Of a stretch of DNA of 64,000 nt, positions 1-64,000 are shown in pieces (the first letter of the stretch is position 1; every line of letters starts with the position of its first letter). Position numbers and translations under genes: made by a program. The notes below the pieces were generated by a model that was not told the origin of the DNA, searched no databases, and was given only the letters and a program-made list of their open reading frames with translations. Origin of the DNA: Squalus acanthias (lineage: Eukaryota); assembly GCA_030390025.1 (NCBI GenBank), contig CM059432.1, positions 18,788,001 to 18,852,000 of the forward strand. Direction: 5' to 3'.

Positions 1-988
1 CTAAGTAAGTGGGCAGAGATTTGGCAGATGGAATACAACACTGGAAAGTGTGAGGTGATGCACTTTGGCAGGAAAAATCCTAGAGCAATTTATTATCTTA
101 ATGGCAAGAAACTGGAGAGTACTGAAGTGCAAAGGGATCTGGGGGTCCTGGTGCACGAAACTCAAAAGGTTAGTATGCAGGTGCAGCAAGTGATTAAGAA
201 GGCAAATGGAATGTTGGCTTTCATTGCTAGGGGGATAGAATATAAAAATAGGGAGGTATTGCTTCAGTTGTACAAGGTATTGGTGAGACCGCACCTGGAA
301 TACTGCATACAGTTTTGGTGTCCTTACTTAAGGAAAGACATCCTTGCTCTCGAGGCAGTGCAAAAAAGGTTCACTCGGTTAATCCCGGGGATGAGGGGGT
401 GGTCATATGAGGAGAGGTTGGGTAGATTGGGACTCTACTCATTGGAGTTCAGAAGAATGAGAGGCGATCTTATTGAAACATATAAGATTGTGAAGGGGTT
501 GGATCGGGTGGATGCGGGGAGGATGTTCCCGATGACGGGTGAGACGAGAACTAGGGGACATAGTCTTAGAATAAGGGGCTGCTCTTTCAAAACTGAGATG
601 AGGAGGAACTACTTCACTCAGAGGGTGGTAGGTCCATGGAATATGCTGCCACAAAAAGCTGTAGAAGCTACAACATTAATTAAATTTAAAACAGAAATAG
701 ACAGTTTCCTAGAAGTAAAGGGCATTAAGGGTTACGGGGAGCGGGCAGGAATTTGGACATGAGTCTAGGTTCGGATCGGTCATGGCCCTGTGGGTAGTGG
801 AGCGGGCCCAGGGACTGTGTAGCCTGATTCTGCTCCTATTTCGTGTGTGCAATTCTGTTAGATGCAGGAGATGGTTCTGTGATAGATAGTAGATTGGCGG
901 TTAGGATCAGATCAGCCATGATCTTATTGAATGGCGGAGCAGGCTCGAGGGGCCGATTGGCCTACTCCTGCTCCTATTTCTTATGTTC
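1..988 (+). mobile_element. CR1-clade LINE 3' end (ORF2 C-terminus 28..762 plus 3' UTR and TTATGTTC tail)
   Basis: ORF 28..762 has CR1 motifs [37 protein letters not shown]; the 3' UTR ends GGCCTACTCCTGCTCCTATTTC(TTATGTTC)2. Confidence 0.95.
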
Positions 989-1980
989 TTATGTTCTTAT
1001 TAATATATATCAAGAAAAGTAGTGGTCCTAGTACCGACCCCTGGGGAACACCACTGTATGTCTTCCTCCATTCTGAAAAACAACTGTTCACCACTATTCT
1101 CTGTTTCCTGTCACTTAGCCAATTTCGGATCCATGCTGCCACTGTCCCTTTTATTCCATGGGCTTCAACTTTGCTGGCTAGCCTATTATGTGGCACTTTA
1201 TCAAATGCCTTTTGGTAGTCCATGCACACCACATTAACCCTCTCTGTTACCTCATCAAAAAAAGCAATCAAGTTAGTTCCTCTACACTTCTCAGTATCCT
1301 ACCATTTATTGTGTATTCCCTTGCCTTGTTAGCCCTCCCCAAATGCATTACCTCTGGATTGAATTCCATTTACACCACTTTTCTGCCCACCTGACCAGTT
1401 CATTGATATCCTCCTGCAGTCTACAGCTTTCTTCATCACTATCAATCACACGGTCAATTTTTGTATCATCTGCAAACTTCTTAATCATGCTCCCTACATT
1501 GAAGTCTAAATCACTGATATATACCACAAAAAGCAAGGGACCTAGTACTGAGCCCTGGGGAATCCCTCTGGAAACAGCCTTCCAGTCACAAAAATACCCA
1601 TCGACCATTACCCTTTGCTTCCTGCCACTGAGCTAATTTTGGATCCAACTTGCCACTTTCACCTGGATTCCATGGGCTTTTACTTTTCTGACCAATCTGC
1701 CATGTAGGACCTTGTCAAAAGCCTTGCTAAAATCCACGTAGACTACATCAAACATGCTACCCTCATCGACCCTCCTTGTCACCTTCTAAAAACATTCAAT
1801 CAAGTTAGTCAGACATGATCTTCCCTTAACAAATCCATGCGAACTGTCCTTGATTAATCCGTGCCTTTCTAAATGACGATTAATACTGTCCCTCAGAATT
1901 TTTTCCAATAATTTGTCCATCACTGAGGTTAGGCTGACTGGCCTGTAATTACTCAGTCTATCCCTTTCTCCCTTTTTGGC
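989..1980 (-). mobile_element. Two adjacent degraded CR1 RT fragments (about 989-1271 and 1280-1980)
   Basis: Minus-strand ORFs with QKAFDKVPH, GVPQGSVLGPLLF, FADDTKI, NYRPVSLTS and SCLTNLIE. Confidence 0.9.
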
Positions 1981-2160
1981 CAGTGTCCTAGCCAATATTT
2001 ATCCCTCAGATAAACAGTTATCTCATTGCTGTTTGTGGGACCTTGCATTGTGCAAATTGGCTGCTGCATTTACTGACAAAACAACAATGTTTATACTTCA
2101 GTAATAAATAATTGGCTGTGAAATGCTTTGGGATGTCCTAAAGCTGTGAAAGTCTTTCTT
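1975..2160 (+). mobile_element. 3' half of a DeuSINE/SacSINE1-like SINE
   Basis: GCCAATATTTATCCCTCA...ATTGCTGTTTGTGGGA...AAATTGGCTGC, matching the copy at 2326-2790. Confidence 0.8.
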
Positions 2161-2325
2161 CATCTCTTTATCTATCGTCCTCCAAAGGTGAAGCTGCAAT
2201 CTTTAAACTACGCAATCATTTTTGTGCAATTTCAGGGTAATTCCAACAAGGGGTGGGGCAGAATTTGGTACAGAACTGATACAAAGTGTTTCCAACTGAC
2301 TTAAGAAGCCCAACAAATTGTGCTT

Positions 2326-2790
2326 GTGTCAGCTGTGGCTCAGTGGGCCGCACTCTCGCCTCTGAGTCTAGAAGGTTGCGGGTTCAAGTCCCACTCCAGA
2401 GACTTAAGCACAAAAATCTAGGTTGACACTCCCAGTGCAGTGCTGAGGGGGTGCTGCACTGTCGGAGGTGCCGTCTTTCGGATGAGACGTTAAACCGAGG
2501 CCCCGTCTGCTTTCTCAGGTGGACGTAAAAGTGCCCATGGCACTAATGCGAAGAAGAGCAGGGGATTTCTCCCCGGTATCATGGCCAATATTTATCCCTC
2601 AACCAACATCACTGAAACAGATTATCTGGTCATTATCACATTGCTGTTTGTGGGAGCTTGCTGTGCGCAGATTGGCTGCCGCGTTTCCCACATTACAACA
2701 GTGACTGTGCTTCACTGGCTGTAAAGCGCTTTGAGATGTCCGGTGGTCATGAAAAGCGCTATTTAAATGCAAGCCTTTTTTTCTTTCTTT
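2326..2790 (+). mobile_element. Near full-length tRNA-derived DeuSINE (SacSINE1/AmnSINE1-related)
   Basis: tRNA-like head (GTGGCTCAGTGG, GGTTCAAGTCC), central block GGATGAGACGTTAAACCGAGG...CCCATGGCACTA...GAAGAAGAGCAGGGG, L2-like tail ending AAATGCAAG; family recognised from memory. Confidence 0.85.
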
Positions 2791-4403
2791 TTGAAGTGAT
2801 CTGGAGTTTTTGCTGCTCATTCTGTTACATCAGGGCACCAATTTGGGAGTGTTTCGACGCTGCTCCCTATCTTCCCTGGGAATTCTGAAGGAAGCCGTGG
2901 CCTAATGCACATTGAGCTTGGAATATAACATTGAAACTTCTCCATATATTGGAGAAATCATAATTGTGGGCCCCACTTTTGCCAGCCTGATACCTTGGCA
3001 ATGAAAGTGTGCCTTCACTGGGGGGCAGAGGTGGCGGAATTAGCAGGATTGGTGCTGGGTGATGCCATGCCACAAGTCCAGCCTACTCTAAGCATGGAGG
3101 ATTGGACGGGGTTGAAGGGGGGAGGAAGGAGTGAGCACGAGGAGCACCCATCCTCAACTCCGTATGAACATTAAAAAGCAGCAGAGACCTGGTGGAACCA
3201 GGTCAAGATTGCTTTTCACACTCCTAACTTAGCATAATTTCAGGGCTGCCATTAGCTCATGAGAAAGGCCACAGGACATTCACTAGTACATGTAATATTA
3301 AACTGTAATTATTCAGTGGCTATCACCAATCTTTGGTGAAATTAACAGTAGTGAATTCTGCTTACTTGAGGATGAAATAATTTGAGAACCTGCCCAAGCA
3401 TTGTCCATAAAATAGATAAAGAATAATATTTAGTACTTATTCTTCATGCTCTGTATTTTAAACCAATGTTATTTGAAAGGGCATCTACTGTTAATTGCTG
3501 TTATAAGTGTCTCATTATAGAAGGTCAAAGAAATGACTGTATAAGCCATTTGTGTTTCCATAGAAACACTGCAGCAGTATTTTTTTGATAGCTAATGGCA
3601 TAGTGAGCTCAGTAGGGGTTGGAAATTGGGCGGAGATAATGCTCACTGGACCTCTGCCTAGTATATGTTCCCTAACAACTTCCAGTCTGGTGGAATTTGA
3701 GTACAGGAAGTTTCCACTGCAAATGGTTGGTAGCTTCAGGTTTTAGGCTTAAGGCTGGTTTCGGTTGAGTTAGACCAGCTGAGTTTTTTTTCCCCCAAAA
3801 ATACACTGCTGAGAAAATTCTTTAATGAATTCCGCCCTTACCAATGTGACTGAAGTCCCCCCTGCCTTTGTCGTTCCCTCCTCATTGTGACCGTACTACA
3901 AGCCCTGACACCCGACCTTTAGGCCAGCTTGGCATCTGACTGGAGTGAGTGGGTAGCAACTGGCCGATCAAGTGCAGTTACTCGTTGAATATTTGGCCAT
4001 TTCGCTGCTGGTTTCGATCAGTTGTCACTCCGCTCCTCAGTCACTTTCTCCTCAGTCCGGACTGAAGTTCTGTTTCCCATATTTTGATTTTTAAATCCGG
4101 GACAGACAAGGAACAGGAGACTTGAACTCAGACAATGAGGGCCTGTATTACAGTTGGGAGTTTTCAGGAAGACTCGCCATTTCACTATCACAAAAATCGA
4201 GGACTGGAGTACGTTTTGTCAGCTGTTACTGCTGTTGTTCCATTCCTCCGGGTAATGACTTCACACGTGAAATCAATCAATATGTCAACTATTTTATTTT
4301 AAGAATGAGATTGATAGGAATGGCCAGACCTAGTCCTTCTAAGTTAACCTCCTCACTTAGTTAACTATTTTGACCAGTCTGGTTGGTGGTCATGTTAGAG
4401 GGA

Positions 4404-4770
4404 AAATAGGAGCAGTAGTAGGCCATTCAGTCCATCGATCCTGTTTTACCATTCAATTAGATCATGGCTGATCTATAACTTAACTCCATCTACCCGCCTT
4501 GGTTCTGTAACCCTTAATACCCTTGCCTAACAAAAATCTATCAATCTTAGTTTTGAAATTTTCAACAGCTTTTTTGGGGAAGAGAGTTATAGATTTCCGT
4601 TACCCTTTGTGTGAAGATGTGCTTCCTGACATCACCCCTGAATGGCTTAGCTCTAATTTGAGGGTTATGCCCCCTTGTTCTGGACTCTCCCACCAGAGGA
4701 AATAGTTTCACAGTATCTACCCTATAAAACTCTTTAATCATTTTAAACACCTCAATTAGAACACCACTTC
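4404..4770 (-). mobile_element. CR1 LINE 3' fragment
   Basis: ORF 4562..4750 LFPLVGESRTRGH...FTQRV...NSLPQ plus CR1 3' UTR. Confidence 0.9.
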
Positions 4771-6158
4771 ATCATATATATATTAAAAAGACCAGAACTT
4801 GAGTCTTCTGTTATTTGCACAGCTTTTAAGACCATGTAACTTCCCCCCACTCCCACCTCAGCTCTTTATACATGGCATATCTACCCCTGAGCATTCATAC
4901 TGTCAGTGCCGATATTACTTCAACGTCTCAGTGACATTGTTGCCGAAGTAGCTACAGCTCAGTAGGTGCGCACAGTGCACCCTGGTCATAGTCATACTGA
5001 TCAGGCCAAAACACTACAAATTCCTACGAGCAAGTCATTAACATTTGGCTTTTATAAAACAGATTTTATTTTTTTGAATTATTTTTTTTGCTCACTTTTT
5101 CTAAAGATCATAAAGTGAGTAGCAATGAGACCGACAAAGCCTACCTCCCCGGCTTTTCAGTTTTAACATTTGCCTCCACAGACCTGGCTGCTAAAACCGC
5201 TCCTGATGAATTAGTTGTGTATCTTCATGCATGTTTTAATGCCCTCTAAATATAGGACAAGTTGTACACTGGTGTGACGTATTGTGTTTCTATGGAAATG
5301 GCATCCCCGAACAGGGACTTGTGCAATGATTTTAAAATAATTTTGTTAGTGCTTTCTAATAAGACGCTTTAACAGTTAAAAATAAGTAGACTTCATCGAA
5401 ATAACAGATGCAAAAAGGCCAAAACAAGTACTGGAACACAAGCATTATAGTTGTGACTTGGGAAGAGTACTAAGTAGAAACAAGAAAGAACATGTACAAG
5501 CTGCTCAAACCTATTCTCTACACAACCCTTCTAATCTCCTGAGAACAGGTTGTGTAGTGAGGTAACTGAAACAGAAACTCCACAATAGGTGTCCTAACCT
5601 TGCCTTCGACATCCTTGAGTTGCTGACTTAGACATGACAGTTCCATGGTTCCAGCAGCTCAGGAATCATCATGCTCCGTCTCTTGCTCTATTTCTATTTA
5701 TCATTATAACCTTCGATCCCGCTCCTAACCAACTCATGTTTTAAAAGGTGTTAATTAATACAGCATTTACTGCCTATTTCACAAATCCTTCTATTCTGCA
5801 TGGAAAAAAAAATCGATCCTGGTGATGAAGTGAAGAATGCCTTCAAGTAATGGATGTAAAATTAACTGTACTTTCTGCCGGCAATCACCTACTTGCTCTT
5901 CAACATTGTTATACTGAAAATGTTCCAAAATTAATTCTATTACGTTTTAGAACTGTCCAGAAGCAAACAATGGCTGTCATTTGGAAATGTTGTCCGAATG
6001 CTCCCATCGTGTAATCTGGAAGATGTTTTGACTCTCCATTTTAGTGTTGCTAGCACTTCCAATGAAGAATCCATTCAGCTAGGGCTAACTTATTATTAGA
6101 GTTTTTGCAGAACAGTATATGGGCTTCAAAAAAAATCACTTTTCAAAGAAGTAAGCAA

Positions 6159-6911
6159 TGGCTCAGAATTTGCCGTCAGTGGCAAAGCGACAGCGCTCAC
6201 CATTGACCTTGAAGAAAAATGCCCACAAAGATCTAGCGATCTCTGTGGCATGAATTTCAGCTCTCGCAATGTTAATTTCATGCTGGCATCAAGTCTAGGA
6301 GAATCTCCAGCGTCCAACAACAGTGATGTCATCAAGCTAGCTAAGCAGCCAATCACATTGAAATATTCTCAGAGAGCAAACCAGGAAGTAAAAAGCACTG
6401 ATTTTCCTTCACTTTTTAATCATTTTAGAGAGTGAAATAAAGATTGGGATATACACATGGGATTAAGGAAGAAGCTGAAATATCATAAACAAACTTTAAA
6501 AAAATATGATATTAAAAAACATGGAAATTTTTAAATTTAAAATTCCACAAATATAAAATTTGTTTTTCAGGGCCAGAATGGTTGTTCAGCCATAATTATG
6601 AATCAGTACACCATTAAAAACCCAGTTAAACTTCATTCAACAAAGCTTCACTTTTTCAGGGTTTTTTTAAGAGCGATATGACAGGGTAAAAGCTTAAGTT
6701 CTCGTCAGTTCAGTGATTTCTCAAAGATTGCCGGCTCCGGGGAGTTCAAAAGCGCACCCTATGGAGAAGCATAGAATCACTGACAGCAATTTCTGCATTT
6801 CCGCATTTATGTGCGCATGTGCTATCTCCAGAACTTGCTGTTAGTTTCAGAGGGGTAATGATGGCGAATGCTAACAGTTTCGCCATCATTACCACCGCAA
6901 AATCCGGGCCA
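6159..6911. mobile_element. Non-autonomous TIR DNA transposon (MITE), probably Harbinger-type
   Basis: Imperfect TIRs TGGCTCAGAATTTGC / GCAAAATCCGGGCCA; right end resembles that of 19750-20505. Confidence 0.6.
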
Positions 6912-7324
6912 TTCTGTCAAAATGATTGGATTCCCTTACAAAGGGGACATGTGCCATCAAGAATGTCACCATCTGTCATTACTGGAATAATTCATTACAC
7001 ATGTTCCCATATTTGATTCTCAGCCTGCGTAATAAAAGATAGTTTTAGCCCTCTAAAGTTAATGAAACTCAAACACATTAAAGGCCCAGTAATCCCCTTT
7101 TAAATTGCCATTCAATTCTATTTTTATCTATGATTTCTACTTTTTTTTTGGATCAGAGTCATTCCTCATTCCTTGACTCACAGCCAACCTAAAGAAAACA
7201 CTTGCGGTTAGATAGCATCTCATCAGGTCTCTCAGGACATCCCTAAGCACTTCATTTATGACAGACTACTTTGAAGTACAGTCACTATTGTTATGAGGGC
7301 AACAGTTTTGCGCACAGCAAAGTT

Positions 7325-7675
7325 CCCTCCCTATCTCTGTAACCTCCTCCATCCCTACAACCTGCCGAGATCTCTGCGCTCCTCTAATTCTGGCCTGTTG
7401 CGCATCCCCGATTTTAATCGCTCCAACATTGACGGCCGTGCCTTCAGCTACCTAGGTCCTAGGCTCTGGAATTCCCTCCCTAAACATCTGCACCTCTCCA
7501 ACTCTCTCTCCTCCGTTAAGACGCTCCTTAAAACCTACCTCTTTGACCGAGCTTTTGGTCACCTGTCCTAATATCTTTGTATGTGGCTCGGTGTCAAATT
7601 TTTCTGATAAGTCTCCTGTGAAGCGCCCTGGGACATTTTTACTGTTAAAGCCTCTTCATAAATGCAAGTTGTTGT
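7325..7675 (+). mobile_element. L2-clade LINE 3' end, inserted in a minus-strand DeuSINE remnant (about 7190-7750)
   Basis: ORF PPYLCNLL..Y...RSLRS...GRAFSYLGPRLWNSLP...LLKTYLF is the typical L2 ORF2 C-terminus; tail ends AAATGCAAGTTGTTGTT. Confidence 0.88.
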
Positions 7676-8675
7676 TCCAACGAGATGAATGACCAGCTAA
7701 TCTGTTTTTGCTGATGTTGGTTGTGGCAGGAATGTTAGACAGGACACTGATGTAAACCCACCCACCATGTATATCCAATAAGGCTCCCTCCAGGAAAATG
7801 CTGTGAATTCCTTATGGAATCACATAGACGGATGGAAGTCCCGCCTCATTTCCAAACTGCCAATCTGAGGGAAATCTACCCCAAAAGGTACCCTTTGCTC
7901 ATAAGATTTGTTCAGTTCAATGTTTTCACCTTTACACTCAAACCTGCATGGATCAACACAGTCTTACCACTGTGTCTAAGAATACAACTTTATTATCCAG
8001 CTCTCTGCCCAATGCATCAAAATCATCTTCTCTTGGAAAGAGTGTATTGATTTTTTAAAATAAAACATTTTTTTAAATTGCAGTTGAAATTGAACCAGAG
8101 GTATGATTTAATGGAAGCTTCAGCCAAAGAATAGGTCTGCGGTGCCTGTTATGGTTTATCAGTGTTTCCCCTGCAGGCACATATAAATTTTATTTTAAAC
8201 TGACAAAACAAAAAATTCTTGTCCTGCGAGCTGAACTATGATGAAGAAAAACAAATACCAACGTATCTTCTGAGAAACAGTGGCGGTTTTAACCCTATGC
8301 GCTCAGCAGAAACCTGGCGGGTGGGCAGTTAAAATCGCCCTGGCTCTTACCTGTCCGAAAGCCGCCATGATCGTAGCATCTGCAATTTTAACCTGCTCTC
8401 CTGAGCAGGCAGCAAGGACACGCGCCCGGAGCCAACAGGGTCCTTCTTTACATATGCATGTTGCGGGCCCGATGACATCATTGAGACCCGACTAATTTTA
8501 ACTCAGGCCTGAGCGGGGAATCCACCTGGAAATAAAATCGGGGCCTCTAGAATTAAAACCGAATGAGGGTACAAATTGCTGGAAGTAACTTTGGGGTTGA
8601 ATGAAGTTATTAAGGCCTTAAATACTAAAAATGTTCATGCACAGTAAAATAATAGTGGACAGCTGTGAACACTAC

Positions 8676-9448
8676 GGGCTGGATTTTGCCAATGGGGAGC
8701 TTTTGGAGGCGGGACTCCCACTTGTCGGGTTTAAGTCCTGCCTCCATCAACTTCTGGCCAACCCACGCTATTTTCCCTTGATTGACCTTGTTAAGCCTGC
8801 CCAGTGGGCTTAGCAGGCCAATTAAGGGAAAGCCGGTTACAGAGAATGTCAACGTATGACGTTTCATCTGTCAAAAATTTTTGACAGATGAATTGTCATC
8901 GTTTGACAGCTCTGTGAAGCTGTCAAACACTGACATTCTCTGTAGTTTGATGAGTTCTTGAATTCAAGACCTCGTCAAACCTCTTTCTTTTGAAGAAATT
9001 AGATGCTTTTTGCATTCTCCAATGCAATGGCCATCTGTCATCTCTGCCACGGAGGTGCGAGACACTCCGCATACCCACCGATTGAAGCCTGCAGGAAGAA
9101 ACAAAGGTAAGTAAACTTTTTTTAACACTTTCCACTGACCTCACACACTCACCTCTCCACACTTGCACCCATCACTTACCTCCACTGACCCCTCCGACCC
9201 CCGCAGACCCACTACTCGCCTCGGTGACCCTGGCGGGGTTCGGAGCCTTCGGGAAGCCCTGCACTTGTGTGGGCGAAATAGGGATAATCCTCTTATCTGC
9301 CTGTTAACTACCTGTCATCTACCCACCTCCTGACAAGATGGCACGGAGGCGGGTTGGGCACGGGTTCGGCACCCGCCCCCAAATTCTGCCATTTTCCCGG
9401 CAGTCCCGCCTCCATACCCACCTCCCCAGGGCTGGCAAGATCGTGCCC
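8676..9448. mobile_element. Harbinger-type MITE
   Basis: TIRs GGGCTGGATTTTGCCA / TGGCAAGATCGTGCCC with 3-bp TSD TAC (8673-8675, 9449-9451). Confidence 0.8.
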
Positions 9449-9784
9449 TACAGTTTTAGTGACACCTTTGTTTCTCACAACTGAAACCTATTTTGGAAGT
9501 CGCTAACCTCGAACTTCAACAGAAGATTTGACGCATGCAGCACAGGTTTTCGGGCTGTCATCGACCATCAGAAAATCTATCCCTTTGACTACGCCTTTGG
9601 TCATCTCCCCTAGCTCTTCCCCTAACTCCTCCTTGTGTCCATTTACCCCTCACCCCATGTGGAAGGTGCTGTTTTTTTGTGTTACTGTCTTGGCATTGCA
9701 GCTGTATCGTACTGCTTGGTATTGTGTGCTGTTTTCAGTTGCGTTGCACTGTTGCTCTATATTGTGTTGTTGGGGAAACTGCAG

Positions 9785-10118
9785 TGCAGCAACTCATCAA
9801 GGCTACTTCAGCAGCACCTGCTGAATCCATGATCTCCACCACCTAGAAGGACAAGGGCAGCAGGCGCATGGGAACACCACCACCTCCAAGTTCCCCTCCA
9901 AGTCACACACCATCCTGACTTGGAAATATATCACCGTCCCTTCATCGTCACTGGGTCAAAATGCTGGAACTCCCGACCAAACAGTATTGTGGGAGTACCT
10001 TCACCACACAGTCTGCAGCAGTTCAAGAAGGCGGCTCACCACCATCTTCTCAAGGGCAACTAGGGATGGGCAACAGCCTTGCCAGCGATGCCCACAGCCC
10101 AAGAACTAATAAAAACAT
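9785..10118 (+). mobile_element. 3' end of a divergent CR1/L2-group LINE
   Basis: Decayed WNS(L)PN...FKKAAHHHLL-type coding end; its tail is shared with the SINE at 28319. Confidence 0.7.
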
Positions 10119-10136
10119 TCTAAGTGTAAACCCTGG

Positions 10137-10455
10137 GGCAGAAAAGTGGCAAATGCAATTCAATCGGAGAAGTGTGAGGTAATTTGGGGAGGGCTAACAA
10201 GGCAAGGGAATACACAATAAATGGCAGGATACTGAGATGTGTAGAGGAACAGAGGGACCTTGGAGTGCATGTCCACAGATCACTGAAGGTAACAGGACAG
10301 GTAGATAAGGTGGTTAAGAAGGCATGTGGGATATATTCCTTTATTAGCTGAGGCATAGAATATAAAAGCAGGGAGTTTATGCTTGCACTGTATAAAACAC
10401 TAGTTAGGCTGCAGCTAGAGTACTGTGTACAGTTCTGGTCAGCACGTTACAGGAT
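10137..10455 (+). mobile_element. CR1 LINE internal fragment
   Basis: AEKWQMQFN and [18 protein letters not shown]. Confidence 0.88.
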
Positions 10456-11500
10456 TGGTGAAGCAAGTAAGCTGGATCGGCTGGCTAAGTGGAAAGGCAC
10501 TTACCTCCTGAATCCAGCTGTCCTCGCCTCCCTATTTAAATATTTAAATTGCCAACCCACCTCCTGGGAGTGGGTTGGTTGCCCGCCCCCCCTGCCCCGC
10601 CTCCATTAAAACCGGAAGTGGGAGGGTTGGTGTCGGGATTCAGATTATTAACACTTTAACCTCCCATCTGATCCAAACCGGCCCATTTTGTGGAGTTAAA
10701 ATTCCCCCCGTTGTGTATCCGCACGAACACCATCTGGATAGCAGGGCATGCGGGCACTAGTTAATGTAAAACCTTTTTAAAGATTATCCAAGTGGACCGA
10801 TGCACAGTAGAATCCTTAATATGGCACTCTAGAAACAGAATTTGATACATTAAAGTTTAAAGTTGTACTTCTGGCTGGGAGAACTTACCGTTGTACATAA
10901 CAAAGCCTGGAACTAGAGAGGCCACTTAATCCAACTGTTTCTAAAAGATTATTTACGTGAACTCCTCAAAGAAAAAAGATCTTCAGATTTCTAGAGTTGC
11001 TTGAAGTTTTCCAATTTCATATTTGTGCCCTCGTATTCTGCGATGACAGAATAACATATCACAGCTTAATTTAACTGGCTTGCTTTTAAATTCATTATAC
11101 ATGCCTTCATCATTTTAAAAACCTGGATCACATAAATTCTTAGGGCTAGAAATTCATTATAGCCCAGGAATGGGCATTATAATTAGAAAAGTTTGAGAAT
11201 TAGTGCCAGGCACTAATGCTTTAGACTGCATGCAAAATTAATGCTCACGGCTCAAAGAAATGATAGGAGCACTAATTCAAGTCTTAAATCCCAAGCGCAT
11301 TGGTGTTACACTTAAAGGGGGGACCAATATCAGGTGCAGTCTAATCGCAAGACATGATTGCCACAGGCTTTTTCCAGTTCTTAAAGGGGAGGTTCTTGAT
11401 GCTGCAGAACCTCAGTCTCAGCATTGCTTGCTGTGCAGCTGCCTCAGCAAGCAGCAGCAGGTTAAGGAGAAGGAGCCAGAGGACTGAAGCAACTGTACTC

Positions 11501-13372
11501 ATGCCAGATCCACACCCCAGGGAGAGAGACCGCAGATTCTGCAATCAAGCATTGGATGTGTTGATGTTCACTGTAGAGAGATGGAGGGCGGTGCTCTACC
11601 CGGCAAATGGCAGGAGGCCCTCGCCGCAGGTCTTCCGCATCATGTGGAGGGAGGTAGCCCAGCACGTCTCGGGCAGCACTGTGCTCCCCAGGACCCACAC
11701 AGAGTGCAGGAAGAAATTTAATGACCTCACTCGGGTGGTCAGGGTGAGTCAATGCTTCAACAAATGCTACATACCACCATCTGAACCACAGTCTTCACAC
11801 ACTGCCCAAAGCACCAGACTGCCAGCACTCACCCACCAACAATCTCTACCTACCAACACTCACACCCACATCTCACACCTTGTACACAATGACAGCTATT
11901 CAACTATGGCAGGCACATCACCCAACCACATTGCTCCACACTCACTCATACATTTTCCTTTCTCTTGCAGGCCAAGGTGGCTCACAACAGGAGGGAGCAG
12001 GAGAGCACAGGCGGGGGACAAGCCGACACCCAACCACTGTCTGCGCTGGAGAATGGAGTGCTGCAGATTATTGGGCACCAGGCAGTGGGCGCATGGCCAC
12101 TGGCGACGTTGACCTCCTTGGGGACAACAACGGTATGTTCATCCCTACTCCTTCTTCTCACATCCCACTTCCCCCTCACCCCACAAGCGTTTTGCACTTT
12201 CCCGCTAATCATGCTGTATGCATGCAGTATTCCCTTCCTGCACCCTCCCCTCACCTTAACCCAACTCTTGTGCCTTTATGTTTTCAGATAATGAACAAGC
12301 ACCTGAGCAGCCTGTCCCTGAGGGCACCGTGGAGAGCAAGGCGGGAGAAGAGGAGGAGGAAGAACACACCACGTCACTGCATGTCTCACCTGCAGGCACC
12401 AGCTCAGATACTGGCACTACGTGTTCTTTAGAGGCTAGTATAGTAGCGGGATCTGCACAGGGTGAGGCACCAGGGACGAGTGGGCTGCAGCAAGGCCAGG
12501 GGGAACGGGTAGCCTGGAGGGCGAGTTGGCATGCGTGTGCTGCTACACAGGATTCAGATGAGGAACTCGATGGGGAGGCCTTTAGAAGAAGGGTGATGGG
12601 CATGCACACGGAGATGATAGGTGCATTGGCAAGGGTGCCCGGGAGCTTCTTAGCAATGATAAGGAGCGCGGAGGAGTCTGCCTCCAAAATTGCACAAGGC
12701 TCTGTGCAGAGCACAGAGCCCATCATTTCCAGTCTGTAAAGGATGGTAGACTCCCAGAGAGACTGTGGCGACCCAGACCTGATACCACGTGTGATGGGCG
12801 ATCTGGCAGCTTCTAGTGCAGCACAGGCGGAAGCGACGCAATGTCTTAGTGCTATAATGCAGTCTATGCTTGGTGGCATCCAATCTCAGACTGCTCTCAT
12901 GTAGTCTCAGCTTGATGCCACGCAAGCTCTGACTGCTTCCATCATGGCTGGGTCTACCACTGTCAACCGGGGCTTTCACGGTGTCGCAGCAGGCCAGCAA
13001 TCTGTGGTGCAACAGATTGCTAGGGATGCTGAGGTGCTGCACCGGGGGAGTGGCAGTGAGTCAGAGGAGCAGGAACCTGCTGTCCTCTCTCAGGATGACA
13101 GCATTCCTGCTCCCACCACTGCCACTCCGCCATTGCCCTTGTCGCTGCCTGTCATCCAGCCAGCCGTGACTGCTGCCGCCGATGCTGAGGTGGTGCTGTC
13201 TATAGCCGGGCCTTTCAGGCGTCCTGCAAGGCCATTTGAAGTCTCCTGCACAGACACTCAGCAGCCTTCCACCAGCCCTGCTGCAGCCATTGGGCCAACA
13301 CTTTGTAGGAGCACTAGAGTAGGCAAAGGCACAGTAACGACAGGCACTAAGGGATTGCACAAGGGTGAGTAG
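11501..13372 (+). pseudogene. Harbinger Myb/SANT-like (NAIF1-like) DNA-binding protein gene; predicted exons 11501-11743, 11971-12132, 12288-13372
   Basis: MPDPHPRERDRRF...WREVAQHVS...RTHTECRKKFNDL; splice sites GTGAGT (11744), TTGCAG (ends 11970), GTATGT (12133), TTTCAG (ends 12287); one frameshift in exon 2 and two in-frame stops in exon 3. Confidence 0.85.
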
Positions 13373-13537
13373 TTAATATTTTTGTTGTAAATGTGTGTTC
13401 ACTGATTTTGGATAAATTTATTAATTCAGTTTGGATTCTTTTGTGGTGTGTCTCATTTCAGCTTTGCTCTGTGATATGGCCTGCGACAAGGATGGAATGA
13501 TGGGAATGTGGTGAGCAACGGGGATCTCGGGTTTAAT

Positions 13538-14744
13538 CTATTTGAACCGCAGCCTGAAGAGGCGATCATGGACCTTCCAGAAGGCCGATTGAGTGGCTGT
13601 CTCCTCCCTAGCTCCTGTTCCTTCTCATCCTCGTCCTCGTCCTCCTCCTCCTCCTCCTCCTCCTCTCCCTATTCCTTCTCCTGAGGTGGTCCCACAACCC
13701 CAGGTGGCAAGGGCTGGGCCTTCATGATGGCCAAGTTGTGGAGCATGCAGCAGACCACCACAAAATGGGACACCCGCTCAGCTGAGTACTGGAGGGCTCC
13801 TCTCGAGCGGTCAAGGTAGCGGAACCTTTGCTTGAGCATCCCGATGGTCTGCTTGATGATGTTCCTGGTGGTAGCATGGCTCTCATTTTATGAGTGCTGG
13901 ACAGGAGTGTTGGGGTTGCGGAGGGGAGTCATGAGCCAGGTGGAGAGCAGATAGCCCTTGTCTCCGAGCAGCCAGCTGGGAGCTTGATGTGGTGACTGGA
14001 AGAGTGCTGGCACACCGGTCTGGCGCAGGATGAAGGCATTGTGGCTGCTGCCAGGATAGTGGGCATTGACATTGAGGATTCGCTGTCTGTGGTCACACAC
14101 CAATTGCACATTAAGGGAGTGGTAGCCTTTCTAGTTATGGAAGATCTCAGGATTGTTATGAGGTGCCCGCAAAGCCACGTGGGTGCAGTCAATGGCACCC
14201 TGCACCATGGGGAATCTCGCTATCCTGGTAAAGCCACTTGCACGCTTGTCCTGCTTCTCTCTGGTGATGGGGGCTCGTCCTGCTTCTCTCTGGTGATGAG
14301 GAAGGAAATGTAGTCCCTTCTCCTAATGTAGAGAGCCTCTATGACCTCCCAGATGCAGCGATGGATGGCGAACTGCGAGATTTAAGCTATGTCTCCTGTT
14401 GCAGACTGGAAGGATCCACTGGTGAAGAAACTGAGGGCGATGGTGACCTTGACTGCAACTGAGAGAGCCGTGGCCGCCCTGATCTGAGGCTGGAGGTCTG
14501 GTTGCACGAGGTGGCAGGGTTCTATGACCACCTCCTTGGTGAAGCGGAGCCTTCTAATACATTGCTCCTCGCTTAATTGAAGGTAGAAGTGCTCTCAGAA
14601 TACCCCCGGAGGGTAAGGCCTCCTGTTGAGAGCCCTGATGGTTCTTCTCCTCTCTCTGGCCACATGTTCCAATCTTTCTCGCTGCCTGCACTCCCTCTGC
14701 CATAGATCCTGGAGGCCAAGGTCGACTACCAGTACAGCCCCCAT
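13538..14744 (-). pseudogene. Harbinger (HARBI1-like, DDE_Tnp_4) transposase, disrupted
   Basis: Motifs FFTSGSFQ, GAIDCTHV, YPGSSHNAFIL, LLGDKGY, HATTRNIIKQTIGMLKQRFR, CCMLHN; several stops, a 29-bp duplication near 14248-14300, and the catalytic E reads as K. Confidence 0.92.
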
Positions 14745-15309
14745 TAATGTAACCAAGTGCAGCAGTTTGACTTTTTTAAGAATAAATGTAGTTACTTTTT
14801 AGTTGCCAAAACACTCCTGATACTAAATAACCTTGAAATTATGGAATGAGACTGTTGCACGATGTGAAACTGACAAGAAAGTACTGAAATTCCACTAACC
14901 TACAGCTGCTACTCATTACTGATGATCCATTTAAATAACGTCCCTGGAGCTGGCTTCCTGTTGCTTCATGCCAGCTCTCCCTGTTTCCTCCAGGCGCTAA
15001 GGTAGGTGGCACCAATCAATTTCGCAGATCGGGTGGTCAGTGAGCATTGCACACTCACTGATGTCACGATCCACCTGATGTTGAGGCTCCCGGCGATAAC
15101 TGTTAGCAATGGTGCTGCAGCGGGGCGGGATTTGGTGTGTGTCATTGGATGTGCCTCACCCTAGTGATAATGCTCTAGTGCCCCATTAACGCCATCTGCT
15201 GGCGCTAACGGGAGGCGCTAAGGTACCGAATTTTTCCTCCTTACTCTTTTCTTTGCTGATTTGTCCATTTCCCTCAGAAGCGCATAATAAAAACTTGGCA
15301 CAAGATATT

Positions 15310-15670
15310 TTTTACTCATTCTCAAGATATTGGCATTGCTGGCAGACATGGCATTTATTGCTCTGCCAATTCCAAGGGCACCTAAGATTCATTCATGTTA
15401 ATGTGGGATTGGAGTCACAAATAGGCCAAACCAGGTAAGGACATCAGGTTTCCTTCCCCAAAGGAAATTAGGGAACTAATTGGATTTTTACTACAATCTG
15501 ACATCTTCAAGGTCATTTTTACTGATACCACCTATTGTATTTCCAGCTTCTTTAAAAACTGAATTCAATTTCTCAAACTGCCATGGTGGGATTTTGAACT
15601 GATGTCCACGTGGATTATTAGTCCAGGCCTCTGGTGACTAGTCCAGTAACATAAGCATAACACTACTGTA
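15310..15670 (-). mobile_element. Degraded copy of the SINE family seen at 28319
   Basis: Reverse complement matches GTTACTGGACTA..AATCC...AAATCCCACCATGGCAG and CCTTACCTGG. Confidence 0.7.
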
Positions 15671-16609
15671 GAGTTTATCTCTTTTTCTTTTAGTGGGCTC
15701 AAAAAATCAAGCAAGACTTTATAATTGGTTTTATTGACATTAAGACATGACAGTTTGACGAATAAAGGAGCAATACAACCTTATTCAAGAGTGCAACTCA
15801 GAAGCAAGGGTGACATTCATAAAGAATGTGTTGATAACTGCTGAAAATCGCAGAGAAAATTTTCCCTCCCTAATTAATTTTATCTTGGATTTGGAAGTGG
15901 CTGATTTTGAATTCTTTGAAGTGCTTTTATAACAGAAATCCCTTTGTGGAAATTCTGAGCTTGTTGTGAAATCTGACCACACTGGAAATTGAGCAACGGA
16001 ACTCTCTGAAAGTGCAATTGTTAACACACTTACTTCAAGCAGGTTATGCGATTGTTCAGTTAATTAATGTTTCAAATATACAGTGCATAAGTTGCATCCT
16101 GGCCCGACTCTGTACTCAGATAAAGTTGAGTTCTGTACGTATGCATTTAAACATGTGCAGAAACCTATTCACTGATGTCAGATGCCTCGGTTATAGTTTT
16201 ATTGAAGCTGCTGTACAGCTCAAGTGATGCGAGACTATTGCTGCCACATAACAGGTCAAAATGTGAATTGCCCTGAAGCTGCAAACTGACAACTGCGTCA
16301 TACTGACACAGAAACTGGCCCATAATTTTGGGGTCAACCATACACACAAGACAGGGACAGAAGTGTTAGCCTTGGATCACCGGTAGCATTCTTGCTTCTT
16401 TGTTAGGTGGTTGCAGGTTCAAGCCCCATGCCAGAGACTTGAGCACATAATCCAGGCTGACACTGTTATAGTTCAGGTGCAAATGGGTGAGTAGTATTAT
16501 GACTAGACTGAGGTAGTGGGACCAGGTCACAAACTGCTTTTTAAGAATTTGTTCTGGGAATGTGGGCAATAATGACAAGGCAATATTTATTATCCATCCC
16601 TAATTAAAA

Positions 16610-17027
16610 AAAGAGAAGACTTGCATTTATATAACACCTTTCACAACCTCAGGACATCCCAACGCCCTTTACAGCCAATTAAGTACTTTTGAAGTGAAGT
16701 CACTGTGGTAATGCAGGAAACGCGGCAGCTAATGTGCGCACAGCAAGCTCCCACAAACAACAATGTGATAATGACCAGATAATCTGTTTTAGTGATGTTG
16801 GTTGAAGGATAAATATTGGCCAGGACACCGGGAATAACTCTCCTGCTCTTCTTCGAAATAGTGCCATGGGATCTTTTACATCCAAAAGATGGCACCTTCC
16901 AACAGTGCAACACTCCCTTAGCACTGCACTGTAGATTTTTGTGCTCAAGTCTCTGGAGTGGGACTTGAACCCACAACTCTCTCACTCTAAGGTGAGGGTA
17001 CTACCAACTGAGCCACTGGCTGACACT
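16610..17027 (-). mobile_element. DeuSINE/SacSINE1-like SINE nested in an older SINE (flanks about 16548-16605 and 17028-17250)
   Basis: Reverse complement of the 2326-2790 family; ORF 16700..16948 mirrors ORF 2519..2704. Confidence 0.88.
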
Positions 17028-17872
17028 TAGTTGCCCTAAGGGCAATAAGAATCAACCATGTAGTGTGGGACTGGAGTCATGTGTAGGATAGGGATAGCAG
17101 TTCCCATCCCTTAAGGATATTAATGAATCAGTTGAGTTTTTACAATCTAGCAGTTTTCATGGTCACTTTCTGGTACTACTCCAGATTTATTAAATAAAAT
17201 TTTAACTCACAGCCTATTGGTTGCTAGTCCAGTATCATAACAACTGCGCCACAGTACCCATCACTTACCAGATGACTGTCATGTTGTGTGTCCAGAATCA
17301 CACCATCTTGCCCTGGATCAGAGTCCTGCTGATCACAGCGAGAATCTATTGCTTACTGTTTGGCAGTACAAAGCCATTAAGACTAATAAACTGTATGAGG
17401 AAGTGTACTTCATGCCAGAGTTCATCTTCGACAACACAGTACCAAGTAATGGTTATGAAACAGAGGAGCTAGATGAGATCATGCTTGGTACCCTCACTAC
17501 AGCCAAATGTTCTTAACACATTCTTAACAAACTTAGTGACTTGATATTTTTGGTGCTTGGAGTCAGAGATGTGGAGATAAAAAGGATAAATCTGTAAAGA
17601 ATGGAAAACCGACAGAAAATGCTGGAAGTACATAGCTGACCCCGCCTGCATCCGAAAAGATGGATTAACCTTTTGGATTTTAACTGGAAGATGAGCATGT
17701 CCCTTAAAGACTAAGGAAAATTGAAGAGTTGAGGTAAGGGGAGAGAAAGGGGAAGAGCAAAAGTGAGAGAGAGAAAAAGAGTTCATTAGTTTAATATGCT
17801 GTGAATAATTTTTTTTAAGGCTTTGCAAACCTGAGCTGGTTTTGTTCCTTTCCTCCTCTAATATCGGGGGTG

Positions 17873-19628
17873 GTGGGGGAATTTTCCAGGGGGTCAGCGG
17901 GTGCAATTGGTGGCGGGTTGGGGGGGGAATGTTTTTTTTGACAGCGGGTTGGGACCCTGCTGTCAACCAGCCACCACGCGCCTTTCCCAAATGTCGGGTC
18001 TGTCAGTGCTAAGCAGACCCGAAACGCAGTGGCGGGAGAGGTAATTCAGGTCATTATGACCTTGTTAACAGAGCATTAAGAACTATTTTCAACTCACCTT
18101 CAGAGTTTACCAGGTCGCCCATGGGGTCCACACTGCTCGGATCAGGTAAGCAGGGCAGGAGTTGAATGGCCATGGAATCATCTCATTACTTGACTGCTGC
18201 AAATGTGCTATAAAAGCTCCCATCTCACAGCTGTACGATTTCCAAGCTCAGAAGTTGTTGCTTACTGCATTTGGAAGACAGATTGAGCTTTATGCAGGTT
18301 GCAAGTGTTTGGAGCAAACTCTCTATCCAGTGTCACCTCATTGGAACAACCTCTCTCACCACTGACAGATCGCTTCTGTCATCTCAAGTTCACCTGCCAT
18401 CTATTACATCAGAATGGGTATGGTTTATACTGTCTCACCTTGGTCCTCAGAATCCCACCACGATCAGCCCCAACACCAGCATCACCACGTACACGAGCAG
18501 TACCAACAACAACACCAATCTTCTCCGTAATCAACTGATGCTGCACAGGACACAGGGCATCAGCACCCGGCCATATGGCTGTCCGGGAGGCCAGGGATGG
18601 CCTCACCATGGCCAGATTTACTTCACTTGACGCTGTACACCTTGGTTGCCATATGATGCGCCAGGTTGGCACCACCCCACACCAACACCATAAAGCATCC
18701 TTACAATGCCCAAGCCATTCCTTTCACACTCATCACCATTACGGGGGGTACCGTTATGTCTCACCATTCACTGCAACTCACTAAGCCACTTCCAAAGGTG
18801 CACACAAATTTGTCCAAGAATGCAAAGTGTTGAAAATAAAGATTTCAATGCTTGACAGCATATTAACAGAAACTTTACATGAACATTGGATAAAATACCC
18901 AAGTGCCTACCCTTGTGTGTTGTTAGTTGGTATGATTGGACTAGGATGAGGGTGAGTGTGAGGGGTGGCTAGTGATTTGGGGAAGTGATAATGTAGATAG
19001 AGGTGGAGGTGCAAGGTAAGTTGGTGTGAGTAAAGATGTGCAGGAGTAGGGTAGGGAAGGCAGAGTGATGGGGATGTGATGAGTGGCACAGCAGGCTGAG
19101 GTTGAGTGTGGCTTTGTACTAACGTTTCATGATCTACTGAGATCATTGAAAGCTTTGCAGCCTAGACCTCCTGACAACATCCCTGCTTGTGTCTTCCTGT
19201 GCAACGTGCAACCAGGCTGCGTTGGTCTCCTGGGGAGGTCTCTTCCGCCCATTGGAAGGGAAGAGAATCTCTCTGCGTGCTGTGACTCCCTCCATAAGCA
19301 TATGGAGGGAGTCATGGGAGGGCCTGAGTGCAGCCTCTGTGAAGTGCTTGTCAGTGTTTGCAGCACCTCAATGCTGTAGAACACTGACAGCACAAATGTC
19401 AAAGTAAATTTGCGCATGGTCCCTTTAAGGAAACTGGCTGATAACGTGTCATCAAATGATGTCACCAAACCCGCTTCCTTCAATTGGCCGGCAAATGCGC
19501 TGGGTGGGCTTAACAAGCCCAATCAGAGAAAAATCATTCTGGACAGCAAGCTGGAGCCAGCAGCGAGGCCAGGACCCGCCACCGACGTCGCCCGCTACGG
19601 ACCCGCCGAGGTTGGTAAAATCCAGTCC
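17873..19628. mobile_element. Internally deleted Harbinger element (second family)
   Basis: Ends GGGGGAATTTTCC and GGTAAAATCCAGTCC; minus-strand Myb remnant KAFNDLSRS followed by GTTAGT near 19120-19160; plus-strand transposase C-terminus-like AVREARDGLTMARF near 18578. Confidence 0.7.
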
Positions 19629-19749
19629 ATCTTTTCACTGCTTGACCCGAAATTATCTTGATATCATCCACGAGGCTTTTACCTTTTTACAGCATTTTCA
19701 GAAAGGTCTATTGACATGCTATTCATTGCTTCTTTGTGACAGAAGACAA

Positions 19750-20505
19750 TGGCCAAGATTTTGCTGTAGCAGGGCATCTAACGACATCTGCCATTAGTTA
19801 GACTTGTTCATGCATGTTAAGGTTTTTAAATGTTTTGTGTCGTAAGTTTGAGCTGATAATGGGCATCTGGGACCTGAGTGAACAGGGTAACCAATTGTGT
19901 ATCTCCTTAATCAATCAGATTGAAGGTTTGAGAGATAAACAGCAGAATGACTGAGAAGGAAGTGTATAAATTCAATGTCAAATCAGAAACAGAAAGAAAA
20001 ATAAAGAGAGGTGGAGGAAGACTGGATTAAGTTAAAGAGAAAGAAGTGCCAGAAAGGATAAGTTACTAAAAAAGTTTTAATTTTATATTTGACATTTTTA
20101 AAATCTCCAACAACAATTAAAATTTGAAGGAATGAGACTCCGCAGTTGTAATAGTTATTTTTCAGTGCCAGAGAGGTTAATTGGCAGTAATTAACAATTA
20201 TCACATCATTAAAAAGATACTTACCCTTCTAATGACCAGACTTAACTTTCTGCAGCGGGTTTAGTTCATATCTACCGCGCAAGTACAGCAACTTCATGCC
20301 ATTCAATGCACTTCAATGGTGAGTCAGACAGCCGAATGCCGTTTTTGCGAAGCTAATGGCGGAACGGCACAACTCGGACTGCAACTTTTGGATATTAGCA
20401 TTTAACCACACATCTGCTTCTCGCCTGAAGTTGCTGCACCATTTACGTGTAAATAATGGCGAGAGCCATTATCCTCACCGTTGCTTTGACAGTAAAATCT
20501 GGCCA
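19750..20505. mobile_element. MITE (TIR DNA transposon)
   Basis: TIRs TGGCCAAGATTTTGCTGT / ACAGTAAAATCTGGCCA. Confidence 0.65.
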
Positions 20506-22624
20506 AGTGTTTTACCTGACTTTGACTAATTGTCTCCTCCTACCTTTGTTTTGTTCGGCCCTCTGAAAGGGCTTGTTCATCTCTCAGAAGAGTTCACACC
20601 CAACATGCTAACCTATCCTTTCTATATATGGATGCTGATGGATTGTCTGTGTATTTCCAGCATTGTTGTTGTCATGTAACCAAGTGATGGGATGGCTGGG
20701 CTGGGAAGGCACTAGCTGTGCGACTGGTCTACACGATGCCTAATTATCTTTGATCTCATTTATCTATTGTCGCGCAAAGATCCATGGGAAAGTACTTTCT
20801 CCAAAGCAATACGGGAGGAAAGCAGGGAATTATAATCTGATAAAGCACTCGGACATTTTAAGACTCACTCAGTAAAAGTAAAGGAAACTCACAATGTGTT
20901 CCTGAACGGAAATATGCTTTTATTCTGAGGTTATCCCTAGATTATGGTTGACATATTATATTGTTATGTGGCTTTAGTATTCACCAGACTGGGAGAGTTG
21001 ATAGATGCAGTGATATTGCTCAGCTACTTAAACTGTGCCAGAGGGATTTGATAAAGTAGTGCTATTTTTCATTGTCTAATTTTTTTTTGCACAATATGGG
21101 GTATACGTAGCTAATGTCACCTCAAGCTGTTTGATATAATGTTCACTCAGTGGAATCTTTGTTTCATGTATTTGTTGGTTAACCCATCTGTTGCATTCAG
21201 AACAAATCACTATAAAGAGATTAGTGCATGTACGCCTTTCAATCAAACAGAAAGTTTTACAAAAGCTCCCCAAAACCTCAACTTCAGGTTGCGATTTGCC
21301 ACTTTAGTTTCCATTCTTTTTACATGGATATGTTGATTTTGCACCTGTTGTTTATTGCAGGTGGGTAGTTAGCAGTGTGAGCAGGAGGCCTCGATTGACA
21401 GATGCAGATGGGAATTTTACCGAAAGGACTTCTTGATAAAAGTAGTACAACCCTCTGACTATTTAATTAGCAGTGTTAAGGTTGGTGATATGGAAGCCTG
21501 AGTTGAGAGCTTTAAAATCCCTCCCTCTGTGATTATCCACACTAAAAAAAATTCTGAGGGTAAATTTTGACCCCGAGCACCCTTGGCACAGGGCTTCATA
21601 TGATGGGACTGAAGTGTTTGAGTAGATTATGTGCTCAAGTGTCTGGGATGGGACTTGAACCCACAACCTTCTGACTCACAGGTGAGAGTACTACCAATTT
21701 TTTTTAATGGACTTATTCAACATTAAAAACATTTACAACATCGTGATCATTCCATTGTATCATACAAATCCATTCTGCCACTCTGCAGTCATTCCTCCAA
21801 CACATATTTTAACATCAAAAACTGAAGTTTAATTTGTCTCCCGCGACATATATTAAAGAGTACTGCCAATTGAGCCACGGCTGACAGTCATGTGGTATAG
21901 GTTGTTTTGGTGCACGCTGGGTGTTATTATTCCACAGGACTGGGGTTAAAACTACAATTCCCAAGATTGGGGATTACATCAACATAATGGCTTAGATTTT
22001 GCACTCGCGTTATGCCGACTCCCAGGTGTCATTCAAGAGTGGAATGTGTAGGAGATTCCTTGGGAGCTGCTCCCAGGCAGGCTCCTAGGGCGGAGTTCAG
22101 GGAACCCAGCAACATTATTTCAATGACCCCGACCCCAAAAGCCACTGGCATCTGTATTAATGATGCAAATTTAAAGCATTCTATTATTAATAAAAGCTAT
22201 TGAAATTTGATATGTTGATCAATATATTATGCAGCAAAGTGAGGCTTTTATTGTAATTATTCAGTAGTGTATTCCTTCCACCCTAAAAGACCTTTTCGTA
22301 TTGCGGCATGATAATGAGTCTGTGCCCTGCTTGGTGTATTCCTATTGGATTTTCTTTATTTTGACAGTAGACCATGGCTATTTATGCAAGTGAATGAAAA
22401 TATTTCAAGGCAAATTAAGCTCTGTATTCATTAGTGGCAGTTTGCTTGCTGTTATTAACATGATTGTATAACATGATTGTAAAACATGACATAGAACAGT
22501 ACTCTGAGCCATCAATAATTGTCTGTACCAGGTTCAGATAAAGTGAGGGCTAGATAACAGAGATGACAGAAACATGATTCCTCTTGTTAGACTAACTGTG
22601 ATGCACTGCTGCTTTCCAAACTGT

Positions 22625-23769
22625 GGCGATTTCTTCAATAATTCACTACTTAAAGGGAAGGTTCATTGATGCTGCAGCACCTCATTCTCAGCAGTGTTGG
22701 CTGTGCAGCTGCCTCAACAACCATAAGAAGAAGGACAAGGAGAAAAAGCACTTATTTATAAATTCTCATGGCAGATTGCCGCCCCAGGGAGAGAGCCGCA
22801 TGTTTTCCCATTAAGCTTTGGAGGCATTGGTTTTAGCGCTGGAAAGAAGGCGGGCAGTCTTGTACCCATCAACTGGCAGGAGGCATTAGCCACAAATCTG
22901 CCACACTATGTGGAGGGAGGTGGCACACCACATCACGGACCGTCCATCCGGAAGCCTGATTGTCCGGCTGCCTCCTCCCTCCCTCCTGTTCCTTGTCTTC
23001 TTCCTCCTCATCTTCTTCCACCACATCTTCTTCCTCCACATCTTCTTCCTCCTCATCTTCTTCCTCCACATCTTCTTCCTCCTCATCTTCTTCCTCCACA
23101 TCTTCTTCCTCCTCATTTTCTTCCTCCACATCTTCTTCCTCCTCATCTTCTTCCTCCTCGTCTTCGTCCTCCTTCCTCTGCGCACATGTTCCCATCTTTC
23201 TCACTGTCTACGCTCCTCCCACTGTAGATCCCGGAGGGTGAGCTGGCATGCCAGTTCAGCCCACATTAATCTTACCAAGTGTTGCAGTTTGAATCTTTGA
23301 AGAATAAATGTAGCTACTTTGTACTTGCCACAAGACTACTGATACAAAAGAACCTTGAAATGACGCAATGAAACTGTTGCAGTAGCTAAAACTAACAAAA
23401 AGCCACTGAAACTGCACTAACCTGTCAGGTGCGAGTGATTACTGATGATCCCTTTAAATAATGTCCTTGCAGCCGGCTTCCAAGTGTTCCACACCAGCTC
23501 TCCCTGTCGGTGTTTACTCCAGGCGGTGAGGTAAGTGGCTAAAAGCAATTTGGGAAATCGGGCGTTCAGTGAGCGTTGCACACTCACTGACGTCACAATC
23601 TCCATGGCGTTGAGGTGCCCGGCGATTGCTGTTACTGGCAGCGCTATGGGAGTTCCCGTTTTGGCATGCGGCGCTGGATTCGCCTCGCCCTGTTGGTACT
23701 GGTCTCAATGCCGCGTTAGCGACATCTACTGGTGCTAACAGGTGGCGCTAAGGGACGAATTTTTCCCCC
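22625..23769. mobile_element. Deletion derivative of the 11143-15240 Harbinger family
   Basis: Blocks homologous to about 11370-11670, 13570-13670 and 14660-15240; ends GAATTTTTCCCCC; left terminus not found. Confidence 0.85.
22996..23177. repeat. 15/30-bp minisatellite (TCTTCTTCCTCC[T/A]CA)n reading as poly-E/D on the minus strand
   Basis: About 11-12 directly visible 15-bp units. Confidence 0.95.
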
Positions 23770-24404
23770 ATGTGATGGGAATAAAACAGGTAATGCGACA
23801 CGGTGTGGCAGATCTGACAGGACCGCAGGTGGATGTGAGGTCTTGGGTGCTGTGATGGATCCAACCAGCTCTTGAGGGAGGCTTCAGACCATGGCAGGGA
23901 TGGTGTTATCAGACTGCAGCTACCTTCTTCACTAACCCTTCAGGATAGGCTATCAACCGTTTTGAACCACACCTTCACCTGATGGGGTGGGAAATTGATT
24001 ATGGTCCATTTTCGGATCAACGGTACGCTCACAGTGTGCGCCCCCAACCAAGGCCTGCCCAAAATTGGTCCTGAAGCCTCATTAGCATTTTCTATGCAAG
24101 CTGACAGCGTCGGTCATGCTTCTGCAGGCAGCTCACGCATTTTACATTTTTTAATATTGGGCCACTTGCCCTTAGTGGCCCTCAGTTCAGGTAAGGGGGG
24201 TTTGGCGTGTTCAGGGGAGAGGCTGCCGATTGCGAGGATTGTGGAGTCAGAGTGAGCACTCTGCAAGGAGGCCCAAAACAGGTACTTTGCCTCTCATTTA
24301 CATATGTAAGGGACCTAATGCTTGTTTTAGGCAGCCGCCCGGTTGCCTGCAAAGCCGCCTTTACCAATATGGTGGCACCCGTAACGCAGGCGCAGTTAGG
24401 AAAG

Positions 24405-24550
24405 GGTATTAAGATTGTTGTTAGGCAAGGGCATCAAGCAATATGGAACAAAGGCAGGTCAATGGAGTTGGGGTACAGATCAGCCATAATCTAATTGAAT
24501 TGCAGAACAGGCTCGAGGGGCTGTATGGCCTACTCCTGTTCCTCTGTTCC
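24405..24550 (+). mobile_element. CR1 3' UTR fragment
   Basis: CAGATCAGCCATAATCTAATTGAATTGC...GGCCTACTCCTGTTCCT. Confidence 0.8.
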
Positions 24551-26427
24551 CAGCATGTCATCACTCCTATCACATCCCCTTCTCTCAGCCCTATATCCTG
24601 TGCACTACCTCTCCCTCTCCTTTACCCCATATCATTCCAGTAACGCATTTATGACCCCTGCCTGAGCTCCACCCACCCCTGTCTGTGTTACACCACACTA
24701 CAATACCTTCCTTATTGCCCTTCTTCCACTGGCCCTTATCATCCTAGGTAAATGACATTACCCCTACTAGACCCATATCATCCCATCTTTCTGCTGCCTC
24801 TCAATGCTTTGCACTCCCTATCTCCCCATTCCTATTGACCCCCTATCTTCTGCTCATTGACAGCCTCCCATTCCACGCTGCTGTCTCTCCATTCCCCTCC
24901 TGGGATGTGTCGTTCCCTTCTGTGGATGCTCCATTAGGTCTGTATCTGTGACGATGCCCTGTCTCCCTCTATAGGTATTCCTTAATCCTCACTTTTTCTT
25001 CATTCTCTAGCGACCCTAAGATATTTTTGGAAATGAAAATTGGGAGATGTGTAATGGAGTGGCTGATTCAATATCGCTCACAACTAACGCCCAAAATCAA
25101 AATTACCTCACAGTCTCAATATTAATTACAAAAAAGGTCCACAAGTTCCTCGTACTTGTTATTGGGGGTGAGGGCGGAGCGGGCAAGGAAGAGGGGCTAA
25201 AGGAGATTGTTGGTCATGGAAAAAAGAAGCAGGTCTCCAGGATGTTTTGGGAAGAGGAGAGTGAGGCCCGATAGCATTGATGTGGTTCTGCCAGATCTGG
25301 TGATGGATGGCTAAACCAGTTGTACACCAGACAAGTTCATAGGACCCTGATTTCCATGTTAAAATGGGCCTATTGCCTGAATCAGGTGGGCGCTTTGGAC
25401 ACCGTCAGAATGCAACCGGCCGCATCGCTGGTGTTAATGGGATGATAAGGCAGCCGACCCCCTTTTGAAGCCGTTACCGTCCCGTAATGCCAGGCGAGGC
25501 CGCTCAGAATTGACCCCAAGTTCTCAATATATTAAGATATAGTTATACTTTAAGATAAGAGGTATAGGTGACCAGTGGGTGAATTCATCTTCAACGTGCA
25601 CGTAAAAGTACAAGCGTACAGGTGATATTACTCTATATATTATTGTGTTCACATATTTGTATGAAATTCCTTTGCTTGCTATTTTAATAAAGGTCTTAAT
25701 CAGTTTAAACTAAATTGACGTCACACTGAAATTTCAACCCAATTGATTGTATCTGCTGAGAATTGCGTATTTTAATTGAGCTCTCCTTCTGCATTTGAGG
25801 AAAAAAACTTGATATATTTCAGGATGCATTCATGATGCACGCTATCAATATGTATGTGCTGTACTGTGCTAGAGTGCAAGAAGTTACCAGGGAAAGCCAT
25901 TGCAGCAGACAGTATAAATGAGTTCAAGGGGCAATGAGATATGTTCAGGACAGAAAAGCTTGAGGGAGTTCCAGTGAGACCGTTCTCTGCTTTTAAAATT
26001 TCTTATGCCTTTATTCATATGTTCTCAGTCTGACATGTAACTTGCATCACTTTTAAACACAAACACAGTTTCTTCATTAACGGACTCATTTTCTTAAATA
26101 TTTCAAAGGTTTGATGAAATAATAAAGATTATGTACGTGCTGTATCAGTGAATTATGGTTTGTCTAGTCAAGTGAAGGAATCAACGTTTGGACTGATTGG
26201 TCAATCAGCTGGCCAATTTCCTGGTGTAGTATGACTGTATTTATCTTACGATGTTTAAATATTCAATGCCCTTTCTGGCACACATGACAGATAAATGTTT
26301 AGATATGCTACAATTACAAAGGCTGCTCGTGGGCTTTGGCTCCAGCTTCAAACAATTAATGTTATCTCTGCATAATTGAGAGAACAATTGCGACCAAGAG
26401 TTCTGGTGCAGTTTTGACGATGAATAC

Positions 26428-26810
26428 CCTGGTCAATATTTATCCTTCAACCAACATCAGTAAAAAAGATTATCTAGTCATTTATCACATTGCTGTTTGT
26501 GGGACCTTGCTGTGTACTAATTGGCTGCTGCGTTTCCTACATTACAACAGTGATTACACTTCTAAAGTACTTCATTGGCTGTAAAACACTTTAGGATGTC
26601 CTGAACTCATAAAAGGCACTTTGTCTCGCTTTTCTCCCTTTCTTTCTTTCTTTTTCTCTCTTTTTCTCTCTTTCTCTCTCTTTCTTTCTTTCCCTCTCTC
26701 TTTCTTTCTCTCTCTTTCTCTCTCTCTTTCTTTCTCTCTCTTTCTCTCTCTCTTTATTTCTTTCGATCTCTCTTTCGTTCGCTCTCTCTTTTTCTTTCTT
26801 TCTTTCTCTA
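26428..26810 (+). mobile_element. DeuSINE 3' half followed by an expanded (TC/TTTC)n microsatellite tail (about 26620-26810)
   Basis: Matches 2580-2790, then about 190 bp of pyrimidine repeat. Confidence 0.88.
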
Positions 26811-27093
26811 TGGCTTCCACAGTGGCAAGAGAGTAGTAAGTGACAAGCTGTTGCTTTCCCTCAGCAACCTTTGGGGAATGAAGTGGTCTTCATTTCTCTG
26901 CAGCTGTGGCCCCCACAGGGACCTGCTGCAGACTTTGTCTCATCTGCTGTTGCCAGTGTTGCCTGATCCTGGCTGCTCTTTGCCACATGCGCAGGCATCT
27001 AGGAGAGCTGGTGAGAATGTACACACATGGTCCCATCCAGAGAGAAAGCAACCTGAATCATCCCAGTCAGTTCACTGAGACCTAAGATATACT

Positions 27094-27238
27094 AGAATGA
27101 CTAATGACGAAAGGTCATCGACCTGAAACGTTAACTCTCTTTCTCTCTCCACGGATGCTGCCTGGCCTGTTGAGTTTTTCCAGCGTTTTCTGTTGTTATT
27201 TCAGATTTCCAGCATCCGCAGTATTTTGCTATCGTCTT
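27094..27238 (+). mobile_element. Penelope-like solo pseudo-LTR fragment (family B), 5' truncated within the hammerhead core
   Basis: 13-bp TSD CCTAAGATATACT (27081-27093, 27239-27251); near-identical to the arms of 57274-57555. Confidence 0.85.
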
Positions 27239-27732
27239 CCTAAGATATACTTGTCTGGATTCCAACCCTAGTTCCTTGGAGAGCAGTAGAGAGCCCTCTC
27301 CATTCTACCACCCAAGATGTCAATGGCTGAATTTGCAGCTTTGATGCCAGAAGATGCGCCTGTCCTTACTCCCTCTCTAGGAGCGGCTTATGCTGAAACT
27401 CATTCTGAAGTTGCCACATTGAACACAGATTCATCAAAGAAGTGGATGCGGGTAGTGGACTCCTCCTGCTTAGCCACCGTCTGTAGTCCATCCTGGAACA
27501 CCACCTCCACTATCTCTATCAAATGGTATGTTGGCCTTTATTACAAGAGGATTTGAGTCTAAAAGTAAAGACGTCTTACTGTAATTATATAGGACCCTGG
27601 TGAGACCACACCTGGAGTATTGTGTACAGTTTTGGTCTCCTTACCTAAGGAAGGATATACTTGCCATAGAGGGAGTGCAACGAAAGTTCACCAGACTGGT
27701 TCCTGAGATGGGGGGAGATTGTCCTATGAGGA

Positions 27733-27818
27733 CACTTCACCTGACGAAAGAGCAGCGCTCCGAAAGCTTGTGATTTCAAATAAACCTGTTGGACTATAAC
27801 CTGGTGTTGTGCGACTTC
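27733..27818 (+). mobile_element. 86-bp Penelope-like pLTR insertion (family A)
   Basis: 11-bp TSD TCCTATGAGGA (27722-27732, 27819-27829); homologous to 62070-62158. Confidence 0.88.
27737..27773 (+). ncRNA. Minimal type-I hammerhead ribozyme motif
   Basis: TCAC-CTGACGA-(GAGC agc GCTC)-GAAA-GCTT-GTGA; stem I TCAC/GTGA; palindromic AAGCTT at stem III. Confidence 0.75.
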
Positions 27819-28318
27819 TCCTATGAGGAGAGATTGAGTAGATTAGGCCTATCTTGTCTAGAGTTTAGAAGAATGAGAGGTGATCTCATTGAAACATACA
27901 AAATTCTTACAGGGTATATGCAGGGAGGATGTTTCCCCTGGCTGGGGAGTCTAGAACCAGGGGGTCATAGTCTCAGAATAAGTGGTCGGCTATTTAGGAC
28001 TGAGATGAGGAGAAATTTCTTCACTCAGAGGGTGGTGAATCTTTGGAATTCTCTACCCCAGAGGGCTGTGGAGGCTCAGTCGTTGAGTATATTCAAGACA
28101 GAGATTGACAGATTTTTGAATATTAAGGGAATCAAGGGATATGGGAATAGTGCAGGAAAGTGGAGATGAGGTGGATCAGCCATGATCTTATTGAATGACG
28201 GAGCCAAATGGCCTACTCCTGCTCCTATTTCTTATGTTCTAATTATGTTCTAGTTCGATGCTTTTTTGGGCATCTGTGTTTTACAGAGCTGTATGATAGT
28301 GTAATGATTATTTTACTA

Positions 28319-28760
28319 GGGGTACGTTAGCATAGTGATTATGTTACTGGACTATTAATCCAGGGGCCTGGACTAATGATCCGGAGATATGAGTTCCAAT
28401 CCCACCACAGCAGCTGTGGAATTTAAATTCAGTTAATTAAATAAATCTGGAATAAAAAACTAGCTGTTACCATGGTAATGGTAACGGTAACCATGAAACT
28501 ACCGGATTGTCATAAAAACCCATTTGGTTCACTAATGTCCTTTAGGGAAGGAAAACTGCTATCCTTACCTGGTCTGGCCTTTATATGACTCCAGACAAAC
28601 TCTTAACTGCCCTCTGAAATGGTCCAGCAAGCCACTCAGTTGTACCAAACTGCTACAAAGAAGAATATCAGGCTCACCACCACCTTCTCAAGGGCAATTA
28701 GGGATATGCAATAAATGTTGGCCTCCCAGCGATGCCCACATGCCAGGAAAAAAAGGGAAA
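28319..28760 (+). mobile_element. tRNA-derived SINE with a tail shared with the LINE at 9785
   Basis: Head TAGCATAGTG...GAGTTCCAATCCC; tail GCTCACCACCACCTTCTCAAGGGCAATTAGGGAT...GATGCCCACA; other partial copies near 15310, 17030 and 32073. Confidence 0.75.
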
Positions 28761-28810
28761 AAAAAACTAGATGAGTAATCCAGAGGCCTAGACAAATAAT
28801 CCAGAGAACA

Positions 28811-29020
28811 TGGCCGGAATTTTGGCTGCTGGTGTCTGTGGCGGGTCGCGGCCCCGCTGCTGGCTCCATCCCACTGTAGAAAATGAACTTACCTTAATGG
28901 GGCCTATTAAGGCCACCCAGCGTGTTACCCGGCCCAACTAGATGGAGCGGGTCTGGTGACGTCATTCATGACGCGTTTTCAGCCGGGATCCTTAAAGGGA
29001 CGCTGGTCACATTACATTTG
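28811..29020. mobile_element. Terminal fragment related to the 17873-19628 Harbinger family
   Basis: Similar to the reverse complement of 19400-19628 (CGCTGCTGGCTCCA, CCTTAAAGGGAC). Confidence 0.6.
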
Positions 29021-29828
29021 AAGTTTAATCTAACAAAGTGGGTGTTGAATCTTTACTCTACAATAATATATTAAAAGTTATATATGAGTGACAAAGAAAT
29101 ATTTAAATAATATTATCATTAAGTACTATGACCCCATCTACAAATACGATCAAGAACACAATGAAAAAAGTACATTAATTGGGAAGTTATTGCCGCTTTA
29201 GTCGCAAATCTATAGACTTTTGTATCAGTAACTGGTACAAATAAGAGATGTGTGTGTATAGGTAATACATAAAATGAAGCAGATTTTAAATGTAATTGTG
29301 GATTTACAATCTTATGCAAGTTCAGTGGAAGAACTGCAGAAACCCTAACAAACAGTGTAAGGGGTGCTTATGTGTTTCTGGGATTTCTGCAGCTCTTCCG
29401 TTGAAGTCAACAATGGACAAGTGAGAGAACCTCTGCAGAAATTCACCCTAAAGTCTCAGACTAAAAAATTAAATTAGTCAAATTCAGGGACTGAAATCAA
29501 ATTGAACCAGTGGAATGAGTGATGAGAACTAAATTGCTACGGTTGATAACCTGATTTAATGTGTAATTGGACAATCACAGTATACTGTGAGAAAAACCTG
29601 ACCAGAAGCAACACAAAAATTTATTTAAATGGTATATGTCATTTTTTATAGTGCAGATCAATTCACTGCAATTACTGTTGAGTTGGAAGGCAACAGCCGA
29701 GAATGGCCAGTGAAAAATGTATTTCCCTCACCATCCAGGGTAGGAGCGCAGCCTTCCGCATTCACATCCCTTCAGGAATTTCTGAATTAACATTTACCAG
29801 TAGCTTTCCAAGTACAGCAGAATCTCCA

Positions 29829-30940
29829 TGCAGGTAAGCATACAGGTACAGCAGGCGGTTAAGAAGGCAAATGGTATGTTGGCCTTCATAGCGAGAGGAT
29901 TCAAGTACAGGAGCAAGGATGTCTTGCTGTAGTTGTACAGGGCCTTGGTGAGATCACACCTTGAGTAGTGTGTGCAGTTTTGGTCGCCTTATCTGAGGAA
30001 GGATGTTCTTGCCATGGAGGGTGTGCAGCAAAGATTTACCAGACTGATACCTGGGATGGCAGGAATGACGTATGAGGAGAGATTGGGTCGATTGGGCTTA
30101 TACTCGCTGGAGTTTACAAGAATGAGAGGAGTGGGCAACACGGTGGCATAGTGGTTAGCACTGGTGCCTCACAGCGCCAGGGACCCGGGTTCGAATCTGA
30201 CCTCGGGTGACTGTCTGTGTGGAGTTTGCACATTCTCCCCGTGTCTGCGTGGGTTTCCTCCGGGTGCTCCGGTTTCCTCCCACAGTCCAAAAATGTGCGG
30301 GTTAGGTTGATTTGGCTATGATAAATTGACCCTTTGTGTTAGGGGGGGATTAAATATGTGGGGTGATGGGGATAGGATGGGATATGTTAGGGGGAATTAA
30401 ATACGTGGGGTTACGGGGGTAGGGTGGGATATGTGTACTGTGGGGATTAAAGCAGGGACAGGGTACTGGATTTGGATGATCAGCCATGATCGTATTGAAT
30501 GGTGGAGCAGGCTCGACGGGCCGAATGGCCTACTCCTGCTGCTAGATTCTATGTTTCTATCTCATTGAAACTTATAAAATTCTAACAGGGCTAGACAGAC
30601 TGGATGCAGGAAGGATGTTCCCGATGGCGGGTGAGTCCAGAACAAGAGGTCACAGTCTAAAGATAAGGGGTAAGCCATTTAGGACAGAGATGAGGAGGAA
30701 TTTCTTCACCCAGAGAGTGGTGAACCTGTGGAATTCTCTACCACAGAAGGCAGTTGAGGCCAAGTCAGTAAATATATTCAAGAAGGAGTTAGATATATTT
30801 CTTAAGGCTAAAGGTATCAAGGGATATGGGGAGAAGGCAGGGACAGAGTACTGAGTTTGGATGATCAGCCATGATCTCATCGAATGGCTCGAGGGGCCTA
30901 ATGGCCTACTCCTGCTCCTATCTTCTATGTTTCTATGTTT
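29829..30940 (+). mobile_element. CR1 LINE 3' fragment interrupted by an HE1 SINE
   Basis: CR1 coding sequence resumes at ATCTCATTGAAAC after the insert; ORF 30615..30854; (TTCTATGT)n tail. Confidence 0.92.
30133..30558 (+). mobile_element. HE1-type V-SINE
   Basis: tRNA head GGTGGCATAGTGGTTAGCAC...GGTTCGAATC; V-domain TGTGTGGAGTTTGCACATTCTCCCCGTGTCTGCGTGGGTTTCCTCCGGGTGCTCCGGTTTCCTCCCAC; CR1-derived tail. Confidence 0.93.
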
Positions 30941-32065
30941 CCATCAATCTGTTAGCTGATGCAATCAACGGCGCAGATATTCTGATCGCAGGCATCCTGC
31001 GGGCGGAGGACTGCGATCTGGAAAAATCTGCGCCCTTACCTAAGGGCTCCCGGGACGCGCACAATTCCGCTGCTGGGCCTCTCCAAACTGCCAGTGCGCA
31101 GGGCCCACGTATCCCAGAGGTGCAGGTAGTTCGCAGCGTCCCTGGGATCACGTGGGCCATGGGGAGTCAATCACAGAAGGGAATCTCCCTTCATACACTT
31201 GACAGGAAGACCTGTTAAATATATGAATAGAGATCACCCCCAAAACATAGTAAAACTTTTAATAAATTAAATTAAAAAATCACATTTTTAAAATGACTTG
31301 AAATTAGAATAAATTAACTATTTTAAACAAAAATTTAAAATTTTGAAAAAATAATTAAAGTTTTTTACGGGGCTAAAAATAAACGTACCTTTTTTAAAGT
31401 ATTTTGAAATGATAAATCAGTGACATTTTTTTTAAAAACTTTTTTCAACTCTTATCCTGGTAAAAGCAGGCCTTACGCCTGCTTTTACCAGGCGCAAAAA
31501 TTGTAAGGGTTTTCTGCGGGTGGAGGGTCTCCAAAAAGCGGAACTATCCGCCCGCAGAGGCCCTTCTCCAAGACAGCCGGAGGATCTGTCAAGTGCTTTC
31601 TTGACAGATCGGAAATGCCGGTTTCCAGTGCATGCCTGAAACCGGCATTTCCGATGTCCCTACGGGTGGGTACCCACCCGTAGGGATCGGAATATCCGGC
31701 CCAACATGTTTTCATTTTGGTTTGTTTTTCGTGCTGTCAAGTAATCAGCTGGAGCAATGGCAATGGAACTCCTGCCTCAGGTTGACAGGCATGGTTCCCG
31801 AGCTGCGTGAATCCCGTGGCCATGCAGGGAAATTTAAAAAGTAAGTGAAAAAAGGCTCTTAAGTATCTGTAAACTACTTGATAATTATTTCAATTGGGTC
31901 CCCCGCCACTGCCGGTTGGGTCGGCTCTGCGATGGCAGACGCGCCTGGGGGAAAGGCGCGTGGGGGCGGGATGACAGCGGGTTCCTGACCAGCTGTCAAA
32001 AATAACAATTTTCCCACCCAACCCGCCACCGATCTCGCCCGCTACCACCCCGGAAAATTAAGCCC
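30941..32065. mobile_element. Two adjacent TIR-element fragments, ending about 31702 and 32065
   Basis: Termini GGAATATCCGGCCC and GGAAAATTAAGCCCC; 31890-32065 resembles the reverse complement of 17873-18050. Confidence 0.6.
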
Positions 32066-32349
32066 CAATGTATTCAAATCCCACCATGGCAGTTTGAGAA
32101 TTTCAATTCAAATAAAAATCTTGAAATAAATGGCTGAACTGGTTCACTGATGTCCTTTAAGGGAAGGGAGCTCGCTGTCCTTACCCAGTCTGGCCTATAT
32201 ATAACTCCTGTCCCATACCGATATAATTGACTCTGAAGTGGCCTCAGTTGTATCAAACTGCTCCCTATCTAACAGCATTGTGGGAGTACCTCCGAACTGG
32301 CGCTACCCGTGATGCCCACATCCAAGGAATACATTTTTTTTAAATGCCG

Positions 32350-33690
32350 AACCCCGGAGATCTCAGCCCTGAGGCTGCTCAGCCAAAGGAAGATGAGTTT
32401 TGATCCCCGATCAGCAACAACTGCTTCCTTATCTTCCATCCCCAGCTCCTCCTCGCCACTCCTGCTCTCTTTGTCATCATACGCAGTCCCCTCAGTCTCA
32501 CTAATTAAGCCCCTTCCTTCTTCCAGATGGACCTCTCTGGGTTCATGCGTATAGTAGTGAGGTGAGATGCAATAACGGGATTGGTAAACAGGGCTGGGCA
32601 TTGCTAAAGCTGAAGGTTTCTCTTGCTGGTCTTCCACTGCTTATTGCTGTGGCACACATAGGAAGGCACAAAAAGATGAGAAGAAAGCGGGGTACGAAAG
32701 GCAACGCTATGACTACAATAGTTTCAATATAAGGTATGACTTTAAGCTTTCCTTCTTCTTCTTCTTAGGCAGTCCCTCGAACCGAGGATGACTTGCTTCC
32801 ACATTAAAAATGAGTTTTCAGGTGACTGATGAATCCAATGCGGGACCTACAGTCTCTGTCACAGGTGGGGCAGACGGTGGTTGAAGGGGCGGGTGGGTGG
32901 GGTGCTTGGGTTGACGTGCGCTCCTTGCGCTGCTTGTGCTTGGCTTCCGCTTGTTCCCAGCGAAGAGACTCGAGGTGTTCGGCGCCTTCCCGGATGCTCT
33001 CCTCCACTTTGTGCGGTCTTGGGCCACGGATTCCCAGGTGTCGGTGGGGATGTTGCACTTTTTCAAGGAGGCTTTGAGGGTGTCCTTGAAGCGTTTCCTC
33101 TGCCCACCTGGGGCTCTCTTGCCGTGTCAGAGCTCCGAGTAGAGTGCTTGTTTTAGGAGTCTTGTATCGGGCATGCGGGCGATGTGTCCTGTCCATCGGA
33201 GCTGATCGAGCGTGGTCAAAGCTTCGATGCTGGGGATGTTGGCCTGAGCGAGAACACTGACGTTGGTGTGCCTATCCTGCCAATGGATTTGCAGGATCTT
33301 GTGGACACAGCATTGGTGGTACCTCTCCTGTGCTTTGAGGTGCCTGCTGTACATGGTCCATGTCTCTGAGGCATACAGCAGGGCGGGTATCACTACTGCT
33401 CTTGGTGCCGGGTTTGAGGTCCTGGTCTTCAAACACTCTCTTCCTCAGGCTTTCCTACAGATGATAGATACACATGCTGCAAGAGCTGATGAGATGTGAG
33501 AAGATAAATGTACGGACCAACCTGCACACTGGGATTGACCCTCGTACTTCCCTGACTCCCACTACTTCTCCTATATGCCTGCCCAGAAGTTCCAACGGTT
33601 CTTCCTGATATGGGAACAGAGGCTGGAGGGTCCCACCCTCTGTGGTTGTTGTCTGGCATTGGATATGGGCCACTTTATCCTTTAACAAAT
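32350..33690 (-). pseudogene. Remnant exons of a Harbinger Myb-like gene, split by an RTE insertion
   Basis: DKVAHIQCQTTTTEGG..QPLFPYQEEPLELLG aligns with exon 2 at 11971 (AKVAHNRREQESTGGG..QPLSALENGVLQIIG); acidic ORF 32269..32637. Confidence 0.55.
32754..33448 (-). mobile_element. 5'-truncated RTE-clade LINE
   Basis: LLYASETWT, LRWTGHIARMPDTRLLKQALYSEL, C-terminal C2H2-like CPTCDRDC..HL.TH; (GAA)n tail; 8-bp TSD GCTTTCCT. Confidence 0.92.
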
Positions 33691-36226
33691 AAAGGTGTGA
33701 AGGCTCTGTACTGTGCATCATATGGAATGGCACTCAGGGTGTTTGTAATTGTTCTTTACTAGGGGTGATACCACGTATAGGGAGCATACTACTACATAGG
33801 CATTTCCTGTTAGGCTATGAGTGAAACATCAGCGGAATCTTAGGCACATTTGTTATAAGGTGTATTTGGTACTAAACAGAGTGAAGACAAAGTGAATGGA
33901 AATGTGAATAATGCTTCTTGCAATGAATTGTTATTGTCTCCTGTTTTCTTGTTTTCCTGACAATATCAATGAATTTGTTCCTGCACCAGATTGCCGGAGG
34001 GGAGTAAAATCTCGGTTGGGTGTTGAGATGTCAGTAGGCCTCACTGCCCCATTTTACCATTGCAATCCCTCCAAAAAATGAATATAACAGGGTGGCTAAA
34101 TGATTACTTACTGGGGCTGCTTCTGCACCCTCACAACCACCCCCCACCCCATCCCCCCACCCCTGCATTACTTCCATACAGTGAGGTGCAAAGGTTGGGA
34201 AATTGAGGGCCCAAAGCCCGCGATTTTCTATTCATTAGTTTTAATGATTTGTAGGCCCACACTTCCCCGACCCGTGATCTCTGTGGGGGCTGCCTCCCGC
34301 TAGGAGCCCCTAGTCATGGAACCACATTATTATGTGAAGATTGTTGTCTTGAAAAAGCGAGGTGAAGGGCCAAAGCTCAAAGTACAGGACACGACCAGGC
34401 TGAAAACTCAAAGGCAAAAGATGAGGTTATTGAAAGAAGGAATGATTAGAATATGATTTTGTTCTTCATTTGTTCTTGGAATGTGGGCAATAAAGCTGCA
34501 TGTATAGCCCACCCTAGTTGCCCTGAGAAGGTACTGGTGGACCTTCTCCTTGAACTGCTCCAGTTCTTGTACCGATGGTGCTCCGACAATGATGTTAGGT
34601 AGTGTTTTTAAGTATTTTGTCCCTAGATTGAGTTTTGAAAGGCTGTAAATAGGAAAATTGAAGCGTCATAACAATTTGCACGTGTATATTTTACAACTGC
34701 TGCTGTTCTTGTTCAAACAACACTTCATTATCCTGGACATTTTAGGTGACATCAATAAAGGAATGGAGTGCCTTGGCAATGGAAATAGCAACTCGTGAGT
34801 GTCTGCTATCTAAGGACCACTTGTGTATGTCTGTCCCCTCAACCTAAAGACCACCTGACTGTTATTCCTCATTTCTTTTAATTACAACAAATGGAGAGCA
34901 GTGACTAGATGAATGAGCCTTTTAACTGATTCCAAAAGAAAAATACATTTCACTGTTTTTGGCTCCACTTTCTAACTCACAATGTGCCAGCAATACTGAT
35001 GAATAATACACAGTAAGGAGTCTGTATTATATATGCTGGCATTCAAATTGCCTTGAGTGTCCATCATTTATTCTGGAAGTCAAACTTCTGGGCTGGTTTG
35101 ATCTTTTTTTACATTAGCTTCACAAAAGCTTAAACTGAAACATGGCAGTTACAGAAAAAGTGAGGACGCTGACGGTCAAAGAGATGATTAAAAACAGTTG
35201 AAAGTGTCTGAGATCAAATAAAGGTTAAAAAGGAATTTAAAGTGCATCTGCTTGCAGCATCCACTTTAAGCGTTGACAAAAGAAATGGACGCTTTCTGTT
35301 AGACTAACCTTAGTCTAACACAGCCTTAGAACTTTGCATGCCTTTCAAAACACTAACTATAACTCTTCAGGACATCAGTGTACTTCAGAATCTTTCAACC
35401 TGATTGTCACAACTTGCAGCAGTTTGCGGAATTGGATAACCTTCAGCTTGGTAGGTAGCTAAAACTTTTGGCTTTGATCCCTTAAAAGATTAGTTTGAAA
35501 TAGAGATAATGTACGCCATCAGATATATCTTCTGCTTTTGTTTCAAGGAATATTAACCCTATTTTCCCAAGTTTGTTCACACTGTGGCCTAGAAAATCTT
35601 CAGGCCGTTCTGCCTCACTCCAACTATTAATCTGACAGAACCCACTGCAAAAATGGATGGGACCCGGTTTTACTGGATCTCCACCTTTGTTGGAATTTTC
35701 CAGGCAGCAACCCTTTTTCAGGGCAAATGATGCCAAAGGGGCAGCCCCGGTGGCAGGAACTCACTACTCTGGGAATTCCTGCTCCTACTAATTAAGCAGG
35801 ACTCACGATTGGACTGGAGGCAGATACGTTGAGTACGATCAGGGGTACCAGCCTGCTAGCGGGTGGAAGTGGTGGGGCTCCAAGCAAGGACAGTGCTTGT
35901 TTAAATTATTATTGGATTGGTCCTTTCCTTACGAACATAAGAACATAAGAATTAGGAGCAAGAGTGGGCCATTTGGCCCCTCGAGCCTGCTCCACCATTC
36001 AATAAGATCATGGCTGATCTTCGATCTCAACTTCACCTTCCTGCTCGATCCCCTTATCCCGATTCTTTGCACAGTGGGCCAAAGCGGACATGGCTGGGGT
36101 CTCGAGGGAGTCCTAGGCAACCTCTCCCTCTATGCTGAGGCAGGTGCTAGATTTTCTGACTGGGGCAGGTAGGCACAGGAGATGCACCCACATCGGTGCT
36201 GGTGCCTATTGACCCCATGCAGATAA

Positions 36227-36917
36227 GGGGGCAAAAATTGGCTCGCGCCCCCTTTGGGGCAATAACTTCACAGGGACGCTACTTTTAGCACCCCGAAAAA
36301 GTTAGCGCTCCCGCGCCCGAAATTGAATGGTGGCGACCCAAGCAGGAGACGGGGTGTTACTGGAAGCGCTCCCCCTTCCTCTTGGGGCGCTCCCATTCAA
36401 TATCGCGGCACTACGTGCAGCAGCGCCACGCGTGTCAGCACATAGCGCCGCGGTACTGCAGGCCTCCTTCACTGATTAAACGGGAGGGGCCTAGCGCAGT
36501 GCGCAACGGGGCCCTGCTGGACCACCGGGAAGAGGGATGCCGGCAAAAGAGCCCGGCACTCAAGAGAAGTCGAGAGGGGGCAGGTGCTGGCAGGCAGCCC
36601 AAAAGAAAATGGCCGCCTGGCACCTGCCCTTTAATTTATGCCACCCCGGCCATAAAAACCGCACCCCTGACCCTGCCGGACATAGCGTCTGGCGGTAGAT
36701 CAGGGAACACGAGCCAAGTTTGTGGCCGGGGTGAGTGTGGGGTGCTGCGCACAGTGATGACATCATTGCCGGAGGCACAGCGCTGTGGGGCGCTACCTCC
36801 AGCTGAATTTCACGGGAGGCGTTAGCGGCGCCGCGTCCAGGCGCTAGAAGCTTTGTGCCCTGTTAACGCCCCCCTCGGGGCGCTAACAGGAGGCGCAAAG
36901 CAATCGAATTTTTCCCC
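36227..36917. mobile_element. GC-rich Harbinger MITE
   Basis: TAA TSD; TIRs GGGGGCAAAAATT / AATTTTTCCCC; subterminal GCGCTAAC(A/G)GGAGGCGC shared with 15200-15240. Confidence 0.85.
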
Positions 36918-37677
36918 TAAGATGCCCTCCCACTGATCCTACAAATTCCAGCAGGGTCAACACTGGAAAGCACTGGTGAGCTTGATCCTAGCATAACCGT
37001 TCGAATCACAGTCCGCTGATTTTCAGAGCCAACAGTCTTCCATGTAAAATCCCCTGTGTTTTCCACTAAGAACAATCTTTCCCCACTTTGATATTAATGT
37101 TAAACCTAGAAATCCAGTCATTCCTGACTCTCACCTAATAATGCCTTCTTCAGACTTCTCAACCTTATAGCACACAACTCCAGCTTTACTGATAATGCTA
37201 AGGTTGGCAGGCATGGTGTGTACCTGCACACAGATGAGCTAACCTCACCAGATTTTGCAAGGTCAACTCATTTGCACAATTTTATGGCTCTGTGGGCACA
37301 TCGCCCATGACGCGTTGAGAGTACCAGGGCTGGAATGTCATGTGCCAGCGTCCAGTGAAGGGCTGCTGGCTACCCATTGTGCGACGTGCGACTTCTGACA
37401 TCAGAGTAAATTCACCCAGTGCGCAACAGACAGCCAGCCTGTTTTGTTTAATGCCAGCCTACTCTTGTGAACAGTTGCCAAGCCCTCTTTGTGCTTTCCA
37501 CTTACAACGGGGCTTGCTGGGGACCTTGGGCAAGTTGTCATCTCATGCCTCCATATCCGATAATAAGATGTGGGGGGTGAGGGGGTCACTGTATTACTTA
37601 ACACTGTATTATCTGCCCCTGTCTCAGTCACACCGTCAGTTATTCCATTTCATGGATAAGGCTCTGCCAGAGTTTAT

Positions 37678-38321
37678 GGGGGCAAGATTGTGTTGGTTTG
37701 CACCTCTCGTTAAAGCCCCCGGGAGTCACTAACGGGGCGCAAATCCCCTAGCGCTCGAGTGCGGCGCCGCTGACGCCTCCCGCGGAATTCAGCAGGAGGT
37801 TTGCGGCGGCAGTAGCCGGTAGCGCCCCGCGCCGCTGCGATGACGTCATCACCATGCACAGCGCCCCGCTTGCGTCCCGGCCGCAAACTTCCCTTGCGCC
37901 CCCTGACCTATCGCCGCACGATATGTCTGACAGGATCAGGGGGCATTTTTGCAGCAGCTGCGGCGCTACTTAAAGGGCAGGTGTCGGGCGGCCATTTTTA
38001 TTTTGGCCGACTGCCAGGGCCTGCCCCCTTTCGCTTTTGTATGCACTCCTCTTGAGTGCTGGGCTGTTTTCACGGCACCCCGCTCCCCAGTGGTCCAGCA
38101 GGGCCCCGGTGTGTGCAGCACTAGGCCCCTCCCCTGTAATCAGGGGAGGCAGCCTGCAATGACGTGGCGCTATGTGCCGCCTCGCTTGGCGCGGCTGCAC
38201 GTAGCGCCGTGAAATTCAGTAGTAGCGCCCCAAGCAGGAGGTGCTAACTTTTTCGGGGCACTAAAACTAGTGCCCCGGCAATGTTAGCGCCCCAAAATGG
38301 GCACCATCCAATTTTTCCCCC
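37678..38321. mobile_element. Harbinger MITE of the same family, inverted relative to 36227-36917
   Basis: Reverse-complement similarity; TIRs GGGGGCAAGATTG / CAATTTTTCCCCC. Confidence 0.82.
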
Positions 38322-38837
38322 ATGTGTATGCAATGCTCAAACAGAAAGATGATCTTTGGAGGTCACTGGGAGTCAACAGTGTGCCTGGCATGAAGTTGCC
38401 AACAAGTGTATTGCCTTGTCCCAACCCCCAGATCTTAGAGGAGTTTAACTACTTTGCACTGGCTAATCTTTAGAATGGCCCTTTCTGTGTTATCTGAAAT
38501 TTGTCTCTTGTTTTCGGGCTCTAAATCCACCACTCTATACTCCTAGCTAGGTTTTATGATTAATCACTTCCAGTGTTAATACTTAACAAAGTAGTGCAAA
38601 AATTGCTTAGTTAAAATTAATGGCTGGGGTGAGCTGACCTCCCATGAAGCTCTATGCTGGGAGCGCTAACTCATAAAATCTACCACAATCTTTTTGGCTG
38701 TGGAATTATTTTGTGCTTTGTTGCAGATGAATATTGGACTGATTCACTGATCAGGCTTTCCCAGCGTGAAGTGGCATTCACAGGGAACACTGTTGGAAGA
38801 CTGTGGGCCCACAGACCCTAACTTTCCATCCACTACA

Positions 38838-39607
38838 GGGCTGGATTTTGTTTTGGGGTCGGGTTGGGGTCGTGTCATCCGCATTTCGTGTGTCCCCCCC
38901 CGACTCCAGATTAATGTGGATGAATGATGCAATTTTCACTTAATTGTGCAATTGAGTTCCAGCATGTGGGAACCCATGAACTAATTAGTGGTTTCAGTCT
39001 GAAAGTCGCCTCTGATGATGTCATCATTGCTGCTGCATTGCAGCTCTGACTGGCTGTTGGTGAGATAGGACCTGTTTGACTTTTGCTGTGAGTGGACCTG
39101 GATATATGAGAGAGAGAGAGAGAGAGAGAATTTTTTTGCATCAAGTCCTCTCACAGCAAAGGCCATGCAGTCTCTGAACATTCAATGCAGCAGCAAGACA
39201 TTCAATGCAGCAGCATCAGAGGCGACTGTCACACCGAATGCTACTACTACCTTCATCACATCTCCGTTGTAATAGTGGACCTGCAGCTGATAGTCAGCTA
39301 TCCACTTGTGCTCCTGCCAGGTTTCACTGGAGTGTTTCACATCAGGCGTACTTCACGTCGGAAAAGGGTTAAACTAGCTAAAATGTTTCAAAATGGCATT
39401 ACAGAGCCAATTTAGGGCTTGTTAAGGGCTTTAATGGCCTCTCCCGCCTCTTGGAGGCGGGACGGAGTCGGGAACCCCGCGATTGATTTTGTCAAAATTG
39501 CGTGGAGGCGGGATGGAGTCGGGATGGGGTTGGGACCCACGACCCCGCAAATTTAACCCCCCACACACCTCCAAACCCGACTCCACGGGTCATTCAAAAT
39601 CCAGCCC
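38838..39607. mobile_element. MITE with perfect 13-bp TIRs
   Basis: GGGCTGGATTTTG / CAAAATCCAGCCC; inverted relative at 43095-43705. Confidence 0.82.
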
Positions 39608-40264
39608 TATGGGCCAAATAGTCTCTTTCTACAGTTGAAAACTATAGCGGTTGCAGGTTTGCCATGTACTAGTCTTCTTCATGCGTCTTCTCCAATGAGC
39701 AGATCAGCTGTTTTCTCCAGTGTTAAATCACCCGAGGAATTTTACCTGTTGATCACTTCTTGCTTGAAGCAGTCATGAGGGAGCCTTATTGGTATCATTA
39801 GGTGTGTTTGATTATTGGATTAAGACTGCCAAACTCAAGTCTTGCAGTCAACCCTTACAGAGAGAAGACAGTCAGAGCTGGGTTGGACCCAGGCCACAGA
39901 AATGAAAGGTCAGTGTCCAGCTACCCAATTCCCCCTTTAATGTTCTTTTCTGTTGTAGTGTCAGATAGAACATGCTCATTTATGGCATTATTATGCTTCC
40001 AGGGCTGCAGTTATGGGCAGTATGATGTCATTGAACATTGATTCATCATTGTTAAAAATTAACGGGGAACTGTCCAATTTTGGGCTCCCAGTAGGGAATC
40101 TCGCATGACAGAAATGCATAGCAAAAATTTGGCCACATTTTACACGATTTTCCCACTGGGATCGTGAATTTAGAAAATGACATTATAGAGTATTTATAAC
40201 CTCTAATTAATTTTTTATCTGCTATTAGGACATTACGATAAACCATTAATCTCCTGGAAAAGAC

Positions 40265-41185
40265 ATCATAGAATCATAGAAAGTTACAGCATGGAAGGAG
40301 GCCATTTCGGCCCATCGTGTCCGCGCCGGCCAACAAAGAGCTATCCAGCCTAATTCCAATTCCCAGCTCTTGGTCCGTAGCCCTGCAGGTTAGAGCATCC
40401 CAAGTGCACATCCAAGTACTTTTAAAATGTGGTTAGGGTTCCTGCCTCTACCACCCTTTCAGGCAGTGAGTTCCTGACCCCCACAACCCTCTGGGTGAAG
40501 AAATTTCCCCTCAAATCCCTTCTAAACCTTCCACCAATTATTTTAAATTTGTGCCCCCTGGTTTTTGACCCCTCTGCTAAGGGAAATATGTCTTTTCTAT
40601 CCACTTTATCTATGCCGCTCATAATTTTATACACCTCAATAAGGTCTCCCCTCAGCCTCCTCTGTTCCAAGGAAAACAGACCCAGCCTATACAATCTTTC
40701 CTGATAGCTAAGATTCTCTACTCCTGGCAACATCCTTGTAAATCTCCTCTGTACCCTCTCTAGTGCAATCACATCTTTCCTGTAATGTGGTGACCAGAAC
40801 TGCATGCAGTACTCCAGCTGAGGCCTAACTAGTGTTTTATACAATTGAAGCATAACCCCCCTGCTCTTGTATTCTATTGAGAGGTCGCACAACACCAGGT
40901 TATAGTCCAACAGTTTTATTTGAAATCACTTGTATTCTATGCCATGGCTAATAAAGGCAAGCATTCCGTATGCTTTCTTAACCACCTTATCTACCTGGCT
41001 TGCTACCGTCAGGGATCTGTGGACATGCACTCCAAGGTCCCTTTGTTCCTCTACGCTACTCAGTGTCCTACCATTTAATGTGTATTCCCTTTCCTTGTTA
41101 GCCCTCCCCAAATGCATTACATCACACTTCTCCGGATTGAATTCCATTTACCACTGTTCTGCCCACCTGACCAATTTATTGATTC
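40265..41185 (-). mobile_element. CR1 LINE 3' fragment with a 51-bp PLE insertion
   Basis: ORFs 40422..40910 and 40926..41147; CATAGAAT tail repeats at 40265. Confidence 0.92.
40878..40928 (-). mobile_element. 51-bp Penelope-like pLTR fragment (family A)
   Basis: 12-bp TSD CTTGTATTCTAT (40866-40877, 40929-40940); reverse complement reads TGATTTCAAATAAAACTGTTGGACTATAACCTGGTGTTGTGCGAC. Confidence 0.85.
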
Positions 41186-41186
41186 A

Positions 41187-41583
41187 ACATACATAAGAAA
41201 TAGGAGCAGGAGTAGGCCATTCGGCCCCTCGAGCCTGCTCCGCCATTGAATAAGATCATGGCTGATCTTCTACCTCATCTCCACTTTCCTGAACTATCCC
41301 CATATCCCTTGATTCCCTTTATATCCAAAAATCTATTGATCTCTGTCTTGAATATACTCAACGACTGAGCCTCTGGGGTAGAGAATTCCAAAGATTCATC
41401 ACCCTCTGAGTGAAGAAATTTCTTCCCATCTCAGTCCTAAATGGCCGACCACTTATTCTGAGACTGTGACCCCTGGTTCTAGACTACCCAGCCAGGGGAA
41501 ACATCCTCCCAGCATCTACCCTGTCGAGCCCTGTAAGAATTTTGTATGTTTCAATGAGATCACCTCTCATTCTTTTAAACTCT
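41187..41583 (-). mobile_element. CR1 LINE 3' fragment
   Basis: EFKRMRGDLIETYKILTGLDRVDAGRMFP plus 3' UTR. Confidence 0.92.
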
Positions 41584-42037
41584 TCCAAACATATTTTTGA
41601 AAACAACCTAAATGAGTTTTGAAAATTAAACAGTCCATTAGGCAAAAAGTATGGCCAATGACAATGAGGAACTGTGCACTTTATTTTAAGGCAGGCAAAC
41701 CAAATGAACGCATTCTGGCCTTGTAACTTGGATCTGTTCACTTGTCATTTCCTTGGTGCTGGGATAAGTATCAGCCTGGGTGCTTTAATTGAAAAAAGGC
41801 TGAGCAATCTTCGAGAGAGAATAAGTTACAGATCTCAAAGAACTCCAAAACAGTCTTAGGTTTGTTTCAAGAGACCTTGACAATGGGAAAACAAGATAAG
41901 ATGCAGGTGGGGTTATTGGGCCAAACTTATTTTATTCATTTCACAACCATAGCCAAATGGATAGCACCCTCGTCTCTGAGTCAGAAGGTTGTGGGTTCAA
42001 GTCCCACACCAGAGACTTGAGCACAAAAATCTAGGCT

Positions 42038-43094
42038 TAGTGGCAGAAGGCAGAGGGTGATGGTCGAAGGTTGTTTTTGTGACTGAAAGCCTGTGTCCAG
42101 TGGTGTACCGCAGGGATCGGTGCTGGGTTCATTGCTGTTTGTAGTGTACATTAATGATTTAGATATGTATGTAGGAGGTACGATCAGTAAGTTCGCAGAT
42201 GACACGAAAATTGGTGGAGTGATAAATAGTGAGGAGGGAAGTCTCAGGCTACAGGTCGATATAGATGGGTTGGTCAGATGGGCAGAACAGTGGCAAGTGG
42301 AATTTAACCTTGAAAAGTGTGAGGTGATGCATTTTGGGAGGACTAACAAGGCAAGGGAATACACAATGAATGGTAGGACCCTAGGAAGGACAGAGGATCA
42401 GAGGGACCTTGGTGTGCATGTACATAGATCCCTGAAGGCAGCAGGACAGGTAGATAAGGTGGTTAAGAAGGCATATGGGATACTTGCCTTCATTAGCCGA
42501 GGCATAGAATATAAGTGCAGGGAGGTTATGATGGAGCTGTACAAAATGCTAGTTAGGCCACAGCTGGAATACTGTGTGCAGTTCTGGTCGCCACACTATA
42601 GGAAGGATGTGATTGCATTGGAGGGGGTGCAGAGGAGATTCACCAGGATGTTATCTGGGCTGGTGCGTTTCAGCTATGAAGAGAGACTGGACAGGCTGGG
42701 GTTGTTTTCCTTAGAGCAGAGAAGGCTGAGGGGGTACCTGATTGAGGTGTACAAAATTATGAGGGGCATAGATAGAAAGGAACTTTTCCCCTTAGTAGAG
42801 GGGCCAATAACCAGGGGGCATAGTTTCAAGGTAAGGGGCAGGAGGTTTAGAGGGGATTTGAGGAAAAACTTTTTCACCCAGAGGGTGGTTGGAATCTGGA
42901 ACTCACTGCCTGAAAGGGTGGCAGAGGCAGGAACCCTCACAACATTCAAGAAGCATTTAGATGAGCACTTGAAACGCCATAGCATACAAGGCTACGGACC
43001 AAGTGCTGGAAATTGGGATTAGAATAGACAGGGCTTGATGGCCGGCGCAGACACGATGGGCCGAAGGGCCTCTTTCTGTGCTGTAAAACTCTCT
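42038..43094 (+). mobile_element. 5'-truncated CR1 LINE (ORF 42093..43022, RT C-terminal half)
   Basis: GVPQGSVLG, FADDTKIG, LVRPQLEYC. Confidence 0.95.
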
Positions 43095-43705
43095 GGGCTT
43101 GATTTTCATTGACCTGTGGAGGTAGGTTTGGAGGCGTGTGGGGGGTTAAAATTGAGAAAACTGGCGGGTCTGCTGGTCCCACCTCCGCCCCGCCTCTAAG
43201 AGGCGGGATAGGCTGTTAAGGCCCTTAACAAACAATAAATTGCCTCTATAATACCATTTTGAAAGGCCTTTGTGATTTTAACCCTTTTTCTACGTGAAGC
43301 ACGCCTGTTGTGAACCACGAATGTGAAACCTGGCGGGAGCACATTTGGCTGGCTGGCTGGCTGGCTGTGGTGGAGGAGGAGACATATCTGGGAGTGGTGG
43401 AGGAGACATATCTGGGAGTGGTGGTGGAGAAATATCTGGGAGCAGACTTAGGGCTGCTGCTGCTCATTTTACATCCAGGTCCTCTCACAACAAAGGCCAG
43501 GCAGTCTTTGCACACCTTCAATGCAGCAGCAATGATGACATCATCAGAGGTGACTTTCAGACTGAAAACACTAATTGGGTCATGGGTTCCCACATGCTGG
43601 AACTCAATTGCCCAATTAGGTGAAAATCGCATCAATCTCCCACATCCAATTGCAGTCGGGTGGATAACACGAAAAGTGGATGATACGACCCCAACCCGCC
43701 CCAGT
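43095..43705. mobile_element. MITE of the 38838 family, one TIR missing, with an internal 24-bp x3 repeat (about 43375-43442)
   Basis: Starts GGGCTTGATTTT; similar to the reverse complement of 38838-39607; repeat unit GGAGGAGACATATCTGGGAGTGGT. Confidence 0.8.
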
Positions 43706-43997
43706 ATCTAGGCTGACACTCCCAGTGCAGTATCGAGGGAGTGCTGCACTGTTGGAGGTGCCTTCTTTTGGATGAGACGTTAAACCAAGGCCTCGTCTAC
43801 TCTCTCAGGTGGACGTAAAAATCCCATGGCACTATTTTGAAGAAGAGCAGGGGGAGTTATCCCGGGTGTCCTGGACAATATCTATCCCTCAATCAACATA
43901 ACAAAAACAGATTATCTGGTCATTATCACAAGGCTGTTTGTGGGAGCTTGCTGAGTGCAAATTGGCTGCCGCGTTTCCTACATTACAACAGTGACTT

Positions 43998-44402
43998 CTA
44001 TTACATCTTTTATAATGGACTCTAGCATTTTCCCCACTACCGGTTTCTCTCTACCACCTTTTTTAAATAGTGGGGTTACATTAGCTACCCTCCAATCCAT
44101 GGGAACTGTTCCAGAGTCTATAGAATTTTGGAAGATGACCAACAATGCATCTACTATTTCTAGGGCCACTTCCTTACGTAGCCTAGGATGTAGATTATCA
44201 GGCTCTGGGGATTTATCGGCCTTCAATCCCGTCAATTTCCCCAACACCATTTCCCTACAAATACTGATTTCATTCAGTTCCTCCCTCTCATTAGGCCCTA
44301 TGTTCCCCGACATCTCTGGGAGGTTATTTGTGTCCTCCTTTGTGAAGACAGAACCAAAGTATGTATTTAATTGGTCTGCCATTTCTTTGGTCCCCATTAT
44401 AA
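43998..44402 (-). mobile_element. CR1 ORF2 internal fragment
   Basis: ORF 43978..44397 is homologous to the mid-region of the 875-aa ORF. Confidence 0.92.
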
Positions 44403-44479
44403 ATGTTGTGTCCTTTTATAAAGGATGTGTCGGCTACATCAATGTCAGATGTCTAAATCATGCCTTTACTCTCCCACAG

Positions 44480-45060
44480 GACCATCGAGCGCCCCCCTCC
44501 CCACGATCCAGGATGAAGAGCCGGACATCTCCTCAGAGGAACCTGAAGCCTTTGAGGGAGCAGCGTCACCAGGACTCAGCGCACCCAGTAAAAAATGTCA
44601 TCTCTGGAGGAGCGATGGGCCGCTATTGAGCAGAGAGACCAGAGCTTCATGGACGTCCTTGTAATGAGGACTGCCAGTGCAGATACGGGTCCTCATGGGC
44701 CCCCTGAAGTGCAGCAAGGTGCTCTCCAGCCACTTGCCAGCACATGAGAGGGATGTTGTTGGCAGGACAAAAGGAAGTGTGGGCTCCTTTCAAAGTGCTC
44801 ACACAACCATGCCACTGCGGAGCCCTCGGTCAGAGACCTACTTTGCGGAGACAACTGAAATGGTCGTTTCAGCCCCTGCACAGCTGCAGGAAGAGCAGAC
44901 TGTTGAAGAGCCCTCCCAGGCTCCCAAACTCAGAGGACGCCCGCCAAAGGCATCTAAACAGGTGCAGCATCCTAGTCAGCAAGTTGCCTCTACATCTGCT
45001 GAAACCACAGGGGAAGCACCACGTAGAAGCACACGTAAGAGAAAGATTAAGCACCTATAG
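44480..45060 (+). pseudogene. Probable last exon of a Harbinger Myb-like gene
   Basis: Acceptor CTCCCACAG; acidic/Pro-rich frames; C-terminus STSAETTGEAPRRSTRKRK resembles STSPAAAIGPTLCRSTR at about 13270-13320. Confidence 0.5.
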
Positions 45061-45774
45061 TTACAAGGGAGTCACTTGGGTGATTTATCTTTTTTTTCTG
45101 ACTGTTGCTGGTTTATTATCCTTTTGTGATGTTTAAAAGAAAAATTATGTCAGACAGTTGATTTTGTGGCCTATGAGTTATGGGAAATGGCAAAAGCGCA
45201 TTGAGGGCTCAGGTAGATTTGCTTTTGTAATGCTGAAGGTAAAAGTGATAGGAAATAACAGGGTATAGCAGAGATGATGTATGACGTTGGACAAGTGTCG
45301 CCTGCAATTAAAAAGCCATATGGTAGCCACCTATGGTTGAACAATAAGTTATGCTAATGTGGCATGGCAGTGTGCTTACCCTGCTTGACAGGCAGCAGTG
45401 AACTGGAGGGATGCTGCATTGGTCAAAACAGGGCATGCAAGGCTCCCCTCATCCTCCTCCTACTCCTCTTCCCAGGAAGATCTGTGCTAAGCCACGCGGC
45501 TGCTACTCCTCCAATTATGAGGACCAGGTGAGAGGACATAAATGTTTCCCATCCCCTTGCTATAGATTTCATTTGAGGCAACAAGCTTGCAAGCGCACAG
45601 TCGAAGTGGCCTGAATTTATTCTATTCATGACACACTGCAGATGGGTGTCAGCTTGAACAGTCACAAGGTAAATAGATGTGTAAATTCTTATCCCATACC
45701 TACAAACGCAAATTTGTTGCATTTGAATGTCAGCCATGTTTCAGGGACGCTTTTAAAGCGCTCCACCAATGCAT

Positions 45775-48700
45775 ACATAGAAACATAGAAACATAGAAAA
45801 TAGGTGCAGGAGTAGACCATTCGGTCCTTCGAGCCTGCACCGCCATTCAATGCGTTCATGGCTGAACATGCTACCTCAGTACCCCATTCCTGCTTTCTCG
45901 CCATACCCCTTGATCCCCCTAGTTGTGAGTATTATATCTAACTCCCTTTTGAATATATTTAGCGAACTGGCCTCAACAACCTTCTGTGGTAGAGAATTCC
46001 ACAGATTCACCACTCTCTGGGTGAAGAAGTTCCTCCTCATCTCAGTCTTAAATGGCTTCCCCTTTATCCTTAGACTGTGACCCCTGGTTTTAGTTTTCCC
46101 TAACATTGGAAACATTCTGCCCGCATCTAATTTGTCTAAACCAGTCAGGATTTTAAACGTCTCTATAAGATCCCCCCTCATTCTTCTGAACTCCAGAGGA
46201 TACAAGTTCAGTTGATCCAGTCTTTCTTGTCAGTCTGGCCATCCCAGGAATCAATCTAGTGAACCTTCGTTGCACTCCCTCAATAGCAAGAATGTCCTTC
46301 CTCAAGTTAGGAGACCAAAACTGCACACAATACTCCAGGTGTGGCCTCACCAAGGCCCTGTACAACTGTAGCATCACCTCCCTACTCCTGTACTCAAATC
46401 CCCTTGCTATGAAGGCCATCATGCCATTTGCTTTCTTGACTGCCTGCTGCACTTGCCTTCCCACCTTCAGTGACTGATGTACCATGACGCCCAGGTCTCG
46501 TTGCACCTCCCCTTTCCCTAATCTGCCACCATTCAGGTAATAGTCTGCCTCCCTATTTTTACCACCAAAGTGGATAACCTCACATTTATCCACATTGTAC
46601 TTCATCTGCCATACATTTGCCCATTCACCCAATCTGTCCAAGTCACTCTGTAGCTTCCTAGCATCCTCCTCATTGTTCACACTGCCTCCCAATTTAGTGT
46701 CATCCGCAAATTTGGATATATTACAATTAATCCCTTCGTCCGAATCATTAATATATAATGTAAACAGCTGGGGCCCCAGCACCGAACCCTGCGGTACCCC
46801 GCTGGTCACTGCCTGCCATTCTGAAAAGTACCCATTTACTCCTACTCTTTGTTTCCTGTGTGCCAACCAGTTCTCAATCCACGTCAACACATTACCCCCA
46901 ATCCCATGTGTTTTAACTTTGCACACCAATCTCTTGTGTGGGACCTTGTCGAAGGCCTTCTGAAAGTCCAAATACACCACATCTACTGGTTCCCCCCCGT
47001 CCACCCTATTGGAAACATCCTCAAAAAATTCCAGAAGATTTGTCAAGCATGATTTCCCTATCACAAATCCATGCTGACTTGGACCTATCATGTCGCCACT
47101 TTCCAAATGGTCTGTTATGACATCTTTAATAATTGATTCCATCATTTTACCCAACACCGATGTCAGGCTGACCGGTCTATAATTCCCTGCTTTCTCCCTC
47201 CCTCCTTTTTTAAAAAGAGGGGTTACATTAGCCACCCTCCACTCCTTCGGAACTGATCCAGAGTCTAAGGAATGTTGGAAAATGATCGTCAATGCATCCA
47301 CTATTTCCAAGGCCACCTCCTTAAGTACTCTGGGATGCAGACCATCAGGCCCTGGGGATTTATCAGCCTTCAGTCCCATCAATTTCCGCAACACCTTTTC
47401 CCGACTGATAAGGATTTCCCTCAGCTCCTCCCTCTTACCAGATCCTTTGATCTCTTTTATTTCCGGAAGGTTGTTTGTGTCCTCCACAGTAAACACCGAA
47501 CCAAAGTACTTGTTCAATTGATCTGCCATTTCTTTGTTCCCCATTATGACTTCCCCTGTTTCTGACTGCAGGGGACCTACGTTTGTTTTTACTAACCTCT
47601 TTCTTTTTACATATTTATAGAAGCTTTTGCAGTCCGTTTTAATGTTCTCCGCAAGCTTCCTTTCATATTTTATTTTCCCTGCCCAAATCAAACCCTTCGT
47701 CCTCCTCTGCTGAGTTTTAAAGTTCTCCCAGTCCCCGGGTTTGCTGCTACTTCTGGCCAATTTGTATGCCACTTCCTTGCTTTTAATACTATCCCTGATT
47801 TCCCTTGTTAGCCATGGTTGAGCCACCTTCCCTTTTTTATTTTTACGCCAGACAGGGATGTACAATTGCTGTAGTTCATCCATGCGATCTCTAAATGTCT
47901 GCCATTGCCCTTCCACTGATAACTCCTTAAATATCGCTTGCCAATCTAACCTCGCCAATTCACACCTCATACCCTCAAAGTTGCCCTTATTTAAGTTCTG
48001 GACCATGGTCTCTGAATTAACTGTTTCCTTCTCCATCCTAATGTAGAACTCCACCATACTATGGTCACTCTTCCCCAAGGGGCCTCGCACCACAAGATTG
48101 CTGATTAGTCCTTCCTCATTACACAACACCCAGTCCAGGATGGCCTCCCCTCTAGTTGGTTCCTCAACATATTGGTTTAGGAAACCATCCCTTAAATACT
48201 CCAGGAAATCCTCCTCCACCGTATTGCTTCCAGTTTGAGTAGCCCAATCTATATGCATATTAAAGTCACCCATGATAACTGCTGCGCCTTTTTTGCATGC
48301 ACCTCTGATTTCCTGTTTCATACCCTCCCCCACCTCACTACTACTGTTTGGAGGTCTGTACACAACCCCCACTAACGTTTTCTGCCCTTTGGTGTTCTGC
48401 AGCTCAACCCATATTGATTCCACATCCTCCAAGCTAATGTCCTTCCTAGCTATTGCATTAATCTCCTTTTTAACCAGCAATGCTACCCCACACCCTTTTC
48501 CTTTTATTCTATCCTTCCTGAATGTTGAATACCCCTGGATATTCAGTTCCCAGCCTTGATTGTTCTGGAGCCACGTCTCTGTAATCCCAATCACATCATA
48601 TCCGTTAACATCAATTTGCACAGTCAATTCATCCACCTTATTACGGATGCTCCTTGCATTAAGACACAGAGCCTTTAGGCTTGTTTTATTAACACCCTTT

Positions 48701-48780
48701 GTCCTTTTAGACTTATGATTTAGTATGGCCCTTTGTGTTTCTTGCCTTTGTTTACTCGGATTTCCCTTATTGTTTCTCAC
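45775..48780 (-). mobile_element. CR1 LINE with nearly complete ORF2
   Basis: 875-aa ORF plus frameshifted C-terminus 45876..46205; (CATAGAAA)n tail. Confidence 0.97.
45876..48780 (-). pseudogene. CR1 ORF2: APE endonuclease plus reverse transcriptase, one frameshift near 46228
   Basis: APE motifs LNARSI, ITETWL, VYRPP, GDFN, SDH; RT motifs YLDFQKAFDKV, GVPQGSVLGP, FADDTKL. Confidence 0.95.
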
Positions 48781-48827
48781 CCTTCTAACAAATCATGTCC
48801 TCCAGCAACTCATATCCTTGAACCTAG

Positions 48828-48909
48828 CCTGTTTCTGACAAGTCAGGAAACAGGAGCCAGAAGCACGAAAATGGGAAACCACTATGAAAATAGGATTAGC
48901 AAGGCAGTT
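48828..48909 (+). repeat. 82-bp direct repeat, copy 1 (putative long TSD)
   Basis: 79/82 identical to 51047-51128 by manual comparison. Confidence 0.92.
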
Positions 48910-51046
48910 CTTCTTCTTAGGCAGTCCCTTGGAACCGAGGATGACTTGCTTCCACATTAAAAATGAGTTCGTAGATGACTGATGAGTCCAATGCGGGAAC
49001 TACAGTCTCTGTCACAGGTGGGGCAGACGGTGGTTGAAGGAGCAGGTGGGTGGGGTGCTTGGGTTGACGTGCGCTCCTTGCGCTGCCTGCGCTTGGATTC
49101 CGCTTGCTCCCGGCGAAGAAACTCGAGGTGTTCGGCGCCGTCCCGGATGCTTCTCCTCCACTTTGTGCGGTCTTGGGCCAGGGATTCCCAGGTGTCGGTG
49201 GGGATGTTACACTTTTTCAAGGAGGCTTTGAGGGTGTCCTTGAAGCGTTTCCTCTGCCCACCTGGGGCTCTCTTGCCGTGCCGGAGCTCCGAGTAGAGCG
49301 CTTGTTTTAGGAGGATGGTGACAAACTTTTGAGGGCAGCACTCCATAATCCCTCACGGTTGACAGTGTCGAAGGCCTTTGTGAGATCAAAGAAGGCCATG
49401 TACAGCGGTTGGTGCTGTTCCCTGCATTTCTCTTGTAATTGATGTGCGGTGAAGATTATGTCCATTGTGTCCCTTAGTGGGCGGAATCTACATTGCGACT
49501 TGGGAGGAGCTCTTCGGCCACTGGGAGAAGGCGATTGAGGAGGATTCTTGCGATGACTTTACCTGTGGCAGACAGCAGGTAAACTCCTCTGTAATTACCG
49601 CAATCGGACTTGTCACCTTTCTTGAAGATGTTCACAATTACGGCATCTCTGAGATCCCCTGGCATGCTCTCCTCCTTCCATATAAGAGAAATGAGTTCAT
49701 GACTTCGCGCCAGTAGTGCTTCTCCACCATGCTTTAGTGCCTCGGTTGGGATTCCATCTGCTCCTGAGGCCTTGTTGTTCTTCAGTTGTCGGATGGCCTT
49801 TTCAACCTCATGCCGGGCTGGGGTTGTGCTGAGATGGTGGCAGGTAGCATGCTGCGGGATGGAGTTGAGGACACTCGCGTCGAAGACAGAGTCGCGGTTA
49901 AGGAGATCTTCGAAGTGCTCCTTCCAGCGGGCACTGACTGCCTCTCTGTCCTTGATGAGTACCTCTCCGTTCTTGGCCCGCAGTGGGGTAGGGCCTTGGT
50001 GCCTGGGCTGTAGATGGTCTTGACTGCGGTGAAGAATCCACGCACGTCGTGGTTGTCGGCTAGCTGCTGGATCTCCTGCGCTTTCTCCACCCACCATCTG
50101 TTCTTATAGGTCGTGAGTTTTTTGTTGGACCTCGGCCTTCAGGCATCTGTAGAGCTGCTTTCTTGCACTCGAGTTCTGTTGCTGTTTCCAGATCAGGAAT
50201 GCCTTGCGCTTGCAGCTTATTAGCTCCTGGATCTCCTGGTCGTTCTCGTCGAACCAGTCTTGGTGTTTCCTGGTCGAGTGACCGAGCGTCTCTTCACAGG
50301 TGCTGATTATGGAGGCCTTGAGTGCAGACCAGGCGCTGTGGACACTCTGTGTCTCTGCATCACTGGGAGTTGTCAGGTTGGTTGTGAGGTGCAGGCTGAA
50401 TAGGGCTTTCTTAGTTGGGTCATTGAGTGCTCCAGCGTTAATTTTCCTGCGGCATTGTTTCTGTTGCCGCCGCTGTTTTGGGGCTACATTGATGGAGATG
50501 ACAGAGCGGATTAGGCGGTGGTCTGTCCAGTAGTCGTCAGCTCCTGTCATGGCGCGGGTGATGTGGACGTCCTTGCGGTCCCTCGCTCGGACGATGACGT
50601 AGTCCAGCAGATGCCAGTGCTTGGAGCGAGGGTGCTGCCATGAAGCCTTGTACTTGTCTCTCTGACGGAACAAGGGGTTGGTTATGACAAGGCCATGTTC
50701 TAAGCATTTCGACAGGAGGAGGGTACCGTTGGAGTTGGCTTTCCCTACCCCCTCTCTGCCGATCACACCTCCCCAGAGGTCAGTGTCCTTTCCAACTCTG
50801 GCGTTAAAGTCTCCAAGGAGGATTAGCTTGTCGCCCGTTGGGACTCGGGACAGGGATTGTTCGAGGCTGGACTAGAATTCCTCTTTGGTCTCGTCTGTGG
50901 CTTCCAGTGTTGGGGCGTACACACTGATGACCGTAGCGCACTGGTTCCGGGTTAGGATGAGCCGAAGAGTCATGAGGCGCTTGTTTATACCGCTAGGGGA
51001 GTCTCTGAGACACCCAACTAGTTCATTTTTTATGGCGAAGCCTACC
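48910..51046 (-). mobile_element. RTE-clade LINE, 5' truncated, with an internal RT deletion near 49312
   Basis: APE GVGFAIK, SVYAPT, LDYVIVR, TDHRL; RT start KASGADGIP, NYRG; C-terminus matches the 32754 copy; (GAA)n tail; flanked by an 82-bp direct repeat. Confidence 0.93.
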
Positions 51047-51128
51047 CCTGTTTCTGACAAGTCGGGAAACAGGAGCCAGAAGCACGAAAATAGGATACCA
51101 CTATGAAAATAGGATTAGCAAGGCAGTT
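51047..51128 (+). repeat. 82-bp direct repeat, copy 2 (putative long TSD)
   Basis: 79/82 identical to 48828-48909. Confidence 0.92.
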
Positions 51129-51843
51129 AACAGACTGTTAACTGCCTTAACTGCCTGTCCCACCGGTTGGAGATGGGTCAGTTTGGGAGCAGCTAAACAC
51201 TCACGAAAATCGGGTGGGGGCAGGATGGAGGCGGGTTGGATGTCTGAAGCCATTTTTTCTGATTTTCGCAACAGACCCGCCTCCAAAGGGCTATTAAAAT
51301 CGAGCCCTTCACTTCAAAAGTACTTCATTGGCTGTAAAGCGCTTTGAGACATCCGGTGGTCGTGAAAGGTGCTATATAAATGCAAGTGTTTCTTTCTTAA
51401 GAGATGTCTTCAGATTCATAAATCAATGGTACTTTGCGAGGAAAGAGTTGGATTCAATGCAGACCATTTATCATGGTTCAGGGAACTGGTGCACTTACCT
51501 TGGGAAATCCAAACACTTTTCTTTTGAAATGGTAGCTCAACTTCATAGCATAGCTAAATAAAAATAAATACAAAAATAATTTGAGCAGCAGGGACTTATA
51601 ATTATGATGCAATAGAATCCCATTGATGTAAACATTTTCTACGGTTACTTTATTCAGTCAAAAAAAACGATTTATGTCATTTTGAGTTGTTATATTTCCA
51701 TTAAGTTTTGCCTTAGCATCATTGACATCTCCCCCACCCTCACCTCAAAACTTTTACTCTCCTAATAATAGCCAGTGATCATTATATATTGTACTGCTTA
51801 CTGTGGTTAACATTAAAAATAACTTTGAATGGCCTTAGACTGC

Positions 51844-52364
51844 ATAGAATCAGAGAATGGTTACAGCACAGAAGGAGGCCTTTCAACCCATCGAGCCTGT
51901 GCCGGCTCTCTGCAAGAGCACTTCAGCTAGTCTCACTCCCCCGCCCTTTCCCCGTAGCCCTGCATTCTTTTTCCTTCAGGTACTTATCCCTTTTGAAAGC
52001 TACAATTGAATCTGACTCCACCACCCTTTCAGGCAGTGCATTCCAGATCCTAACCACTTGCTGGGTAAAAAAGTTTTTCCCCATGTCGCCTTTGGTTCTT
52101 TTGCCAATCACCTGAAATCTGTGTCCTCTGGTTCTCGACCCTTCCGCCAATGGGAACAGTTTCTCTCTATCTACTCTGTCTAGACCCCTCATGATTTTGA
52201 ACACCTCTATCAAATCTCCTCTCAACCGTCTGTGCTCTAAGGAGAACAACCCCAGGTTCTCCAGTCTATCCACGTAACTGAAGTCCCTAATCCCTGGAAC
52301 CATTCTCGTAAATCTTTTCTGCACCCTCTCTAAGGCATTCACATCCCTCCTAAAGTGCGGTGCA
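51844..52364 (-). mobile_element. CR1 LINE 3' fragment
   Basis: ORF 51923..52459 ALERVQKRFTRM...RRLRGDLIEVFKI. Confidence 0.92.
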
Positions 52365-53062
52365 AAGGGACGAAACAGATTAGTTATCTGAAAAGCTCCA
52401 GCATGATTGTTCATTTTTTCAAAAATGGGAAAGGAACATTTTTGAATCGAAAGGCCCATTTAAAAAGAAGTGAATTTGTTCCTAAGACTTGAAGAGTGCC
52501 TGGTAATGATGCTGTTAGAAACTAATGATGCCTAAAAATGTATATGACTATGCGATTAAAACTGTGACGTGAAAAATGCTGTGTTTAAATGGTTATGTTC
52601 GAATTGCAGACGGAAAGTCTCCTCGGACCAGATAGATGCTTAGAAGTGCTAATATTTTGGTTTGCTACGGAGGTACAATCTCCCTGTTGCTAAGCGATTA
52701 TCTGTTGTTTTTAAGTTAAGACTTGAACCTTGTTTATGTATTTTCTGTATAATGCTAAGGTAGAATTTGAAGTTAGCTTAACAGGACTGCTTGCGAAGAT
52801 AACGGAAGGAAGTTTGGGGAAGTTAACGTAAACATTTGCTACGTCATAAAGGAGGTAACACTCTGAAGCGAACAGGTTTCTGGTTGGGCCTCATGAGATC
52901 AAAGAAGGATACAGACGGAAGAGAAAGAGAGAGAGAGAGCTTGAACTCACAGACAGGAGAGAGAGAGAGAAGGAGGCTCTAGACGAAAGGAAGAAGAGAA
53001 TTGCTCACGTGTTTCAACCGTCTGTCCGATCGGATCGGTATCAGCTTCTTGTCACGGTCGTA

Positions 53063-54192
53063 GGGAAAAAGCAGGTAATTACAGACCTGTAAGCCTTACA
53101 TCAGTTGTGGGCAAAATGCTGGAGTCCATCATTAAGGATGAAATAGCGGAGCACTTAGCAAATGGGGACAGGATAGGACAGAGTCAACATGGATTTACAA
53201 AGGGTAAATCGTGCTTGACTAATCTATTGGAATTTTTTGAGGGAGTAACTGGTAAAATAGATGGGGGAGAGCCAGTGGATGTGGTGTACCTGGACTTCCA
53301 AAAGGCCTTCGATAAGGTCCCACATAAAAGATTAGCAGGGAAAATTGAAGCTCATGGGATAAAGGGGAAAGTATTGACGTGGATAGAGAACTGGCTGTCA
53401 GATAGAAAACAGAGAGTTGGAATAAACGGCTCATTTTCTGAATGGCTGGCAGTAACAAGTGGGGTACCACAGGGATCTGTCCTGGGTCCCCAGCTGTTCA
53501 CAATTTACATTAATGACCTGGATCAGGGAGTCGGATGCAGCATTTCCAAATTTGCAGACGACACTAAACTAGGAGGAGGGGTGGGCTCAGAGGAGGAGAC
53601 CAGGAAGCTCCAGAGCGATTTGGACAGACTGGGTGATTGGGCGGATAAATGGCAGATGCACTATAATGTGGACAAGTGCGAAGTTATCCACCTTGGGTGC
53701 AGGAACGGGAGGGCAAATTATTATTTAAATGGCAATAAATTGGGAGAGGGGGAAGTACAGAGAGACCTGGGTGTTCTTGTACACCAGTCACTGAAGGCGA
53801 GCATGCAGGTGCAACAGGCGATCAAGAAGGCAAACGGTATGCTGGCCTTCATAGCAAAAGGGTTGGAATACAGGAACAGGGATACCTTGCTGCAGCTGTA
53901 CAGGGCACTGGTGAGACCACAGCTCGAGTACTGTGTACAGTTTTGGTCGCCTCATCTGAGGAAAGATGTTCTTGCCATGGAGGGGGTGCAGCGGCGATTC
54001 ACCAGGCTGATACCAGGAATGGCGGGATTGACCTATGAGGAGAGACTATGTAGTTTAGGGATGTACACACTGGAGTTTAGAAGATTGAGAGGGGACCTCA
54101 TAGAAGTGTATAAAATTCTGACAGGTCTAGACAGACTAGATGCAGAAGGAATGTTTCCCTTGGCGGGTGAGAACAGAACTAGAGGACATAAT
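53063..54192 (+). mobile_element. CR1 RT fragment (open ORF 53107..54210), truncated at both ends
   Basis: SQHGF, YLDFQKAFDKV, GVPQGSVLGP, FADDTKL; CR1 similarity stops after RTRGHN. Confidence 0.95.
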
Positions 54193-54259
54193 TTAGTTTT
54201 TGCTGTATAACTAATGTGTTATATTCCCTCTTAAACTCTGATTAAACACAATCCTGTCT

Positions 54260-54996
54260 TAAGGCGCAAAGGCCAAGGAGTGAGGCGCTAACTCAGAGCG
54301 CTGGCGAAGCTCATGTAATGTCAGTCAGCAATGGAACACACACACAATGGCACGGGCCAGTTCTTAAAGGGGATGGTTAATCTTGCTTTCCATCCACATC
54401 CTGTTCATTGCAGCCTTGAATCTCGGCCTGGAGAGACTTGCACATCAAATGTGCTGGAAAGAACAATGGAGAGTACCAGGCAAAGAGCTCAGAGTGCAGC
54501 TCCCACAGTCTCTGCTAAATCGATACAAGGAAGGGCAAATCAAAATGAACCTGCAAAGTGCTGCTCAGTACCCAAAACTCCTTCCCAAATGTTGAATCTC
54601 TCCAGAAGTCTCTCCCTCTCTCTCTCAGAATGCGTAGTTCAAAAATGCCACCAACAATAAAAGACAGGAAGTGGCCCCCTTTAAATAGCGCCCCCCCCAG
54701 CCCCACAGCGATTGATAGCGTTCCAGTCTTCTGGTCGTTGGATGCGCCAGGCAGTAAGGCAGGGGGCGCCACTCAATTTCTGCTCCGGGGCGCCACAAGG
54801 GCGTTGCACCATGGAATGACGTCACAATCTGTGCGCGCAGGTGGTCGCAGCGGTAAGTTTTAGCGCCGCCGCACAATCTCAAGTTAAGTTCTCGAGCGGC
54901 GCAAACATCGCTGCGCCCGGGCGTTAGCGGCTTTGTGCCCCATTAGCGCCCTCTTAAGGCGCTAACGGGAGGCGCAACCAACTGAATTTTTACCCC
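54260..54996. mobile_element. Harbinger non-autonomous derivative, right portion
   Basis: Terminus GCGCTAACGGGAGGCGCAA...GAATTTTTACCCC is shared with those at 15240, 23769 and 36917. Confidence 0.72.
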
Positions 54997-56086
54997 AATA
55001 TACCCATCATATTGGTTTGCACTCGAACCTGATTATTTAAAGTGACCTGAGATAGCCGTAACTTGGCTATTTCTAACAATGTATATGAAATACCAAAGGA
55101 AAAATATCCATATGAATGAATTGTTAATTAACCTTGCTCAGAAGGCGTCCAGCAGTATTATTTGGAATTACTTTTACAATAATTTTAACAACAATGCTTC
55201 TGCCATAAACTCTGCATCTGGGTGATACTCCACCGAGCTTTCCCAGCTCTCTAAGCTGTCAATCAAACAGTTCTATAGCACAGAACGGAGCTGAGATAGT
55301 ACACTATCAAAACTGGGCTTGAAAAACATTTATAAATATATATATTACTGTGTATTCAGAATAGACATGATTAAAATTGTTTCAAGCAATAAATGTTGAT
55401 CAGTCAATTGCTCGAATGATTCGGTTTGTGCTTGTCGTGACCATGTCAAAATAACATCTGTTTGCTGTTCCCTGCCATATTCTCCATCACAAAGACACTA
55501 ACATTTCTGTTCGCAGATCAATATTTTCCCTTACATAAAAATAAGATATCCAATCAAATGAAGAAATAACCAACCGCTATTAATGAGCATGGTCAGGATA
55601 AAGTGACCCCTTGTGACTTCTATAAGGCAGATTTGGAGATTCCGTCTGCAAACCTTGGCAGACAATGGTGTGTGGAGCGTTGAAAGCTGGCATAAAACCA
55701 AGAGCAGAGCTGAATCCTTTTAAATGAGGAAATCATGGCTAGAATAATGCACAGTGTGCGAGCAGTAAAGAATGTCTGAAACCCAAATCTAGAAGGGATG
55801 TAAGGCAACCTATTCCTTGTAGTTTAAATGAAACATATCAAAGTGAACCAATTTAGCAGGATGTACACAATGCATTAAAAAAAATCTTTTGTCTTCTATT
55901 TAACAAAGTTGTTAAACCCATTTACTTCAAATATTCCCATCCCTTTGTTAAAATAGCAAAGATCTGGAATATAAATGCATTAATAAATGGGTTATCACAT
56001 CCAGTAGCCACCAAGTGCTCATGCTGAATCACGGTCTGCACAATTAAATGAACATGCATCATGCAACTAGGTCTTATTGGAAAGGA

Positions 56087-56405
56087 CATAGGAACAAGAG
56101 TAGGCCATTCAGCCCCACGAACCTGTTCCTCCATTTTTTTTAGATCATGGTCAATCTGGACCGCAACTCCATTTACACGCCTTTGATCCATATCCCTTGA
56201 TACCCTTACCTAATAAATATGTATCAATCTCACTCTTGAAAATTTCAATTGACCCAGTATCCACAGCCTTTTGGGCAGAGAGTTTCAGATTTCCACTACC
56301 CTTTGTGTGATAATTGCTTCCTGATTTCACTCCTAAATGGACTAGCTCTAATTTTAAGATGGTGCCTCTTTCTTCTGAATTTCCCCACCAAATGAAATCG
56401 TTTCC
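56087..56405 (-). mobile_element. CR1 LINE 3' fragment
   Basis: CATAGGAACAAGAGTAGGCCATTCAGCCCC tail; similar to 4404-4770. Confidence 0.85.
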
Positions 56406-56877
56406 AGAGGAATCTTGCTTTGTGAGCTCAAATTTACAAATGTATGTGTGTCAATAGTTTTAGTTTGGTGCTAGACCGCTAGATGAGACCTACGACCGCT
56501 GGTGGCTGGGGAGGGACACCCGATTTCTTCGAAGGCCGAGGGTGCGGGAACTCCTGGTGTAAGGATTCTTTGCCCCAGCCTCCAGACTTCAGTCCTGCCC
56601 CTCTTATGATGATTGTTGAAGCTCTGGCCCCAACTTGAGTGCAAGGCTGGGACCCAGGGTATCTCAGTCCCATCGTAATTTCTGGTTGTTTTCCTACAAA
56701 ATGATGCGGGAGTAGACCAGAATGACAAAAGGTTTTTGAGGCATTATTCAAGCCTAAAGCAGTGAGGATTTGGGGTAAAATCTGGGTACCGGTAATAAAT
56801 TGGTTGAAAGTTAGGAAGAAACGGGTGCTTGTTAGAGGAATTATATTCGGGTAGAGATAAGTGCAGTTGGGGTGTTA

Positions 56878-57130
56878 ATGTTGGAATAGGGAGAAGCGTT
56901 GAGTAGAAGCCCATATTGCAGTGGGGGAAGGGCTGAGTCGAGTGTCCATGTTGTAATAGTAGGAAGCGTTGCGTGGGTGTGCATATTGGAAAGAGGAGAG
57001 TATTGAGCGTGAGCTCACATTGGAATTGGGGTAGTGCTGAGTGGGACGTTGATGTTGGAAAAGGAAGAAGTGCTGTTTAGGGTGTCTATGTTGGAATAAG
57101 GGGAAGTGTTGAGTGGGAGCCCATGTTGCA
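56878..57130. repeat. Degenerate ~35-bp minisatellite, about 7.5 units
   Basis: Units resemble ATGTTGGAATAAGGGGAAGTGTTGAGTGGGAGCCC. Confidence 0.8.
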
Positions 57131-57273
57131 ATGACACAGGGATGCATGTTTTAGTTTGGTATCATCAGCAAAGACCAAATAGTTTGCTATACTAAATGAT
57201 CCTAAATTATTCTCAGTAAAGCAGTACCAGCAGAAAGCCAATAAGGAAGGCAGAAGAGCTACTAAATAGTCAC

Positions 57274-57555
57274 GATAGCAAAATACTGCGGATGCTGGAA
57301 ATCCGAAATAACAACAGAAAATGCTGGAAAAACTCAGCAGGCCAGGCAACATCTGTGGAGAGAGAAACAGAGTTAACGTTTCAGGTCGAAAACCTTTAGT
57401 CAGAACTGGAAAAAAGCAGGAAATGAAATAGATTTAAAGCTTTCTGCTTTTTTCCAGTTCTGACGAAAGGTCTTCGACCTGAAACGTTAACTCTGTTTCT
57501 CTCTCCACGGATGCTGCCTGGCCTGCTGAGTTTTTCCAGCGTTTTCTGTTGTTAT
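57274..57555. mobile_element. Penelope-like insertion made of two inverted pLTR fragments (family B)
   Basis: 14-bp TSD TACTAAATAGTCAC (57260-57273, 57556-57569); inverted arms about 57307-57419 and 57444-57556. Confidence 0.88.
57456..57492 (+). ncRNA. Minimal type-I hammerhead ribozyme motif
   Basis: AGTT-CTGACGA-A-(AGGTC ttc GACCT)-GAAA-CGTT-AACT; palindromic AACGTT; the antisense copy at 57371-57407 has a mutated core (CTGACTA). Confidence 0.78.
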
Positions 57556-59501
57556 TACTAAATAGTCACTGCTGGAAGCATCCCTTTTCACCTGAAAGTT
57601 GTAGACTTTTTTGAATTGTCAGCAAAATCATCTCCCATCTATAATAAGAAAGATACTTCCCTTTCGTCAAGAGAATGGAAAAAACTCATTGAGAGGGTGT
57701 TTGCCTTCCAGCAATAACTGCAGTATAAATTCAATGTCTGGTTTATTTTTTTGAAGGGTTTTCTTCCACTGTACTGCCTCTTCAATTGACAGATATATCT
57801 TGTTGGTATGGTCTCTTTCGAGAAAATAGATTTTTGAGAGGAAAGTGCTGACTGTCACAGTATATTTGAATATTTGCCTGTTCTTGTTTTAAATAAGAAT
57901 TTTCCTCCTCTCCAGTGTCCCTTTTTTCTTGAAAATATGGACTGATACGGGGGCATGGTTCCATAGACGTCGGTCCCCTTCTAATAGCAAATAAAGTGGC
58001 TTGGACATGACAATGCCCTAAACTATGAGCGTTGGTGGACTATTTCCTCACGCAGCACATCACAGCTGAGCTGGATCCTGTCTTGTCCTCAGCCTTAAAC
58101 TTCTGGGTGATGTCCCTGCAAGACCTGGGGCCATCATCCACAATGCAGTGTCTGCCAACATCTCCCCATGCTTTGAGGAGCCTGGCTGGAGTGGGAGAAC
58201 GTGCCTCTACATTGAGGGATAGCTACCTCATCAGACTCTTCTCCTGCTCTGCCCATGGTGTTATGAACCCTAGCTGGAAGACCAGCAATCTACATGAGAG
58301 CAGTCTATAGGATGTCTGTAGGGTGAAGCCGATTGTCACTGTTCTTTCCAAATGATGTCCTAGTCTGTCAAATCCAGCAACCATGGACTCATGTGCCCAA
58401 CTTTTCAATGGCACTCGTCATTTGTGAGAGGATGTTGTTCTACACTAGTTCCTTCTCTTCCTGGGGATGGCTATGAAGATGCCACTTGCTGCACAGTGCT
58501 CTACCTTTGAATAAATCTATCCTGAAGAACTACAGTGATCTCGGAGGCGCACTCCTGCGCCTTCTCCATCTCTGCAGGCTCTTTATGGTGGACTCCAGAA
58601 ATGCCTTCTGCTCCATCATTAACCCCACCCTGGAATGCCAATCCCTTCCCCATATAGTTGTCAAACAGCAGGGGCTAGCAGTTTGAACCCTACCCTCCTA
58701 TACCTTAACTCCATAGATGTTTTACACCCCCTTTAAAGTGCTCCATTGGGAAGCCTTTTTAAAAAATGAAGAGCACTAGCATATTAAGTCATATCTTGTA
58801 GCTCTTCTCTCTAACATTAAGGATATTCTATATTACTCTCCTCCGCACTCGCTCTCGGGCTGGATCATCTCTTATGTTTTGGTGATCGAAAGTGTGCATC
58901 ATTCTCAAGGTGTGGCCTGGCCAGGGTCTTGTGCAGCTTCAGCACAACTTCTAGCGATTTGAACTCAACTGAGCAGCTTGAGATAACTCTCCAAATTGCT
59001 CTCCTTCCCTGAGAGGTAGTGTCTGGCCTGAACTTGCCTTCTCACCCTAAAGGTCCAGCCGAGATCAGTAACTCACAACTTGGGTAATCACAGGTATGTG
59101 CTAGTATTCTTTGTCACAGTGTACTGGGCCACCACAGTCCTGAACTAAGAATATTGGCCCAGAAATTCCTGGTTCCCAGTTTAGTGTAACTGGCAGTTTA
59201 TGCTGAAATTAATGCCAGTCTCCGCGCTGATCTTGCCGACGGAAACCTAATGGCAAAAATTTGTGAGAATCTCATTAGAATGTCCCGCAATATGTAAACC
59301 GATGTAGAACAATGAGCTCAGAAGTAATGGTGGGCTCAAGAAACATGGGAGCACTGTAAAAGGGTCAGAACAGATATCATTCCTCAGAGTGAAGCTTGGG
59401 AGTTGAATGTAAGTGAAACATGGTTTTCTTGAATCTCGTTTGATAAAAATGATGTTATACATTGCTTCCAGTAGCTCAGCAGCATTGCCATTTTCACAGA
59501 G

Positions 59502-61027
59502 ATGTCCACTGATGAGAATACAGCCAAGAAGAGCGCCAGTAGTTTATTGGAGAGAGATCTGCAAGCCCTCTTGGAGGAGTTTGAGCTGAGGAAGGGCAGT
59601 CTGCTCGGCAGCAGGACGATCAAGCCATCCTGTAAAGTTAGCCACAGTTTTCAGCTGATCAGAGAGAGCCAGCATGGATTGGTGAAAGGTAGTTCATGCC
59701 TGACAAACCTGATTGAATTTTTTGAAGAGGTGACAAAAGTAGTGGACAGGGGAATGTCTGTGGATGTTATTTGTATGGACTTCCAGAAGGCACTTGATAA
59801 AGTCTCACATAAGAGACTGTTATCTAAAGTAGAAGCCCACAGAATTGAGGGCAAATTATTGACCTGGTTAGGAAATTGGCTGAGCGGCAGGAGATAGAGA
59901 GTAGGGATAATGGGCAGATGCTCTAATTGGCAGGATGTGACTAGTGGTGTCCCACAGGGATCTGTGTCGGGGCCTCAACTATTCACAATATTTATTAACG
60001 ATTTAGATGATGGCATAGAAAGTCATATATCCAAATTTGCCGATGACACAAAGATAAGCGGCATTGTAGGCAGTGTAGATGAAAGCATATAATTACAAAG
60101 GGATATTGATAGATTAAGTGAATGGGCAAAACAGTGGCAAATGGATTTCACTGTAAGCAAATGTGAGGTCATCCACTTTGGACCTAAAACGGATAGAACA
60201 GGGTACTTTCTAAATGGTAAAAAGCTAAAAACAGTGGCTGTCCAAAGAGACTCGGGGGTTCAGGTACACAGATCATTAAAATGTCATAACAGGTACAGAA
60301 AATAATCAAAAAGGCTAATGGAATACAAGGGGGTAGAAGTTATGCTGCAGCTGTACAAACCCCTGGTTAGACCACATCTGGAGTACTGTGAGCAGTTCTG
60401 GGCACCACACCTTAGGAAGGATATATTGGTCTTGGAGGGAGTGCAGCGTAAGTTTATCAGAATGATACCCGGACTTCAAGAGTTAAGTTACGAGGAGAAA
60501 TTACACAAATTATGGTTGTGTTCCCTAGAATTTAGAAGCTCTGATCGAAGCTTTCAGGATATTAAGGGGAACAGATAGGGTAGATAGAAAGAAACTATTT
60601 CTGCTGGTTGGGGATTCTAGGACTAGGGGGCATAGTCTAAAAATTAGAGCCAGACTTTTCAGGAGTGAAATTAGGAAACACTTCTACACACAAACGGTGG
60701 TAGAAGTTTGGAACTCTCTTCTGCAACCAGCAATTGATACTAGATCAATTGTTAATTTTAAATCGGAGATTGATAGCTTTTTGTTAACCAAAGGTGTTAA
60801 AGGATATGTGCCAAAGGCGGGTATATGGAGTTAGATCGCAGATCAGCCATGATCACATTGAATGGCGGAACAGGCTCGAGGGGCTGAATGGCCTACTCCT
60901 GTGTTCCTATGTTCCTATGTCACAGTTCCTCAAGGGAGTGGCACTGGCTCTCAGTGCGAATTCTGTGATCCCATGGACCACTGAACAGTGTCCGAAGAAA
61001 TTCAATGACCTAACCAGAACTGGCAAG
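59502..61027 (+). pseudogene. Harbinger Myb/SANT exon 1 split by a CR1 insertion
   Basis: MSTDENTAKK...DLQALLEEFELRKGSLLG at 59502 continues as VALALSANSVIPWTTEQCPKKFNDLTRTGK with donor GTAAGA; CACAGTT is duplicated around the CR1. Confidence 0.7.
59650..60919 (+). mobile_element. 5'-truncated degraded CR1 LINE
   Basis: [32 protein letters not shown]; (GTTCCTAT)n tail. Confidence 0.93.
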
Positions 61028-61397
61028 GTAAGACACTCACCATGCTCTCATTTTCTTCTGGAGGACAGACTTGGACAAAATAAATGTTTTAATGTTCTCT
61101 GAACAAATCAGATGTTTAGCTGAAAAAGGCTCGACTTGGCATCGGGGGAAGCAAGTTGTCTTGAAGGATTAGGGTGGTGAGCGTCTGCTTGCTGAATCCA
61201 CCTCCTCCTTCTTACCTTCAGCGGTTGCTTTGCACTGTGCTATAACTTCATCACCAGTTTACTGTTAACTTTTTCTGTGTTGAGTGGCTGAGCCTGGACT
61301 GTTTGTTTTTGATGTGGAGATGCCGGCGTTGGACTGGGGTGGACAAAAATCAGAAGTCGCACAACACCAGGTTATAGTCCAACAGATTTATTTAATT

Positions 61398-61436
61398 TTA
61401 CAAGCTTTCGGAGCTGTTCGCTCCTTCTTCAGGTAA
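61398..61436 (-). ncRNA. Minimal type-I hammerhead ribozyme motif
   Basis: Exact reverse complement of 62074-62112. Confidence 0.78.
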
Positions 61437-61656
61437 GGTAGCTGTGAGAGAATCTCCCAGAATTCACAATATAAACACAGAAAAAATCTATTCAAATCTT
61501 TCCCTACATCAAAGACACACTAAGAGCACAGCCAAGACAATGAGATGTGTCCCAGGGGGTCCAACGTGTCAAAACACCTGCTGGCTGCATATCCTCTCCA
61601 TTTGTTGTGTTAGTCTTTTTAAAACAAAACCTGGAAAGACCGGCCATGATGTCAAG

Positions 61657-61827
61657 TCACGTTCTGTATCGTGACATGAACCCGATATCGCGATTGAGGC
61701 CATCCTCATGAGTGCGGAACTTGGCTATCAGTTTCTGCTCTATGATTTTGCGCTGTCGTGTATCCCGAAGGCCGCCTTGGAGAACGCTTACCCGCAGATC
61801 CGAGGCTGAATGCCCCTGACTGCTGAA
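61657..61827 (-). pseudogene. C-terminal 56 aa of a PLE GIY-YIG endonuclease
   Basis: My translation: FSSQGHSASDLRVSVLQGGLRDTRQRKIIEQKLIAKFRTHEDGLNRDIGFMSRYRT*, fitting the PLE pattern F...GH...DL.V..L...R...E...I...T...GLN. Confidence 0.85.
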
Positions 61828-62073
61828 GGTTCATGTCACGATACAGAACGTGACTTGACATCATGGCCGGTCTTTCCAGGTTTTGTTTTAAAAAGACTAA
61901 CACAACAAATGGAGAGGATATGCAGCCAGCAGGTGTTTTGACACGTTGGACCCCCTGGGACACATCTCATTGTCTTGGCTGTGCTCTTAGTGTGTCTTTG
62001 ATGTAGGGAAAGATTTGAATAGATTTTTTCTGTGTTTATATTGTGAATTCTGGGAGATTCTCTCACAGCTACC

Positions 62074-62112
62074 TTACCTGAAGAAGGAGCGAACAGCTCC
62101 GAAAGCTTGTAA
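62074..62112 (+). ncRNA. Minimal type-I hammerhead ribozyme motif
   Basis: TTAC-CTGAAGA-A-(GGAGC gaaca GCTCC)-GAAA-GCTT-GTAA. Confidence 0.8.
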
Positions 62113-62669
62113 AATTAAATAAATCTGTTGGACTATAACCTGGTGTTGTGCGACTTCTGATTTTTGTTTGTTTTTGGCCATTGCAGTACAGCGGCTCCTT
62201 TCGCTCTGTGACAGGTAAAGTGATGTTTGTTTTACTTGCAATTACTGTTTGATAATGCTGTTAGGGTGCTTTGATTCAGTGATGCAGTTCTCTTGGTGAA
62301 AGGGTGAACAAGGACTTAAACAGGGAAATGTTTTAAAGGTTGCTTTACAGTTTGACACTTAATTACCTGTGTACTGTGTCACTGATGCCGGCCTTTTCTA
62401 AATGGCTACATCTTTGTTAATGTTCACATTGAACTAATTTTCCGTAGTGAATGTTCATATATTGCACTGAATGTCTGAACTATGACAGTTCACCTGCTCT
62501 GTTGCTGCTCAGTCAGCTGTGTTTTCGGTTTGAAAGTTCACTTTGTTGATGCTCATTGCTAATTGATGCCCGTTTGTGTGACATTTGTTGAATAAAGCTT
62601 TAACTGTTTGTTACATTGTCTGGTCTGGCAGTCTGTGCAATCACAGTGCCACAGATAATGGTCCACATG

Positions 62670-63208
62670 CTCCTTACCTAAGAAAGGATATACTTGCTGC
62701 AGAGGGAGTGCAGCGAAGGTTCACCAGACTGATTCCTGGGATGGCAGGACTGTCGGATGAGGGGAGATTGGGTCGACTAGGCCTGTATTCACTAGAGTTT
62801 AGAAGAATGAGAGGGGGTCTCATTGAAACATATAAAATTCTGACAGGGCTAGACAGACTGGATGCAGGGAGGATGTTTCCCCTGGCTGGGGGGGTCTAGA
62901 ACGAGGGGTCACAGTCTCAGGATACAGGGGTAGGACATTTAGAACTGAGATGAGGAGAAATTTCATCACTCAGAGGGTGGTGAACCTGTGGAATTCTCTA
63001 CCACAGAAGGCTGTGGAGGCCAAGTCACTGAATATATTTAAGAAGGAGATAGATAGATTTCTAGACACAAAAGGCATCAAGAGGTATGGGGAGAGAGTGG
63101 GAATATGGTATTGAGATGGAGGATCAGCCATGATCATATTGAATGGCGGAGCAGGCTCGAAGGGCCGAATGGCCTACTCCTGCTCCTACTTTTCTATGTT
63201 GTTTCTAT
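62670..63208 (+). mobile_element. CR1 LINE 3' fragment
   Basis: [23 protein letters not shown] plus 3' UTR and tail. Confidence 0.93.
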
Positions 63209-63278
63209 GGTTGAGATGCCCTTGTTGTCAATTTGCTTTGCTTTAAGGAGGGGGAAGGGGTTCTGAAAGTAGGGGCAA

Positions 63279-63506
63279 TCAGCTGCTCAATACTTCTGTT
63301 AGGAATCGCCTTCTGGCTTCCCTGGCCTCTCTACGCATTGACTCCTCTGAGCGTTCATCACCCCTTGGCTCTGGGATGTGAAGGTCGAGACCCTTGGGTT
63401 CCAAGGGTTCCTCGGCCGCCATGTCCAGGCTGAGCTCCTCCCACAAGGCAAAATTGTGCAGTGGACAACAGGCCACAAGAATCCTTGCCACCCTTTGAAG
63501 GCGCAC
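63279..63506 (-). pseudogene. Harbinger transposase C-terminal fragment
   Basis: RVARILVACCPLHNFAL...AREARRRFL, matching the HARBI1-type CCxLHN motif. Confidence 0.75.
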
Positions 63507-64000
63507 CTCCCAACCTGTCCTGGCAGCTGAAGTGAGCCAGGGTCAGGATCGGAGGGTGGGGGGTGTGGTTGGGGGGTGTGGGGGCGGGGGAAAGATCGGG
63601 GTTTGGGAGCGGTGGTGATCAGAGGAAGGGGTCGGGAGCGGCGGCGGGCTTTTGTTTATTGTTAAATGTGGAGCACTCTTGCTCCTCTGGCCTCCACTAT
63701 CCGGCAAGTAAATGTGAAAAACTTACCTTGTAGGCTGCAGGCAAATCGCAAGTCCTGGTTTTACAGGATGCAGCCGGGGTTGGCGCGGGATGCCTCAGGA
63801 CAAACCAATCTTGAAGTGGGGGCCGAAAACAGGCATTTGGCCCTTTAATTGCAGACGCAAAGGCCCTAGGGCCTGCTTCAGGTGTGGGTAAAGGACGCCT
63901 ACTTTTTTTCTTTTGCCAATATGGTGGGCGGCGCACTGCCGGCCGCAAATGTGCATGTGCATCCTGCCCGCCATTTTGTGGGCATAGTAGCGTCCGAAAA

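Follow-up and report, generated by a model that had tools for sequence, protein, structure and literature searches.

Minimal hammerhead ribozymes were described in the pseudo-LTRs of metazoan Penelope-like elements (PLEs) by Cervera and De la Pena (2014, PMC4209133). The two motif families (A and B) of the shark DNA analysed here, a stretch of 64,000 nucleotides from Squalus acanthias (the window), share with the motifs in the available part of that paper the type-I layout, the CUGANGA core, an extra base after A9, a short stem I, a stem III consisting of a palindrome, and a UH cleavage triplet; published rows exist with the same GCUU and CGUU endings. The differences lie in the host and the family sequences, and in stem II of family B, which opens with A-U rather than G-C, as does that of one coelacanth row. 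The published motifs are mostly single and come from truncated PLEs, with some opposite-strand pairs 100-700 bp apart, resembling the pair in insertion A1 of the window (~640 bp apart). No shark name is found in the supplement file of PMC4209133 that was searched, and a literature search on Penelope hammerheads of sharks and cartilaginous fish returned no paper devoted to these families among those listed; preprint supplements may include them. The motif class has been known since 2014, in many animals; the present analysis adds two shark families, which as such matters little. Whether motifs of this class are active in living cells, and what the cut contributes to the transposition cycle, is the question for the field.

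Neptune and Nematis PLEs, in the available part of Craig et al. (2021, PMC8557442), resemble both families in possessing an inverted 5′-truncated copy and a tail of 30-40 bp at one end, and resemble family A also in a C-terminal GIY-YIG endonuclease, a cysteine linker (present in close homologs of family A) and a pseudo-LTR hammerhead. The Poseidon PLE of the green anole (Frangieh et al. 2024, PMC11167929, likewise available in part) shows a tail set by two alternative 3′ end points, as the window copies do; its reverse transcription starts internally, downstream of the hammerhead, and both target strands are extended, which fits the inverted arm pairs described below. In contrast, Poseidon belongs to a different clade, its ORF starts inside the hammerhead whereas no such start codon is found in the window copies, and the portion of the paper at hand reports no reads at the cut site, whereas one window copy (A3) starts there. 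Non-LTR retrozymes (bioRxiv 10.64898/2026.07.22.740005, available in part), of which type-I hammerhead examples are reported from one chondrichthyan, share the type-I hammerhead and the origin from PLE pseudo-LTRs, but they consist of units in tandem, two or more of which have a complete hammerhead, whereas the window copies are solo or inverted. Comparison of the window with itself detected no tandem same-strand arrangement at any locus, and classification of the window copies as retrozymes was rejected because no tandem units were detected in that comparison.

Hammerhead motifs and insertion events in the window

The original prediction placed intact hammerhead cores with their stems, palindromes and cleavage triplets at 62074-62112(+), 61436-61398(-), 27737-27773(+) and 57456-57492(+), and all four are found at these sites. 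The loose pattern CTGANGA-N5-35-GAAA is not above chance, with ten matches in the window compared to 6.7 ± 2.7 in shuffled sequences and at least ten matches in 15 of 100 shuffles. A full descriptor of the minimal hammerhead was defined by the core, a stem I of at least 3 bp, a stem II of at least 4 bp, GAAA, a palindromic NN and UH. It matches the window three times under strict pairing and four times if one stem II mismatch is allowed, recovering exactly the four predicted sites, and it matched none of 1,000 dinucleotide shuffles; consequently, the motifs are not due to chance. No hammerhead model of Rfam matched at E ≤ 1 in the window, at E ≤ 10 in 61990-62200 or at E ≤ 5 in the distant relative L001 (a metagenome contig described below), presumably because the Rfam hammerhead models expect a stem III; the scan of the window gave solely weak miRNA and lncRNA matches below gathering scores, the best of them on the inverted repeat of insertion B1, and the scans of 61990-62200 and L001 gave no match of any kind. 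An accidental origin, through fortuitous hits of a short degenerate pattern on repetitive DNA, would agree with the unenriched loose pattern, the missing Rfam match and the weak z-scores of the motif folds (0.05 to -2.5), but it is refuted by the empty shuffles and by the recurrence of the motif at the equivalent position of L001, which was found by protein similarity alone.

The type-I order of core CUGANGA, GAAA and UH is found at all four sites, and is broken or absent in three further copies that the original prediction overlooked: 57407-57371(-), 27105(+) and 40929(-). An extra base lies between positions 9 and 10.1 (offset 1) in all four descriptor matches. Stem III was correctly predicted to be reduced to a palindrome. 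Positions 15.2-16.2 are palindromic in both families and in L001, with AACGUU in family B and AAGCUU in the other two, and none has a monomeric stem III. Pairing of stem II, also predicted throughout, is kept in A1 and in the right arm of B1, but the copy at 27737 (A2) has an A.C mismatch at 10.1-11.1, where A1 and L001 have the conserved G10.1-C11.1 and B1 has A-U.

The four sites are not four copies. The motifs at 62074(+) and 61398(-) belong to the two arms of one insertion, which leaves three insertion events, and their treatment as independent copies was rejected since the arms differ at none of 340 positions. With the overlooked copies included, the window contains five insertions with seven arms; core and both stems are intact in three of the arms (A1 left and right, B1 right). 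Target duplications of 11-14 bp flank all five insertions.

Family A and its relatives

Insertion A1 is an inverted repeat of two arms bearing identical hammerheads on opposite strands. The right arm (61828..62164, +) is a 5′-truncated inverted pseudo-LTR copy that ends at the short 3′ end and has no tail. Its hammerhead (62074..62112, +) consists of a stem I of 4 bp, a CUGAAGA core with the extra A, a stem II of 5 bp with G10.1-C11.1, GAAA and AAGCUU, with a predicted cut after 62108. The left arm (61312..61827, -) comprises the end of a PLE ORF, a 3′ UTR/pseudo-LTR with the second, non-independent hammerhead (61398..61436, -), and an extra tail of ~34 nt (61312 to about 61345). The target-site duplication of 12 bp is at 61300..61311 (+) on the left and 62165..62176 (+) on the right. 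At 61351 and 62159, both arms have a base that accounts for only ~3% of family depth in public run X5, consistent with the arms having been copied from one template or homogenised later.

A coding stretch of 57 residues closed by a stop codon (P0001, 61657..61827, -) lies on the minus strand between the arms of A1 and is the C-terminal remnant of a GIY-YIG endonuclease. The fragment alone has no Pfam match, but in a protein search 16 of 27 candidates matched it, the best being P0002, a shark protein of 643 residues with reverse transcriptase (RT) and GIY-YIG domains, whose residues 589-642 are 94% identical to the fragment. P0002 has an RVT_1 domain (E 5e-9), and no RT is present in the truncated window copy; the relatives P0005 and L001 match Pfam GIY-YIG. 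A cysteine linker of the form C-x4/5-C-x2-C is present in P0002 (as C-x4-C-x2-C) and in L001; the window fragment, which corresponds to the last 54-57 codons, does not contain it. According to the part of PMC8557442 at hand, a CX2-5CxxC linker between RT and endonuclease is the motif of Neptune and Nematis, and family A is probably of this type, a clade assignment read from the homologs P0002 and L001 rather than from an RT tree. Family A is a PLE, as indicated by the adjacent GIY-YIG remnant, the layout of the insertion and the independent relative L001.

L001 was the one candidate confirmed out of 124 in a scan of metagenome contigs that used protein only, with 61% amino-acid identity. Its hammerhead lies 278 nt past the stop codon, and its UTR can be aligned with that of A1 only in the hammerhead, a 21-nt box downstream of it and a short piece of the tail. 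L001 (541-1090) is thus a distant PLE with the hammerhead ending, downstream box and tail of family A, a likeness that suggests either an old conserved pseudo-LTR module or horizontal spread. DNA pattern scans for family A retrieved nothing from metagenome, viral or genome contigs. Protein-based scans confirmed none of three candidates in viral contigs. In genome contigs they confirmed one of 72, L002, whose sequence stops 33 bp past the match and so has no UTR. L002 (1110-1271) is a PLE GIY-YIG fragment in a 1.3-kb contig of the genome record of a bacterial gill symbiont, and is probably contamination by host DNA.

The other two insertions of family A are short and lie within LINE elements. 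A2 (27733..27818, +) is a solo copy of 86 bp with a hammerhead at 27737-27773 and a target duplication of 11 bp (27722-27732 and 27819-27829). In addition to the A.C mismatch at 10.1-11.1, its hammerhead has an alternative stem I pair. The loss of G10.1-C11.1 looks like decay, because contig consensuses in public runs X6 and X9 keep G10.1. A3 (40878..40929, -) is a copy of 51-52 bp that covers the interval between the predicted cut site and the short 3′ end, with a target duplication of 12 bp (40866-40877 and 40929-40940); its 5′ end is +0 or +1 from the predicted cut, one base being common to the copy and the target duplication.

Measured from the cut site, the 3′ ends of family A copies are at +49, +52, +56 and +90, and those of family B at +67, +101 and +106. 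Contigs of four public runs (9,612, 2,177, 9,596 and 2,049 contigs) were aligned to 61290-61827; one of the runs, X16, may as a guess be RNA, but contig ends cannot stand for RNA ends, and the alignment does not bear on expression or cleavage. Among the loose ends listed, those with mixed flanks occur at 61310-61313 in all four runs and at 61352 in two of the four, indicating that the two 3′ end points are a property of family A and that family A is abundant.

The original prediction also claimed covariation of the stems within the window. One compensatory pair in stem I (A1 versus A2) bears this out, and the window offers nothing beyond that pair. The AGTT/AACT stem I of family B had been counted as well, and was rejected as covariation because no homology between families A and B was detected in the comparison of the window with itself. 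L001 adds two compensatory pairs to the single one of the window, with the weak statistics of three sequences: in A1, A2 and L001 together, 25 of 26 cells pair and three of nine pairs change on both sides, a level of covariation reached by 16 of 500 shuffles, and slid controls pair at 57% or less (n=3 sequences). Covariation across these three sequences is suggestive of a conserved fold. Within the core letters, GAAA, the palindrome and UH, the three differ solely at the free position N7.

Variation in the public runs touches the same stems. The A2-type 3′ strand of stem I is among the loose ends in all four runs, and the matching 5′ strand is found in X6 (one contig) and X9 (34 contigs), the strands being counted separately and not linked on one contig. 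Among the variants listed, changes at the free N7 position make up ~35% of the X5 depth, and deletions in loop II (61419) make up 93-100% in X6 and X9. Stem I changes for which no change of the partner is listed occur at 61436 (25% in X5, 42% in X16) and at 61400 (15% in X16) and tell against clean covariation, although the list of variants lacks changes that the loose ends imply.

Family B

Insertion B1 (57274..57555) is an inverted pair of 5′-truncated, pseudo-LTR-like arms that differ at six of 115 compared positions, with a tail on the left arm only and a target duplication of 14 bp (57260-57273 and 57556-57569). The hammerhead of its right arm (57456..57492, +) has a stem I of 4 bp, a CUGACGA core, a stem II of 5 bp that opens with A-U, and AACGUU, with a predicted cut after 57488; that of the left arm (57371..57407, -) is decayed, with core position G8 changed. 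Insertion B2 (27094..27238, +) is a copy with a tail and a target duplication of 13 bp (27081-27093 and 27239-27251). The match of B2 to the family starts at 27105, which is U4 of the core, so that C3 and the 5′ strand of stem I are missing; the 11 bases at its 5′ end (27094-27104) match neither family B nor the target.

The original prediction assigned both families to PLEs. For family A the GIY-YIG remnant, the layout and L001 agree with the assignment, and for family B only the layout does so: the inverted arms, the one-sided tail of 34-39 nt and the target duplications of 13-14 bp are those of family A, from which family B, too, would be a PLE. It could instead be a non-autonomous derivative (retrozyme- or SINE-like) or some other short hammerhead-carrying element, rather than the pseudo-LTR of an autonomous PLE. 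Such an origin would agree with the finding that tblastn with P0002 matches A1 alone in the window and no ORF remnant near B1 or B2, and that a protein search with the one open frame of family B confirmed none of nine candidates; PLE-derived non-autonomous retrozymes are, moreover, reported in one chondrichthyan (in the available part of bioRxiv 10.64898/2026.07.22.740005). Nevertheless, the family B copies are never tandem and have the layout of family A, and they extend only ~50-65 nt 5′ of the cut site whereas the ORF of family A ends ~255 nt upstream, so copies of this length are too short to reach an ORF positioned as in A. A non-autonomous origin is therefore improbable, and membership of family B in the PLEs is the preferred reading. 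A DNA pattern scan for family B found nothing in viral contigs.

Folding, cleavage and copy ends

A single molecule is unable to form stem III, so cutting would require two motifs joined by their palindromes. By analogy with the published class, the cut would fall after 62108 in A1 and after 57488 in B1. ViennaRNA, which has no model of the tertiary core, used the palindrome in the best dimer of one of four motifs (A1), and the best monomer fold of B1 is not a hammerhead. In the portions of the literature available, a dimer of a schistosome minimal hammerhead cut weakly (PMC4209133), eight of nine dimers of Xenopus retrozymes did not cut (bioRxiv 10.64898/2026.07.22.740005), and cutting by the anole PLE hammerhead needed protein, with rescue of a core mutant (PMC11167929).

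It is very probable that the motifs of the window are minimal hammerheads of PLE pseudo-LTRs, in two families, spread by retrotransposition as short 5′-truncated insertions, with a step of cutting as tandem dimers that is taken from the literature. The copies were inserted by a target-primed process, as shown by the duplications of 11-14 bp, the two inverted arm pairs and the 3′ ends at two fixed points; these points are ~35-40 nt apart, the interval between them being the tail. In an intact tandem-element transcript, according to the literature, two motifs may pair through the palindrome and so supply stem III. The CUU or GUU triplet may then be the point of a slow cut, probably made with the aid of the element's own protein. 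Reverse transcription would start downstream of the cut site, at a distance of 50-105 nt, and in many cases stop early, which would explain why most genomic copies, the short ones here included, are little more than a hammerhead and 50-105 nt. The fold of family A is likely to have been selected in the element lineage, as its place in the 3′ UTR behind the GIY-YIG ORF and the compensatory changes in a distant relative suggest.

The fold may be kept mainly for protein binding or for setting up reverse transcription, and cut rarely or never in vivo; this explanation is compatible with PLE identity and competes with the cleavage step only. It would fit the low in vitro activity of the published motifs and, in the part of PMC11167929 at hand, the dispensability of the anole hammerhead for insertion in vitro (core mutants do not affect it) and the lack of RNA-seq reads that start or end at the cut site. 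In the window, six of seven copy 5′ ends lie away from the cut site, those of the short copies other than A3 being 28 to about 65 nt upstream of it (the B1 figures are approximate), and the public contigs aligned to 61290-61827 have no pile-up at the cut site among the loose ends listed (24 of 547 rows). However, the identity of the catalytic core, GAAA, palindrome and UH in A1, A2 and L001 (except N7) speaks against a purely structural role, the anole motif does cut in the presence of protein with core-mutant rescue (PMC11167929), and A3 starts at the cut site. A structural role without cutting is accordingly a minority reading, though one to be taken seriously, and a slow cut aided by protein is preferred.

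A3 could be a strong-stop product, formed if reverse transcription had an internal start and continued to the 5′ terminus of a hammerhead-cut RNA. One of the seven copy 5′ ends is of the A3 type, and simple uniform assumptions give a probability of ~7-21% for a single hit of this kind; this origin is put forward tentatively and is doubtful. If A3-type copies were over-represented genome-wide, shark genomes, with thousands of copies of family A, would hold a fossil record of cutting in vivo, and such a record, if true, would supply the evidence that was missing from the anole RNA-seq. Because family A is both abundant and young, the positions of its 5′ ends across a shark assembly could bear on cutting in vivo, and the family would suit reconstituted assays in which a Neptune-type protein is supplied.

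The window copies themselves appear to be dead passengers, selection acting on the element lineage and not on them. The original prediction of conserved self-cleaving motifs dispersed by PLE retrotransposition is supported for the dispersal; conserved working ribozymes at these loci are not supported, given the decay of cores and stems, the absence of tandem same-strand copies and the predicted sequestration of the motifs at inverted loci. In read-through RNA of A1 or B1, the motif is predicted to pair with its own antisense arm in a long duplex, with a stem II probability of 0.00 compared to >0.93 for a single arm. Co-option of the window copies, to act as ribozymes within transcripts of the host, could be argued from A1 and from the right arm of B1, whose cores and stems are intact, but A1, with its identical arms, is most simply intact because it is young; A2 has lost the G10.1-C11.1 of which the X6 and X9 consensuses keep G10.1; breakage or truncation affects B2, A3 and the left arm of B1; no locus offers a same-strand partner; and the predicted antisense pairing would bury the motif. 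The window copies are thus unlikely to be functional ribozymes, and their co-option is very improbable.

If transcribed, the inverted insertions (61343-62167 and 57307-57556) would form long double-stranded RNA hairpins, that of A1 with 340 bp of perfect pairing. In A1 (61312-61385, -), B2 (27152-27218, +) and L001 (1027-1084), a box that lies immediately 3′ of the cut site is able to pair with the tail. The helices of box and tail are 9-10 bp in both families and in L001, with folding z-scores of only -0.9 to -1.5; in A1 the pairing has two overlapping options, possibly a pseudoknot or a switch.

The window also contains long LINE-type open frames at 46156-48792 (-), 52945-54207 (+) and 1-759 (+), including a frame of 879 residues with endonuclease and RVT_1 domains. 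These frames are taken, by recognition, to be CR1-like, and it is into such presumably CR1-like LINE elements that both A2 and A3 are inserted. A Myb/SANT-like DNA-binding domain at 11345-12109 (+), whose match (E 2e-4) lies slightly below the Pfam cut-off, may, as a guess, be the remnant of a Harbinger-type transposon.
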